Shown here: piece after piece, positions 1-16,682 of the stretch
Layout of the letters: each line of letters opens with the position of its first letter
Position numbering within the stretch: the first letter of the stretch is position 1
Source of the DNA: a virus
DNA length: 16,682 nt
Reading direction: 5' to 3' (one strand)
UHGV virus genome: UHGV-0178820
Notes under the pieces: generated by a model
What the model saw: the letters and a program-made list of their open reading frames with translations, nothing else
Told to the model about the DNA's origin: nothing
Database searches by the model: none
Translations under genes and position numbers: made by a program

Positions 1-61
1 GGCTAATTTCCATCGTTGCAATTTATCCGCGTCAGACGGTGAATTTTTTCTATTTGTGGGG

Positions 62-82
62 TAGTGATCAATTCTGGGCGGA
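62..82. repeat. Left-end repeat copy 1 (TAGTGATCAATTCTGGGCGGA); candidate transposase-binding site
   Basis: Shares ATTCTGGGCGGA (71-82) with copy 2 (145-156), both preceded by TAGTG; position about 300 bp beyond the repressor gene 3' end, as expected for an attL binding site. Confidence 0.45.
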
Positions 83-137
83 GTTAGTGCAGCCTGGTAG
101 AACCAGCAAGCCTTGTGTGGCGCGGGGTGTGGTGATT

Positions 138-156
138 TAGTGTGATTCTGGGCGGA
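138..156. repeat. Left-end repeat copy 2 (TAGTGTGATTCTGGGCGGA); candidate transposase-binding site
   Basis: Direct repeat of copy 1; 12-nt exact core ATTCTGGGCGGA. Confidence 0.45.
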
Positions 157-196
157 TTTGTGAGAAATGACCAAAAACGCTTTTTTTTGCGCTTTT

Positions 197-205
197 TTCT
201 GGGCG
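197..205. repeat. Left-end repeat copy 3 (TCTGGGCG core) within a run of CGCTTTT repeats
   Basis: TCTGGGCG at 198-205 is the third copy of the core; flanked by three (A/G)CGCTTTT units at 178-213. Confidence 0.3.
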
Positions 206-366
206 CTTTTGATCTGGTTCTGCTACAAACTTAACGGGTTTTAAATGCTTTTAAAAAAGTGTTTTATCCTTACCCGTTTTCCTCAATTTGTTCTCATCTG
301 TGTGTTCGGTTTTGTTGTGGTTATTGCTGATTAGCTAACAGCACACGCCCCGCCAAAACGAGGCGC

Positions 367-1014
367 TTATGCTGATTTCTTGTTTACAGGCTTAGTTTCT
401 TGCTCCGGTGTGACGGGAACGCGATCACCTGGTGTTCCAGCACAGAAAATAGCTTTGGCGCGGCGCAAAATCTCTTTGTCATTTTCCTCATCGCCAGCTA
501 ATGCCATGCAAACAGCGTCTTTAAGCGATTGCCTGATGTTCAGGCTTTGAATGGCCTTCCTTTGTTCCTCAAGTTCGCTATCGGCTTGCTTGGTTTGCCT
601 GGTGGGTTGCTGTAGGCGTTCCAGGACTCCTTTGATGCCAATACAACACAGCATATCAATAAGACGCTCTCTATCTTCTGGAGTAGCTCGCCTTAGTATT
701 TCATCGACAATACTTGTGTTTGGGCGGTTAACGTCTTCTGTAGGCACCTTTTTTTCTATTATTGGATCATGCCTGCTCTCACCGTAGACCAACCATTCCA
801 GTGATACATTCTCTAATTTTGCTATCGTAGCGACCACATTTAGGCCGGGAGTGGTGCCTTTCTCAAAGTAGTTATTTATGGTCGAGTACGGCAACCCCCA
901 GTCTGAGGTGGCTTTACGCAGACTCCTAGTGCCAACCAGTTGCTTGATTCTGTCCTGAATGCTTTCTTTTCTATTCTGAGAAAAGGAAAAATCATCGGCG
1001 GTTTGTTTACTCAT
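367..1014 (-). CDS. Prophage repressor (c-like lysogeny repressor, HTH DNA-binding protein)
   Basis: Leftward ORF divergent from ner-A-B, the position of the Mu c repressor. N-terminal helix-turn-helix-like segment (TSDWGLPYSTINNYF). Start placed at ATG 1012-1014 (MSKQ...), which has GAGGA 6 nt upstream on the minus strand; the ORF-track start at 1029 is a TTG. No recognisable similarity to the Mu c N-terminal domain from memory, so the repressor type is uncertain. Confidence 0.75.
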   Translation of the reverse strand: MSKQTADDFSFSQNRKESIQDRIKQLVGTRSLRKATSDWGLPYSTINNYFEKGTTPGLNVVATIAKLENVSLEWLVYGESRHDPIIEKKVPTEDVNRPNTSIVDEILRRATPEDRERLIDMLCCIGIKGVLERLQQPTRQTKQADSELEEQRKAIQSLNIRQSLKDAVCMALAGDEENDKEILRRAKAIFCAGTPGDRVPVTPEQETKPVNKKSA

Positions 1015-1029
1015 TTTCTTTCCTCGCAA

Positions 1030-1182
1030 TATATTGATTTACAATGTATTTCTACAAAAAGACTTTCTTTTCATCAAAGAAAGAAAAGAAAGCTTGTAAT
1101 TTTCTATTTGTAGATCAATACTTATATCCGAAGGGATAACACGGCGGTGTTATCCGCACGGATAACTTTTAAGGGTAACCTA
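1030..1182. promoter_or_regulatory. Divergent repressor/early promoter-operator region (Pc / Pe analogue; probable Ner and repressor operators, possibly the transpositional enhancer)
   Basis: 153-bp AT-rich intergenic region between divergent repressor and ner. Perfect 10-bp inverted repeat CTTTCTTTTC (1063-1072) / GAAAAGAAAG (1083-1092); perfect 8-bp inverted repeat GATAACAC-GGCG-GTGTTATC (1135-1154); repeated GGATAAC half-sites at 1134-1140 and 1160-1166. In Mu the equivalent region holds O1-O3 and the enhancer (established knowledge). Confidence 0.6.
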
Positions 1183-1419
1183 ATGATGGTTAGAAATGAA
1201 GTAATGAACAAAGACTGGCACCGCGAGTACATCGTTGCCGCTGTGCACACCAAAGGTTTTACATTGCGTGAACTTTCTGAACGCGCTGGTCTAAAAAAAG
1301 ACTCTTTAAAAAATGCACTGTATCGCTCATGCCCTAAATATGAACGCATCATAGCCGATGCTATTGGTGTGGAACCTGCGGAGATCTGGCCAAGCCGGTA
1401 TGCCAGTAAGGCGGCGTAA
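1183..1419 (+). CDS. ner: Ner-like DNA-binding transcriptional regulator
   Basis: Small ORF immediately upstream of the transposase with TAATG stop/start overlap at 1417-1421. C-terminal ...IIADAIGVEPAEIWPSRY... resembles the Mu Ner C-terminus (recalled). Start at ATG 1183 chosen for the AAGGG SD-like motif 7 nt upstream; ATG 1204 is an alternative. Confidence 0.8.
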   Translation: MMVRNEVMNKDWHREYIVAAVHTKGFTLRELSERAGLKKDSLKNALYRSCPKYERIIADAIGVEPAEIWPSRYASKAA

Positions 1420-3461
1420 TGTTTTATTCAGCCAATGAGCTGGCCGGTCTTCCTGGTTTGCCCGGTACAGTTCAGGGGGTGCGCTGGACGCTCAATCGGA
1501 TCACAGAGACGCACCCGGAATGGAAGCGCAAGCGTGAAGGCACCAAAGCATTCGAGTATCACATCGACTGCCTGCCCGCTGAAGCGCAGAAAGTTTTACG
1601 TAAGCGCCTGACCCATCAGGTCCTGGAAGATACGCAACTGCCCGCCGTGGTTGAGCAGAAGGCAGTTAAAAACGTCGCCGTTCGCGATGAACTGGAGGTG
1701 ATGGTCAAATGCCCGGAACTGGCATTACGCGAAGTCCAGGCACTGACTGACAAGCAAAAGGCCATCGCTGATGCGCGGATATTGCTGGCTACTGAAGTGC
1801 ATAAACTGCGCGAATACGCCGGAATGACCAGGAAGGCCGCGTTAAAGCACATCGTTGATGGTGTGCGCATGGGGGCGTTACCTGACCGCATTATCGAAGC
1901 AGCTAATACTGCAAATGCACGTCAGGGAAAGCGAACCGGTGTCAGCACCGGCAGCCTGGATAGCTGGTACTCCAGCTGGGTGATGGCGCGCGGTGATGCC
2001 AATCAGTTACTGGCGTTACTGGCTCCCGGTCATCATAAGGGAACACCGTGGGAGCAGGTCTGGTGGTTGAGCGATTTCTTTATGTTCTATCGCTCATGGA
2101 AGCGCCCGACCGTTGAATATGCGTATCGTGAGTTTTCAGCCTGGTGGCATGAAAAACACGCGAATGATGCGGGAATGCTGGCAGCACTGCCTTCAGTTCA
2201 CGCAGTAAGACGGGTGTTAAGCAACGTCCCGGTGATTGTTAAAGAGCGTTTCCGCTCCACCGGTTCAGCCTGGCGTTCGCTCAATCCCTTTGTGCGGCGC
2301 GACTGGAGCACATTACCGGTTAATGCGGTATGGGTCGGGGATGGTCACTGTATGAAAATGACCGCGTTTAACCCCCTTACCGGCAACATTTTCCGACCTG
2401 AAGTGACGCTGGTTATGGATGCAGGGCAGCGCTTTGTTGTGGGCTGGTCACTGTCCCTGTCGGAGAACGTGATAGCTGTTGCTGATGCGTTGCGTTACGG
2501 CATGGCACAGCACGGGATACCGCTGATTTATTACTCCGATAACGGGGGCGGCGAAAAAAACCGGGTGCTTGATGCCGATATTACCGGGATTCTGCCCCGT
2601 CTGGGTGTGGAACATCACACGGGGATACCAGGTAATCCGCAGGGGCGCGGGGTGATTGAGAGGCTTAACAAGGAAATTCCCCGGGATGTGGCCCTGAGTT
2701 TCCGGACGTACTGCTCAAAAGGAGCAGACAAGGAAACCGTAATGATGCAGCAACGGATTATGCAGTCAGCCATTAAGGCCACCCACAAAGGGAAAGAGCT
2801 GACAAAACGGCAGGTTAAGGCAAGGGATGAAATCCCCACCTTTGAGCAACTGATGGCAGCTATAGAGCTGGAGGTCAGACGCTATAACAACCGGCCACAC
2901 AGCAGCCTTCCTCGCAAAGAGGATGGCGAATATTACAGCCCGGCAGCGTATCGCCGGAAACTGATAAAAGAGCAGAATGTTGAAATTGATTTCCTGTCGC
3001 CGGAAGAACTGCATGAAATGTTCAGGCCGGAAGTGACGCGCAAAACATTTCGCGGGGAAATTCAGTTATTCAACAATATTTATTACTCGTATGAGCTGGC
3101 CGCAGAGCACGGGAATGAAGTCAGGGTCAGTTACGATATTCATGATGCAAACAGTGTCATTGTCCGGCGGGCTGATGGCTCTTATATCTGCGATGCCATC
3201 TGGAACGGTAACAAGGTTGATGCCTTCGCTAAACCAGTTATCGAACAAAAACTGGAGAAACGCGTCAAGGGCCGCATTGCACGGGCCACGCAGAAAATCG
3301 AAGAGGCTAAACGCGAGCTTACCCCGGCTATTACGCAGAAGCCTGAGTTTAATCTGGGATATGGACTGGAACGCCAGGAGAAAAAGGAAAAAGAAGAACT
3401 TTATTTATTCGTGTCTGACCGTGAGCGCAATTTAAAGAAAAACGGCACAAATAATCGTTAA
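1419..3461 (+). CDS. A: DDE transposase, MuA-like (680 aa)
   Basis: Size and position as Mu A; candidate DDE catalytic motifs VWVGDGH, YYSDNGGGE and a downstream acidic region; basic C-terminal tail; N-terminal LPGLPGT..GV motif typical of the MuA/repressor DNA-binding domain. Confidence 0.9.
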   Translation: MFYSANELAGLPGLPGTVQGVRWTLNRITETHPEWKRKREGTKAFEYHIDCLPAEAQKVLRKRLTHQVLEDTQLPAVVEQKAVKNVAVRDELEVMVKCPELALREVQALTDKQKAIADARILLATEVHKLREYAGMTRKAALKHIVDGVRMGALPDRIIEAANTANARQGKRTGVSTGSLDSWYSSWVMARGDANQLLALLAPGHHKGTPWEQVWWLSDFFMFYRSWKRPTVEYAYREFSAWWHEKHANDAGMLAALPSVHAVRRVLSNVPVIVKERFRSTGSAWRSLNPFVRRDWSTLPVNAVWVGDGHCMKMTAFNPLTGNIFRPEVTLVMDAGQRFVVGWSLSLSENVIAVADALRYGMAQHGIPLIYYSDNGGGEKNRVLDADITGILPRLGVEHHTGIPGNPQGRGVIERLNKEIPRDVALSFRTYCSKGADKETVMMQQRIMQSAIKATHKGKELTKRQVKARDEIPTFEQLMAAIELEVRRYNNRPHSSLPRKEDGEYYSPAAYRRKLIKEQNVEIDFLSPEELHEMFRPEVTRKTFRGEIQLFNNIYYSYELAAEHGNEVRVSYDIHDANSVIVRRADGSYICDAIWNGNKVDAFAKPVIEQKLEKRVKGRIARATQKIEEAKRELTPAITQKPEFNLGYGLERQEKKEKEELYLFVSDRERNLKKNGTNNR

Positions 3462-3479
3462 TTTAAAAGGTATTTAATT

Positions 3480-4373
3480 ATGAGTTTAATTACGCAATTA
3501 AATGACGTAATGGCCCGTCGCGGCTTTACGCAGACCCACGTTGCCCGTGCTATTGGTCGTAGCAGCGCCGTTATTAACCAGTATTTGCAGGGTAAATATC
3601 AGGGCGATATGGCTGATATTGAAGAACGCATTTCTGCCTTTGTGACCCGTGAATGGGAAAAGGAAAACAACCGCCGTATTAAAGTGCGATTTGTCACCAC
3701 CGGCATGGCCGCCAAAGGGCTGGAGGTGCTGACCTACGCCCATCTGGAGTGTGATATTTGCGTGCTGTATGGCGCGGCGGGTCTGGGTAAAAGCATGATT
3801 CTGAGTGAGTATGCTGCCAGAAACCGAGATGTAGTGCTCATTGAAGCCGATATTGGCTATACGGCCAGAAAGTTACTCGATGAACTGTGCCGTCAGCTGG
3901 GTATAAAGGTTCACGGCGATATTCGCGAGAAGATTGATGCCTGTGTGCGTGAACTGCGTGGGTCAGGTCGTCTGCTGATGGTGGATGAGGCTGAACTGCT
4001 CCCCTATCGTGCACTGGAGGTATTGCGCCGTCTGCATGACAAAGCGGGTATCGGGATTGTCCTGGCGGGTATGCCTCACCTTCTGATTAACCTTAAGGGC
4101 CGTTGTGGTGAGTTCGCTCAATTATACAGCCGCGTGGCGCTGGCGCTTAACCTGGGCGATACGCTGACGCAGGAAGATTTTAACAAGATTGCCACAGACA
4201 TGATGCCGGAAGCGGCAGACCCGGAAATTGGTGAGGCACTTTACACACGTTCGCTGGGCAATGCCCGTCGTCTGTTCAAGCTGGCGCGCGGTGTGTACCG
4301 GATTTGTGATATCAGCGATGCACCGGTCAGTGTGCAGGCCATTGATAAATATTCAGAAATGTTAATTCACTGA
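3480..4373 (+). CDS. B: MuB-like AAA+ ATPase / target DNA activator
   Basis: Immediately downstream of A; N-terminal HTH-like segment (FTQTHVARAIGRSSAVINQYLQG); Walker A GAAGLGKS; Walker B-like LLMVDEAE; about 300 aa as in Mu B. Confidence 0.9.
   Translation: MSLITQLNDVMARRGFTQTHVARAIGRSSAVINQYLQGKYQGDMADIEERISAFVTREWEKENNRRIKVRFVTTGMAAKGLEVLTYAHLECDICVLYGAAGLGKSMILSEYAARNRDVVLIEADIGYTARKLLDELCRQLGIKVHGDIREKIDACVRELRGSGRLLMVDEAELLPYRALEVLRRLHDKAGIGIVLAGMPHLLINLKGRCGEFAQLYSRVALALNLGDTLTQEDFNKIATDMMPEAADPEIGEALYTRSLGNARRLFKLARGVYRICDISDAPVSVQAIDKYSEMLIH
4354..4373. repeat. 20-bp perfect direct repeat, copy 1 (CAGAAATGTTAATTCACTGA), spanning the 3' end and stop codon of B
   Basis: Identical 20-mer recurs at 4727-4746; the two copies bracket the 4387-4719 ORF. 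Confidence 0.95.
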
Positions 4374-4386
4374 GTAAAGGTCAGAT

Positions 4387-4719
4387 ATGGAACAGATTGT
4401 CGTTAAAAAAGAAATTAAAGCACTACGGAATATCGGTCGTAATGGTTGTATTTATTCTAATGAGACCCCTGGTGAAATTATTCCGTTTGTTGATTGCTTT
4501 GTGCCGGGTGAACTGCGCGTTGATTTGTATTCCCGCGAACGGGAAATCAATGGAACCGGAAACACCAGCGATGACTGGGACGTTGATGAATGCTGCGCGC
4601 GATTAATGATTATCCCTTTTGAGCAGAATTTACAGGGATTTCGTCGGGCTTATCGTCTTGCGCGCATGTGTGCCCGTCTTCCCCGTTATCAGCCACGACT
4701 TGCGTTTGCACTCAGATAA
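4387..4719 (+). CDS. Hypothetical protein (110 aa) on a repeat-flanked cassette; Arg-rich C-terminal tail
   Basis: ORF with AAGG 7-8 nt upstream; bracketed by the 20-bp direct repeat; visibly more AT-rich than the flanking B gene. No family recognised. Confidence 0.6.
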   Translation: MEQIVVKKEIKALRNIGRNGCIYSNETPGEIIPFVDCFVPGELRVDLYSREREINGTGNTSDDWDVDECCARLMIIPFEQNLQGFRRAYRLARMCARLPRYQPRLAFALR

Positions 4720-4726
4720 TGCAGCG

Positions 4727-4746
4727 CAGAAATGTTAATTCACTGA
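4727..4746. repeat. 20-bp perfect direct repeat, copy 2 (CAGAAATGTTAATTCACTGA)
   Basis: Exact copy of 4354-4373, located 8 nt after the stop of the 4387-4719 ORF. Confidence 0.95.
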
Positions 4747-4760
4747 TGGAGAACAAGACG

Positions 4761-4985
4761 ATGGACAAGCAGACCATTAACGCCGTCCGTTCCCGTGCCC
4801 GTGTGGCCATCCACACCACTGGCGGTCGTGTAACGGGGCAGCATCACCGTTTACCTGTGGTTTATGCCTGCCCGCCCGTGGGTGGTCCTGTATGGCCGGT
4901 AACGGAAATCATCCAGACATTCAGCGGCCTGCGCCGCGTGGTTAAAACGTCCTGTATCGACGGCTGCACCGTCGTATGGCAATGA
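4761..4985 (+). CDS. Hypothetical small protein (about 74 aa; Cys-containing)
   Basis: ORF in the 4668-4985 frame; ATG 4761 has GGAG 9 nt upstream; ATG 4746, the first ATG after the repeat, is an alternative start. No family recognised. Confidence 0.5.
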   Translation: MDKQTINAVRSRARVAIHTTGGRVTGQHHRLPVVYACPPVGGPVWPVTEIIQTFSGLRRVVKTSCIDGCTVVWQ

Positions 4986-4997
4986 GAGGAAATCAGA

Positions 4998-5213
4998 ATG
5001 GCGGTTAAGTTAGAAGTGATTATCTATACCGATGAAAAAGGCGCGACTTTAACCCAGATTACAGGGAGTTATTCGAAGGACGGCACTTCCGAAAGGGAGT
5101 TTCAGGTGGCAACAGGATTACATGATGTTATCAAGGAAGCGCTCAGAAATGACTATAACGGCGTGAATCTTTTTTCTGAAAACGTTGCGCCTCGCGCACA
5201 TAACACAAATTAA
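4998..5213 (+). CDS. Hypothetical small protein (71 aa)
   Basis: ORF with AGAGGA SD-like motif 8 nt upstream; co-oriented and tightly spaced within the early operon. Confidence 0.55.
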   Translation: MAVKLEVIIYTDEKGATLTQITGSYSKDGTSEREFQVATGLHDVIKEALRNDYNGVNLFSENVAPRAHNTN

Positions 5214-5242
5214 TCTGTAAATATCACTGAGGTAATTTAATT

Positions 5243-5887
5243 ATGACGACTGAAAATAAAGTTAAGCAATACACGAAAACTCAAGCGCCTGAAGGTTACT
5301 GGGTGGATGCCCGTGGCGTAATGACACCTGAAAGCCTTATCAAAGATATTGACCGCGACCGCGAGCAGCTGGTCGGTGAGCTTGTGGAGATGGTGATTGC
5401 TGCCTCCGCCTCACTGCGGGAACTGAAACTGCGTGCGTTTGGTGATATCCAGGCATTTATTGACCTGTCGGCGGAGAAATACGGCGCTGTGAAAGGCGGC
5501 AAAAAAGGCAATATCACGCTTTACAGCTTTGACGGACGCTACAAGATTCAGCGCGCCATGCAGGACCGTATCGCGTTTGATGAGCGCATCCAGACCGCGA
5601 AATCGCTGATTGATGATTGCCTGGCTGACTGGACGGAAGGCGCACGACCTGAAATTAAAGCCATCATCAGTGAGGCATTCAGCACGGACAAGGAAGGCAA
5701 CATCAACACCGGGCGCGTTCTGGCCCTGCGTCGCCTGGAAATTGAGGACGAACGCTGGAATAACGCTATGACGCTGATTGGTGAAGCCGTCCAGGTGATT
5801 GGCAGCAAGAGCTATATTCGTGTGTATGAGCGCGTTGGTGATTCTGATGAATACCGCGCAATCCCGCTTGATATTGCAGGGGTTTAA
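5243..5887 (+). CDS. Conserved Mu-like phage early protein, DUF3164-like (214 aa)
   Basis: ORF with GAGGT 9 nt upstream; size and early-region position match proteins recalled as DUF3164 in Mu-like prophages. Assignment is from memory and needs a profile search. Confidence 0.6.
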   Translation: MTTENKVKQYTKTQAPEGYWVDARGVMTPESLIKDIDRDREQLVGELVEMVIAASASLRELKLRAFGDIQAFIDLSAEKYGAVKGGKKGNITLYSFDGRYKIQRAMQDRIAFDERIQTAKSLIDDCLADWTEGARPEIKAIISEAFSTDKEGNINTGRVLALRRLEIEDERWNNAMTLIGEAVQVIGSKSYIRVYERVGDSDEYRAIPLDIAGV

Positions 5888-5888
5888 C

Positions 5889-6122
5889 ATGCATCAGGAT
5901 ATAAAAGAGTACAGGGCCGGAAATAGTTGCGCGGCGTATTCGCTGGGCGCGTCCAGAGCAGAACAACGCGGCGATTATGACGAGGCAGAAAAACTGTGGC
6001 GCAAGGCAGCGCAAAGCCCGTGTAGCACCCTGCGCCGCATCTGGGCTGAACACCGGGCACAGTTCTGTGCCAATGCTCACCTGAAAGGATGGAGGCCGCA
6101 TCATGAACGCGAAGAACTTTAA
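5889..6122 (+). CDS. Small protein, possibly ANR-family regulator-like (77 aa)
   Basis: ATG at 5889 two nt after the stop of the preceding gene; GGGG SD-like motif upstream. Family call is a weak recollection. Confidence 0.5.
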   Translation: MHQDIKEYRAGNSCAAYSLGASRAEQRGDYDEAEKLWRKAAQSPCSTLRRIWAEHRAQFCANAHLKGWRPHHEREEL

Positions 6123-6294
6123 TCAGCTATATCCGGTGGGGACTCGTTTTACACATACCGACAGCGCAGTGTTTGGTTGTGGTCGTGTGGTGAAAACTGT
6201 TGCGCCAGCCAGAGATTTTAAATGTGGTTGTGTGGTTGAAATTAATGTCGAGCCTTATTTCGTAAAAGTCGAAACACTGAAAGCACCGCATTAA
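6103..6294 (+). CDS. Hypothetical small protein (63 aa)
   Basis: GGAGG 7 nt upstream of ATG 6103; overlaps the 3' end of the previous gene by 20 nt in another frame. Confidence 0.55.
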   Translation: MNAKNFNQLYPVGTRFTHTDSAVFGCGRVVKTVAPARDFKCGCVVEINVEPYFVKVETLKAPH

Positions 6295-6323
6295 TTTAAT
6301 TCGTTTTTAATTGTTATTTAAAA

Positions 6324-6357
6324 CAGGCGTAAACCCGCCGGGGCTGGCTTACGCCTG
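6324..6357 (-). terminator. Hairpin (9-bp stem CAGGCGTAA / TTACGCCTG) acting as a probable intrinsic terminator for the leftward 6435-6653 gene
   Basis: Perfect 9-bp inverted repeat with a GC-rich 16-nt loop that may pair internally; on the minus strand it is followed by a T-rich tract (complement of 6300-6323). It lies between convergent gene ends. Confidence 0.55.
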
Positions 6358-6434
6358 AATCTGAGGAAGTTTATTTATGAATATCGCTAAGCAAAAAAAA
6401 TTCGCCCGCGAAATTAATCTGACAATCGTTTGTT

Positions 6435-6653
6435 TTAATCGTCTTGCGACCAGTTCTCAATCGACAGCAGATGTTCATCCAGCGCCGCAGCCAGAACGAA
6501 CTCCCCACGTTCCTGAAGGCCGTGCTGGAAGTTGCGTAATTCAGAATCCAGGGCGCTGAGGTTCAGACAGCCATTTTCTGAAAGCTGTTTAACCAGAAAG
6601 CTCCACGCAGCTTTGTTAGCAGTAATTGCTGCCGCAATTTCATCATCAATCAT
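6435..6653 (-). CDS. Hypothetical 72-aa protein, transcribed opposite to the surrounding early operon (moron-like); acidic C-terminal tail
   Basis: Minus-strand ORF with consensus SD AGGAG 7 nt upstream of its ATG (complement of 6661-6665) and a hairpin plus T-tract downstream. Balanced, helix-like composition, unlike the overlapping plus-strand ORF. Confidence 0.65.
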   Translation of the reverse strand: MIDDEIAAAITANKAAWSFLVKQLSENGCLNLSALDSELRNFQHGLQERGEFVLAAALDEHLLSIENWSQDD

Positions 6654-6741
6654 TTTTTAACTCCTGATTGGGTATGTTGGGGCAGCGATTATGACAAGTG
6701 TTTTGTGGTTATAAGTTGATCAAAAACAATGAGTTACAACC

Positions 6742-7452
6742 ATGAAAGATAAATACATTGCCAAAATCAAAAAGCTGTTACGCCTTGCCAGAGGAACATC
6801 AAGCCCGGAAGAAGCCGCTAACGCTATTGCAAAAGCCCAGGCTTATATGCGCCAGCATGGCATCAGCGAAAACGACGCGGAATTGTTCGACATTCAGGAA
6901 GCTGCCAGCGCGGGTGCGCCGAGTGATGCCAGTACGCCGCCGCGTTATATGCACATCCTGTGTGACCTGGTCTGTAAAGCCTTCGGTGTCGAGTGTTACA
7001 TCTCCGGCGAATACAGGGCTTCTGGTTCACTCAAACGTTACGTGCGTTTTTATGGCTCTGACAGCCGCCCGGAAATCGCGGCCTACGCGTTTGATGTGCT
7101 TTCCCGTCAGATGATGACAGAGCGCAAGAAATATCAGGATAAACACTGCAAACGTTGCGGCCCGTCCACGCGGGTGGCCCGTGGCGACCAGTTCTGCGAA
7201 GGCTGGGTCTTTGGTGCCCGTGATGTCATTGCGGTGTATGACGTCTCCCCGGAAGAAAAAAGCCGCCTTGAGCTTTACAGAAAGAACCTGCACAGCACTA
7301 AGGGACTGCGCGACGGGGATATGCGCACGGCTAAAGCGTGTCGTGGTGCAGAGTTTGCCGCTACTGCCGGTTTTATCGCCGGGAAAAACGCCAGGCTGCA
7401 TCAGGGGGTTAATGGTCAGAGCAACAGACCGCTTGCACTGGGGAGGGTGTAA
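6742..7452 (+). CDS. DUF2786-like protein with Cys-rich C-terminal region (236 aa)
   Basis: N-terminal KIKKLLRLA......EEAANAIAKAQAYM matches the recalled DUF2786 signature; C-terminal CxxC-containing segment (CKRCGPS...FCEGW). Confidence 0.6.
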   Translation: MKDKYIAKIKKLLRLARGTSSPEEAANAIAKAQAYMRQHGISENDAELFDIQEAASAGAPSDASTPPRYMHILCDLVCKAFGVECYISGEYRASGSLKRYVRFYGSDSRPEIAAYAFDVLSRQMMTERKKYQDKHCKRCGPSTRVARGDQFCEGWVFGARDVIAVYDVSPEEKSRLELYRKNLHSTKGLRDGDMRTAKACRGAEFAATAGFIAGKNARLHQGVNGQSNRPLALGRV

Positions 7453-7454
7453 CG

Positions 7455-7682
7455 ATGGCTTTTAAACTTCTTAGCGTTACCGAAGCAATATACCAGCCTC
7501 CTGGAGAACGCCACGAATACAGGATGAATGACGGTAGCGCGGCGGTTGAGTTCCCCGGATATCCGGGTGCTTCCCGGTGGCGGTTCTATGACAGTGCAGG
7601 ACGCCGGATTATTAAAAGAACCGTGCACAACGCCATGAAAGCCGCTGTAGAACGTCACAAAAGAAGGTTTAACTGCAAATGA
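7455..7682 (+). CDS. Hypothetical small protein (75 aa)
   Basis: GGGAGGG SD 7 nt upstream; starts 3 nt after the previous stop. Confidence 0.55.
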   Translation: MAFKLLSVTEAIYQPPGERHEYRMNDGSAAVEFPGYPGASRWRFYDSAGRRIIKRTVHNAMKAAVERHKRRFNCK

Positions 7683-7903
7683 ATATTGAATTTTATGACT
7701 ATGGGGTTACCGCAAAAATCATTGTCACCTGCTGGTTCTGGGAGTTCCGTCGCTATTGCCGGGTTGTGGATGCGGCGCTGTTTGTAGCCCCTGAAGTGCA
7801 CCATGAGAGCGGTGGCGGTCTTTTAATGAGAACTGTTATCACCGGCAAGACTGTCCCGATGTTACGGGCGTTTAAAGTAGCAAAACATGAGGCGGCGCAG
7901 TGA
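7679..7903 (+). CDS. Hypothetical small protein (74 aa)
   Basis: ATGA start/stop overlap with the upstream gene (7679-7682), suggesting translational coupling. Confidence 0.5.
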   Translation: MNIEFYDYGVTAKIIVTCWFWEFRRYCRVVDAALFVAPEVHHESGGGLLMRTVITGKTVPMLRAFKVAKHEAAQ

Positions 7904-8064
7904 ACCAGCAAACCAGAATAAGCGATAAGAGCCTGACCAGACTGATTGCCGATGCGGACAAGGTGCTGGAGCGGAACACTCCCGTTGCCGATGAGGAATG
8001 GTGGCAGGATTTCCGGGCCGCAATGCTGGAACTTCAGGAACGTCGTCGGGAGGAATTGAAGTGA
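7900..8064 (+). CDS. Possible small ORF (54 aa, GTG start), not in the supplied ORF track
   Basis: GTG 7900 overlaps the upstream stop (GTGA) with GAGG 8 nt upstream; open to TGA 8062-8064. Sequence VNQQTRISDKSLTRLIADADKVLERNTPVADEEWWQDFRAAMLELQERRREELK translated by hand. Confidence 0.35.
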   Translation: MNQQTRISDKSLTRLIADADKVLERNTPVADEEWWQDFRAAMLELQERRREELK

Positions 8065-8153
8065 GTGAATTAAAGTGTCGAATTAATGGCAATCAGATAG
8101 AACCGTGTGCGGTACTGGCAAAAGCACCCGAATATGGAAAAAGGAGGCAACCA

Positions 8154-8651
8154 GTGAGCGAGATTAACTATCAGGCACTGCGTGAGGTGGCAGTGGCCGC
8201 GAAGGGGGATACGACGTGGCAGAACCTACAGGCTTTTCATGCTGCTGCTACGCCGGAGGTTGTGCAGGCGTTGCTGGATGAAAACGAAAGACTGTGTCGC
8301 GATCTGATAGCTCGTAATGGTGAGATTGAAGGGCTTCTGGAGTGGGCAGAAGAACTGGAGGCACGGGAGGTAGCTTTGCCAGTAGCGTCATTCATTGTTG
8401 AAGATGGATGCATGCGTGTTGATGGGTTCAGTAAGTATGTAGGTCACTCGCTACCTGATGGAATGCATGAGCTTTATGCTGCCCCGCCAGCATCGGTAGT
8501 ACCGGAAGGACTAGTTAAAGCAGTGCGTTTCTATGAACAGGTAAAGTGTGAGAATCCGCCAGTCGAAACCGGAGCATGGAAAGACGCGGTTGACTGGGTG
8601 CTCAACGAGGCTTGTCAGGCTGTAAATATTGACGCCAAAGGAGGTGCGTAA
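8154..8651 (+). CDS. Ead/Ea22-like family protein (about 165 aa from GTG 8154; alternative GTG start at 8061)
   Basis: Segment (M/V)SEINYQALREVAVAAKGD...ATPEVVQALLDENERL matches the recalled hallmark N-terminus of lambdoid-phage Ead/Ea22-like proteins. AAAGGAGG SD 6 nt upstream of GTG 8154; GTG 8061 also has GGGAGG upstream and would add 31 residues. Confidence 0.6.
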   Translation: MSEINYQALREVAVAAKGDTTWQNLQAFHAAATPEVVQALLDENERLCRDLIARNGEIEGLLEWAEELEAREVALPVASFIVEDGCMRVDGFSKYVGHSLPDGMHELYAAPPASVVPEGLVKAVRFYEQVKCENPPVETGAWKDAVDWVLNEACQAVNIDAKGGA

Positions 8652-8821
8652 TGCGTGCCGCGTTTATCGGTTTATTACCGTACCCGACTCGTTTTTGGGC
8701 TTCTGCGCTAATTGCAAAGCCGCATACCCTTATGGCTGACAGCATCATCCCGGCACCAAAGCGCCATACCGGTATTGCAGCTGCACGACGCGAAGCAAAG
8801 AAACGCAGGAGAGCAAAATGA
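8651..8821 (+). CDS. Possible small protein (56 aa; hydrophobic N-terminus, basic C-terminus), not in the ORF track
   Basis: TAATG overlap with the Ea22-like gene stop; AAAGGAGG SD 6 nt upstream; hand translation MRAAFIGLLPYPTRFWASALIAKPHTLMADSIIPAPKRHTGIAAARREAKKRRRAK. Confidence 0.4.
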   Translation: MRAAFIGLLPYPTRFWASALIAKPHTLMADSIIPAPKRHTGIAAARREAKKRRRAK

Positions 8822-9003
8822 TGAAAAACCGTAAGGCAAAAATTCTGTTAGCTCGCAGAAACGGCTTTGATGTCTGGCGGTGGGTGAGGATTAGTAACAG
8901 GCGAGTAAGGTTGACGGGGTGTTGCGGGGTGATGGGGCACAGTTGTTGCAAAAAGCCCAGCGCGGCGCAAAACCGCTGGAAGAATCACACTAACGCAAAG
9001 TGA
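8818..9003 (+). CDS. Possible small basic Cys-rich protein (61 aa; CC...CC motif)
   Basis: ATGA overlap with the upstream small ORF; AGGAGA SD 6 nt upstream; very basic with CCGVMGHSCC. Confidence 0.4.
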   Translation: MMKNRKAKILLARRNGFDVWRWVRISNRRVRLTGCCGVMGHSCCKKPSAAQNRWKNHTNAK

Positions 9004-9021
9004 TTAAATAATAACCAATAG

Positions 9022-9068
9022 CAGGCCAAAACATACGTTTTGGTCTGCCAAAAGTAGTGTTTTGGTCA
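9022..9068. promoter_or_regulatory. Two tandem palindromic units (GCCAAAAC-ATAC-GTTTTGGTC and GCCAAAAG-TAGTG-TTTTGGTC); candidate operator or RNA structure
   Basis: Each roughly 22-bp unit is itself an inverted repeat (CCAAAA...TTTTGG) and the two are direct repeats of each other; located in the intergenic gap just upstream of the 9071 gene. Confidence 0.5.
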
Positions 9069-9070
9069 TT

Positions 9071-9349
9071 ATGAAGATTGAACAAGTCGGAATGGCAGCT
9101 TTCAGGCAACAGGCTGAAAGCGGTGGCGTGGATGAGTTCGTCGTGCAGCGGTTCGGTGGTGTGTATCACCTCTTCGCTGTGAATCGCCGCGCCGGGGTGT
9201 CCTATTTTCTACAGGAACGCCGTGGCGATTACAAGACGTGGCTGTCTCTTGACCGTGCCGCCGCGTTCCTGTCGGGGATTGGTGTTTCACGTTTTACCGT
9301 GCGTTTTGAGGATAACAAACATGCTGAAAAAGATGATCGGGGCCATTAA
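9071..9349 (+). CDS. Hypothetical protein (about 92 aa) immediately upstream of and overlapping gemA
   Basis: ORF in frame with track ORF 9062-9349; weak RBS; start uncertain (9062 TTG, 9071 ATG or 9092 ATG). Overlaps gemA by 29 nt in a different frame. Confidence 0.45.
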   Translation: MKIEQVGMAAFRQQAESGGVDEFVVQRFGGVYHLFAVNRRAGVSYFLQERRGDYKTWLSLDRAAAFLSGIGVSRFTVRFEDNKHAEKDDRGH

Positions 9350-9734
9350 AGCCGGTCAGGCATATCTGGGGTGGGATGATGCTCTTTATCGCCAGACACT
9401 GGCCCGCCTGACAGGTAAAACCAGCACCACACGCTGCAACCTCGATGAACTGCGCATCATCCGGGAATACATGCACGAACAGGGATTTCCGCGTAAAGCC
9501 CCCGCCGGTAAAGGTCGCCGCCCCCGTGTGGCAATGAGCAGAAAATCGGTATTATCCAAAATTGAAGCGTTGCTGGCTGATGCCGGTCGTTCCTGGGCAT
9601 ATGCGGAAGGACTGGCATCTCACATGTATAAGCAACATGTGATCGAATGGCTGACAGATGATCAACTGTTCGGGGTGATGGTGGCGCTGACAAAAGACGC
9701 CAGAAAACGAGCCAGAGCAGCACGTAAACAATAA
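9321..9734 (+). CDS. gemA: GemA-like protein (Mu gp16 family, DUF1018)
   Basis: Pattern ...LGWDDALYRQTLARLTGKTSTTRCNLDELRIIREYMHEQGF... matches the recalled GemA signature; GAGGA upstream of ATG 9321; position just before the late activator as in Mu. Confidence 0.75.
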   Translation: MLKKMIGAIKAGQAYLGWDDALYRQTLARLTGKTSTTRCNLDELRIIREYMHEQGFPRKAPAGKGRRPRVAMSRKSVLSKIEALLADAGRSWAYAEGLASHMYKQHVIEWLTDDQLFGVMVALTKDARKRARAARKQ

Positions 9735-9741
9735 AGAATCA

Positions 9742-9766
9742 GCCCCTGCCTTGCAGGGGCTTTTTT
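9742..9766 (+). terminator. Rho-independent terminator after gemA
   Basis: GCCCCTG (9742-9748) / CAGGGGC (9754-9760) stem with 5-nt loop followed by TTTTTT (9761-9766). Confidence 0.8.
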
Positions 9767-9771
9767 GTGGT

Positions 9772-9800
9772 CTGTACAGGCGATCATGTATGGCTATAAT
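9772..9800 (+). promoter_or_regulatory. Candidate sigma70-type promoter for the Mor/C-family gene (-35-like TGTACA, consensus -10 TATAAT at 9795-9800)
   Basis: TATAAT hexamer 30 nt upstream of the ATG with a 4/6 -35 match 17 bp upstream; directly follows the gemA terminator. Confidence 0.5.
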
Positions 9801-9829
9801 AACAGTAAGTTACTACCGGAGACGCCATC

Positions 9830-10297
9830 ATGCAGACCTTCAGTGAAACAGATCTTCGCGATGCGCAGGCACTGCTGCCCGATTCCGTGCAGCAACTGAT
9901 TAGCGTGATTGGCTTCCCCGCCCTGACCCGGTTAATCCGTTCTTTTGGTGGCGTGACGTTAAGCGGTAAAACCGGCGCACACGCAGGACGCACCGGCGGT
10001 GTCCATGCCCTGTTACATGACGTGCTGACCGAAGACGAAATCAACAAACTGATCCGCTTTCTTGGCGGTGCACCGTTTTACATTCCCCGTTGTGATCATG
10101 CTTTACGTGCCCTGCGTAACACCCGTTTTATGGCTGATTTACAGCAGCATGTAAAAGGCGGATGCTCACACCGGCAGGCGCTGGCACTGCTCTGTCCCCG
10201 TTACGGCATTTCAGACCGGTACGCATGGCAACTGATACACCGACGACAAAAACAGACTTCGCTGAAAAGCCCCACCCAGGTGGGGCTTTTTGATTAA
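9830..10297 (+). CDS. Mor/C-family transcriptional activator (middle/late gene activator homologue)
   Basis: C-terminal region FYIPRCDHALRALRN.....GCSHRQALALLCPRYGISDRYAWQLIHR matches the recalled Mu Mor/C pattern (YIPR......R..R, then HTH). Located between gemA and the lysis genes. Confidence 0.75.
   Translation: MQTFSETDLRDAQALLPDSVQQLISVIGFPALTRLIRSFGGVTLSGKTGAHAGRTGGVHALLHDVLTEDEINKLIRFLGGAPFYIPRCDHALRALRNTRFMADLQQHVKGGCSHRQALALLCPRYGISDRYAWQLIHRRQKQTSLKSPTQVGLFD
10268..10291 (+). terminator. Rho-independent terminator overlapping the 3' end of the Mor/C-family gene
   Basis: AGCCCCAC / GTGGGGCT stem followed by TTTTT; the stop codon (10295-10297) lies just after the T-tract, so the hairpin is encoded within the last codons. 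Confidence 0.7.
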
Positions 10298-10324
10298 TGA
10301 GACTCAGAAAAAAGGAGACACGAA

Positions 10325-10612
10325 ATGATGAGTTCTGACACCAATATCGACTACGCAGCACTCGGTGAATATACCGCATTTTCAGACAAGGCCCGGGATG
10401 CAGCCCGTCGCCGACATGCTGAGATGTGTAATTTATCCAGTTATCTGGCGAGACAGGCCCAAAGCCCGGAGTCAGAAACGAATCATAATGAAGTGCTGTC
10501 AGCCGTAAACAGGATGCTGGACGCAGAACGGGAAATGCGTAAAGCCGTGGAAAGAGCTAACCTGCTTGCGCAGGCGTGTTATAAGCCACCATTAAAACTC
10601 GCTTCCCTTTAA
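10325..10612 (+). CDS. Hypothetical protein (95 aa) between the activator and the lysis cassette
   Basis: Consensus SD AAGGAG 9 nt upstream of ATG 10325; helical, charged composition; no family recognised. Confidence 0.6.
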   Translation: MMSSDTNIDYAALGEYTAFSDKARDAARRRHAEMCNLSSYLARQAQSPESETNHNEVLSAVNRMLDAEREMRKAVERANLLAQACYKPPLKLASL

Positions 10613-10630
10613 CCCATCCAGCTAATCAAC

Positions 10631-10659
10631 CTGCCGGGGGTGCTGAACACCCCCAGCAG
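10631..10659 (+). promoter_or_regulatory. GC-rich hairpin/palindrome (GGGGGTG-CTGAA-CACCCCC, extendable to about 11 bp with one mismatch) in the leader upstream of the lysis cassette
   Basis: Inverted repeat without a following T-tract, within a 187-bp intergenic region that has no convincing -35/-10 pair; candidate activator-dependent late promoter element or RNA structure. Confidence 0.4.
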
Positions 10660-10799
10660 TACCCACCACACCAGACCGTTTACCCTGTCCACTCAGACCA
10701 CAAGGCACCTTAAGGGATAGCGCCCTGCAAAAGGCTTATGTGCCTTTGACAGGGTGTTATTTACGGGCCGTCAGTGGCTCAGATTTACAGGAGAAACTC

Positions 10800-11213
10800 A
10801 TGTCTGAACCCTTATCAGGCGGCGGAGCTGTGGCAGTCACCATCGGTGGTGCCAGTGTGTTTGGCCTTCTCACCAATACCGATTTCGGGGTTGTGGTGGG
10901 CGCGTTTGCCGGGGCGCTTTTTGTTGTCACGCAGCAAAAAGAAATCCCGGTATGGCGAATGGCCATCCACCTGCTCGTCGCGTTTGTGGTTGGCGTTCTG
11001 GGGGCTGGCGTGGCTGCGTCACTGATGCAGTGGCTACTCCATTACAACGACAAACCGCTTGATGCATTGTGTGCGGTCGGTGTCTCGGCGTTATCCATCA
11101 AGATACTGACCTTTTTTTATCAGCAGGAAATCAAAGTCCTGCTCGGTATGTTCTCAAAACTGTTCAACCTCGTATCAAAGTTGTGCGGTGGAGGGGGAGA
11201 AAATGGAAAGTAG
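10800..11213 (+). CDS. Putative holin-like membrane protein (about 137 aa, roughly 3 predicted hydrophobic helices)
   Basis: AGGAG 6 nt upstream of ATG 10800; three hydrophobic stretches; first gene of the cluster that contains the endolysin. Confidence 0.55.
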   Translation: MSEPLSGGGAVAVTIGGASVFGLLTNTDFGVVVGAFAGALFVVTQQKEIPVWRMAIHLLVAFVVGVLGAGVAASLMQWLLHYNDKPLDALCAVGVSALSIKILTFFYQQEIKVLLGMFSKLFNLVSKLCGGGGENGK

Positions 11214-11499
11214 TTTTGCCGGTATTGTGAACGTCTGGCTGTGTCTCGCCATTGTTCTGGGGTTGTTTGTGTATCGCCGCCACGGTGCGGCGCATAAGCC
11301 GATGATTACCTGGCTGGCGTACTGGCTGATGCTCGGCTACATCATCATCCCGTTCCGCTGGCTGTCCGGTACATACACGCACTCCAGCTGGCTGGTTGTG
11401 GCGCTGAATCTGGTGTTCTGTGCGCTTATCGTGTGGGCGCACGGGAATTTGTCAAAAATCCTTTCGTTACTGAGGCATCCACATGAAATCAAAAGATGA
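11203..11499 (+). CDS. Small membrane protein (98 aa; possible second holin or antiholin)
   Basis: GGAGGGGG upstream of ATG 11203; hydrophobic helices (IVNVWLCLAIVLGLFVY, WLMLGYIIIPF, WLVVALNLVFCALIVW); overlaps neighbours at both ends. Confidence 0.5.
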   Translation: MESSFAGIVNVWLCLAIVLGLFVYRRHGAAHKPMITWLAYWLMLGYIIIPFRWLSGTYTHSSWLVVALNLVFCALIVWAHGNLSKILSLLRHPHEIKR

Positions 11500-12028
11500 C
11501 ATTTTTGATGAAGTCCTGGGCAAAGAAGGCGGTTACGTCAATCACCCGGATGATAAGGGCGGCCCGACCAAATGGGGCATTACGGAAAAAATCGCCCGTG
11601 CCCACGGATACCGTGGCGATATGCGCGATTTAACCCGCGAACAGGCGCTGGACATCCTTGAAGCCGATTACTGGTACGGTCCGCGATTCGACCAGGTAGC
11701 AGCGTTATCCCCTGATATTGCCGCAGAGCTGTGTGATACCGGTGTGAATATGGGGCCATCCGTGGCGTCCAGAATGCTTCAGCGCTGGCTGAATGTGTTC
11801 AATCTGCGCGGCAGGCTGTACCCGGATATGGACGCAGACGGACGCATCGGGCCTCGTACCATCAGTGCATTGCGCGCCTTCCTGAATAATCGCGGTCAGG
11901 ACGGTGAACGGGTGATGCTGACGGCCCTGAACTGTACGCAGGGGGACCGCTATCTGGAACTGGCGGAGAAACGCGAGGCTAACGAATCGTTTGTTTATGG
12001 CTGGCTGAAGGAGCGCGTGGCGATATGA
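11483..12028 (+). CDS. Endolysin, glycoside hydrolase family 108-like N-terminal domain with peptidoglycan-binding C-terminal domain
   Basis: N-terminal EGGYVNHPDDKGGPTKWGIT matches the recalled GH108 signature; the C-terminal region resembles PG_binding_3-type domains; position after membrane proteins. Confidence 0.8.
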   Translation: MKSKDDIFDEVLGKEGGYVNHPDDKGGPTKWGITEKIARAHGYRGDMRDLTREQALDILEADYWYGPRFDQVAALSPDIAAELCDTGVNMGPSVASRMLQRWLNVFNLRGRLYPDMDADGRIGPRTISALRAFLNNRGQDGERVMLTALNCTQGDRYLELAEKREANESFVYGWLKERVAI

Positions 12029-12207
12029 CGCGTCAGCACTGGACCCACAGAACGCCACGTAAAGCCGCGCGCTGTGTTCTGGCCCTGTTTCTGGTGATGT
12101 TGCTTCCGGTGAGATGCACAGACATTAACAGAACGGGACAGCTGTTAGACGCGGCGGCGCAGGTCTGCCGGATTATTGACGGCATCCGACAGTGTTCGCA
12201 GAACTGA
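12025..12207 (+). CDS. Small membrane-anchored protein (60 aa), possible spanin-like lysis accessory protein
   Basis: ATGA overlap with the endolysin stop; basic N-terminus, hydrophobic segment CVLALFLVMLLPV, then a segment with 3 Cys. No canonical lipobox. Confidence 0.35.
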   Translation: MTRQHWTHRTPRKAARCVLALFLVMLLPVRCTDINRTGQLLDAAAQVCRIIDGIRQCSQN

Positions 12208-12227
12208 TTTTTTGAAGGTCTGACACA

Positions 12228-12434
12228 GTGAGCATTATCAGATTTACGGAATACACAGGTTCAGGAGGTGCTGGCGCTGTCATGGTGCTCGCTGAACGCA
12301 TCACCCATTTTTACCGTCAGTACGGTACACATGATGGCACAGTCATTGAACTGGATACCGGGAAAAACGTGTTCGTTCTTGAAAATCCCGACGAAGTTCA
12401 GCGCAGGATTGAACAGGCTCAGAAGGACACTTAA
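12228..12434 (+). CDS. Hypothetical small protein (68 aa, GTG start)
   Basis: GAAGG 9 nt upstream of GTG 12228; its stop overlaps the start of the small terminase gene (TAATG). Confidence 0.4.
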   Translation: MSIIRFTEYTGSGGAGAVMVLAERITHFYRQYGTHDGTVIELDTGKNVFVLENPDEVQRRIEQAQKDT

Positions 12435-12934
12435 TGGCGTGGTCACAGGATATCAGGGACAAAGTCCGTAACGGGTACATCTTTGACCAGCTTCCGCTGG
12501 ATATCGTCGCCATGAAATACGCCGTGCCGCACGACACCGCGCGGCGCTGGAAAACGCAGGCGATGAAGAACGGCGACGACTGGGACAAGCTGCGGGCCGC
12601 GCACGCGCTCGCCGGTGACGGGCTGGAAAGTGTCGCCCGCACCGTGCTTATCAGTCTGGTGGTGAAGTGTCAGACGACGCTTGAACGGCTGAACCAGAAC
12701 CCGGACATCCCGCCGCAGGAGTCCGTCGAACTGCTGGCGAGTCTGTCTGACAGTCTCAGTAAGGCGGTGGCCAGCAGTAAAAAAATCCTGCCGGAAACCG
12801 ACCGGCTCGCCACGGCACTGGAAGTGGTGCAGCGGCTCGGCGCGTTCATCAAGGAGCGTCACCCGGCACAGTATGCCCCGTTTCTTGAGGTGCTTGAAGG
12901 CTTCGCTAAAGAGCTTGAGGATAATTTCAGTTAA
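12434..12934 (+). CDS. Putative terminase small subunit / DNA-binding protein (Mu gp27-like, DUF1804-like)
   Basis: N-terminal HTH-like region (DIRDKVRNGYIFDQLPLDIVAMKYAVPHDTARRWK) and position directly upstream of the large terminase, as for Mu gp27. Confidence 0.65.
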   Translation: MAWSQDIRDKVRNGYIFDQLPLDIVAMKYAVPHDTARRWKTQAMKNGDDWDKLRAAHALAGDGLESVARTVLISLVVKCQTTLERLNQNPDIPPQESVELLASLSDSLSKAVASSKKILPETDRLATALEVVQRLGAFIKERHPAQYAPFLEVLEGFAKELEDNFS

Positions 12935-12940
12935 CCACAG

Positions 12941-12960
12941 CGGCCCGGTTTTCCGGGCCG
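12941..12960 (+). terminator. Strong GC hairpin (CGGCCCGG-TTTT-CCGGGCCG) between small and large terminase genes; terminator- or attenuator-like
   Basis: Perfect 8-bp GC stem with a 4-nt loop, followed by TCTGATATTT (weak T-tract); sits in the 52-nt gap before terL. Confidence 0.4.
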
Positions 12961-12986
12961 TCTGATATTTGTATACCAGGTGTGAC

Positions 12987-14627
12987 GTGGCAAAACGTAA
13001 ACTTTCCATTAAAGAGTTTCAGAAAAGCTTACAGGAGTACATCGCCAACCTCCGACAGACCATCGAGGCTGAATGTCTGGGGTTCGATGTTAACCCGCAG
13101 GCCACACAGGCCCGCCGGGCGGCAGTCTGCGACCCGGTGACGGGCTACGATTATTTTGTCGAAAACTATTTCCCGCACTACGTCCGCAACCCGGCAAAAA
13201 GTGAGCTGCATAAATACCTGTTCAGCCGTCTGCCACAGGTTGTGGCAAGCCCGGCCCCGGAGAACGACGCCATCGCCGCGCCCCGTGGTGAAGCAAAATC
13301 CACGCTGGTGACTCAGCTGTTTACCCTGTGGACCATTATCCGGGGTATTAAGCATTACCCGGTCATCATTATGGACAGTATCGACCAGGCTTATCCGATG
13401 CTGGAAGCCATCAAGGCTGAACTGGAATTTAACCCCCGTTTAAAAAACGATTTCCCGGAAGTGTGCGGACAGGGGCGCGTCTGGCGTATGGGGACCATCG
13501 TCACGGCCAACAATATCAAGGTGACCGTTGCCGGTAGTGGTAAAAAGCTGCGTGGTCTGCGCCACGGCCCGTACCGTCCTGATCTGGTTATCCTCGACGA
13601 CATCGAGAACGACGAGATGGTGCGCAACCCGGAGCAGCGCGACAAACTGCATAACTGGCTCACCAAAACCGTGATGCCACTGGGTGAGGCTGGCGGTAAA
13701 ACCGATATTATTTATATCGGGACCATCCTGCATTACGACTCCGTACTGTCGCGCACGCTGAATAACCCGATGTGGAAAACGGCCCGTTTTAAGGCCGTCA
13801 TTCAGTGGCCTGCCAATATGAAGCTGTGGGACGAGTGGGAAGAACTCATCCGCAACAAACAGCCGGAAGCGGCGGAGGCACTTTATCAGCAGAACGAAGC
13901 CGATATGCTCGCCGGGTCGGTGGTGTCATGGGCGGCGCGTCCCCTGCTGGCGCTGATGAAAATCCGTGTCCGTGACGGCCATGACACCTTTGATTCTGAA
14001 TACCAGAACGACCCGGTCAGCGGTGAAGATGCGCTGTTTGCGGGCTGCATTAAGTTCTGGGTTAACCGTCTTGATGAATGGGTGTTCTACGGCGCTGTTG
14101 ACCCCAGCCTCGGGAAGAAGAATAAAAACCGCGACCCGTCGGCCATTCTCGTGGGGGGCTTTAACCGCTTTACCGGCATTCTGGATGTGGTTGAAGCCGA
14201 TATCCGCCGACGTCTGCCGAATAAAATTATCGAAGACGTGATCAAGTATCAGCGGGAATATCACTGCCTGTGCTGGTCGTTTGAGTCCGTCCAGTTTCAG
14301 GAATTTCTGCGTACCGTGCTGGTTGAGCGTTCGGCGGCGCTGGGTGTGCCGGTTCCGGCGCTGCCGGTCATCCCGCTGGAGGATAAGGCGCTGCGTATCG
14401 AATCCCTTCAGCCGCATATGGCCAACGGCCTGATTCGTATCAGTCACACACATCAGACGCTGATTGACCAGCTGCGCCACTACCCCAAAGCCGACCACGA
14501 TGATGGCCCGGACTGTCTGCACATGCTGTGGACGCTGGCGGTATCGCGCAGCGCAAAATTTCAGATACACACCCCACGCAGCACCGGGCGTGACCGTGGC
14601 GGGCGTTTTGGTTCAGGAGGATGGTAA
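12987..14627 (+). CDS. Terminase large subunit (Mu gp28-like)
   Basis: Walker A-like GEAKST, Walker B-like DLVILDDIE, and a C-terminal nuclease-like region with conserved acidic residues; 546 aa from GTG 12987 (AGGTG 4 nt upstream); the ORF-track start at 12969 is a TTG. Confidence 0.85.
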   Translation: MAKRKLSIKEFQKSLQEYIANLRQTIEAECLGFDVNPQATQARRAAVCDPVTGYDYFVENYFPHYVRNPAKSELHKYLFSRLPQVVASPAPENDAIAAPRGEAKSTLVTQLFTLWTIIRGIKHYPVIIMDSIDQAYPMLEAIKAELEFNPRLKNDFPEVCGQGRVWRMGTIVTANNIKVTVAGSGKKLRGLRHGPYRPDLVILDDIENDEMVRNPEQRDKLHNWLTKTVMPLGEAGGKTDIIYIGTILHYDSVLSRTLNNPMWKTARFKAVIQWPANMKLWDEWEELIRNKQPEAAEALYQQNEADMLAGSVVSWAARPLLALMKIRVRDGHDTFDSEYQNDPVSGEDALFAGCIKFWVNRLDEWVFYGAVDPSLGKKNKNRDPSAILVGGFNRFTGILDVVEADIRRRLPNKIIEDVIKYQREYHCLCWSFESVQFQEFLRTVLVERSAALGVPVPALPVIPLEDKALRIESLQPHMANGLIRISHTHQTLIDQLRHYPKADHDDGPDCLHMLWTLAVSRSAKFQIHTPRSTGRDRGGRFGSGGW

Positions 14628-16222
14628 TGGCACAGCTTGTTGATATTTACGGACGCCCGCTGAAACGTGAGGCGCTCAAAACCACGCAGTCGGTCAGAGT
14701 GGCGGAACGGCTGCGCATTTATCCCGACCACCCGTCGCGTGGTCTGAACATCAGAAAACTGCCGCGCATTCTGGAAGCTGCCGAACGCGGTTATCTTCCG
14801 GCGCAGGCGATGCTGTTTGCGGATATGGAAGAACGTGATGGCCATCTGTTCGCCGAGATGGAAAAGCGCAAAAAAGCATTGCTGACGCTGGACTGGTCGG
14901 TGGAGCCGCCCCGCAATGCCTCGAAGGCAGAAAAGGAACTGGCCGCCGCCGTGGATGACTGGCTGCATGGTATCCCGGACATGGAGGACATCATCCTTAA
15001 CGGGATGAGCAGTGTCGGTTATGGCTTCAGTTGTCAGGAAATCAGCTGGGCGTTCGTGGATAAAACGTGGTTACCGGATGCGGTGACGCTGCGACCGCAT
15101 AACTGGTTTATTACCCTGCCGGAACACAATGACGAACTCCGGCTGGATGACGGCAATCGTGGGGAAGATGGTAAAGACGGTTCCCCGCTGTGGCCGTTCG
15201 GCTGGCTGGTTCACCGTTACAACGCCCGGTCGGGGTTCCTGGGTTCATCCGGCCTGTTCCGCGTACTGGTCTGGCCGTATCTGTTCAAAAACTTTGCGCT
15301 GCGTGATATGGCAGAATTTCTGGAGATTTACGGCCTTCCGGCGCGCATTGCGTACTATGCACAGGGCACCAGTGACGAGGACCGGGACAACATTCTTGAG
15401 GCGCTGGTCAATCTGGGTCATGAAGCGGTGGCAGCCCTGCCGCAGGGTAACGAAATTGAGTTCAAGGAGGCCGCGTCCGGCGGACCGGAGGCGTTCATGT
15501 CGATGGTGGAATGGGCAGAGCGCACCACCTCAAAAGTGATTCTGGGCAGTACGCTGACCAGCCAGGCTGACGGTAAAACCTCCACCAACGCGTTGGGTAA
15601 TGTGCATAACGAGGTCCGGCACGACATTCTGGCCGCCGATGCGCGCCAGTTGTCCGGCATGTTCAGCAGCCTGATACAGATGATGGCCAGCCTGAACGGC
15701 TGGCAGGATATCCCGCCACGCCGTCTGCCGCGTCTGGTGTTTGATGTGCAGCAGGAAGCCGACATTAAGGGGGTGGCGGAAGCCGTCAGTGTGCTGGTCA
15801 ACAATGTGGGAATGAAGGATATCCCGGTGTCGTGGGTGCGCAAAAAAACCGGTATCCCCACCCCGAAAGACGGCGAAGAGGTACTGGTTCCGGTGGCACA
15901 GCGTCTCCCTGTGCAGACCGGTCTCAGCCAGCTGCGTGAGCGGATGAATGTTGCCGCACTCAGTCAGCAGGACAACGGGGAGGACGACCCGGCACAGAAC
16001 GCCATCGACCGGGCAGAGCTTCCGGCAGAGGCCATCGCGCAGGGGATGAACGAACTGGTGGCCCCACTGGTGCAGGCCATACAGGAAGGCCGGGATGCAG
16101 ACGAGGCCATGAACGTACTGGCGGAAGCGTGGCCGGAGCTGCCGGATGACACGCTGCGGCAGTTGCTGACACAGGCATTCTTTGTGGCGGATATCTGGGG
16201 GCGACTGAATGCCGACAGCTGA
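14627..16222 (+). CDS. Portal protein (Mu gp29-like, DUF935 family)
   Basis: About 531 aa directly after the terminase with TAATG overlap and AGGAGG SD 6 nt upstream of ATG 14627; size and order match the Mu portal. Confidence 0.8.
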   Translation: MAQLVDIYGRPLKREALKTTQSVRVAERLRIYPDHPSRGLNIRKLPRILEAAERGYLPAQAMLFADMEERDGHLFAEMEKRKKALLTLDWSVEPPRNASKAEKELAAAVDDWLHGIPDMEDIILNGMSSVGYGFSCQEISWAFVDKTWLPDAVTLRPHNWFITLPEHNDELRLDDGNRGEDGKDGSPLWPFGWLVHRYNARSGFLGSSGLFRVLVWPYLFKNFALRDMAEFLEIYGLPARIAYYAQGTSDEDRDNILEALVNLGHEAVAALPQGNEIEFKEAASGGPEAFMSMVEWAERTTSKVILGSTLTSQADGKTSTNALGNVHNEVRHDILAADARQLSGMFSSLIQMMASLNGWQDIPPRRLPRLVFDVQQEADIKGVAEAVSVLVNNVGMKDIPVSWVRKKTGIPTPKDGEEVLVPVAQRLPVQTGLSQLRERMNVAALSQQDNGEDDPAQNAIDRAELPAEAIAQGMNELVAPLVQAIQEGRDADEAMNVLAEAWPELPDDTLRQLLTQAFFVADIWGRLNADS

Positions 16223-16682
16223 CGATGTTGACCTGGGTTATGCGTACACCCTGAAGCCGGAAGAAGCGATTAAGTATTTCGAAAGCAAGGGATACGTTAT
16301 CGGCTTCCGTTGGCACGATGTGAAGGACATCGCCAACGCCCGGGCGTTCACGGTGGCGGGCGTGCTGAAACTGGATGTGCTGAAGGATATCCGTGATGGC
16401 CTGACGGCCGCACTGGCTGACGGCGGGACGTTCCGGGAGTTTGCTGCACAACTGGAACCACTGCTGGAATCAAAAGGCTGGCTGGGTAAAAAGCTGATTG
16501 TGGACGAGGACACCGGCGAACTGCACGGCAGGCAGCTGACGCCGCGCCGGTTGCGCACGATATTTGATACCAATATTCAGTCGTCCTACAACGCCGGACG
16601 CTATCAGCAGCAGATGGCGAACGTGGCCGACCGGCCTTATTTTGAGCGCGTGGCGGTGATGGACCTTCACACCCGCCCGAAA
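16209..16682 (+). CDS. Mu F-like head morphogenesis protein (gp30-like), 5' partial: first 158 codons, runs off the window
   Basis: Frame open from ATG 16209 (in-frame TGA immediately upstream at 16206-16208) to the window end, verified codon by codon; contains ...VMDLHTRP... resembling the Phage_Mu_F conserved motif; follows the portal as in Mu. Absent from the ORF track because no stop lies in the window. Confidence 0.75.
   Translation, partial: MPTADDVDLGYAYTLKPEEAIKYFESKGYVIGFRWHDVKDIANARAFTVAGVLKLDVLKDIRDGLTAALADGGTFREFAAQLEPLLESKGWLGKKLIVDEDTGELHGRQLTPRRLRTIFDTNIQSSYNAGRYQQQMANVADRPYFERVAVMDLHTRPK

Follow-up and report, generated by a model that had tools for sequence, protein, structure and literature searches.

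The first few hundred nucleotides of the stretch of DNA analysed here (16,682 bp, hereafter the window) contain three short direct repeats lying ahead of a phage repressor gene, and the question raised by this locus is whether a transposable prophage begins at this point and, if so, which protein reads the repeats. The original prediction took the region for the left end of a prophage and likened the repeats to the L1–L3 sites of phage Mu. Positions 55–218 very probably constitute the left end (attL) of a Mu-like transposable prophage inserted in the yegX gene of E. coli, with the three direct repeats as its L1, L2 and L3 sites, at which its own MuA-like DDE transposase would dock; binding of the protein is predicted from sequence. 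Repeats serving as transposase docking sites are an ordinary feature of Mu-like phages, and the understanding of Mu-type transposition is unchanged by these results, which provide exact boundaries and likely cis-acting sites for a Mu-like prophage family of E. coli.

Left terminus and sibling prophages

The first 54 nucleotides of the window (1–54, + strand) are host DNA from the interrupted yegX gene, which encodes a glycoside hydrolase of family 25, and they match yegX at 100% identity in over 4,600 complete E. coli genomes. In the empty gene, ...ttctatt is followed directly by cgacagc, so that host DNA stops at position 54 of the window. The phage must therefore start with the TG at 55–56, within the interval 55–58 to which the terminal dinucleotide had been assigned, and the comparison with an uninterrupted host locus, proposed as a check, fixes the junction at 54/55. 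This TG opens the heptamer TGTGGGG (55–61, + strand), and the same terminus is found behind unrelated DNA in sibling insertions: 12 independent insertions (seven in E. coli genomes, four on IMG/VR contigs and the window itself) start with TG at the position equivalent to 55, and the twelve flanks are all different. The heptamer also shows no variation in relatives from Serratia, Sodalis, Pantoea, Yersinia and Salmonella. By extension from the sibling insertions, TATT at 51–54 is predicted to be the left copy of a 4-bp target duplication.

The first 3.5 kb of the window recurs, at 89–98% identity and at different loci, in 33 of 5,426 complete E. coli genomes, none of which is identical to the window (best match 98.4%). 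The loci occupied by these siblings include mhpT, eutC (in EPEC strain E2348/69), hyfB, an RHS gene, a molybdopterin oxidoreductase gene, the trg-ydcA spacer and agaF-agaE, and this scatter is the behaviour of a transposable phage. The family is thus present in about 0.6% of complete E. coli genomes, including that of the reference EPEC strain E2348/69, in which eutC is disrupted, and, when clustered at 90% identity, its transposase falls in a group of 1,450 sequences. The ends are shared by seven complete insertions and read 5'-TGTGGGGTAG...CGCGAAGTTACA-3' (in short TGTGGGG...GTTACA, or TGTGGGG...GAAGTTACA), and the left terminus can be read in five more junctions, those of the four IMG/VR contigs and the window. 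The element is 35,656 bp long in strain CFS3292, and a length of 35,736 bp was computed for E2348/69. A sensitive blastn search of 50,697 phage records with positions 1–1500 of the window gave a match only in the ner region of two Yersinia phages, with the left end in none of the records.

One sibling, the 89.5%-identical STEC316 prophage, can be aligned with the window from the terminus to just past the third repeat (about 218), and the functional left-end block is delimited near this point, at 55–218 (+ strand), because the similarity stops there. The joint is a sharp mosaic one: nothing is shared between positions 218–366 (approximately) of the window and 391–556 of the sibling, and similarity resumes only in the repressor region.

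The right end lies beyond the window and is seen only in sibling prophages 89–98% identical to it. A search of metagenome and viral contig collections for the window's own right junction (CGCGAAGTTACA, a gap of 0–10 nt, then CGACAGC...) and for its exact left junction returned no match; the right junction is predicted to read ...CGCGAAGTTACA followed by TATTCGACAGCAATTC. In two of the siblings, the right end (34802–35856 and 5506–6671) carries the remnant of a tail-fibre invertible segment resembling the e14/pin region present in most E. coli. The recombinase gene of this segment has been reduced to a 93-nt pseudogene in the siblings, so the segment is probably frozen in one orientation.

Repeats at both ends and their counterparts in relatives

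The repeats are located exactly where they had been reported. A 12-mer, ATTCTGGGCGGA, is present on the + strand at 71–82 and 145–156, and the octamer TCTGGGCG, identified by a repeat finder as a single family with three direct copies, occurs at 73–80, 147–154 and 198–205, with start-to-start steps of 74 and 51 bp that agree with the approximate spacings first proposed. The resulting sites, all on the + strand, are L1 (58–82; 22-mer GGGGTAGTGATCAATTCTGGGC), the terminal putative transposase-binding site, with its core TCTGGGC(G) at 73–80 (nt 19–25 from the terminus); L2 (132–156; 22-mer GTGATTTAGTGTGATTCTGGGC), with its core at 147–154, 74 bp past that of L1; and L3 (183–207; 22-mer TTTTTTGCGCTTTTTTCTGGGC), with its core at 198–205, a further 51 bp along. 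The TAGTG said to precede the first two copies is indeed there, at 62–66 and 138–142, but it does not keep a fixed distance from the core (4 nt in one case and 2 nt in the other). The third copy lies, as described, amid CGCTTTT repeats, which begin at 178, 190 and 204. A T-rich region with such additional short repeats might generate a cluster by chance or through low-complexity repetition devoid of function. However, only 0.59 copies of the octamer are expected per window, whereas three are counted over both strands, all within 133 bp (73–205), and only 3 of 200 shuffled sequences reach three copies anywhere. The motif also recurs at the other end of the siblings, and its spacing is kept across genera with concerted changes in the core. 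A chance origin is effectively ruled out by these comparative data, and we give it next to no credence.

Inverted copies of the motif, which the original prediction placed at the opposite end of the prophage, are present there in the siblings, at the same distance from the terminus. Read inward, the sibling right end is TGTAACTTCGCGTTTTTTTCTGGGC TAATTGGCGCACAATTCTGGGC GGAGAGAGCGCAACCAAAAAGCCCAGAATTGGACG. Counted from each terminus, the TCTGGGC cores of the left end begin at nt 19, 93 and 144 and those of the right end at nt 19 and 41, followed there by an inverted copy at nt 68; the R1 core thus occupies nt 19–25, like that of L1, and the R1–R2 step is 22 bp. When the six end sites (L1–L3 and R1–R3) are aligned as 24-mers on their cores, a strong core, (A/T)TTCTGGGC, is preceded at a distance of 2–5 nt by a weaker upstream half, T-N-G-Y-G. 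A leave-one-out position-weight scan was run over both strands of one 35,656-bp sibling prophage (71,266 positions). The omitted site ranked sixth, directly behind the five training sites, in the case of L3, R1, R2 and R3; L1 ranked ninth and L2, which has a poor upstream half-site, only eighteenth. The end motif is therefore confined to the two ends of the phage, and the six sites are essentially its best matches in the phage.

This distribution bears on the identity of the protein reading the repeats. Their proximity to the repressor gene and the presence of a conserved non-repeat element between L1 and L2 could indicate that they bind another phage protein (the repressor, Ner or a packaging protein), either for regulation or for pac recognition, and packaging of Mu DNA starts from the left end. 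However, inversion of the motif at the far right end, the identical distance from the terminus and the 22-bp R1–R2 step are expected of a transposase rather than of an operator or a one-sided pac site, and no copy of the motif was found in the repressor–ner intergenic region, either by octamer counting in the window or by the position-weight scan of the sibling. We therefore consider recognition by such a protein to be very unlikely, and the transposase to be the probable reader of all six sites.

The same arrangement extends beyond E. coli. Forty loci of transposase relatives were obtained from a scan of one genome per species, and further ones were taken from the protein database. At many of them, the transposase gene is preceded, 1.2–1.4 kb upstream, by a triplet of direct repeats in which the steps are almost unchanged and the core is specific to the lineage. 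Relatives with transposases 45–77% identical to that of the window keep the triplet with a first step of 71–74 bp (95 bp in the Sp18-like phages) and a second of 41–52 bp. The E. coli core of the window, TTCTGGGCG (steps of 74 and 51 bp), is replaced by TCTGGAC/T in Yersinia (transposase 77% identical; 74 and 51 bp), TCTGGAC in Serratia H1w (62%; 74 and 50 bp), ATTTTGCATA in Serratia PL17 (47%; 74 and 51 bp), TTCTGGACT in Sodalis and Pantoea (about 46%; 73 and 51–52 bp) and ATTTGATAC in Klebsiella, Raoultella, Pluralibacter and Limnobaculum (about 46%; 71–72 and 41–42 bp). Salmonella relatives, with transposases 73% and 60% identical, have the TGTGGGG terminus and TCTGGA-type cores. When nine left ends are aligned, TGTGGGG does not vary, and the three sites change their core together. 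Across the lineages compared, the cores are TCTGGGCG, TCTGGAC/T, TTTGCATA and TTTGATAC. Retention of the geometry together with concerted change in the core is as expected of sites read by a co-evolving protein, and these lineage-specific cores on a conserved scaffold neatly illustrate how a transposase and its sites co-evolve.

The relatives also help to evaluate a different reading of the third repeat (198–205), in which it is not a binding site but part of an intrinsic terminator (GCGCUU...GGGCGC followed by UUUU) blocking read-through from yegX or ending the repressor transcript. A scan detects terminator-like sites at 189–206 on the + strand and at 196–173 on the − strand, and the + strand hairpin at 189–206 folds at −8.5 kcal/mol (z = −2.6). 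Its stem is short, however (six pairs), and no such hairpin forms in relatives (−1.6 to −3.7 kcal/mol, z of about 0), which conserve TTTTTTGC upstream of L3 and the third core, in its own lineage version, at the 50–52 bp step from L2. A terminator alone is rejected for L3, given that relatives retain the third core but not the hairpin, and this reading is improbable, if less so than that of another phage protein. L3 is thus best regarded as the third docking site, which may double, in the E. coli lineage only, as a weak read-through terminator at the edge of the prophage.

[quoted passage not shown] Speculatively, and by analogy with the HU-bound L1–L2 spacer of Mu (PMC3145075), this element might be a site for an accessory protein, for bending or for packaging.

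A 4-bp target duplication

The original prediction anticipated a target duplication of 5 bp, and on this point it was wrong. A 4-bp repeat is found on both sides of each of the seven complete insertions (ATTC, CACT, CTTC, TTTG, CATC, TTTG and CCCT). Two were verified against empty sites: when the flanks are joined with a single copy of the 4-mer, they restore uninterrupted mhpT over 82 of 82 nt at 100% identity and uninterrupted eutC over 74 of 74 nt without gaps. A 5-bp duplication was considered and rejected, since a one-base shift of either boundary produces 5 bp in none of the seven and fails in every unambiguous case. A bias towards pyrimidine-rich targets was also considered, on the basis of 26 of 32 bases in the first eight duplications (in phage orientation), and was dropped when four more junctions brought the count to 31 of 48.

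A duplication of this length is not entirely new, as it is already annotated for a relative with a 45%-identical transposase. The depositors of two GenBank records, LC727895.1 and LC727881.1, indicate a 4-bp 'duplication due to insertion of Mu' for an Sp18-like phage. The two duplications are AGAG and CATC; the second, in LC727881.1, is confirmed and unambiguous, and the first (AGAG or TAGAG) is ambiguous on its own. A search of the literature for 4-bp duplications in transposable phages yielded no paper discussing one, and in a paper from 2021 the scar of transposable prophages is described only as a duplication of 5 bp (Mu) or 6 bp (B3) (PMC8705779). Prophage finders and reviews use these lengths as a signature (PMC8705779), and elements of a clade with a 4-bp duplication could therefore be given the wrong boundaries.

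It is likely, although somewhat less firmly so than the assignment of the left end itself, that the prophage of the window and its relatives, including the Sp18-like phages, form an enterobacterial clade of Mu-like phages with a 4-bp stagger (5 bp in Mu and 6 bp in B3), within which transposase and end sites have diverged jointly, so that a scaffold that stays fixed now carries several mutually distinct specificities. If this is true, the clade would supply a series of naturally occurring, orthogonal mini-Mu systems and could be used to test what determines the length of the stagger in DDE transpososomes.

The transposase and comparison with known systems

The left end lies just beyond the repressor gene, as the original prediction held, and the genes that follow are those of a Mu-like early region. 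A CI-type repressor is encoded at 367–1029 on the − strand, its gene being read in the direction of the left end (Pfam Phage_CI_repr, E = 1.4e-5; PHROG 3037 'transcriptional repressor', E = 9e-59). It is followed on the + strand by a gene for a Ner-like early regulator of 78 aa (1183–1419; Pfam HTH_35, E = 1.4e-25; PHROG 769), the start at 1183 being that of the RefSeq annotation of the siblings, by the gene for the 680-aa MuA-like DDE transposase (1419–3461; Pfam Mu-transpos_C and HTH_Tnp_Mu_1; PHROG 310, E = 7.5e-195), the presumed binder of L1–L3, and by that for a MuB-like AAA+ ATPase, an activator of target DNA (3480–4373; Pfam AAA_22 and TniB; PHROG 296 'DNA transposition protein', E = 3.8e-98). 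The N-terminus of the transposase (1419–1620) matches the enhancer/operator-binding domain of Mu (HTH_Tnp_Mu_1, PDB 1TNS), and the repressor is CI-like (Phage_CI_repr) rather than Mu c-like. The repressor and transposase of Mu share a DNA-binding domain; unlike those of Mu, the two proteins encoded here appear to have no such domain in common. Upstream from the ner-like gene, positions 1134–1166 (GGATAACAC-GGCG-GTGTTATCC-GCAC-GGATAAC) form a perfect 9-bp inverted repeat with a third half-site, ending 17 nt 5' of the start codon, and probably serve as an operator for either the repressor or Ner. Another palindrome-like stretch, CTTTCTTTTCATCAAAGAAAGAAAAGAAAG, is located at about 1065–1094.

The transposase appears to be a remote homologue of MuA along its length, including the DDE residues. 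A profile built from 11 relatives aligns with MuA by hhalign with a probability of 97.5%, over 504 columns and with 24% identity. The invariant residues D308 and D374 align with D269 and D336 of Mu, and the invariant E414, in QGRGVIER, was placed by motif opposite the QAKPVER of Mu, which contains E392. A phmmer search with the transposase against the MuA chains of the PDB gave a weak match (E of about 3.5e-4, 4FCY), and the AlphaFold model (mean pLDDT 71.6) has the Mu transpososome 4FCY as its top Foldseek match (E = 3e-15, about 570 aligned columns), with TnsB transposases next. The Mu I-gamma end-binding domain was not detected by Pfam at E ≤ 0.001; the stretch over the end-binding domains is covered by hhalign with low confidence, and likewise in the structural comparison. 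By analogy with Mu, each end site would be a bipartite element of about 22 bp bound by a transposase monomer, the end-binding domains of which would read the two half-sites. The monomers at L1–L3 and at the three right-end sites would be brought together into a transpososome, with the L1–L2 spacer probably bent for its assembly. The subunits at L1 and R1 would nick the DNA beside the terminal TG...CA, and the 3' ends would be joined to target DNA delivered by the MuB-like ATPase; a stagger of 4 bp between the two joins would generate the 4-bp duplication.

The resemblance to the L1–L3 sites of Mu put forward in the original prediction holds for the layout and extends to the right end. As in Mu, the phage has TG...CA termini and three sites at each end, L1 lies at the terminus, and a long spacer separates it from L2 and L3; in the right end of the siblings, the R1–R2 step is exactly 22 bp and the third copy is inverted. 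The same core count, run on phage Mu (NC_000929.1), gives RCGAAA positions of nt 21, 126 and 166 for the left end; those for the right end are nt 21 and 43, plus nt 57 for a copy that is inverted. This end layout of Mu has been described, and HU is bound in its L1–L2 spacer (PMC3145075); the Mu spacer contains GCAAGCCTGTAGTGC. The gene order (repressor, ner, A, B) is also shared, as is a DDE transposase homologous to MuA. The sites themselves, in contrast, are unrelated in sequence (TTCTGGGC here and RCGAAA in Mu), with nothing in common beyond the terminal TGT, and the transposase, about 24% identical to MuA, is remote from it, in line with the divergent specificity that had been proposed. 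The two systems differ further in the left steps (74 and 51 bp here, 105 and 40 bp in Mu) and in the duplication (4 bp here, 5 bp in Mu).

A likeness is also found in the Sp18-like prophages of Shiga-toxin E. coli (Mu_JNE122137 and Mu_JNE082796; LC727895.1 and LC727881.1), members of the same wider clade whose transposases are 45% identical to that of the window. In these records, the Mu-like phage sits within Stx phages (LC727895.1, 1590–40934; LC727881.1, 2674–42649). They have three direct copies at the left end, cores starting 19 nt from each terminus, an R1–R2 step of 22 bp and the 4-bp duplication. They differ in the core (TTGATAC), in the left steps (95 and 52 bp), in the direct orientation of the third right-end copy and in their termini, the left end being 5'-TG and the right end ...GCGCTATA-3' (...TATA-3', with TA rather than CA). 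A further parallel is provided by Tn7 and the CRISPR-associated transposons, the TnsB structures of which follow Mu among the best matches of the transposase model. In these transposons, too, each end has several TnsB sites of about 22 bp, which are spread apart in the left end and crowded together in the right one. Tn7-type elements, which are not phages, depend on TnsA/C/D/E or Cas proteins, insert at specific sites and generate a 5-bp duplication.

Follow-up and report, generated by a model that had tools for sequence, protein, structure and literature searches.

The question raised by this locus is how the same 20 nucleotides came to stand on both sides of a 110-aa open reading frame (ORF110) that follows the gene for a MuB-like ATPase (B) in the viral genome UHGV-0178820, the whole 16,682-nt stretch analysed here being referred to as the window. 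The initial annotation had read this arrangement as the signature of a recently acquired moron, which had either been inserted with duplication of the junction or been swapped in by recombination at a conserved junction sequence. Comparison of the window with related prophages indicates that the repeat is very probably a recombination scar, left by an out-of-register exchange between two diverged Mu-like prophage lineages.

The repeated end of B and its surroundings

The 20-mer CAGAAATGTTAATTCACTGA occurs exactly twice in the window (Table 1), with 0 mismatches between the copies, and no third copy is found on either strand of the window when up to 3 mismatches are allowed. Two matches to the 20-mer were reached in 0 of 200 dinucleotide-preserving shuffles, so that both the bracketing of the ORF by a perfect repeat and the dismissal of chance in the initial annotation hold. 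Copy 2 begins at the eighth base past the ORF110 stop codon, beyond the 7-nt gap TGCAGCG, and is colinear with the B tail and kil leader of related genomes in which the ORF is missing.

Table 1. Positions of the genes, spacers and repeat copies discussed in the text
Feature	Position	Strand	Remarks
Mu-type transposase A gene	1419-3461		Directly upstream of B; matches Mu-transpos_C and HTH_Tnp_Mu_1
MuB-like AAA+ ATPase gene (B), 297 aa	3480..4373	+	Pfam AAA_22 (3.3e-19), TniB (4.3e-06)
Repeat copy 1	4354..4373	+	Coding 3' end of B (last 20 nt); codons S-E-M-L-I-H-stop
B–ORF spacer GTAAAGGTCAGAT	4374..4386	+	Probable donor-lineage origin; homologue of the L007 (donor-type) spacer GTAAGGATTTATGT
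ORF110, 110 aa, 12.8 kDa, pI 8.3	4387..4719	+	Acidic core; basic C-terminal 30 residues
TGCAGCG	4720..4726	+	Putative remnant of the donor lineage's ORF–kil spacer; identical to L007/L011
Repeat copy 2	4727..4746	+	Putative relic, now non-coding, of the 3' end of B in the recipient phage, TGA stop included
AGAAAT microhomology	4728..4733	+	Proposed right-hand illegitimate crossover maps here; context CG(G/C)AGAAAT
Native kil leader TGGAGAACAAGACG	4747..4760	+	SD GGAG at 4748-4751
kil, 74 aa	4761..4985	+	phrog_2679 'Kil protein for bacterial septation inhibition' (E 5.7e-35); alternative in-frame start 4746

The genes are arranged as in a Mu-like phage, in the order repressor, ner, A, B and kil, followed further on by gemA, mor, lysis, terminase and portal genes. 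Homologues of B are named 'AAA family ATPase' in RefSeq. Judged by its profile match and by its early-operon position after B, the gene behind ORF110 is kil, a predicted Mu-type septation inhibitor, and its homologue in an Enterobacter locus (L015) matches Pfam Kil_protein PF26843. The final A of copy 2 is also the A of an ATG (position 4746) in the kil reading frame. The earlier description of copy 2 as ending at the first ATG of the next gene is therefore correct for this in-frame codon, but the likely start is the ATG at 4761 that lies behind the SD sequence; RefSeq starts for kil in relatives fall either at the ATG equivalent to 4761 or one codon upstream. ORF110 has a ribosome-binding site of its own, AAAGG, 6 nt ahead of its ATG in the B–ORF spacer, and this spacer is missing from genomes where B and kil are adjacent.

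Junction states among relatives and a proposed history

Three states of the junction are found among the relatives of the window. The initial annotation had suggested aligning the junction across such prophages, and junctions that have one 20-mer and lack an insert do exist: in these empty sites (L002, L003, L005, L006 and L027-L037) B is adjacent to kil and the sequence reads CACTGA–TGGAGAAC. Filled sites carry the ORF together with the repeat. In loci of the Salmonella type, which we call donor-type (L007-L011), the gene order is B, ORF and kil, 18 nt of spacer separate the ORF from kil, and the B tail has no second copy. Nor is there a duplication around the more distant family members that hold this slot in Enterobacter, Salmonella and Providencia. 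ORF110 is a minority accessory gene, carried by 10 of 58 prophage-bearing complete E. coli genomes and absent from the other 48, and present on 5 of 16 IMG/VR contigs, the remaining 11 being empty. An IS1 element in strain RM9088 sits in the phrog_7438 gene and leaves ORF110 intact.

When the joints are placed side by side, the donor reads GCAGCG–GAGAAAT–CATC, the recombinant GCAGCG–CAGAAAT–GTTAATTCACTGATGGAGAAC and the empty site TTCG–CAGAAAT–GTTAATTCACTGATGGAGAAC. The motif AGAAAT is thus common to the ORF–kil spacer of the donor, where L007 and L011 read TAATGCAGCG–GAGAAAT, and to the start of the recipient's B tail. Similarity between the window and L007 stops exactly at AGAAAT, beyond which the window carries extra bases of recipient sequence, and the kil leader of the window is the same as that of the empty-site genomes and unlike the donor-type leader CATC. 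The two sequences are ∼78% identical from ∼4357 to 4733 and 45-65% identical in the flanks. By segment, the identity to L007 is 79% in the ORF as against 58% in the last 300 nt of B and 64% in kil, and over the sampled donor-type loci it ranges from 75 to 79% in the ORF and from 56 to 58% in the B tail, in agreement with a sliding identity profile. Both parental configurations of a mosaic joint are therefore represented, the filled locus is a simple juxtaposition of the two with microhomology at the seam, and the transferred block is closer to the donor lineage than its flanks are. Of the two routes offered in the initial annotation, it is recombination at the B–kil junction that these parental states and joints favour.

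The simplest history that we can construct starts from a recipient of the E. coli type, in which kil directly followed B (TTCG CAGAAAT GTTAATTCACTGA TGGAGAAC, running on to the ATG of kil), and a donor of the Salmonella type, with B, ORF and kil in that order and an ordinary ORF–kil spacer (TGCAGCG GAGAAAT CATC). The left exchange would have been homologous and probably took place within the ∼18-20 nt B tail GAAATGTTAATTCACTGA. This sequence is common to B of the window and the Salmonella-type B of L007, and it is conserved in both lineages because it encodes the C-terminus EMLIH; copy 1 as a whole is conserved over diverged B alleles. The right exchange would have been illegitimate, joining the donor spacer to the start of the recipient's B tail at the 6-nt AGAAAT (8 of 9 matches when taken as CG.AGAAAT). 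Because the recipient would have been entered 20-22 nt upstream of its B stop codon, its B tail would have been retained behind the incoming ORF, as a non-coding relic joined to the untouched native kil leader, with the expression signals of kil intact. The same product could result either from break-join recombination or from a double template switch in the course of replication. We infer the enzymology of the event and also its direction, the latter from parsimony rather than from a dated phylogeny.

Several features of the filled loci bear on the age of the event and on what followed it. The scar-bearing alleles differ from one another by dS values of 0.16-0.55 and are found behind three different B alleles, which argues against the recent acquisition proposed initially. 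Later homologous exchange in the flanks may have moved the block of ORF and relic behind these several B alleles. The length of the identical run is 22 nt in L004, L025 and L039, and elsewhere among the relatives it is 19 nt or only 3 nt. In L022, L026 and L038 the relic core and the tail of the resident B gene disagree at 3-4 of 20 positions, showing that the relic was inherited and not re-copied. As a counterpoint, identity to ORF110 reaches only 75-79% in the donor-type ORFs sampled, so either the true donor is unsampled or the event is old. The base ahead of AGAAAT in filled loci is either C, as in the recipient, or G, as in the donor, and these variants require a later point change or conversion, or else two events at one spot. 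A second, independent remnant of the B tail, 12 nt long, lies at a B-allele swap in L017, indicating that the 3' end of B is a recurrent joint.

The empty sites admit a different order of events. Slipped-strand deletion independent of RecA can act on direct repeats of 20 nt at a spacing of 373 bp, and it would recreate the exact empty sequence. Filled and empty forms do occur on the same B-allele and kil-allele backgrounds, and deletion between the repeats could restore empty sites, so that those seen today could be secondary rather than ancestral. It is nevertheless unlikely that the E. coli-type lineage started out filled and that every empty site arose by deletion. The source of the relic must have had a B tail running straight into the kil leader, so at least one empty-type ancestor was older than the filled type. 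Empty sites are also the majority in both of the genome sets described above, and an intragenomic unequal crossover at AGAAAT would have doubled the whole ORF and not the tail alone.

A gene-sized insert between perfect direct repeats, with empty sites elsewhere, is also what a mobile cassette (a transposon, homing element or integron-like unit) would produce by duplicating its target at the B–kil junction. We consider this highly improbable. The termini of the 353-bp insert have no inverted repeats beyond chance-level matches of 6-11 nt, and the insert's single ORF, ORF110, has no domain of a transposase, integrase or endonuclease. Transposases usually duplicate 2-14 bp of their target, a range that 20-22 nt exceeds. 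The ORF110 gene occupies the same slot in other lineages without any repeat. Most directly, copy 2 is fully accounted for by parental sequence, since it matches the recipient's B tail base by base and would simply have been kept after the crossover at AGAAAT; the first route of the initial annotation, an insertion that duplicated its junction, is accordingly not supported. At the next variable slot, between kil and the phrog_7438 gene, inserts in L003-L006 replace the spacer without any duplication, so that such scars do not mark cassettes in general.

Selection on copy 2 as a functional cis element, acting in kil translation initiation or coupling or as a protein-binding site, would account for two further observations. 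Thirteen filled loci share the same 19-nt relic core, whereas the ORF beside it varies by 5-15%, and in empty sites the B stop codon overlaps the in-frame ATG (TGATG), as is typical of translational coupling. This explanation is nonetheless quite unlikely. With ∼9% divergence only ∼2 differences are expected per 20 nt, so that invariance over 19 nt is statistically untelling, and the relic could be homogenised by exchange with empty-site phages, in which the sequence is under coding constraint. Moreover, the window contains only the two copies and the motif is at no other gene junction, donor-type phages express kil from behind a quite different 18-nt spacer, the repeat has no Rfam match, and RNA folding z-scores are 0.04 for the relic, -0.33 for the B tail and -0.38 for the empty site. 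An integron-type or other site-specific cassette was also considered and set aside: there is neither a structured site (folding z ∼0) nor an Rfam match, and the early region has no integrase besides the Mu-type transposase. A recombination scar thus remains our preferred reading of the repeat.

ORF110 and its family

ORF110 is under purifying selection, with dN/dS of 0.07-0.33, and is a real, selected, non-essential early gene. Its family comprises 22 cluster representatives at E≤1e-3 and is marked by the motifs EIxALR, DxYS, DWDVD and FRRAYRLARL. Every member examined, down to ∼30% identity, lies just downstream of B in an enterobacterial Mu-like prophage. The family has not been described before, its position after B is fixed, and ORF110 is not foreign cargo.

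The initial annotation had recognised no family for the product and had suggested profile and structure searches. These were run and returned no significant family or fold: no match was found in Pfam, PHROG, NCBIfam or PADLOC, the best hit among PDB sequence profiles has an E value of only 0.34, and a Foldseek search of PDB and BFVD gave nothing at E≤0.001. The AF2 model used for ORF110 has a pLDDT of 74.6 and was built from a 23-sequence alignment; an earlier model from 6 close sequences (pLDDT 50.7) was too poor for use. Among deposited phages, megablast found no match to positions 3400-5300 of the window, and tblastn with ORF110 and three distant family members found no relative of ORF110. 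A scan of genome contigs in a one-genome-per-species set also found none, and accessions of family proteins are not mentioned in the literature searched.

It is very unlikely that ORF110 is a recent classical moron that came from outside this phage group with its own transcription signals. The gene is present or absent between the same two genes in relatives, and its GC content (0.456) is below that of B (0.519) and of the window (0.527), so that the initial description of it as visibly more AT-rich than B is right as to direction. The difference is mild, however, and limited to the first half of ORF110 (0.404; second half 0.509), and the neighbouring small gene at 4998-5213, in the core region, is similarly low at 0.431. 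A consensus scan of positions 3400-6000, with expectations taken from shuffles, gave 3 promoter-like sites against 3.3 expected and 2 terminator-like sites against 3.1 expected. None of these brackets ORF110, and the sole nearby promoter-like site on the + strand lies inside it, at 4629-4656. In the absence of signals of its own, ORF110 is probably read from the early operon. Together with the residence of the whole family in the post-B slot and the dS values among scar-bearing alleles, the lack of such signals speaks against the moron interpretation made initially.

Our best guess is that ORF110 is a cytoplasmic accessory protein that may use its basic C-terminal helix to act on a partner from the host or the phage. 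More tentatively, ORF110 may found a new family of small early proteins, serving perhaps in host takeover or anti-defence or as a modulator of B or Kil, and selected strongly enough to be transferred between diverged lineages and retained despite repeats that favour its loss.

Comparison with known systems

The locus is a clean but ordinary example of a known process, phage genome mosaicism, and leaves the current understanding of phage evolution unchanged. Its value lies elsewhere. Mosaic joints are usually inferred without their parents, whereas here the sample includes recipient, donor-type and recombinant loci, the crossover is narrowed to 6-9 nt of microhomology, and its by-product is visible as a relic of 20-22 nt. 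The locus can therefore serve as a worked example and as a practical marker of exchange among the Mu-like prophages of E. coli and Salmonella. It also flags a small conserved and uncharacterised family with fixed synteny beside the transposition ATPase gene, and the conserved B tail as a recurrent site of recombination.

Joints in mosaic phage genomes have been attributed to illegitimate recombination or to short conserved flanking sequences (the Hendrix-type model; Martinsohn et al. 2008, PMC2327257). As in such cases, a more similar block is set here within more diverged flanks, its borders are a short conserved B tail and a 6-nt microhomology, and the joints fall at gene boundaries and leave the genes intact. 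Unlike most described mosaic joints, this one still shows the 3' end of a gene in duplicate over 20-22 nt, and it differs from Hendrix-type cases in having all three states at hand and in concerning a Mu-like transposable phage and not a lambdoid one. ORF110 resembles a moron in being a single small gene between genes that are adjacent in relatives, and perhaps in its somewhat lower GC content, but it lies inside the early operon, has no promoter or terminator above chance and belongs to a family native to its slot.

Mu-like phages of Pseudomonas aeruginosa carry accessory ORFs in 'regions of genomic plasticity' (Cazares et al. 2014, PMC4378225); these have 34-100 codons, lie mainly in the left arm, behave as single-gene indels and are of unknown function. 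ORF110 is likewise a short, variable, single-gene indel. It differs from the Pseudomonas ORFs in its Enterobacterales hosts and its phage group, has no sequence relationship to them, and occupies a locus in which the mechanism of acquisition can be read. The B–kil organisation of the early region is that of Mu, and relatives with empty sites have kil directly after B. From deposited phages the window is set apart by a B protein that is <60% identical to theirs, the closest being that of Klebsiella phage ST405-OXA48phi1.1, at 59.6%.

A direct repeat around ORF110 in the left arm of a Mu-like prophage

The window spans a Mu-like prophage's left arm. We found no close relative among deposited phages, the top match of the MuB-like gene B being Klebsiella phage ST405-OXA48phi1.1 at 59.6%; among 5,426 complete E. 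coli genomes, 58 have a related prophage (85–98% identity).

Features of the prophage left arm and of the B–kil junction
Feature	Position	Strand	Remark
CI-type repressor	367-1029	-	
Ner-like HTH_35 protein	1147-1419		
Mu-type transposase	1419-3461		
B, MuB-like AAA_22 ATPase	3480-4373		
Repeat copy 1	4354-4373		
ORF110	4387-4719		
Repeat copy 2	4727-4746		
kil	4761-4985		phrog_2679, E 5.7e-35
phrog_7438 gene	4998-5213		
DUF3164 protein	5243-5887		
GemA, Mor, holin, endolysin, DUF1804 protein			3' of DUF3164 gene
Tandem palindrome pair	9025-9067		in gap 5' of GemA-like gene (9222-9734)
Two long ORFs	12969-14627, 14621-16222		expected terminase/portal positions; no Pfam match

The 20-mer CAGAAATGTTAATTCACTGA has no copy in the window beyond these two at ≤3 mismatches. 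The initial annotation described a perfect 20-bp direct repeat around the ORF, and this is borne out, since both copies are exact and 0 of 200 dinucleotide-preserving shuffles contained two matches. Copy 1 is the 3'-terminal 20 nt of B and codes for S-E-M-L-I-H-stop. The TAA of ORF110 is followed by a 7-nt gap (TGCAGCG) and then by copy 2, the relic, whose final A is the first base of an in-frame ATG at 4746. Farther downstream, the palindrome pair consists of 21-nt units, GCCAAAACATACGTTTTGGTC and GCCAAAAGTAGTGTTTTGGTC, each with an 8-bp stem, and may serve as paired terminators of the early operon or as the binding site of a regulator.

Three junction states and the origin of the repeat

The junction between B and kil occurs in three states among relatives (loci L001–L040). 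The filled state, with the ORF and both copies, is found in L001 and L004, where the match covers all 1901 nt of the query. In the empty state (L002, L003, L005 and L006) the match span is exactly 373 nt less, and kil directly follows B and a single copy (...CAGAAATGTTAATTCACTGA/TGGAGAAC...ATG). Insert-free relatives of this kind had been proposed as a check, and they also make up 11 of the 16 IMG/VR contigs that carry the junction, the other 5 being filled; ORF110 is present in only 10 of the 58 prophage-bearing E. coli genomes. The third state, which we call donor type, is that of Salmonella-type Mu-like prophages (L007–L011) with a B of 306 or 311 aa and a diverged kil; the ORF lies between the two, 18 nt from kil, without a B-tail copy (...CTCAGATAATGCAGCG GAGAAAT CATCATG). 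Salmonella-type prophages also hold the most divergent of the close ORF110 homologues, at 73–76% amino-acid identity. Two filled-type copies (NZ_OZ547097.1 and NZ_OZ547049.1) are not chromosomal but belong to ~249-kb records classed as plasmids, a plausible location for a transposable phage. At empty sites the B stop codon shares bases, as TGATG, with an ATG in the kil frame five codons 5' of the annotated start. This arrangement might allow translational coupling of B and kil or yield a longer Kil isoform (MENKT-); through the relic, filled loci keep this ATG (window 4746-4763), with no translated B directly before it.

At the right junction the donor reads GCAGCG/GAGAAAT/CATC-kil, the window GCAGCG/CAGAAAT/GTTAATTCACTGA-TGGAGAAC and the empty site TTCG/CAGAAAT/GTTAATTCACTGA-TGGAGAAC. 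The window is therefore donor-like up to AGAAAT and recipient-like from there on, the recipient being an E. coli-type lineage with B directly before kil. Global alignment with the donor-type locus L007 gives about 78% identity from ~4357 to ~4733 and 45–65% in the flanks, and the extra bases of the window begin right after AGAAAT; values by segment are 79% for the ORF, 58% for the 3'-terminal 300 nt of B and 64% for kil. The two lineages share GAAATGTTAATTCACTGA and the first spacer bases (GTAA), the rest of B having diverged, and the left border of the block falls within the B tail.

We consider it very probable that the repeat is a scar of recombination between diverged Mu-like prophages. 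In the simplest reading, the left-hand exchange used the B tail, which is short and conserved, and the right-hand one was an illegitimate crossover at the 6-nt microhomology AGAAAT (8 of 9 matches as CG.AGAAAT), 20–22 nt before the B stop codon of the recipient. Because of that position, the recipient B tail would have been kept behind the incoming ORF, still fused to its native kil leader and SD GGAG (4748-4751). The product would be the same whether it arose by break-join recombination or by a double template switch. Of the two origins first proposed, recombination of a module into the junction is largely borne out; duplication by insertion is not supported, copy 2 being explained by the recipient's retained B tail. 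Nor is insertion of a transposon or cassette supported as the source of the repeat: there are no terminal inverted repeats and no recombinase, and other lineages have the same gene in the same slot without repeats.

The filled state might instead be ancestral. Deletion between the copies of short direct repeats is possible, and some present empty sites could be secondary deletions of this kind; however, the relic presupposes an earlier genome in which the B tail met the kil leader, and hence an ancestor of the empty type. The ancestral B–kil adjacency first suggested from the window is largely right, and in present empty sites the B tail runs straight into kil.

Inheritance of the relic and reshuffling of B alleles

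A 19-nt relic core, AGAAATGTTAATTCACTGA, is invariant in 13 filled loci, preceded by C in 7 and by G in 6. The length over which the relic matches the resident B tail exactly differs among loci: 22 nt in L004, L025 and L039, 20 nt in the window and L040, 19 nt in L001, L012, L013, L023 and L024, and 3 nt in L022, L026 and L038, where B ends ...TTAATTAAGTGA. The relic is thus inherited, not copied anew from the resident B, and since it is constant while the exact match varies in length, the perfect 20-mer seen here is one product of a single old joint around which B alleles were later shuffled. The same right-hand scar accompanies at least three left-hand spacers (GTAAAGGTCAGAT, CAGGGAGTTATCGT and CTGGAGTTTTGCGC; L012/L013 and L022/L026 versus the window) and two ORF 5' alleles (MEQIVV... 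and MEKMAL...), which indicates repeated reshuffling of the B tail and the first ~30 ORF codons. A functional cis element is an unlikely reading of the 20-mer, and 19-nt invariance is statistically uninformative at ~9% divergence. The window has just two copies, folding gives z-scores of 0.04 for the relic, −0.33 for the B tail and −0.38 for the empty site, Rfam gives no match, and the kil leader differs in donor-type phages.

An independent 12-nt B-tail remnant, TTAATCCACTAA, is present in a Salmonella enterica locus (L017:3460-3500, GCA_004189615.1), where a swapped 311-aa B allele ends ...TTCATTAA, followed by GTA, TTAATCCACTAA and TAAGGAATTAATT. This sequence is the tail and spacer of an alternative 297-aa B allele (as in L016 and L020), left as the scar of a B-allele swap; the B 3' end is thus a recurrent joint. 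The next variable site lies 3' of kil, before the phrog_7438 gene (window 4985-4998), and has 0, 1 or 2 extra small ORFs. Inserts of 197 or 459 nt replace the 13-nt spacer in L003, L004 and L005 and change the kil stop from TGA to TAA; comparison with L002 and the window revealed no flanking duplication. In the filled-type prophage of E. coli RM9088 (L038, NZ_CP042298.1; 1799-2641), an inserted IS1A truncates the phrog_7438 gene, and ORF110 is intact.

ORF110 as an accessory gene

With dN/dS of 0.07–0.33, ORF110 is a real gene. A word-indexed search returned only 8 close clusters and an exhaustive profile search 22 cluster representatives at E ≤ 1e-3. A further profile search, in which the matches were named, located members in Enterobacter, Cedecea, Salmonella, Providencia, Raoultella and Serratia, always annotated as hypothetical. 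In all contexts examined, down to ~30–40% identity, the gene lies directly 3' of a MuB-like gene in a Mu-like prophage. One homologue (L024, IMGVR_UViG_2529292908_000014) measures 332 instead of 333 nt and lacks one A in an A-run near the 5' end (GTAAAAAAGAAATT); either the gene is a pseudogene by frameshift or the homopolymer was misread in sequencing.

The protein (12.8 kDa, pI 8.3) has no hydrophobic segment, an acidic core, a strongly basic C-terminal 30 residues and the conserved motifs EIxALR, DxYS, DWDVD and FRRAYRLARL. An AF2 model from 23 sequences (mean pLDDT 74.6; 80–94 for residues 31–100) is small and of mixed alpha/beta type, with a long basic helix at its end. As the initial annotation had it, the product belongs to no recognised family: there was no match in Pfam, PHROGs, NCBIfam or PADLOC, the best E against PDB sequence profiles was 0.34, and Foldseek of the model against PDB and BFVD gave nothing significant. 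Deposited phage genomes contained no relative, and a literature search found its accessions in no paper. From position and charge pattern, our guess is that the product is an early accessory protein of the cytoplasm, with a binding partner from the host or the phage.

The proposal that ORF110 is a recently acquired moron is supported on neither count. Scar-bearing ORF alleles differ by dS of 0.16–0.55 (~1.2 against the donor-type L011), and the joint is therefore not recent. In the definition quoted in PMC4378225, a moron is a coding sequence of deviant composition that lies between a promoter and a terminator of its own. Promoter- and terminator-like consensus sites between 3400 and 6000 do not exceed shuffle expectation and none brackets ORF110; its GC content (0.456 versus 0.527 for the window) is low only in the first half, and a gene nearby is just as low. 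By that definition ORF110 is not a classical moron and is better described as dispensable and resident in the early operon.

The scar is a further example of a known process, the only open novelty being the uncharacterised ORF110 family. Illegitimate and short-homology recombination are discussed as alternatives for phage mosaicism in PMC2327257, and the locus is a well-resolved case with both. It also supplies a flank analysis of the kind that PMC4378225 called for in accessory ORFs of Mu-like phages.

Follow-up and report, generated by a model that had tools for sequence, protein, structure and literature searches.

A conserved leftward gene in the early region of an E. coli Mu-like prophage is a candidate moron-type accessory unit

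The early genes of the Mu-like prophage described here run rightward around a single small gene that is read from the opposite strand and encodes a 72-aa protein. We analysed this gene within a 16,682-nt stretch of viral DNA (UHGV-0178820; hereafter the window, numbered from its first nucleotide). The reading that we favour, at a probability of about 60%, is that this is a true moron-type accessory gene, transcribed independently, whose product would act in the lysogen by binding another protein. Selection has maintained its reading frame as protein-coding sequence, and its position and orientation, as well as the elements immediately upstream, are conserved between lineages.

If the protein is expressed in the lysogen, a previously uncharacterised family of small proteins would join the accessory genes of Mu-like prophages in enteric pathogens; the prototype enteropathogenic strain (EPEC) E2348/69 encodes an identical protein. 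In addition, the placement of the gene is unusual, being convergent within the early operon, antisense to a conserved translation start and beside a conserved Dam site, and the question of whether Mu-like phages secure lysogeny through internal antisense units could be approached experimentally here. Should the gene prove simply dispensable, with no assigned role, its interest would be modest, as phages carry a great many genes of that kind.

Results

The prophage and its early region

The window covers the left-hand portion of a transposable, Mu-like prophage. Its early region begins with a repressor-side ORF, followed by a ner-like helix-turn-helix gene and the genes for a 680-aa Mu-type transposase and a 297-aa AAA+ MuB-like protein. 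The small early genes after the MuB-like gene are DUF3164, an ANR-family gene, a 63-aa gene and DUF2786/DUF7168, and beyond them lie GemA, Mor, the lysis genes and the head genes. The following genes are central to the analysis:

5889-6122, early strand: ANR-family gene, two genes upstream of the 72-aa gene (NF033650, 58.6 bits)
6435-6653, minus strand: coding sequence of the 72-aa acidic four-helix protein (from translation, family alignment, dN/dS, AlphaFold model and net charge)
6742-7452, plus strand: DUF2786/DUF7168 early gene (Pfam E-values 5e-13 and 2e-29)

Among annotated relatives, the nearest is the eut-operon prophage of EPEC E2348/69, which is 96% identical to the window over 6100-6900 and 99.3% identical over 6300-6741. 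In its annotation, every gene from the ner position (the first to the right of the repressor) to the DNA methyltransferase gene is rightward except WP_000564495.1, the counterpart of our small gene (NC_011601.1, 2721955-2722173, minus strand), in agreement with the original prediction of one leftward ORF amid rightward genes. GC skew is negative over 6320-6649 only, which likewise agrees with coding on the minus strand. DNA and protein searches of sequenced phages with the surrounding 800-bp region and the 72-aa protein returned no match, and the whole window matched isolated phages in short patches only.

The leftward frame encodes a conserved protein

The 72-aa protein is identical to WP_000564495.1, which RefSeq lists as a 'hypothetical protein', and has the C-terminus ...SIENWSQDD. 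The length of the ORF is by itself non-significant, as the window holds many antisense ORFs of at least 60 aa. An exhaustive HMMER search combined with a profile search recovered a family of 16 sequence clusters, each of 72-77 aa and with 29-94% identity to the query, from E. coli, Salmonella, Serratia, Trabulsiella and metagenomes (Enterobacterales). Eleven columns of the family alignment are invariant (M1, A8, A9, I10, A12, N13, A16, W17, L20, L24 and A55), giving the motif AAIxANxxAW in an Ala-rich N-terminal helix.

We then compared substitution patterns within the family. For the minus frame, dN/dS was 0.122 in one sister pair (17 synonymous and 9 non-synonymous changes) and 0.145 in a second (21 and 15), and pN/pS was 0.27 between two members that are located outside intact prophages (L025/L026 and Serratia odorifera). 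The gene is validated by homologues of the same length at 29-64% identity together with dN/dS values of 0.12-0.15, and on this comparative evidence the 72-aa ORF is almost certainly a real protein-coding gene.

An AlphaFold2 model built on the 16-sequence alignment had a mean pLDDT of 88.7 and consisted of four helices (residues 2-12, 14-26, 32-48 and 52-71), of which the conserved Ala-rich N-terminal helix would form the core of the predicted fold. The net charge is -9 for the window protein and ranges from -2 to -9 across the family; the earlier description was of a small, helical product with an acidic tail.

That description had also left the protein outside any family, and our searches gave the same result. 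The window protein matched no family in Pfam, PHROGs, NCBIfam or PADLOC, and a Pfam scan of all 16 members gave nothing with an E-value below 0.01. A profile search of the PDB yielded a weak match to one designed protein only, while structure searches of the PDB and of viral predicted structures returned only generic helical bundles; neither kind of search pointed to a function. No family member was found in a scan of 185,579 species-representative GTDB genomes; IMG/VR contained two loci with one. In the literature, neither the protein nor its locus tag is mentioned in any paper, and papers on DUF2786 were uninformative. The family is thus rare and previously undescribed.

Two groups of small proteins invite comparison. 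The product resembles the ANR (AraC negative regulator) proteins in being small (~70-77 aa), helical and prophage-borne. Unlike them, it is not encoded on the early strand and has no sequence or profile relationship to ANR; remote homology to the neighbouring ANR-family gene was rejected, with no NF033650 match for the 72-aa protein and an hhalign probability of 0.2%.

Ocr, ArdA and many anti-CRISPRs are small acidic phage inhibitors or DNA mimics. The 72-aa protein shares with these its small size, its charge of -9, its location on a mobile element and a conserved core beneath a variable surface. This resemblance is generic, and unlike a member of these groups the protein has no sequence or fold match to them.

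Conserved upstream elements and a candidate promoter

Upstream of the gene we identified the following elements:

6661-6665, minus strand: Shine-Dalgarno sequence AGGAG, 7 nt upstream of the ATG at 6653
6688-6696, minus strand: predicted extended -10 element TGTCATAAT, its hexamer ending 34 nt before the ATG

The Shine-Dalgarno sequence, already recognised in the original prediction, is present at 6661-6665 and is conserved, with GGAG, GAGG or AGGA at the equivalent position in 9/9 lineages. Within the 90 nt upstream of the ATG in the window, a single hexamer matches TATAAT at five or more of six positions. All nine lineages, two of which lie outside intact prophages, carry one -10-like hexamer (CATAAT, TAGAAT, AATAAT or GATAAT) that ends 29-37 nt upstream of the ATG, and in four of the nine it is preceded by TG. 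The chance of such a hexamer is ~0.07-0.15 per lineage, giving a joint probability of ~3e-7 for seven lineages with a position window that was chosen post hoc. Scanning the upstream region with a -35/-10 consensus rule called no promoter and found no recognisable -35.

On this pattern of conservation the small gene is probably transcribed autonomously. We infer a sigma-70 promoter on the extended -10 element, outside the repressor-controlled early promoter, from which a short leftward mRNA would be made with its start near 6681, comprising a ~27-nt leader, the Shine-Dalgarno sequence, 72 codons and a 77-nt 3' UTR. This mRNA would end at, or be stabilised by, a conserved downstream hairpin. The selected product would be the protein itself and not the mere act of transcription, and the protein would most likely work in the lysogen, bound to another protein either of the host or of an incoming phage, much like other small accessory proteins of prophages. 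We hold such a lysogen-phase function tentatively, at a little short of even odds.

The downstream hairpin belongs to the phage backbone

Two features lie between the stop codon of the small gene and the 63-aa gene:

6324-6357, folding on both strands: GC-rich conserved hairpin, a possible leftward terminator or 3' stabiliser
6358-6434, minus strand: 3' UTR of the presumed leftward mRNA (from geometry), antisense to the Shine-Dalgarno sequence and start of an early-strand micro-ORF

Folded as minus-strand RNA, the hairpin has 12+2 base pairs and a free energy of -24.2 kcal/mol (z = -4.9, 0/200 shuffles as good). The rightward RNA reaches -19.2 kcal/mol, and the leftward fold is favoured by 1.7-7.3 kcal/mol in 7/7 Mu-like lineages owing to G-U pairs. 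The hairpin arm CCCCGGCGGGTTTACGCC (leftward strand) is invariant in four of these seven lineages; the remaining three each have one base changed.

The original prediction had described a hairpin followed by a T-tract and had regarded it as the gene's own terminator. The hairpin itself holds up, but the T-tract is weaker than that: the leftward tail that follows is GUUUUAAAUAAC, with just 4 U, and a terminator rule makes no call on it. In strain STEC346, whose small gene is full-length, a U run is missing altogether from the sequence that follows the hairpin on the leftward strand. Ownership by the small gene is also called into question by gene-less E. coli prophages, in which an identical hairpin stands between the 63-aa gene and DUF2786, and by M8, OkiPb and STEC346, in which the hairpin is duplicated and flanks unrelated rightward cassette genes. 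Since the hairpin is present where the gene is absent, it gives no evidence of a dedicated terminator, and its distribution indicates that it is an intercistronic element of the phage backbone.

An old syntenic unit that resembles a moron

Members of the family were found in seven Mu-like lineages, namely E. coli, Salmonella (L014-L016), Serratia fonticola (L017) and four further lineages of metagenomic or other origin (L021, L022, L023 and L027). In 7/7 of them the small gene lies in the early region on the opposite strand, head-to-head with DUF2786/DUF7168 and tail-to-tail with a 63-66-aa gene, and this synteny is held at protein identities of 33-64%. Such an arrangement indicates that the unit is an old syntenic component of the Enterobacterales Mu-like clade and not a recent insertion.

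Empty sites were also found. In the E. coli prophages 08-00022 and 20KM0223N, the 63-aa gene, the hairpin, a Shine-Dalgarno sequence and DUF2786 follow one another with nothing between, and the Shewanella Mu-like phage MuM16-2 has DUF3164 and DUF2786 and lacks the reverse gene. Conversely, the small gene persists where its usual surroundings have decayed. In L025/L026 it is intact next to a frameshifted 5' remnant of DUF2786, and the Serratia odorifera copy is solitary, surrounded by IS elements, with no DUF2786 nearby and with its -10-like element retained. A shared partner encoded in the large upstream protein of these non-Mu copies was considered and rejected, as the two large proteins are unrelated. 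Survival of the gene outside functional prophages, together with the pN/pS of 0.27 between such copies, suggests that the protein is selected independently of the phage lytic programme.

A moron is an independent accessory unit of a prophage. Its central criterion is that it adds DNA between two genes which adjoin each other in related phages; further criteria are a promoter and a terminator of its own, expression while the prophage is repressed and a GC content that differs from the surroundings (Cumby, Davidson & Maxwell 2012, PMC3594210). The empty sites in 08-00022, 20KM0223N and MuM16-2 identify the small gene as extra DNA of this kind. Like HK97 gene 15 and lambda bor and lom, it is compact, with its own Shine-Dalgarno sequence, a conserved promoter-like element and a 3' hairpin, and it is dispensable, patchily distributed and kept in a decayed prophage.

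It departs from these morons in several respects. Its GC content is barely distinct (0.49 over the gene, 0.52-0.57 in neighbouring genes), it is an old syntenic feature of its clade, and its hairpin belongs to the backbone. In addition, it is convergent inside the early (transposition and regulatory) operon instead of lying in the late region, and its expression from a repressed prophage is a prediction. Overall, the conserved Shine-Dalgarno sequence and -10-like element, the extra DNA and the intact copy beside a decayed neighbour fit an autonomous moron-type unit. The earlier proposal of an autonomous inserted unit thus stands as regards these conserved elements and the empty sites, although the unit is old and not recently inserted. 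The expression in the lysogen and the benefit to the host that it expected of such units are presumptive.

Antisense geometry and a possible regulatory role of the transcript

The leftward unit opposes an early-strand ORF whose start lies close to the hairpin, and a GATC palindrome is found upstream of its candidate promoter:

6377-6559, plus strand: early-strand ORF of 60 aa, with Shine-Dalgarno sequence GAGGAAG at 6363-6369
6716-6723: palindrome TTGATCAA with GATC (Dam methylation site), at ~-40 from the predicted leftward transcription start

This geometry raises an alternative reading, comparable to lambda oop or P22 sar RNA, in which leftward transcription rather than the protein is the main function and provides a checkpoint by antisense or convergent transcription. 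The leftward RNA would be complementary to the early transcript over ~6326-6680, including the Shine-Dalgarno sequence and ATG of the micro-ORF, and by RNase III cleavage, by a translational block with Rho-dependent polarity or by polymerase collision it would limit the read-through of leaky early transcription into DUF2786, GemA and Mor, thereby stabilising lysogeny. Through the GATC at ~-40, the promoter would respond to Dam methylation or replication. We consider this reading unlikely, although several observations speak for it.

The orientation of the gene inside the early operon is strictly kept in 7/7 Mu-like lineages. The region 6358-6434, conserved in length and in sequence blocks across seven lineages, spans both the micro-ORF Shine-Dalgarno sequence and the ATG at 6377, and a leftward transcript would cover both if it reached the hairpin. 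On the early strand, that Shine-Dalgarno sequence, the ATG and exactly 17 codons, from the hairpin to the end of the small gene, are conserved across the seven lineages with the pattern M-[NK]-x9-[RS]-E-[IVA]-x2-[TA]-I, and the distance between the hairpin and the start is constant. This pattern makes it plausible that the early strand encodes a short translated leader. Finally, the window contains 18 GATC sites where 51.5 +/- 6.9 are expected, and the copy at 6716-6723 is the sole one between 1503 and 8300. A GATC is found 66-72 nt upstream of the ATG of the small gene in all Mu-like lineages, and in three of them it is doubled with an 11-bp spacing.

The likeness to oop and sar, which extends to a leftward unit within a rightward early operon that ends at a stable hairpin and to a predicted transcript complementary to an early-strand ribosome-binding site, breaks down at the protein. 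Whereas oop and sar are non-coding RNAs, the small-gene transcript contains a reading frame whose dN/dS of 0.12-0.15 reflects strong purifying selection on the amino-acid sequence, and family members occur intact outside any early operon. An Rfam search over 6000-7000 also gave no match.

A protein function and an antisense regulatory role could coexist. Combining them would give a dual-function lysogeny checkpoint specific to the Mu-like clade, built from a Dam-sensitive leftward promoter (with one conserved GATC in a GATC-depleted early region), an antisense 3' UTR and a new acidic four-helix protein. The 3' UTR would mask the ribosome-binding site of the leader ORF and so impose Rho-dependent polarity on leaky early transcripts before GemA and Mor, and the same mRNA would encode a protein acting on a host or phage target. 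This combined scheme is very unlikely in our estimation.

Loss of the small gene in E. coli

To the reading of the gene as a moron-type unit, its state in E. coli adds a complication. We surveyed the 58 complete E. coli genomes with any match to the region and found the full unit in 8, a 169-bp deletion in 35 and the hairpin region only in 15. An inactivating deletion is thus carried by 35 of the 43 genomes that retain any small-gene sequence. Alignments define the lost segment as follows:

6575-6743: 169-bp deleted segment, between microhomologies ACAGCCAT and ACAACCAT

The deletion takes the promoter, the Shine-Dalgarno sequence and the first 26 codons of the small gene, and preserves the ATG of DUF2786. 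Among the full-length E. coli alleles we found five substitutions, all of them non-synonymous, and in the P0001 allele the near-invariant Q43 is replaced; purifying selection left no sign among these full-length copies. Because deleted alleles are in the majority and the differences among the full-length alleles are all non-synonymous, the phage can do without the gene, which is eroding in E. coli. The copy in the window may accordingly be under relaxed selection.

Taken further, these observations would make the gene in this E. coli lineage a decaying relic, functionless and intact by chance. The 35 deleted alleles, set against 8 full-length copies, and the loss of Q43 favour this reading, which is nevertheless improbable in our view: the window copy retains every invariant residue, the Shine-Dalgarno sequence and the -10 element, and five changes are too few to separate relaxed from purifying selection (P ~0.28 under neutrality, hand-calculated from site counts).

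Relationship to DUF2786/DUF7168

The invariable pairing with DUF2786/DUF7168 could also mean that the small protein is a partner of the DUF2786/DUF7168 protein, acting as its inhibitor, antitoxin-like neutraliser or regulator. Such a partnership would account both for the head-to-head arrangement, which is adjacent and divergent in 7/7 Mu-like lineages, and for the shared ~90-bp control region, and the DUF2786 remnant that is still beside the small gene in L025 is consistent with it. Within this control region (6654-6741) we sought a rightward promoter for DUF2786 and found none, as the gap in the candidate ATGACA-TATAAG is merely 13 nt and a consensus scan was negative.

We nevertheless regard this proposal as decidedly unlikely. 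DUF2786 is intact in the 35 E. coli genomes that lost the small gene and in the empty-site prophages, and it is retained in B3-type phages of Shewanella and Pseudomonas, to which the small gene never belonged; the Serratia odorifera copy of the small gene lies away from any DUF2786. This wide persistence of DUF2786/DUF7168 without the small gene makes a dedicated partnership less likely, and the head-to-head synteny is perhaps merely inherited.

The overlapping plus-strand ORF is mostly an antisense shadow

The original prediction had named translation of the plus-strand ORF, in place of the leftward one, as an outcome that would overturn it. For the part that overlaps the small gene, our comparisons do not bear this out. 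There the plus frame has a dN/dS of 1.9-3.9, against 0.12-0.15 for the minus frame, and its product, including the C-terminal half, is low-complexity and unconserved. The ORF is open for 60-81 codons in seven lineages, but this length is what the minus gene itself would generate: when the codons of the minus gene were reshuffled synonymously, 20-83% of trials yielded a plus ORF as long or longer in six of the seven lineages (P = 0.2-0.8, and 0.03 in the remaining one). The overlapping part of the plus ORF is therefore best seen as an antisense shadow, and dual coding on the plus strand is rejected for it on dN/dS and the reshuffling simulation.

That the plus ORF is the true gene and the minus ORF a chance antisense ORF is accordingly far-fetched, since distant homologues exist for the minus-strand protein and its fold is predicted with confidence, even though the plus ORF has the Shine-Dalgarno sequence GAGGAAG, keeps its start and ~17 codons in seven lineages and is intact in 43/43 E. 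coli genomes, compared with 8 for the minus ORF. In E. coli, codons 1-32 of the plus ORF show 6 synonymous and 0 non-synonymous changes, and RefSeq annotates the ORF in several of the genomes that carry the deletion allele.

GATC sites and the deletion allele

GATC is strongly depleted throughout the window, with 18 sites observed versus 51.5 +/- 6.9 expected, and the single GATC within 1503-8300 is the palindrome TTGATCAA (6716-6723), situated between the small leftward gene (6435-6653, encoding a 72-aa protein) and its head-to-head neighbour, the DUF2786 gene. In all Mu-like lineages a GATC is kept 66-72 nt from the ATG of the small gene, and in three of them it is doubled with an 11-bp spacing. 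The conserved site may confer Dam- or SeqA-dependent control.

The commonest state in E. coli, seen when the window is set against L003 and L007-L013, is a 169-bp deletion allele lacking window positions 6575-6743. It formed at an 8-bp microhomology and places the stop codon of the shadow ORF (6377-6559, plus strand) no more than 14 nt from where DUF2786 starts. Annotation of the shadow ORF is inconsistent in RefSeq.

The hairpin and leader beside the small gene

On the 3' side of the small gene lies a GC-rich hairpin, a recurring intercistronic element found at:

window 6324-6357
locus L002, 1724 and 2337
locus L004, 434-492 and 1529
locus L011, 826 and 1450

In other E. coli Mu-like prophages the hairpin is duplicated, flanking on both sides inserted rightward cassette genes that encode 130-aa and 177-181-aa proteins. 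One of its arms hardly varies even among lineages that have diverged widely, which suggests either a sequence-specific role for the hairpin or its use as a recombination joint. In the interval that separates the hairpin from the small gene's end, the early strand carries:

6363-6434, plus strand, conserved SD, ATG and 17-codon leader (MNIAKQKKFAREINLTI...)

This leader may be translated, carrying ribosomes across the antisense stretch.

Neighbouring genes, relatives and other repeats

Two genes upstream of the small gene, the Mu-like early operon contains a gene that is conserved in the E. coli relatives:

5889-6122, plus strand, member of the ANR (AraC negative regulator) family (NF033650, E = 4e-16)

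Outside intact prophages, L025/L026 (2825-2916 and 3001-3234) retain an intact small-gene homologue, next to which lies what is left of DUF2786, a 5' portion with a frameshift; the arrangement is an apparent domesticated remnant. The homologue lies downstream of a protein of >886 aa without an assigned family, and IS genes adjoin.

Salmonella and Serratia relatives carry other embedded opposite-strand genes near GemA/Mor, which may be further morons; their products had no Pfam match:

L014/L016 (Salmonella), 2261-2671, 136 aa
L017 (Serratia fonticola), 2049-2576, 175 aa

Two further repeats were found in the window:

1125-1164, 18-nt inverted repeat in the gap that separates the ner-like gene from the divergent repressor-side ORF
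10265-10290, perfect 12-bp hairpin AAAAGCCCCACC/GGTGGGGCTTTT where ORF 9830-10297 ends

The former may be an operator. The latter looks like a bidirectional terminator, and ORF 9830-10297, judged by synteny, occupies the Mor position.

Follow-up and report, generated by a model that had tools for sequence, protein, structure and literature searches.

Positions 6742–9003 of the window, by which we mean the whole 16,682-nucleotide stretch of viral DNA analysed (UHGV-0178820), contain seven small genes on the plus strand, g1 to g7. The first, g1 (6742–7452), encodes a 236-residue protein with a DUF2786 N-terminal helical hairpin and a DUF7168 alpha/beta domain, and is followed by g2 (7455–7682), encoding a basic 75-residue protein with a pI of 10.3, g3 (7679–7903), encoding 74 residues, and g4 (7900–8064), encoding an acidic 54-residue protein. 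Further downstream are g5 (8154–8651), which encodes an Ead/Ea22-like protein of 165 residues when read from its native GTG, g6 (8651–8821), encoding a very basic 56-residue protein (pI 12.0), and g7 (8818–9003), encoding a basic, Cys-containing protein of 61 residues (pI 11.7). Between g4 and g5, positions 8061–8153 (plus strand, in frame with g5) are a deletion remnant overlooked in the original prediction, left from an 89-residue gene of phrog_4030 that we term gX. The seven rightward reading frames themselves are real: for each, pN/pS is lowest in the frame as called, where values of 0.11 to 0.36 show purifying selection (g1 0.14, g2 0.11, g3 0.20, g4 0.14, g5 0.36, g6 0.24 and g7 0.26). 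Near-identical loci in RefSeq, for example in E2348/69, already carry the same annotation; NCBIfam gave no match for g1–g7, and an Rfam scan of the whole window at E ≤ 1 gave none within 6742–9070. GC content is 0.48–0.55 throughout the region, which thus forms no compositional island.

Using Pfam we identified a Mu-like backbone in the order Ner, MuA transposase, MuB ATPase, GemA and Mor (HTH_35, Mu-transpos_C/HTH_Tnp_Mu_1, AAA_22, GemA and Mor, respectively), with a DUF3164 gene also in the early region. Neither kil nor gam had been recognised from the sequence, and this holds for gam; however, an ORF at 4758–4985, downstream of B, matched phrog_2679 ('Kil protein') over its full length (E 3.2e-35) and, weakly, Mu Kil by tblastn (E 0.002). 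No early ORF matched PF07352 and Mu Gam found nothing in the window by tblastn at E < 1, while the Gam of phage JBD24 was readily detected by the method that found none in the window. Given the Kil homologue, the set of early genes departs less from the canonical one than had been claimed. As in the semi-essential region of Mu (kil to gemA), many small genes occupy the same place between B and gemA/mor, and homologues of Kil, GemA and Mor are present; unlike Mu, the window has neither Gam nor a detectable homologue of gp6–gp14, and Mu for its part lacks DUF2786/DUF7168 and Ea22-like genes. Pseudomonas Casadabanvirus phages (JBD24/D3112-like) likewise carry a DUF2786 and DUF7168 gene, ~35% identical to g1, just 5' of GemA and Mor, the order in JBD24 being Gam, DUF2786/DUF7168, an 85-residue ORF, GemA and Mor. 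JBD24 differs from the window in having Gam, and its DUF2786 gene is separated from GemA by this single ORF only; the corresponding interval in the E. coli lineage holds 1.1–2.4 kb of variable cargo. We rejected g8 as a counterpart of the 85-residue ORF, the two showing no similarity. Positions 6742–9003 are likely to be the distal part of an early transcription unit, the part that carries cargo, in a Mu-like (transposable) E. coli prophage like that of E2348/69.

The DUF2786-like identity proposed for g1 was confirmed by Pfam, which detected PF10979 (DUF2786) at residues 4–43 (49.1 bits; cut-off 23.9) and then PF23771 (DUF7168) at residues 60–187 (102.4 bits; cut-off 25.5). The protein matched phrog_421 over its full length (E 7e-70), and Foldseek against BFVD returned many full-length matches, all to uncharacterised phage proteins, with sequence and profile searches of the PDB yielding chance matches only. 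A CxxC-rich C-terminus, as had been described, was not borne out: there is a single CxxC (C136/C139), 20 of 64 homologues have cysteine at the first position and 24 at the second, which does not amount to a conserved Cys or zinc motif, and only C152 is widely conserved (56/64). We could also rule out that g1 substitutes for Gam, as JBD24 carries both a g1-type gene and Gam. Our literature search found no functional work on DUF2786 and no mention of DUF7168; a 2026 paper that mentions the Mu-like prophage Sp18 of Sakai is unrelated.

Comparison of gene presence and identity across ~20 related E. coli prophages separated a conserved from a shuffled part of the locus. Always present were g1, g2, g3, g8, GemA and Mor, with g2 (phrog_9400, E 4e-40) 91–100% identical in all relatives and g3 (phrog_1001) showing more allelic variation at 73–99%. 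By comparison, five relatives had g5 and two others an alternative Ea22-like allele, about half had g6, and g4 and g7 came in two allele classes each. The distance from the start of g3 to that of g8 ranged from 1069 to 2426 bp. The description of all seven genes as accessory consequently fits g4–g7, which are variable cargo, but not g1–g3. The first shuffled module is g4 (phrog_14672, also equal to the C-terminal 51 residues of phrog_7520), whose allele classes are 66–70% and 88–100% identical. Toward its 3' end it matches DNA of Yersinia phage vB_YpM_41 at 89% identity, this being the last part of a 121-residue gene in that phage. Immediately downstream, alignment with E2348/69 and two further relatives (L019 and L023) showed that 163 bp flanked by ATGGAA repeats have been deleted, as in just one other prophage (L020). 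The first ~27 codons of gX now continue in frame through the leader into the Ea22-like ORF, with the scar at ~8131–8140. Read from 8061, g5 would span 196 residues. The 5' part of gX matches lambdoid and P7 phages, where it lies beside ead/eae genes. The main practical worth of these results is a corrected annotation, in which g1–g3 and g8 are set apart from exchangeable cargo, the native start of the Ea22-like gene is assigned, the deletion-fusion is identified, and Kil, but not Gam, is included; they leave the current understanding of phage biology unchanged.

That the 8154–8651 product is Ea22-like, as originally predicted, was upheld by a match to PF13935 (Ead_Ea22; 47.8 bits, cut-off 27, E 2.8e-12) that covers model positions 1–104 of 139 and begins exactly at the 8154 start codon. 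Both g5 and lambda Ea22 start with GTG and (V/M)SEIN, extending to VSEINxQALRE in g5 and the lambda/Stx proteins, and BLASTP aligned g5 with residues 1–61 of lambda Ea22 at 27/61 identities (44%, E 2e-10), with no similarity beyond residue 61. As in the lambda and Stx proteins, the N-terminal domain leads into a long central helix and a hypervariable C-terminal part, AF2 predicting confident helices at residues 6–72, including one long helix at 34–72 (pLDDT 67–93), and giving low confidence for the C-terminal half (pLDDT < 60). This half, ~100 residues, has no relationship to its lambda Ea22 counterpart; searching the PDB with g5 by sequence and by profile gave chance matches only and none to the NMR-solved lambda-type C-terminal domain. 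Unlike lambda Ea22, which is encoded in the exo-xis region of pL and ends in a +GE tripeptide, g5 sits in a Mu-like early operon, ends in KGGA and is joined in frame with the gX remnant. The DNA under this KGGA end, AAAGGAGGTGCGTAATG, is nonetheless the conserved junction of the Ea22 family, the lambda/Stx genes sharing the 3' end AAAGGAG(G)..., which encodes K-G-(G)-E/A, and g5 is modular both in its DNA homology and in its protein alignment. A prolysogenic role is reported, from deletion mutants of lambda and Stx phages, for Ea22, a three-domain, tetrameric protein (PMC7093339, PMC10834534) whose C-terminal domains are hypervariable and differ among family members (PMC7093339). By analogy with what has been proposed for lambda/Stx Ea22, g5 probably oligomerises through its putative coiled coil, and its variable C-terminal domain would face a host partner; the prolysogenic role itself carries over to g5 weakly, because its C-terminal half is unrelated to that of the lambda protein.

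Directly downstream, a block of DNA at 8636–8988 (plus strand) showed 78–92% identity by megablast to phiV10 (Uetakevirus), Stx1 and Stx2 phages, P1-like phage-plasmids (RCS47) and IMG/VR contigs, and its homologues always adjoin an Ea22-like gene on the downstream side. The final 15 nt of the Ea22-like gene include the g6 SD, at which the block begins; there, AAAGGAGG at 8637–8644 supplies the K-G-G codons and is a candidate g6 SD; breakpoints recur at 8636–8638, 8820, 8841–8852 and 8984–8988. The start of g6 (phrog_13831) is preceded by the end of an Ea22-family ORF in 37 of 47 loci, and by this count g6 keeps its genetic linkage with the Ea22 family in different phage lineages. For g7 (phrog_1380), the two allele classes in Mu-like relatives have conserved ends, and a search among homologues for informative fusions returned only 25 clusters, all 'hypothetical' and all from Enterobacteriaceae. 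The conserved K-G-(G)-E end of Ea22 proteins would, from this arrangement, be encoded by the SD of the translationally coupled downstream gene, a simple explanation at the nucleotide level.

The mosaic joint between phage lineages proposed for this locus is real, since 8636–8988 is shared with phiV10, Stx and P1-like phages, and g5 and g6 recur together at 96% identity in a contig (L079) of non-Mu context (DUF1064, HNH, DUF551 and NinX). The modules g4, the gX remnant, g5, g6 and g7 belong to an 'ea/nin' pool common to lambdoid, P22/epsilon15-like and P1-like coliphages, with which they share the order Ea22-like gene, g6, g7 and its junctions (78–96% nucleotide identity), as well as boundaries that fall at gene junctions; unlike their counterparts elsewhere, those of the window are embedded in a transposable-phage backbone. 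On its right-hand side the variable region is bounded by a conserved hairpin or palindrome (9021–9048, plus strand; RNA fold −29.1 kcal/mol, z −5.1), after which the backbone resumes with g8 and GemA, and which is present in all 20 relatives whatever the upstream cargo, with one compensatory change (in L001). The genes at 6742–9003 are ordinary small early genes, partly lineage-conserved and partly swapped in from the lambda-like/P22-like/P1-like accessory-gene pool, and they provide a nucleotide-resolution record that transposable phages use the same pool as lambdoid, P22-like and P1-like phages. From the positions of the breakpoints, we infer that modules would be exchanged by recombination at short conserved linkers that fall on SD/start and stop/start junctions: the opening ~40 nt of Ea22-like genes, the start of g7 and the AAAGGAGGTGAGTAATG junction. 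It is possible, although we put this forward only tentatively, that the Ea22-like gene, g6 and g7 form a self-contained, portable three-gene functional cassette that moves among at least four temperate-phage architectures (lambdoid, epsilon15/P22-like, P1-like and Mu-like), with conserved SD linkers as recombination handles. The small basic g6 protein would then be obligatorily paired with the Ea22-like coiled-coil protein. If so, the Ea22 '+GE' motif would be no more than the footprint left by the extended SD (AAGGAGGTGA) that serves the next, coupled gene, and lambda would keep this footprint as a relic.

Stop/start overlaps indicative of translational coupling, as claimed for the whole run of genes, occur at four junctions, namely ATGA for g2/g3 at 7679, GTGA for g3/g4 at 7900, TAATG for g5/g6 at 8651 and ATGA for g6/g7 at 8818, or five when the GTGA formed by the end of g4 and the GTG at 8061 is counted, but not at g1/g2, where TAA-CG-ATG leaves the genes 2 nt apart. 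The overlapping junctions have the SD inside the upstream gene, as in coupled operons. Consensus SDs had likewise been ascribed to all genes, and are good at g2, g4, g5 (AGGAGG, 6 nt before the GTG at 8154), g6 (GGAGG at 6 nt) and g7 (AGGAG at 6 nt), but moderate at g3, and g1 has no consensus SD in the window. This anatomy suggests that translation would be handed from gene to gene via strong SDs and stop/start overlaps.

The tight coupling of g2–g7 is operon-like and could be taken to mean that the seven genes form a self-contained accessory operon led by the DUF2786 gene, with its own promoter 5' of g1 and regulation apart from the Mu-like early operon. A 447-nt gap precedes g1 in the window, in which a 358-bp insert (6358–6741) lies between a conserved upstream hairpin and g1, and PGAP calls a leftward 72-residue ORF with a good SD at 6435–6653, which would imply divergent promoters in 6654–6741. 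The insert could carry a promoter missed by our scan. However, simple consensus scans found no sigma-70-like site in 6654–6741, and no promoter or terminator above chance in 6742–9003. In three relatives (L017, L018 and L020) g1 starts just 89 nt after the preceding gene, with its own SD, and the gap holds only a hairpin and this SD. Where sequences of the leftward ORF vary, purifying selection is not seen in its frame (pN/pS 0.96, from too few data to be decisive; codon-position counts of 5, 7 and 4 for positions 1, 2 and 3, respectively), and comparison of the coding strands at 6377–6653, between a forward 60-residue ORF and the leftward one, had only 22 variable sites to draw on. Furthermore, g8 and GemA come next with no terminator before 9741–9761, the sole strong one, which lies 3' of GemA and consists of a 9-bp GC-rich stem and a T-run. 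We regard a separate, self-standing operon as quite unlikely, and 6742–9003 probably lies inside the early transcription unit. Transcription would start at a Pe-like promoter (1006–1035) 5' of ner, cross A, B, kil, DUF3164 and g1–g7, then g8 and gemA, and end at the intrinsic terminator at 9741–9761, co-transcription from Pe being deduced from the consensus scans only.

Two further alternatives concern the cargo itself. High nucleotide conservation of 8636–8988 across unrelated phages, together with its inconsistent annotation (none by PGAP in STEC346, and a different 155-residue ORF in Stx2-86), would suit a non-coding block, acting in cis or as a small RNA and containing ORFs by chance. Yet pN/pS for g6 and g7 is far lower in the called frames than in other forward frames (0.8–2.4), even if similarly low values (0.25–0.34) come from the antisense frames with common wobble positions, indels occur only in multiples of 3, starts, SDs and the ATGA overlap are conserved, and Rfam does not match the block, making a non-coding origin highly improbable. 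Somewhat less remote, but still unlikely, is that g4–g7 and the alternative cargo of relatives constitute an anti-defence or superinfection-exclusion hotspot and have no part in tuning lysogeny. Turnover between fixed flanks is high, hotspot cargo would be expressed early, relatives carry in the same slot a small Cys-rich protein of ~85 residues with an N-terminal hydrophobic segment, and inhibitors are typically small proteins of this very basic or acidic kind. Against this, PADLOC found no credible match among g1–g8, rev72 and DUF3164, with one marginal hit of g2 to E2 (E 0.0047, 14.8 bits), NCBIfam had no match for g1–g7 and structural matches were uninformative. Moreover, the sole experimental data for the Ea22 family indicate a lysogeny phenotype (PMC7093339). 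We prefer the reading of g1–g7 as early genes with candidate roles in a Mu-like phage, in which their products would be non-essential proteins modulating the host or the lysis-lysogeny outcome, and g6 and g7 would be small basic proteins travelling with the Ea22-like protein.

The window covers the left end of a Mu-like (transposable) prophage of E. coli, with Pfam matches to a CI-type repressor (367-1029, minus strand), a Ner-like HTH_35 protein (1147-1419), a MuA-type transposase (1419-3461), a MuB-like AAA ATPase (3480-4373), DUF3164 (5243-5887), GemA (9321-9734) and Mor (9830-10297). No close isolated phage was found in the INPHARED set, and 17 complete E. coli genomes, including EPEC E2348/69, carry at least 80% of positions 4300-10700 at 94-96% identity. 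The region is already known, in that these near-identical RefSeq loci carry the same annotation, their genes being labelled ‘DUF2786 domain-containing protein’, ‘ead/Ea22-like family protein’ or hypothetical. The original prediction had the Mu semi-essential genes missing, which is correct for Gam, not found in the window by Pfam scan or by tblastn with Mu Gam, but not for Kil. A 75-aa ORF shortly 3′ of MuB (4758-4985, plus strand) encodes a full-length member of phrog_2679 (‘Kil protein for bacterial septation inhibition’; E 3e-35) with a weak tblastn match to Mu Kil (E 0.002), and its counterpart in RefSeq relatives is labelled ‘hypothetical’.

Between 6742 and 9003 there are seven rightward ORFs, as predicted, referred to here as g1 (6742-7452), g2 (7455-7682), g3 (7679-7903), g4 (7900-8064), g5 (8154-8651), g6 (8651-8821) and g7 (8818-9003). 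Using homologous DNA gathered from 80 loci, pN/pS was calculated in all frames by the Nei-Gojobori method, giving called-frame values of 0.14, 0.11, 0.20, 0.14, 0.36, 0.24 and 0.26 for g1 to g7, respectively. The called frame was always the lowest or at most 0.01 off, with only the wobble-sharing antisense frame equally low. Furthermore, all g6 indels have lengths divisible by three, and the start of this gene is conserved along with its SD and ATGA overlap; together these patterns indicate that all seven ORFs are real genes. The region shows the gene anatomy that would permit translational coupling, with stop/start overlaps at g2/g3 (ATGA), g3/g4 (GTGA), g5/g6 (TAATG) and g6/g7 (ATGA), as originally described, and between g4 and a GTG at 8061 (GTGA); the g1/g2 junction (TAA-CG-ATG) has no overlap. 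Consensus SDs had been assigned throughout, and these are strong for g2, g4, g5 (AGGAGG, 6 nt ahead of GTG 8154), g6 and g7 and moderate for g3, but g1 has none in the window.

Every product falls in an existing family of unknown function, and each PHROG entry matched is catalogued as such: phrog_421 (g1), phrog_9400 (g2), phrog_1001 (g3), phrog_14672 (g4), phrog_13831 (g6) and phrog_1380 (g7). The lead gene is indeed DUF2786-like, g1 matching DUF2786 (49 bits) and DUF7168 (102 bits), but its supposed CxxC-rich C-terminus amounts to one CxxC, the two positions of which are Cys in 20/64 and 24/64 homologues. Neither is g1 Mu-specific cargo. A homologue (~35% identity) lies directly upstream of GemA and Mor in the Pseudomonas Casadabanvirus JBD24, where Gam is present alongside it, unlike in the window, and the two-domain fold is seen in many uncharacterised phage proteins, some of virulent phages. 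No structural relative was found among solved structures.

The proposal that these genes form a separate operon was not borne out. In the consensus scans g1 was not preceded by any promoter-like site, and the region itself held no signal above chance. In three relatives (L017, L018 and L020) only 89 nt, holding a conserved hairpin and an SD, separate g1 from the preceding 63-aa gene, and in the window a 358-bp insert takes the place of this spacer. The conserved hairpin after the 63-aa gene is at 6325-6358 (CAGGCGTAA...TTACGCCTG), and g1 of the minimal relatives starts ~20 nt past it. The sole strong intrinsic terminator (9741-9761, plus strand; AGCCCCTGC-CTT-GCAGGGGCT followed by TTTTTT) is directly 3′ of GemA. 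From the scans, the spacing in relatives and this lone terminator, the most plausible reading is that g1-g7 belong to the early transcription unit, and they would be expressed through read-through from the early promoter Pe, a Pe-like site being present at 1006-1035. In addition, a promoter-like TGTACA-16-TATAAT (10/12 consensus positions) between the terminator and Mor, within 9741-9800, suggests that in this phage the early transcript does not simply end with Mor. The insert carries a forward 60-aa ORF (6377-6559, plus strand, SD GAGGAAG) in antisense overlap with a leftward 72-aa ORF (6435-6653, minus strand, SD AGGAG) annotated by PGAP, with a weak forward-frame bias from 22 variable sites only.

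All seven genes had been considered accessory, which holds for g4-g7 but not for g1-g3, which are conserved inside the prophage lineage. By tblastn over ~20 related prophages, g1, g2, g3, GemA, Mor and g8 (the gene immediately before GemA) were present in every one. The others varied: g4 falls into two allele classes (66-70% and 88-100%), g5 occurs in five relatives with another Ea22-like allele in two more (L003 and L010), g6 occurs in approximately half, and g7 occurs in nearly every relative as two allele classes with conserved ends. The starts of g3 and g8 lie between 1069 and 2426 bp apart, with 1392 bp in the window. Some homologues lack annotation, including that of g2 in E2348/69 (96%, full length by tblastn; L001 3282-3509, NC_011601.1), which sits in a RefSeq annotation gap between the DUF2786 gene and the following CDS, and those of g6 and g7 in STEC346 (L003).

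The original prediction also described the Ea22-type gene as a mosaic joint between phage lineages, and a joint of wider extent, spanning ~7924-8988, is well supported by sequence comparison. Megablast of the region against phages matched 8636-8988 only, with 78-92% identity to Uetakevirus phiV10, numerous Stx1/Stx2 phages, P1-like RCS47/P1 and others, each annotated match opening in the 3′-terminal 15 nt of an ead/Ea22-like gene. Of 47 loci with a g6 homologue, 37 (9/12 Mu-like and 28/35 others) have an Ea22-family ORF that terminates where g6 begins. Lambdoid, P7 and Yersinia phages have matches to the remnant of gX, an 89-aa gene of relatives, and to the 3′ part of g4, and a non-Mu contig (L079) carries g5 and g6 at 96% beside DUF1064, HNH, DUF551 and P22 NinX genes. 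Homology breakpoints recur at 8636-8638 (g6 SD), 8820 (g7 start), 8841-8852 and 8984-8988. Within g5 the DNA is modular, its first ~40 nt being common to almost all Ea22-like genes, nt 1-350 matching some relatives and nt 345-490 matching others, and shuffling of the same kind is seen in the protein alignment. These alignments show exchange of g4-g7 with other phage types, with breakpoints centred on junctions, which would occur via recombination at short conserved linkers. Mosaic swapping of accessory modules is well known in temperate phages, and the feature is real but ordinary. Yersinia pestis phages vB_YpM_39/41/44 (49 kb) have two separate patches in common with the window, 11492-12029 at 82.7% and the 3′ part of g4 (7924-8065) at 88-89%, which indicates more mosaic links beyond E. 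coli. In L079 the 96%-identical Ea22-like gene (1660-2158) is broken into two overlapping ORFs of 82 and 111 aa, through a frameshift or else a mistake in the assembly.

The assignment of g5 as Ea22-like was upheld (Pfam Ead_Ea22, 47.8 bits against a cut-off of 27). The match opens precisely at the GTG 8154 codon and lambda Ea22 also starts at a GTG, with VSEINSQALRE as its first residues, indicating that 8154 is the native start. Identity to lambda Ea22 is 44% over residues 1-61 with unrelated sequence further on, so homology covers the N-terminal domain and the beginning of the coiled coil only, in agreement with the hypervariable C-termini of Ea22 proteins (PMC7093339, PMC10834534). In an AlphaFold model residues 6-72 are confidently helical, and the C-terminal half is poorly defined. 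Overlooked in the original prediction is a deletion-fusion directly upstream. Comparison of the window with E2348/69 and two relatives from IMG/VR revealed a 163-bp deletion between ATGGAA repeats, carried only by the window and L020, which takes out most of gX (phrog_4030); where gX is intact, it is coupled to g4 through GTGA and overlaps the start of the Ea22-like gene. The segment 8061-8153 is in frame with g5, the first ~27 codons of gX being joined by the deletion to the leader and reading frame of the Ea22-like gene, and because of this in-frame fusion gene callers give two g5 products of 196 and 165 aa (P0121, P0122).

Ea22 proteins are reported to end in a ‘+GE’ tripeptide, the significance of which was called unknown (PMC7093339). 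In the junction alignment the +GE codons, AAAGGAGGTGAGTAATG, double as an extended SD, AAGGAGGTGA, of the overlapping downstream g6-type gene, and the conserved K-G-(G)-E/A C-terminus of the Ea22 family, which corresponds to this motif, is encoded by AAAGGAGGTGAG (8636-8653 in the window), an extended SD for the TAATG-overlapping gene. The end of lambda ea22 differs, retaining AAAGGAGAGTGA with the downstream ORF lost, and looks like a relic. The motif would therefore most simply reflect a constraint, current or relic, at the nucleotide level.

The products would act as dispensable early modulators, the Ea22-like protein being a putative coiled-coil oligomer that would expose its variable C-terminal domain to a partner in the host. 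By analogy with lambda and Stx phages, for which a lysogeny bias of Ea22 is reported (PMC7093339), it would bias toward lysogeny; this transfer of function is weak because the C-terminal half of g5 is unrelated. Alternatively the cargo slot may serve defence or anti-defence, but PADLOC and NCBIfam scans of g1-g7 gave no positive evidence for such a role.

On its right side the variable region is bounded by a palindrome at 9021-9048 (plus strand; CAGACCAAAAC-ATAT-GTTTTGGTCTG), with 11-bp arms in the pattern CAG(A/G)CCAAAAC-ATAC-GTTTTGGTCTG. It is kept in all 20 relatives whatever the upstream cargo (three unrelated sequence classes), with one compensatory change in E2348/69 and a G.U-compatible change in the window, and RNA folding gives -29.1 kcal/mol (z -5.1). 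The absence of a T-run after it rules out a canonical terminator. A second hairpin (CCAAAA-N6-TTTTGG), within 9021-9066, is just ahead of the g8 start. In seven relatives (L011, L012, L014, L015, L018, L020 and L021) the slot before the conserved hairpin encodes an ~85-aa protein, a possible moron product of membrane or exported type, that replaces or accompanies g7. This protein has a hydrophobic segment at its N-terminus and cysteines that are conserved (…HCVVKRNFIKTITHCDDGSAT…CSAGK.G.PSCHEV…).

Follow-up and report, generated by a model that had tools for sequence, protein, structure and literature searches.

Two adjacent palindromes lie where the accessory early genes of a Mu-like prophage give way to its gemA module, and they raise the question of which gene they serve and in what physical form they act. 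The DNA analysed, hereafter the window (16,682 nucleotides), comprises the left third of a transposable, Mu-like prophage from Enterobacteriaceae. It carries a repressor gene on the minus strand (367-1029), followed by a Ner-like gene (1147-1419), a transposase gene (1419-3461), a MuB-like ATPase gene (3480-4373), and a run of small accessory early genes that includes an Ead/Ea22 cassette (7998-8651). Then come an ORF encoding a 92-aa protein (phrog_7844; 9071-9349, plus strand), gemA (9321-9734, plus strand; PF06252, E 1.7e-18), which overlaps the 92-aa gene by 29 nt, and a Mor-family activator gene (9830-10297), after which the lysis and head genes begin. The exact sequence of the window was not found among complete genomes of E. 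coli, where the best match to 8600-9500 has about 94% identity over 96% of the stretch. Close relatives include the prophage within eutC of EPEC E2348/69. Near the left end of the window there are three copies of TTCTGGGCG(G/C) (73-212), which are probably transposase end-binding sites as predicted from their sequence, and overlapping terminator-like A/T-run hairpins (169-206) downstream of the repressor gene. The early operon has another intergenic hairpin (CAGGCGTAAACCCGCC / GGCTGGCTTACGCCTG) 3' of a 63-aa ORF (6324-6357), and in the compact relative L151 its homologue (around 2410-2445) lies directly 5' of the dyad units.

A repeat search paired the two units, at 9025-9045 (GCCAAAACATACGTTTTGGTC) and 9047-9067 (GCCAAAAGTAGTGTTTTGGTC), in direct orientation (76% identity at a spacing of 22 nt) as well as in inverted orientation. 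Over the 16.7 kb of the window there are two occurrences of CCAAAA-N4-8-TTTTGG for an expectation of 0.01, and none of 200 shuffles gave two. Hence, the tandem dyads described in an earlier note on this DNA are genuine. Both are where that note placed them. Dyad 2 spans 9047-9067 on the plus strand (GCCAAAAG-TAGT-GTTTTGGTC) and has a predicted folding energy of -5.9 kcal/mol. Dyad 1 is longer than had been described, a 28-nt palindrome at 9021-9048 (plus strand; GCAGGCCAAAAC-ATAC-GTTTTGGTCTGC) that overlaps dyad 2 by 2 nt. Its outward extension (GCAG(G)CCAAAAC-ATAC-GTTTTGGTCTGC) gives a 12-bp stem with one G.T pair and, as RNA, a hairpin of -17.8 kcal/mol (z-score -7.5). The 35.8-kb prophage of E2348/69 has just six perfect palindromes that reach 9 bp or more, dyad 1 being one of them. 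When three mismatches were allowed in GACCAAAA-N6-TTTTGGTC, the sole other match in the window was the A/T-run terminator of the repressor gene (169-190).

The two dyads amount to four arms that alternate between CCAAAA and TTTTGG with a period of 22 bp, the half-sites starting at 9026, 9038, 9048, and 9060. Since arms 1 and 3 are alike, as are arms 2 and 4, pairings other than 1:2 (hairpin 1) and 3:4 (hairpin 2) are possible. Arm 2 can pair with arm 3 (TTTTGG-TCTG-CCAAAA, 9037-9054, plus strand; -3.9 kcal/mol), and the addition of a pairing between arms 1 and 4 makes one 44-nt hairpin (9024-9067) of about 19-20 bp with a small internal loop and -19.1 kcal/mol. This long hairpin might be an RNase III-type processing site, or hairpin 1 might block exonucleases or RNase E; the stability of the accessory-gene segment of the transcript would then be uncoupled from that of the 92-aa/gemA segment, as at the intercistronic sites of T7 or in REP-stabilised operons. 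The position of the element, intercistronic and at a module boundary, fits such a role, and the long hairpin is both the RNAalifold consensus and the minimum-energy fold of 9024-9067 and of the relatives L003, L004, and L151. Parts of the loops are also complementary (CAU with AUG/GUG), extensively so in L151 (UUAUAUU with AAUAUAA). However, the two-hairpin fold is the more stable one once the GCAG/CTGC flanks are included, and it is the fold predicted for the plus strand over 9015-9095 (-23.8 kcal/mol, z -3.6). The pair statistics among relatives do not prefer the long hairpin either, the paired fractions (84.5% for the two-hairpin topology, 87.3% for the long one) being counts that do not separate the topologies. 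Since a processing role also overlaps with, and is partly a sub-case of, the RNA leader discussed below, we regard it as quite unlikely.

The dyads fill the 67-nt gap between a stop codon (9001-9003) and the ATG of the 92-aa gene (9071). Arm 4 (9060-9067) ends 3 nt 5' of this ATG, in a start region without a Shine-Dalgarno (SD) sequence. The earlier placement of the pair at a boundary, with accessory early genes on one side and the gemA module on the other, was right, but the gene that directly follows is the 92-aa ORF and not gemA. As one would expect of a leader, the 3' segment is predicted to pair over the ribosome-binding region and to have alternatives (1:2, 2:3, and 3:4). As one would expect of a tandem operator, half-sites are shared at whole helical turns, CCAAAA-N6-TTTTGG occurring twice with centres 22 bp apart. 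Judged by sequence, both of the physical forms proposed earlier, a DNA site for a dimeric protein or two RNA hairpins, are possible.

To study their conservation, we collected homologues from E. coli genomes (L001-L003), IMG/VR (L006-L025), and metagenomes (L259-L264), and sampled divergent enterobacterial genomes (L004, L005, L023, L024, L149-L153, L269, L270). Conservation in related prophages, which the earlier note had set beforehand as the test of its proposal, is what we observed: both dyads are present in all 28 intact close relatives (22 haplotypes). Across these haplotypes, 4 of the 35 stem columns are variable, as against 7 of the 10 loop columns, 50 of the 92 third codon positions, and 8 of the 92 second codon positions. 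All four variable stem columns lie in terminal pairs or, as A/G, at 9025. The stem of dyad 1 is perfect in most relatives, with ATAC, ATAT, GTAT, or ATGT in the loop. The arms of dyad 2 are invariant while positions 1-4 of its loop vary (GTAGTG, GTGATG, GCAATG, GCGATG, GTAATG, or ATGATG). Since the arms vary like second codon positions and the loops like synonymous sites, the alignment indicates that the arms are held by purifying selection and that the loops are drifting. In two of the relatives, L152 and L153, the 92-aa gene is frameshifted; L153 has it joined to gemA, with a 144-aa product, and has lost 1 nt of loop 1. These are decaying prophages.

The substitutions that do occur in the stems often keep the pairing. 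The innermost pair changes from C-G to A-U in E2348/69, an A-U pair becomes U-A in L023 and L024, and A-U becomes G.U at 9025 and in L004. In arm 3 of L149 a change from C to U gives G.U, and L269 has a hairpin with a shifted register (ACCGU/AUGGU). Such changes do not discriminate between RNA and DNA, because a palindrome bound by a protein is also expected to change symmetrically. Among the stem mismatches, two make G.U pairs on the plus strand, another two do so on the minus strand only, and one does so on neither, so the comparison of G.U with C.A mismatches gives no signal for the assignment of a strand.

The element follows the 92-aa gene. Every close homologue of this gene has the dyads in front of it, in one and the same orientation, despite differences in the gene upstream, for which we distinguish contexts A, B, and C (gaps from stop to ATG of 67, 80, and 154 nt, within an overall range of 15-154 nt). 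They are absent from the Mu-like phages of Klebsiella and Pseudomonas that have gemA but lack the 92-aa gene, where the genes are tightly packed. In Leminorella and in L023, other genes separate the 92-aa homologue from gemA, and the units still precede the homologue. The insertion in these Leminorella-type relatives consists of an HNH_3 endonuclease gene and a 76-aa gene (3491-4078 in L023, 2992-3576 in L149). No dyads were found before those distant homologues whose gene overlaps its upstream gene, an arrangement that suggests translational coupling. The earlier tie to the gemA/activator region is therefore better replaced by a tie to the 92-aa gene, since the element tracks neither gemA nor mor.

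Among 5426 complete E. coli genomes, 58 have the element and the gene, at a median of one place and always together. With essentially one copy in each of these genomes and a single copy per prophage, a dispersed repeat (REP/BIME or MITE-like) was rejected. The further copies of CCAAAA/TTTTGG that the earlier note had proposed to look for exist in related prophages but not elsewhere in their own prophage, as neither the window nor the E2348/69 prophage, scanned in full, has another copy of the dyad. Scans of IMG/VR with CCAAAA..TTTTGG..CCAAAA and with GACCAAAA..TTTTGGTC returned mostly chance matches in unrelated phages, and the true relatives among them belong to the same prophage lineage only. 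Two sets of unrelated palindromes came to light in IMG/VR. The phage IMGVR_UViG_3300035661_000038 (82 kb, high GC; L160, L162, L174, L182, L187) has at least nine scattered 22-bp palindromes (perfect GACCAAAAAGCGCCTTTTGGTC or a GGCGCT variant) that look like a repeated operator or terminator-type motif. L069 and L138 have tandem dyads (CCAAAAGAAATCTTTTGG-N8-CCAAAACGGTCGTTTTGG) within longer GAGAGCCGAGAGC-rich repeats in an unrelated context, and L138 has two copies 3 kb apart. As for the dyads of the window, the comparisons identify them as a lineage-specific cis-element that serves the 92-aa gene and is real and under selection. Because they are strongly kept and always travel with that gene, they most likely provide its private expression control, either as RNA hairpins or as protein-binding DNA.

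The linkage extends, in weakened form, to distant relatives. An element of this kind precedes homologues of 56-77% identity (Intestinirhabdus, Leminorella, and others), and from E. coli out to relatives whose protein has some 60% identity the four arms align without indels (alignment A5), whereas the distance from arm 4 to the ATG lies anywhere between 2 and 10 nt. The arms keep their sequence, as ACCAAA(A/T/G) and as (T/A)TTGG or ATGG, while the palindromy fades. Dyad 2 is down to 3 bp in L004 and L151, dyad 1 is replaced by other weak pairings in L149 and L270, and dyad 1 lies within the 3' end of the upstream ORF in L023 and L149. The hairpins of these relatives are weak, at -9 to -14 kcal/mol for a stretch of 75 nt.

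The upstream side of the element is a mosaic junction, an A/T-rich flank (8996-9020, plus strand) partly kept across the upstream contexts (alignment A1; consensus ..TTG-N3-AAA-N3-TAATCAA-NN-). Similarity between contexts starts only about 25 nt 5' of dyad 1. The stretch at 8636-9004, comprising the 3' part of the Ea22-like gene and two small ORFs (8651-8821 and 8818-9003), has 78-91% identity to segments of lambdoid phages (phiV10, Stx phages) and of P1-type phages. These matches mark it as a cassette traded among unrelated phage types that ends just 5' of the dyads. One could thus see the palindromes as a recombination joint or relic that marks where accessory cassettes are swapped and has no regulatory role, given that at least three unrelated upstream modules adjoin the same element and that the homology which the Ea22 cassette shows to lambdoid and P1 phages reaches 9004 at most. 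But the junction is about 25 nt upstream of the palindrome and outside it, and a relic should decay uniformly, whereas here arms conserved like second codon positions, next to drifting loops, speak of selection on the arms. This is the least probable of the readings that we considered, and a most improbable one.

On the downstream side, our analysis corrects a common annotation error, since annotations of the 92-aa gene often begin at an ATG that lies within the palindrome. The resulting 104-aa form with an N-terminal extension from the ATG of loop 1 (P0001, P0002) was rejected, this codon being missing in several relatives: it is absent from the window (ACG), L002, and L003. Moreover, the changes in the loop would be non-synonymous if the region were coding, and the distant homologues all begin with MK..E..VGM. 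The missing ATG and the non-synonymous changes show that the dyad region is non-coding. There is likewise no conserved leader ORF that could act as a sensor, given the same absences of the loop-1 ATG and the variable position of the upstream stop. Coupling through ribosomes that finish the upstream ORF was rejected as a general mechanism, with the stop 15-154 nt away from the ATG.

No conserved sigma-70 promoter accompanies the dyads. The best PWM scores are 8.2, 6.2, and 4.9 in contexts A, B, and C, respectively, for a 90th percentile of the background of 7.5, and the nearby promoter that an operator would control was not found above background in the distant relatives either. The value in context A, a moderate score, belongs to a candidate promoter just 5' of the dyads (ATCACA-17-AATAAT, 8984-9012). 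On the minus strand downstream, where an antisense RNA would need a promoter, nothing exceeds the background. Intrinsic terminators were evaluated with a d'Aubenton-Carafa-type discriminant score, for which a positive value is required and the terminator at 9741-9761 (+37.9) served as control. A terminator on the plus strand was rejected (tail CAAAAGUAGUG, score -54), and so was one on the minus strand, where contexts A, B, and C give -11 to -37.

The minus strand deserves a further word, because a minus-strand or bidirectional terminator could act as an insulator that halts antisense transcription into the accessory genes. A consensus scan flags the E2348/69 sequence (14 pairs, tail TTGGTTATTA), and the 25 nt beyond hairpin 1 on this strand are U-rich and partly kept across contexts. 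Yet the score is negative in every context, the minus-strand stem of the window has a C.A mismatch, there is neither a convincing minus-strand promoter downstream nor a minus-strand gene that needs termination, and dyad 2 would be left unexplained. Such a function appears very improbable.

The earlier note had also suggested that the dyads could gate read-through into the middle genes. Directly after gemA there is a canonical intrinsic terminator (AGCCCCTGC-CTT-GCAGGGGCT followed by TTTTTTG; 9741-9761, plus strand), and before the Mor-family gene there is a sigma-70-like candidate promoter (TGTACA-16-TATAAT; 9773-9800, plus strand) that matches 10 of 12 positions and is the best in the window. 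Given these two features, the early operon appears to end after gemA, and mor appears to have its own entry point and to form a separate transcription unit in this lineage. In phage Mu, gemA shares a transcript with mor, and the early terminator comes after mor; this lineage, unlike Mu, has a terminator between the two genes, as predicted from its sequence. This weakens the proposed gate: entry into mor would more plausibly be set by the terminator and the promoter-like site, and the dyads are unlikely to control it. A bidirectional terminator-like palindrome (AAAAGCCCCACC/GGTGGGGCTTTT, 10265-10290) overlaps the 3' end of mor. Phage Mu was rejected as a model for the dyads themselves: what precedes gemA in Mu is an unrelated, GC-rich hairpin together with a minus-strand gene.

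The binders that had been named for the dyads, Ner, the repressor, and Mor/C, fare no better, since they seem to have different palindromes of their own. The early operator region contains CTTTCTTTTC/GAAAAGAAAG and GGATAACAC/GTGTTATCC (1063-1164). A late-promoter dyad of the form GGGGGTG-N5-CACCCCC (CCGGGGGTG-CTGAA-CACCCCCAG, 10634-10656) precedes the lysis genes and is likely a binding site for a Mor/C-type activator, as predicted. The CCAAAA dyad does not recur at the operator region, the left end, or the late promoter. The dyads were thus rejected as sites for repressor/Ner, transposase, or Mor/C, whose probable sites are unrelated to them in sequence. We found nothing specific in the literature on the dyad sequence or on the regulation of the gem region. 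Rfam 15, its phage antitermination RNAs included, gave no match in the whole window at the gathering threshold, and the best local match at E<=10 is to a spurious plastid family (17 bits, for a cutoff of 55.8).

Considering these results together, we tentatively favour the view that the four arms are a structured RNA leader that masks the SD-less ribosome-binding region of the 92-aa gene. The leader would sit in the long early transcript of the prophage. As the RNA emerges, arms 1 and 2 would form the very stable 12-bp hairpin first, leaving arm 3 for arm 4, and the weaker 3:4 hairpin would then cover positions -24 to -4 of the start codon and throttle ribosome entry on the 92-aa gene. In a start region without SD, local structure should dominate initiation. 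The gene gemA might be affected as well, indirectly, because of its 29-nt overlap with the 92-aa gene. Opening of hairpin 1 would allow arm 2 to capture arm 3 and so free the start region, and hairpin 1 may also hold back decay, so that the distal 92-aa/gemA segment would have a stability of its own. The action as RNA, the lowered translation, and any switching are our inference. We prefer the leader because the element is about 8 kb inside the early operon with no promoter of its own, because it is oriented and positioned relative to an SD-less start codon, and because it is lost where the gene is translationally coupled to its neighbour. With no conserved promoter, a DNA operator at this place would have nothing obvious to regulate.

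Several observations sit uneasily with an RNA leader. The two dyads share their arm sequence and the CCAAAA-N6-TTTTGG geometry, and a spacing as rigid as that of the arms, which is free of indels between E. coli and relatives of about 60% identity, is seen more typically where proteins bind DNA. The sequences of the arms outlive the strength of the hairpins in distant relatives, the stem mismatches carry no strand signal, and hairpin 2 is marginally stable although its arms are invariant. Finally, there is no Rfam match and the covariation is no better than for the long-hairpin topology.

A tandem DNA operator handles better that both dyads have identical arms and an identical N6 geometry, repeated every 22 bp, and that the arms keep an indel-free spacing and persist where the hairpins have lost their stability. 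Here, four half-sites on one face of the helix would bind two dimers or one tetramer, and the bound protein would repress a weak promoter nearby or stand in the way of RNA polymerase elongating from the early promoter. The most economical binder would be the 92-aa protein itself, as an autoregulator, or else another factor of the phage or the host. The spacers vary freely between invariant arms, the spacing between arms is strict although the distance to the ATG is not, and context A has a promoter-like sequence just upstream. To this one may add that the Mu gem operon is reportedly constitutive in lysogens (Paolozzi & Ghelardini 1992, cited in PMC3820752). Against an operator, contexts B and C and the distant relatives lack a conserved promoter, the prophage as a whole has no second such site, neither an HTH nor an RHH fold is seen in the 92-aa protein, and the probable sites of repressor/Ner, transposase, and Mor/C are unrelated in sequence. 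Besides, the GCAG/CTGC extension makes a 28-bp palindrome but spoils half-site 3 (TGCC in place of GACC), which looks like selection for stem 1 itself. We therefore hold the operator to be the main rival of the leader and somewhat less probable than it.

A further reading is that the 92-aa protein binds its own four-arm leader, as RNA or as duplex DNA, and thereby regulates its own synthesis and that of GemA. It has no Pfam family. Several members of its family each match weakly the full length of the NCBIfam model ParC (E 0.003-0.07, far below the cutoff), an IncP-9 'partition-associated' protein. In NAH7, ParC is dispensable for plasmid stability (PMC12421886). The fold of the 92-aa protein is alpha/beta and eL38-like, its best matches being ribosomal protein eL38 and the N-domain of FtsH, and the fold comparison returned no HTH, RHH, or other DNA-binding fold. 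Binding of the leader by the 92-aa protein is, in our estimation, unlikely. If true, it would mean a new family of small nucleic-acid-binding proteins with its cognate site, and the first molecular handle on the uncharacterised ParC proteins of plasmids. Whatever the form of control, the dyads would mark a regulated step in the early-to-middle transition of the prophage, beside a companion gene of gemA, in a lineage present in about 1% of the complete E. coli genomes, including that of EPEC E2348/69.

How does this element compare with known systems? The leaders of ermC-type translational attenuation and the rpmI-rplT coupling also have four segments that pair as 1:2 and 3:4 or as 2:3, with the last segment on the ribosome-binding region of the regulated gene. 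They differ from the dyads, which have neither leader peptide nor stalling site, whose upstream stop is 15-154 nt away depending on the context, and in which hairpin 1 is far stronger than the 2:3 pairing, making spontaneous switching unlikely. Lambda OR1-OR2, the Ner sites of Mu, and the Mnt/Arc sites of P22 resemble the dyads in being paired palindromes with shared half-sites at integral helical turns, and conserved arms with free spacers are common to all. Unlike these tandem operators, the dyads have no conserved promoter, known binder, or further genomic copy, and they lie about 8 kb inside an operon, abutting a start codon. T7-type RNase III sites and REP-like stabilisers are, like the dyads, intercistronic stem-loops or duplexes of about 20 bp with an internal loop, and the T7-type sites, too, occur where one gene borders on the next in a long early transcript of a phage. 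The dyads differ from both in being single-copy in the genomes that carry them and in lacking sequence similarity to them. In the com-mom system of phage Mu, a stem-loop over the start region keeps the gene translationally silent; the dyads differ from it in gene, position, and sequence, and no Com-like zinc-finger activator was identified for them. Set beside these systems, the dyad element, be it a leader hairpin or an operator, is a feature of an ordinary kind.

Follow-up and report, generated by a model that had tools for sequence, protein, structure and literature searches.

Conserved terminator hairpins and a sigma-70-type promoter form a probable expression cassette for the sole Mor/C-family activator of a Mu-like transposable prophage

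Phage Mu is the reference model of transposable phages, and its early-Mor-C-late cascade is usually assumed for relatives. In Mu, mor is the last gene of the early transcript and C is expressed from a Mor-dependent middle promoter; the Mu counterpart of the late activator is toxic if overproduced. In the annotated Mu record (AF083977), the predicted terminator t9.2 lies 9 nt past the mor stop, inside Pm, and another terminator overlaps the C stop. Activator-dependent promoters of Mu lack a -35 element and carry a 16-bp dyad near -43.5. The published Mor site (PMC4390567) is a 16-bp element centred at -43.5, in which 5-bp inverted repeats surround a 6-nt GC-rich spacer. Members of the Mor/C family also display clamp-binding motifs, with the consensus QPDLF at the C-terminus and Qx[DE][LM]F at the N-terminus, and in Mu C the motif has been shown to function (PMC12867686). 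Furthermore, ribosomes were found to repress strongly those intrinsic terminators that are located near or inside the ends of ORFs, with non-stop mRNA as a result (PMC4824070). Annotations with just one Mor homologue exist for other Mu-like phages, e.g. KS10 and Fc02. Our literature search returned nothing usable on the Mu semi-early promoter upstream of gemA or on the Mu-like prophages of E2348/69.

The window, i.e. the whole 16,682-nt stretch of viral DNA that was analysed (UHGV-0178820), contains a gene of the same protein family in the same slot as in Mu, between gemA and the lysis genes (Table 1). However, whereas mor overlaps gemA in Mu, here a terminator (T1) and a promoter with -35 and -10 elements (P_mor) separate gemA from the activator gene (also referred to as mor below). 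The proposed order of elements would run from the gemA stop through T1, the sigma-70 promoter, a 23-nt leader, the activator, a second terminator (T2), orf95 and a late promoter to the lysis genes. We consider it probable that a Mu-like transposable prophage here expresses its sole Mor/C-family activator from a conserved cassette that is complete in itself. The elements are present, exceed chance expectation and are retained together as a module, and there is a single activator; what we infer from the sequence is the activity of the promoter, the efficiency of termination, the binding sites and the consequences for ribosomes and non-stop RNA. The arrangement is a real but moderate variation on phage Mu regulation.

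Table 1. Elements of the activator locus, with window coordinates, and the related type A loci
Feature	Coordinates	Strand	Description or evidence
gemA-like gene, last before T1	9321..9734	+	Pfam GemA PF06252, E = 3e-18
T1, intrinsic terminator	9741..9768	+	9-bp GC-rich hairpin AGCCCCTGC-CTT-GCAGGGGCT followed by TTTTTTGT
P_mor, sigma-70-type promoter	9773..9800	+	-35 TGTACA 9773-9778, 16-nt spacer, -10 TATAAT 9795-9800
Predicted short leader, 23 nt	9807..9829	+	Shine-Dalgarno GGAG 9818-9821, read from sequence
Mor/C-family activator gene, 155 aa	9830..10297	+	Pfam Mor PF08765, PHROG 836
T2, intrinsic terminator over codons 145-154	10264..10291	+	strict scan, folding, conservation
orf95, conserved gene	10325..10612	+	PHROG 7152, E = 9e-52; no Pfam hit
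Candidate activator-dependent late promoter, before lysis genes	10642..10686	+	16-bp box and weak -10
Type A loci L025, L007, L010, L011, L016, L017			same protein subfamily as the activator here

The Pfam Mor match of the activator scores 28.3 bits against a cut-off of 24.9, and the PHROG 836 profile, 'late transcriptional activator', covers its full length with E = 1e-42. In a comparison of the family profile with the PDB, 'Late transcription activator C' is recovered at E = 9e-4 and Mor at 0.76. The activator is only 20-28% identical to Mu Mor and C, compared with which it has insertions (about 19 and 9 residues); P17, G79, Y84, I85, P86, R96 and L121 are invariant in an alignment in which Mu Mor and Mu C are included, and the core common to the Mor/C family, consisting of the LGG-x-x-F/VYIP linker and the helix-turn-helix region, is found. 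Residues 150-154 (QVGLF), followed by D155, match the clamp-binding motif, resembling the C-terminal Q-x-x-L-F of Mu C. By contrast with Mu, there is no such motif at the N-terminus (MQTFSETDL). A second Mor/C-family gene was found neither in the window nor in the closely related complete E. coli prophage (L001+L020), the next-best HMM match in that search having E = 0.67; the first-pass annotation was therefore right to regard this gene as the sole Mor/C homologue of the window, and the check for a paralogue now extends to a complete prophage. Thus, two activators and a middle operon in Mu correspond to one activator and no middle operon here.

Neither of the features that define the Mor role in Mu is found. 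The gene is not the last of an early operon coupled to gemA, being set apart by a 95-nt gap with T1 and the -35/-10 promoter, and there is no middle promoter driving a second paralogue C, as no second Mor/C-family ORF exists. Transcription from an activator-dependent middle promoter, a feature of the C role, is absent as well: the gene has its own -35-like hexamer and no late-type box. It had been suggested that a single activator might combine the roles of Mor and C; its singleness stands and direct action on late operons is likely, but there is no Mor-type middle tier. The activator would most likely be a C-like late activator in a two-tier cascade. No nucleotide match was found in the collection of isolated phages, and the protein-level relatives in that collection are at most 41% identical. 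The gene preceding T1 corresponds to 'regulatory protein GemA' at the equivalent place in the RefSeq annotation of L001; its ORF is open from a GTG at 9222, and the RefSeq-equivalent start is at 9321.

T1 begins 7 nt after the gemA stop and is thus located downstream of a stop codon. Its stem arms (9741-9749/9753-9761) enclose a CTT loop and lead into a T-run (9761-9766), then GTG; the centroid energy of the fold is -17.7 kcal/mol (z = -2.7). A strict rule (perfect stem of at least 7 bp, at least 5 GC pairs, loop of 3-6, T-rich tail) applied to both strands of the 16.7-kb window recovers T1 and T2 only, one on each side of the activator gene, whereas shuffled windows have a mean of 0.03 such sites and never two. 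Both elements fit the architecture of an intrinsic terminator, a GC-rich hairpin followed at once by a U-tract. An automatic terminator scan omitted T2, probably because the A/U extension of its stem takes up the T-run, and a relaxed scan missed T2 together with one T1 variant, G-U/A-U extensions of the stems having absorbed the T-run in the same way; the presence of T2 across loci therefore rests on per-variant folding rather than on the relaxed scan. Comparison of positions 9000-11300 with known RNA families gave only sub-threshold matches to terminator-like ends.

T1, P_mor and T2 occur together in 22 distinct loci of this kind (B-type) from E. coli, Salmonella and Edwardsiella, in which the activator proteins are down to 54% identical. 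A terminator is found directly upstream of the activator in every one of them, irrespective of the preceding gene. Among the 16 sequence variants of T1 there are at least five unrelated stems, and a hairpin with a T-run is retained in all (-13.9 to -24.0 kcal/mol). Pairing was judged by folding each variant, since the unrelated hairpins align out of register and formal pair counting on the alignment had to be set aside. The replacement of stem sequences with preservation of both pairing and T-run points to an RNA structure rather than a protein site. T1 would close the early operon and shield the downstream promoter from incoming transcription. The elements that the first-pass annotation had reported for this region are confirmed: the upstream terminator placed at 9742-9766 is supported by both the strict scan and the folding energy, with boundaries refined to 9741-9768; the TATAAT at 9795-9800 belongs to a conserved site; and the activator as a unit with its own promoter between two terminators is conserved as one module across the 22 loci.

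P_mor has the -35 and -10 hexamers and the spacing (16-18 nt) expected of a sigma-70 promoter and, with a score of 10/12, is the top promoter-like site of the window. Nevertheless, a perfect TATAAT with a 4/6 match to the -35 is present in 37% of shuffles, so that P_mor alone is within chance and its support comes from conservation among relatives and not from rarity. Indeed, CTGTACA, GATCA, TATAAT and the 16-nt spacing are unchanged in 7/7 sequence variants, whereas the upstream hairpin and the downstream leader diverge among the same seven. The predicted start is near 9807, and the leader sequence differs between lineages. The spacer contains a GATC (9782-9785); this Dam site is invariant, although GATC is otherwise depleted in the genome, and TGTACA-N3-GATCA occurs only once in the window. 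An operator or other control element was looked for at P_mor and none was found. The palindrome AGTAAGTTACT (9804-9814), positioned at the predicted start, was rejected as an operator, because it is missing from the Salmonella and Edwardsiella leaders; its matches within the window do not exceed chance. Operators for the repressor or Ner were likewise rejected: the early control region (about 1030-1190) contains CTTTCTTTTC-type and GGATAAC repeats, but no early-region repeats occur near 9770-9830. Inspection by eye revealed neither a LexA match nor a good CRP match at P_mor. A point against the proposed cassette is that an always-on near-consensus promoter would be hard to reconcile with stable lysogeny when the gene behind it is a late activator; this poses the question of how the lysogen tolerates it.

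The core stem of T2 (10268-10275/10280-10287) has the loop CCAG and can be extended by A/U pairs to 10264-10291. Folding gives -20.6 kcal/mol (z = -5.0), which is not equalled by any of 200 shuffles. The hairpin in the last ten codons, previously noted at 10268-10291, is thus confirmed, with the U-tract at 10287-10291 ahead of the mor stop TAA (10295-10297), which is 9-11 nt past the core stem. The 5' arm codes for KSPT, and the loop, 3' arm and U-tract code for QVGLF, so that the 3' arm and U-tract double as codons of the clamp-binding motif QVGLFD. T2 is found in every B-type locus according to per-variant folding. The view that a terminator within the coding 3' end is unusual is correct as far as the position of hairpin and U-tract upstream of the stop is concerned, but terminators at the 3' ends of activator genes are the norm in Mu, where they are located at or after the stops. 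What is new relative to Mu is that T2 precedes the stop codon and shares bases with the clamp-binding motif. T2 could be regarded as the positional counterpart of the Mu post-mor and post-C terminators, moved about 30 nt inward into the coding region. Since the release point lies within the ORF and ahead of the stop codon, T2 should be suppressible by translating ribosomes, and RNAs ended at T2 would be non-stop. The terminator would thus be conditional, i.e. a ribosome close behind RNA polymerase would suppress the hairpin, and orf95 would then be expressed. The positions of T1 and T2 are those at which strong repression by ribosomes, and its relief on uncoupling, have been measured (Li et al. 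2015, PMC4824070). Those experiments used engineered reporters with lambda tR2, whereas the present case is natural, conserved across genera and coincident with a peptide motif.

The ribosome-binding site of orf95 starts about 20 nt past T2, and allelic variants of orf95 start right behind the mor stop codon. As the scan found no promoter-like site on the + strand between 9800 and 10325, T2 must leak and the unit cannot be strictly monocistronic, contrary to the initial description. The sequence GCTGAAAAGCCC (10261-10272), in the 5' flank of T2, was rejected as a cryptic late box for orf95: Edwardsiella does not retain it, and E2348/69 has lost the -10 that would go with it. Further downstream, region 10613-10799, which had been proposed as a target of the activator, does contain a candidate activator-dependent late promoter. 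Its box, GCTGA-ACACCC-CCAGC (10642-10657), is accompanied by the -10 TACCCT (10681-10686), with a predicted start near 10693. In the related complete prophage, the same box precedes the protease (gpI-like) operon and the baseplate operon. Conserved GTGCTGAACACCC boxes mark the starts of three late operons (lysis, head and baseplate); the three late promoters of the present prophage have weak -10 elements (TACCCT, CATCAT and CAGACT). Furthermore, 31 non-redundant boxes from several genera display a TAnACT -10 at a fixed distance of 40-45 nt, which places the box centre near -44. Judged by sequence, the candidate boxes match the published geometry of the Mor site and resemble the Mu dyads, although the candidate site here is GCTGA...TCAGC and that of Mu C is TTAT-N5-6-ATAA. 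The activator would bind such GCTGA-N6-TCAGC-like 16-bp dyads before the lysis, head and baseplate operons. Because a dyad with Mor-site geometry is found at three late operons, a two-tier cascade is likely, with a single activator probably acting directly on the late operons.

Related phages carry the same activator subfamily in two other arrangements. Type A, exemplified by Burkholderia KS10 and by Pseudomonas Fc02 and other D3112-like phages, has one Mor/C-family gene beside gemA, followed by the late clusters, and at least some of its enterobacterial members (L025, L010 and L011) have the same late box before the lysis genes. In contrast to B-type, gemA abuts or overlaps mor; 21 of the 22 unique type A loci lack an upstream terminator or promoter, the exception (L015) having one about 100 nt upstream. 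A terminator follows the stop in 2/22 of these loci and is located inside the ORF in none of them. Type C is found in Xenorhabdus, Photorhabdus and Morganella (L006, L008, L012, L013 and others), with activators that are 44-55% identical. As in B-type, the region before mor is separate from gemA and includes a hairpin with a T-run, but the leader hairpin adjoins the ribosome-binding site, and neither TGTACA-16-TATAAT nor a last-codon hairpin is present. Unlike in B-type, a late-type box with a -10 at late-promoter spacing is located upstream of mor, which suggests positive autoregulation, judging from these motifs.

The supply of the activator might be explained differently. According to the first-pass annotation, the activator is a sealed-off monocistronic gene, the dose of which is set mainly by leakage of early transcription through T1, together with leakage through T2. 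The two strong canonical terminators on either side of the gene agree with this, as does the position of T1 so close behind the gemA stop, a place at which coupled ribosomes can alter read-through (PMC4824070). We nevertheless regard this model as rather unlikely, because P_mor is as strictly conserved as the terminators, which is unexpected if read-through is the supply, and because the dependence of orf95 on read-through of T2 is at odds with a strictly monocistronic unit. Alternatively, the TATAAT promoter could be inactive or irrelevant, with mor being the last early gene, as in Mu and type A, and gemA ribosomes suppressing T1. Such an arrangement is seen in type A relatives, according to RNA-seq of Fc02 its gemA and mor homologues belong to the early pE operon, and the frequency of comparable promoter matches in shuffles and the danger that a constitutive promoter for a late activator seems to pose to the lysogen point in the same direction. 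It is decidedly unlikely in our view, since the promoter core and its spacing are constant in the seven variants in which hairpin and leader have been replaced, and each B-type locus has a terminator immediately upstream whichever gene precedes. Still, by the ribosome argument, early transcripts may read through T1, and mor expression may come largely from the early promoter, as in Mu.

Other explanations concern the hairpins themselves. The conservation of T2 might merely reflect protein constraint on the C-terminal clamp-binding motif, with an incidental hairpin. Indeed, Q-x-x-L-F(-D) is kept throughout the family, including Mu C, in which it is functional (PMC12867686), and less so in Mu Mor, which ends in QPSLL; moreover, the U-tract corresponds to the codons CTT TTT. 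However, the last 11 codons show the highest nucleotide conservation in the gene (rank 1/145 windows), with third-position identity of 0.73-1.0 compared with 0.33-0.71 elsewhere in mor. In addition, the 5' arm codes for KSPT or PSPA, which are not conserved in other clades, and type A and C homologues have the same Q-x-x-L-F end, coded for example as TTA TTT GAT, without a hairpin. The T-to-A and V-to-A substitutions of Edwardsiella fall on stem positions that pair with each other; T2 displays one compensatory A-U to G-C change there, a single event, the other changes being in the loop or A-tract. Protein constraint as the sole cause is thus very improbable. We give even less credence to the idea that the hairpins act mainly at the DNA level, as activator-binding dyads or as linkers promoting module exchange, and not as terminators. 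The predicted terminator after mor in Mu is indeed inside the middle promoter, and homology between E. coli prophages breaks off precisely at T1, breakpoints between prophages being found directly behind T2 as well. Yet T1 stems differ entirely between lineages while pairing and T-run are kept, neither hairpin resembles the GCTGA-N6-TCAGC late box, and the compensatory change in Edwardsiella also argues against this role. As activator-binding dyads, T1 and T2 were rejected: their stem sequences are unconserved and dissimilar to the late box, and their spacing to a -10 is wrong. The centre of T1 is at about -56 relative to P_mor, a promoter that already has a -35, and transcription from a promoter located 43 nt past the centre of T2 would start behind the orf95 ribosome-binding site. 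T1 and T2 are both located at mosaic joints, and recombination, as opposed to selection for termination, could account for some of their conservation.

Returning to the expression cassette, we suggest, as an unlikely extension, that T2 might be a post-transcriptional gate on the activator, yielding non-stop RNAs, and that this gate and a tie to replication through GATC together spare the lysogen. If so, the product of T2-ended non-stop RNAs would be SsrA-tagged and degraded, and stable full-length activator, together with orf95, would be made only where a closely coupled ribosome suppresses the hairpin. The same 33 nt would then serve as the gate and as codons of the clamp-binding motif, the invariant Dam site in the P_mor spacer could link promoter activity to replication, and a near-consensus promoter would become tolerable before a lethal late activator. 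More generally, one activator subfamily appears to be wired in at least three ways, namely, as part of the early operon, from its own sigma-70 promoter between terminators and from a late-type promoter that is probably autoregulated, and many relatives would also have a two-tier, one-activator cascade. With a natural, conserved terminator preceding a stop codon, ribosome-RNA polymerase coupling and non-stop mRNA could be studied in an actual regulatory circuit. The cassette occurs in E. coli E2348/69, a standard laboratory strain (NC_011601.1, about 2726174-2726733); the prophage itself is found in roughly 1% of complete E. coli genomes and has relatives in Salmonella and Edwardsiella.

The window contains the left half of a Mu-like transposable prophage, which opens with a minus-strand repressor gene and a Ner-like gene, followed by the transposase A and B genes (named from the Mu-like order and from RefSeq labels in L001), accessory early genes, gemA, the Mor-family activator gene (mor) and orf95 in direct succession, two holins with a GH108 endolysin and, at the end, DUF1804, large terminase and portal. 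Among 5,426 complete E. coli genomes, 58 carry the cassette at 96–99% identity, E2348/69 being one of them; isolated phages give no nucleotide match to it. Between the DUF1804 and large terminase genes lies a further hairpin (12940-12961; -22.3 kcal/mol, z = -4.8) with a poor T-run.

Coordinates of the features discussed (T1, terminator upstream of mor; T2, terminator in the last codons of mor; P_mor, promoter of mor; L002, L021 and L025, compared loci; L001 and L020, closely related E. coli prophage)
Feature	Locus	Position	Details
T1	window	9741-9761	9-bp GC-rich hairpin, then TTTTTTGT; begins 7 nt past the upstream gene's stop
P_mor	window	9773-9800	TGTACA 9773-9778, 16-nt spacer, TATAAT 9795-9800
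mor	window	9830-10297	Shine-Dalgarno GGAG upstream; TAA 10295-10297
T2	window	10268-10287	extendable to 10264-10291; U-tract 10287-10291, before TAA
orf95	window	10325-10612	
orf95	L002	4785-5063	
orf95	L025	3458-3757	
Accessory gene, gemA-T1	L002	3714-4190	158 aa, no family
Accessory gene, gemA-T1	L021	2359-2886	175 aa, PHROG 19473
Late box, lysis operon	window	10639-10686	box 10639-10652; between orf95 and holin
Late box, head operon	L001	18559-18606	between gpG-like and protease genes
Late box	L020	11536-11489, minus strand	ahead of GP46/baseplate genes

The activator is just over the threshold for Pfam Mor (28.3 bits against 24.9) and has a strong match (E = 1e-42) to PHROG 836, 'late transcriptional activator'. 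Its sequence identity is 28% with Mu C and 20% with Mu Mor, and in a comparison with solved structures the family profile retrieves chains of Mu C at E = 9e-4, but Mor only at 0.76. Its QVGLFD end matches the C-terminal clamp-binding peptide, which Ho and Harshey (2026, PMC12867686) report as a feature of the family and without which Mu C does not function; the N-terminal motif is absent. The first-pass annotation took this gene to be the sole Mor/C homologue in the window, and a search for a second paralogue bears it out: with a profile that combines the family with Mu Mor and Mu C, a single Mor/C ORF is detected in the window and likewise a single one in L001 plus L020, which make up the whole related prophage minus its leftmost 1 kb or less (next-best E = 0.67).

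T1 and T2 are the sole terminator-like sites in a strict-definition scan of both strands of the 16.7-kb window, and the pair is beyond chance: dinucleotide shuffles of the window contain 0.03 such sites on average and never reach two. T1 folds at -17.7 to -18.1 kcal/mol (z = -2.7). P_mor is the top-scoring promoter site in the window (10/12), but 37% of shuffles contain an equivalent site, so that P_mor alone is not beyond chance and owes its credibility to comparisons between loci. Homologues of the activator, collected from the protein database, species genomes and viral contigs, were sorted by their upstream regions into three types. The 22 distinct loci of type A have gemA abutting or overlapping the gene for the activator; the promoter is absent from all of them, 21 out of 22 lack an upstream terminator (the exception is L015), and a terminator follows the stop in just two. 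Type B, the arrangement of the window, comprises 22 distinct loci (27 in total) in E. coli, Salmonella and Edwardsiella, with T1, P_mor and T2 kept as one module although the activator proteins are down to 54% identical. The terminator followed by TATAAT is where the earlier annotation had placed it and is conserved. Type C is that of Xenorhabdus, Photorhabdus and Morganella, in which the region about 130 nt upstream of the activator (L006, L008, L012, L013 and L047-L064) holds a box of the late type whose -10 (e.g. AATACT) is correctly spaced, and a leader hairpin with a T-run, downstream of the box, abuts the ribosome-binding site, which suggests positive autoregulation with a leader attenuator.

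For T1, the type B loci show 16 different sequences, built on five or more unrelated stems (CCCCTGC; CCTCCGC/CCTTCGC; CCCCGCC; CCCTCGCA; CCCTGCC), all of which fold as a hairpin plus T-run (-13.9 to -24.0 kcal/mol). The gene ahead of T1 is variable, with accessory genes between gemA and T1 differing by prophage; the terminator nevertheless directly precedes the promoter in every case, and homology between prophages restarts exactly at T1. In the seven promoter variants, CTGTACA, GATCA, TATAAT and the 16-nt spacing are invariant, whereas the remaining spacer and the entire leader have diverged. This footprint argues for selection on T1 as an RNA structure and on P_mor as a promoter. GATC is strongly depleted in the window (18 sites against about 64 expected from base composition), and 14 of the 18 fall within two regulatory regions, the left end and gemA-mor (clusters 66-1499 and 9335-10094); the one in the P_mor spacer (9782-9785) is the only GATC invariant across all type B lineages. 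The pattern may point to a connection with Dam methylation or replication. The spacer motif occurs once more at L001 887-901, as CTGTACAGGgGATCA, identical to P_mor at 14 of 15 nt; this copy lies in the 5'-terminal part of the related prophage's transposase gene and has no equivalent in the window. No operator-like element that would keep P_mor harmless in the lysogen was found.

The second terminator proposed for the last ten codons of mor is present as a predicted hairpin: the fold energy of T2 is -20.6 kcal/mol (z = -5.0), which none of the shuffled sequences equals. The last 33 coding nt, AAA AGC CCC ACC CAG GTG GGG CTT TTT GAT, encode KSPTQVGLFD, with SPT in the 5' arm, QVG in the loop and 3' arm and LF(D) in the U-tract. 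Constraint on the peptide as the only cause of T2 conservation fails on the evidence of synonymous sites and of codon usage. Across four diverged lineages, the 11-codon T2 window ranks first of 145 in the gene for nucleotide conservation (0.889; mean 0.662), and third-position identity is 0.73-1.0, against 0.33-0.71 over the rest of the gene. Moreover, type A and C homologues encode the same Q-x-x-L-F(-D) end in other codons without a hairpin; therefore, the hairpin is not a by-product of the peptide. The possibility that the hairpins are protein sites or recombination linkers is contradicted at T1 by replacement of the stems with structure preserved and at T2 by compensatory change, A-U to G-C across both arms in the Edwardsiella lineage (T to A and V to A in the protein), and by a sequence that does not resemble the late box, although both hairpins do lie at mosaic joints. 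During intrinsic termination, RNA is released about 7-9 nt past the stem. For T2 this corresponds to 10293-10295, ahead of the complete stop codon, and terminated transcripts would therefore be non-stop. This terminator, which lies ahead of the stop codon and overlaps the codons of the clamp-binding motif, is the most interesting element of the locus. One natural variant, L037, has CTG for CAG in the T2 loop (10277-10279 in the window), which changes Q to L in the clamp motif and leaves the hairpin intact.

We propose that T1 would end early transcripts and shield P_mor from occlusion, that P_mor would yield a transcript of about 485 nt and that T2 would limit transcription into orf95 and the lysis genes. 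Such insulation is probably conditional, because T1 (7 nt past the gemA stop) and T2 (within mor) occupy exactly the ribosome-repressed positions described by Li et al., who observed near-complete repression of an intrinsic terminator a few bp past a stop or late in an ORF, its relief by uncoupled translation, and trans-translation triggered by termination within an ORF (PMC4824070). The earlier suggestion that read-through of the terminators sets activator dose is possible, but it leaves the strictly conserved promoter unexplained. Conversely, P_mor could be irrelevant and the activator gene read from the early operon; type A relatives agree with this, whereas the type B footprint is at odds with it. 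Overall, the elements of the first-pass annotation are present and conserved, while its interpretation is supported only partly.

In the Mu record, mor (8781-9170) overlaps gemA and is followed, 9 nt past its end, by a predicted terminator (9179-9200) inside the middle promoter, and the end of C (9963-10385) falls in the 5' arm of a further terminator, immediately ahead of Plys. Since both genes have one, an end-of-gene terminator is the norm for Mor/C genes, with T2 as the positional counterpart; its placement before the stop does differ from Mu, as T2 lies about 30 nt further upstream, leaving the stop codon past the release point. The window also differs in that gemA is separated from the activator by T1 and a -35/-10 promoter, and in lacking the second paralogue and the middle operon. 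The locus adds a new regulatory variant to a system that is already known in kind.

A conserved box, GTGCTGAACACCC, is present at three sites, one in the window and two in the related prophage, each with a weak -10 at 40-45 nt. Compared across many genera, 31 non-redundant boxes give the consensus GCTGAACCCCcTCAaC, and their -10, TAnACT, keeps a fixed distance of 40-45 nt; the box spans 16 bp, is centred near -44 and consists of 5-bp inverted repeats around a GC-rich 6-nt spacer, a dyad resembling GCTGA-N6-TCAGC and perfect in some cases (GCTGA-ACCCTC-TCAGC). The published Mor site of Mu Pm has the same architecture (PMC4390567). Given a single activator and such boxes at three operons, the best reading is a two-tier cascade driven by a C-like activator, with the boxes as candidate sites. 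A single-activator two-tier cascade has precedents: in the annotation of KS10 one Mor adjoins the GemA homologue, and RNA-seq of Pseudomonas phage Fc02 placed gemA and mor homologues in the early operon, with late clusters after. For the head and baseplate promoters, the +1 predicted from the distance between box and -10 (L001 18614; L020 11482, minus strand) coincides with the A of the annotated start codon ATG or lies within 1 nt of it, so these mRNAs are leaderless unless the starts have been mis-annotated.

Downstream of mor, orf95 (PHROG 7152, no Pfam match) has its ribosome-binding site about 20 nt past T2, and the scan revealed no promoter-like site for it. As orf95 is conserved, T2 must be read through to some extent, so that of the proposed isolated monocistronic unit the two flanking terminators stand and complete isolation does not. 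Its place directly behind the activator is shared by type B and by at least one locus of type A (L025). In E. coli it has two allelic forms, the switch beginning just past the mor stop codon. The strongest plus-strand C-over-G stretch of the window (10595-10673; C-G = 0.27 over 78 nt) runs from just before the orf95 stop through the untranslated gap, overlapping the late box, and is compatible with a Rho-loading site that would halt T2 read-through before the holin.
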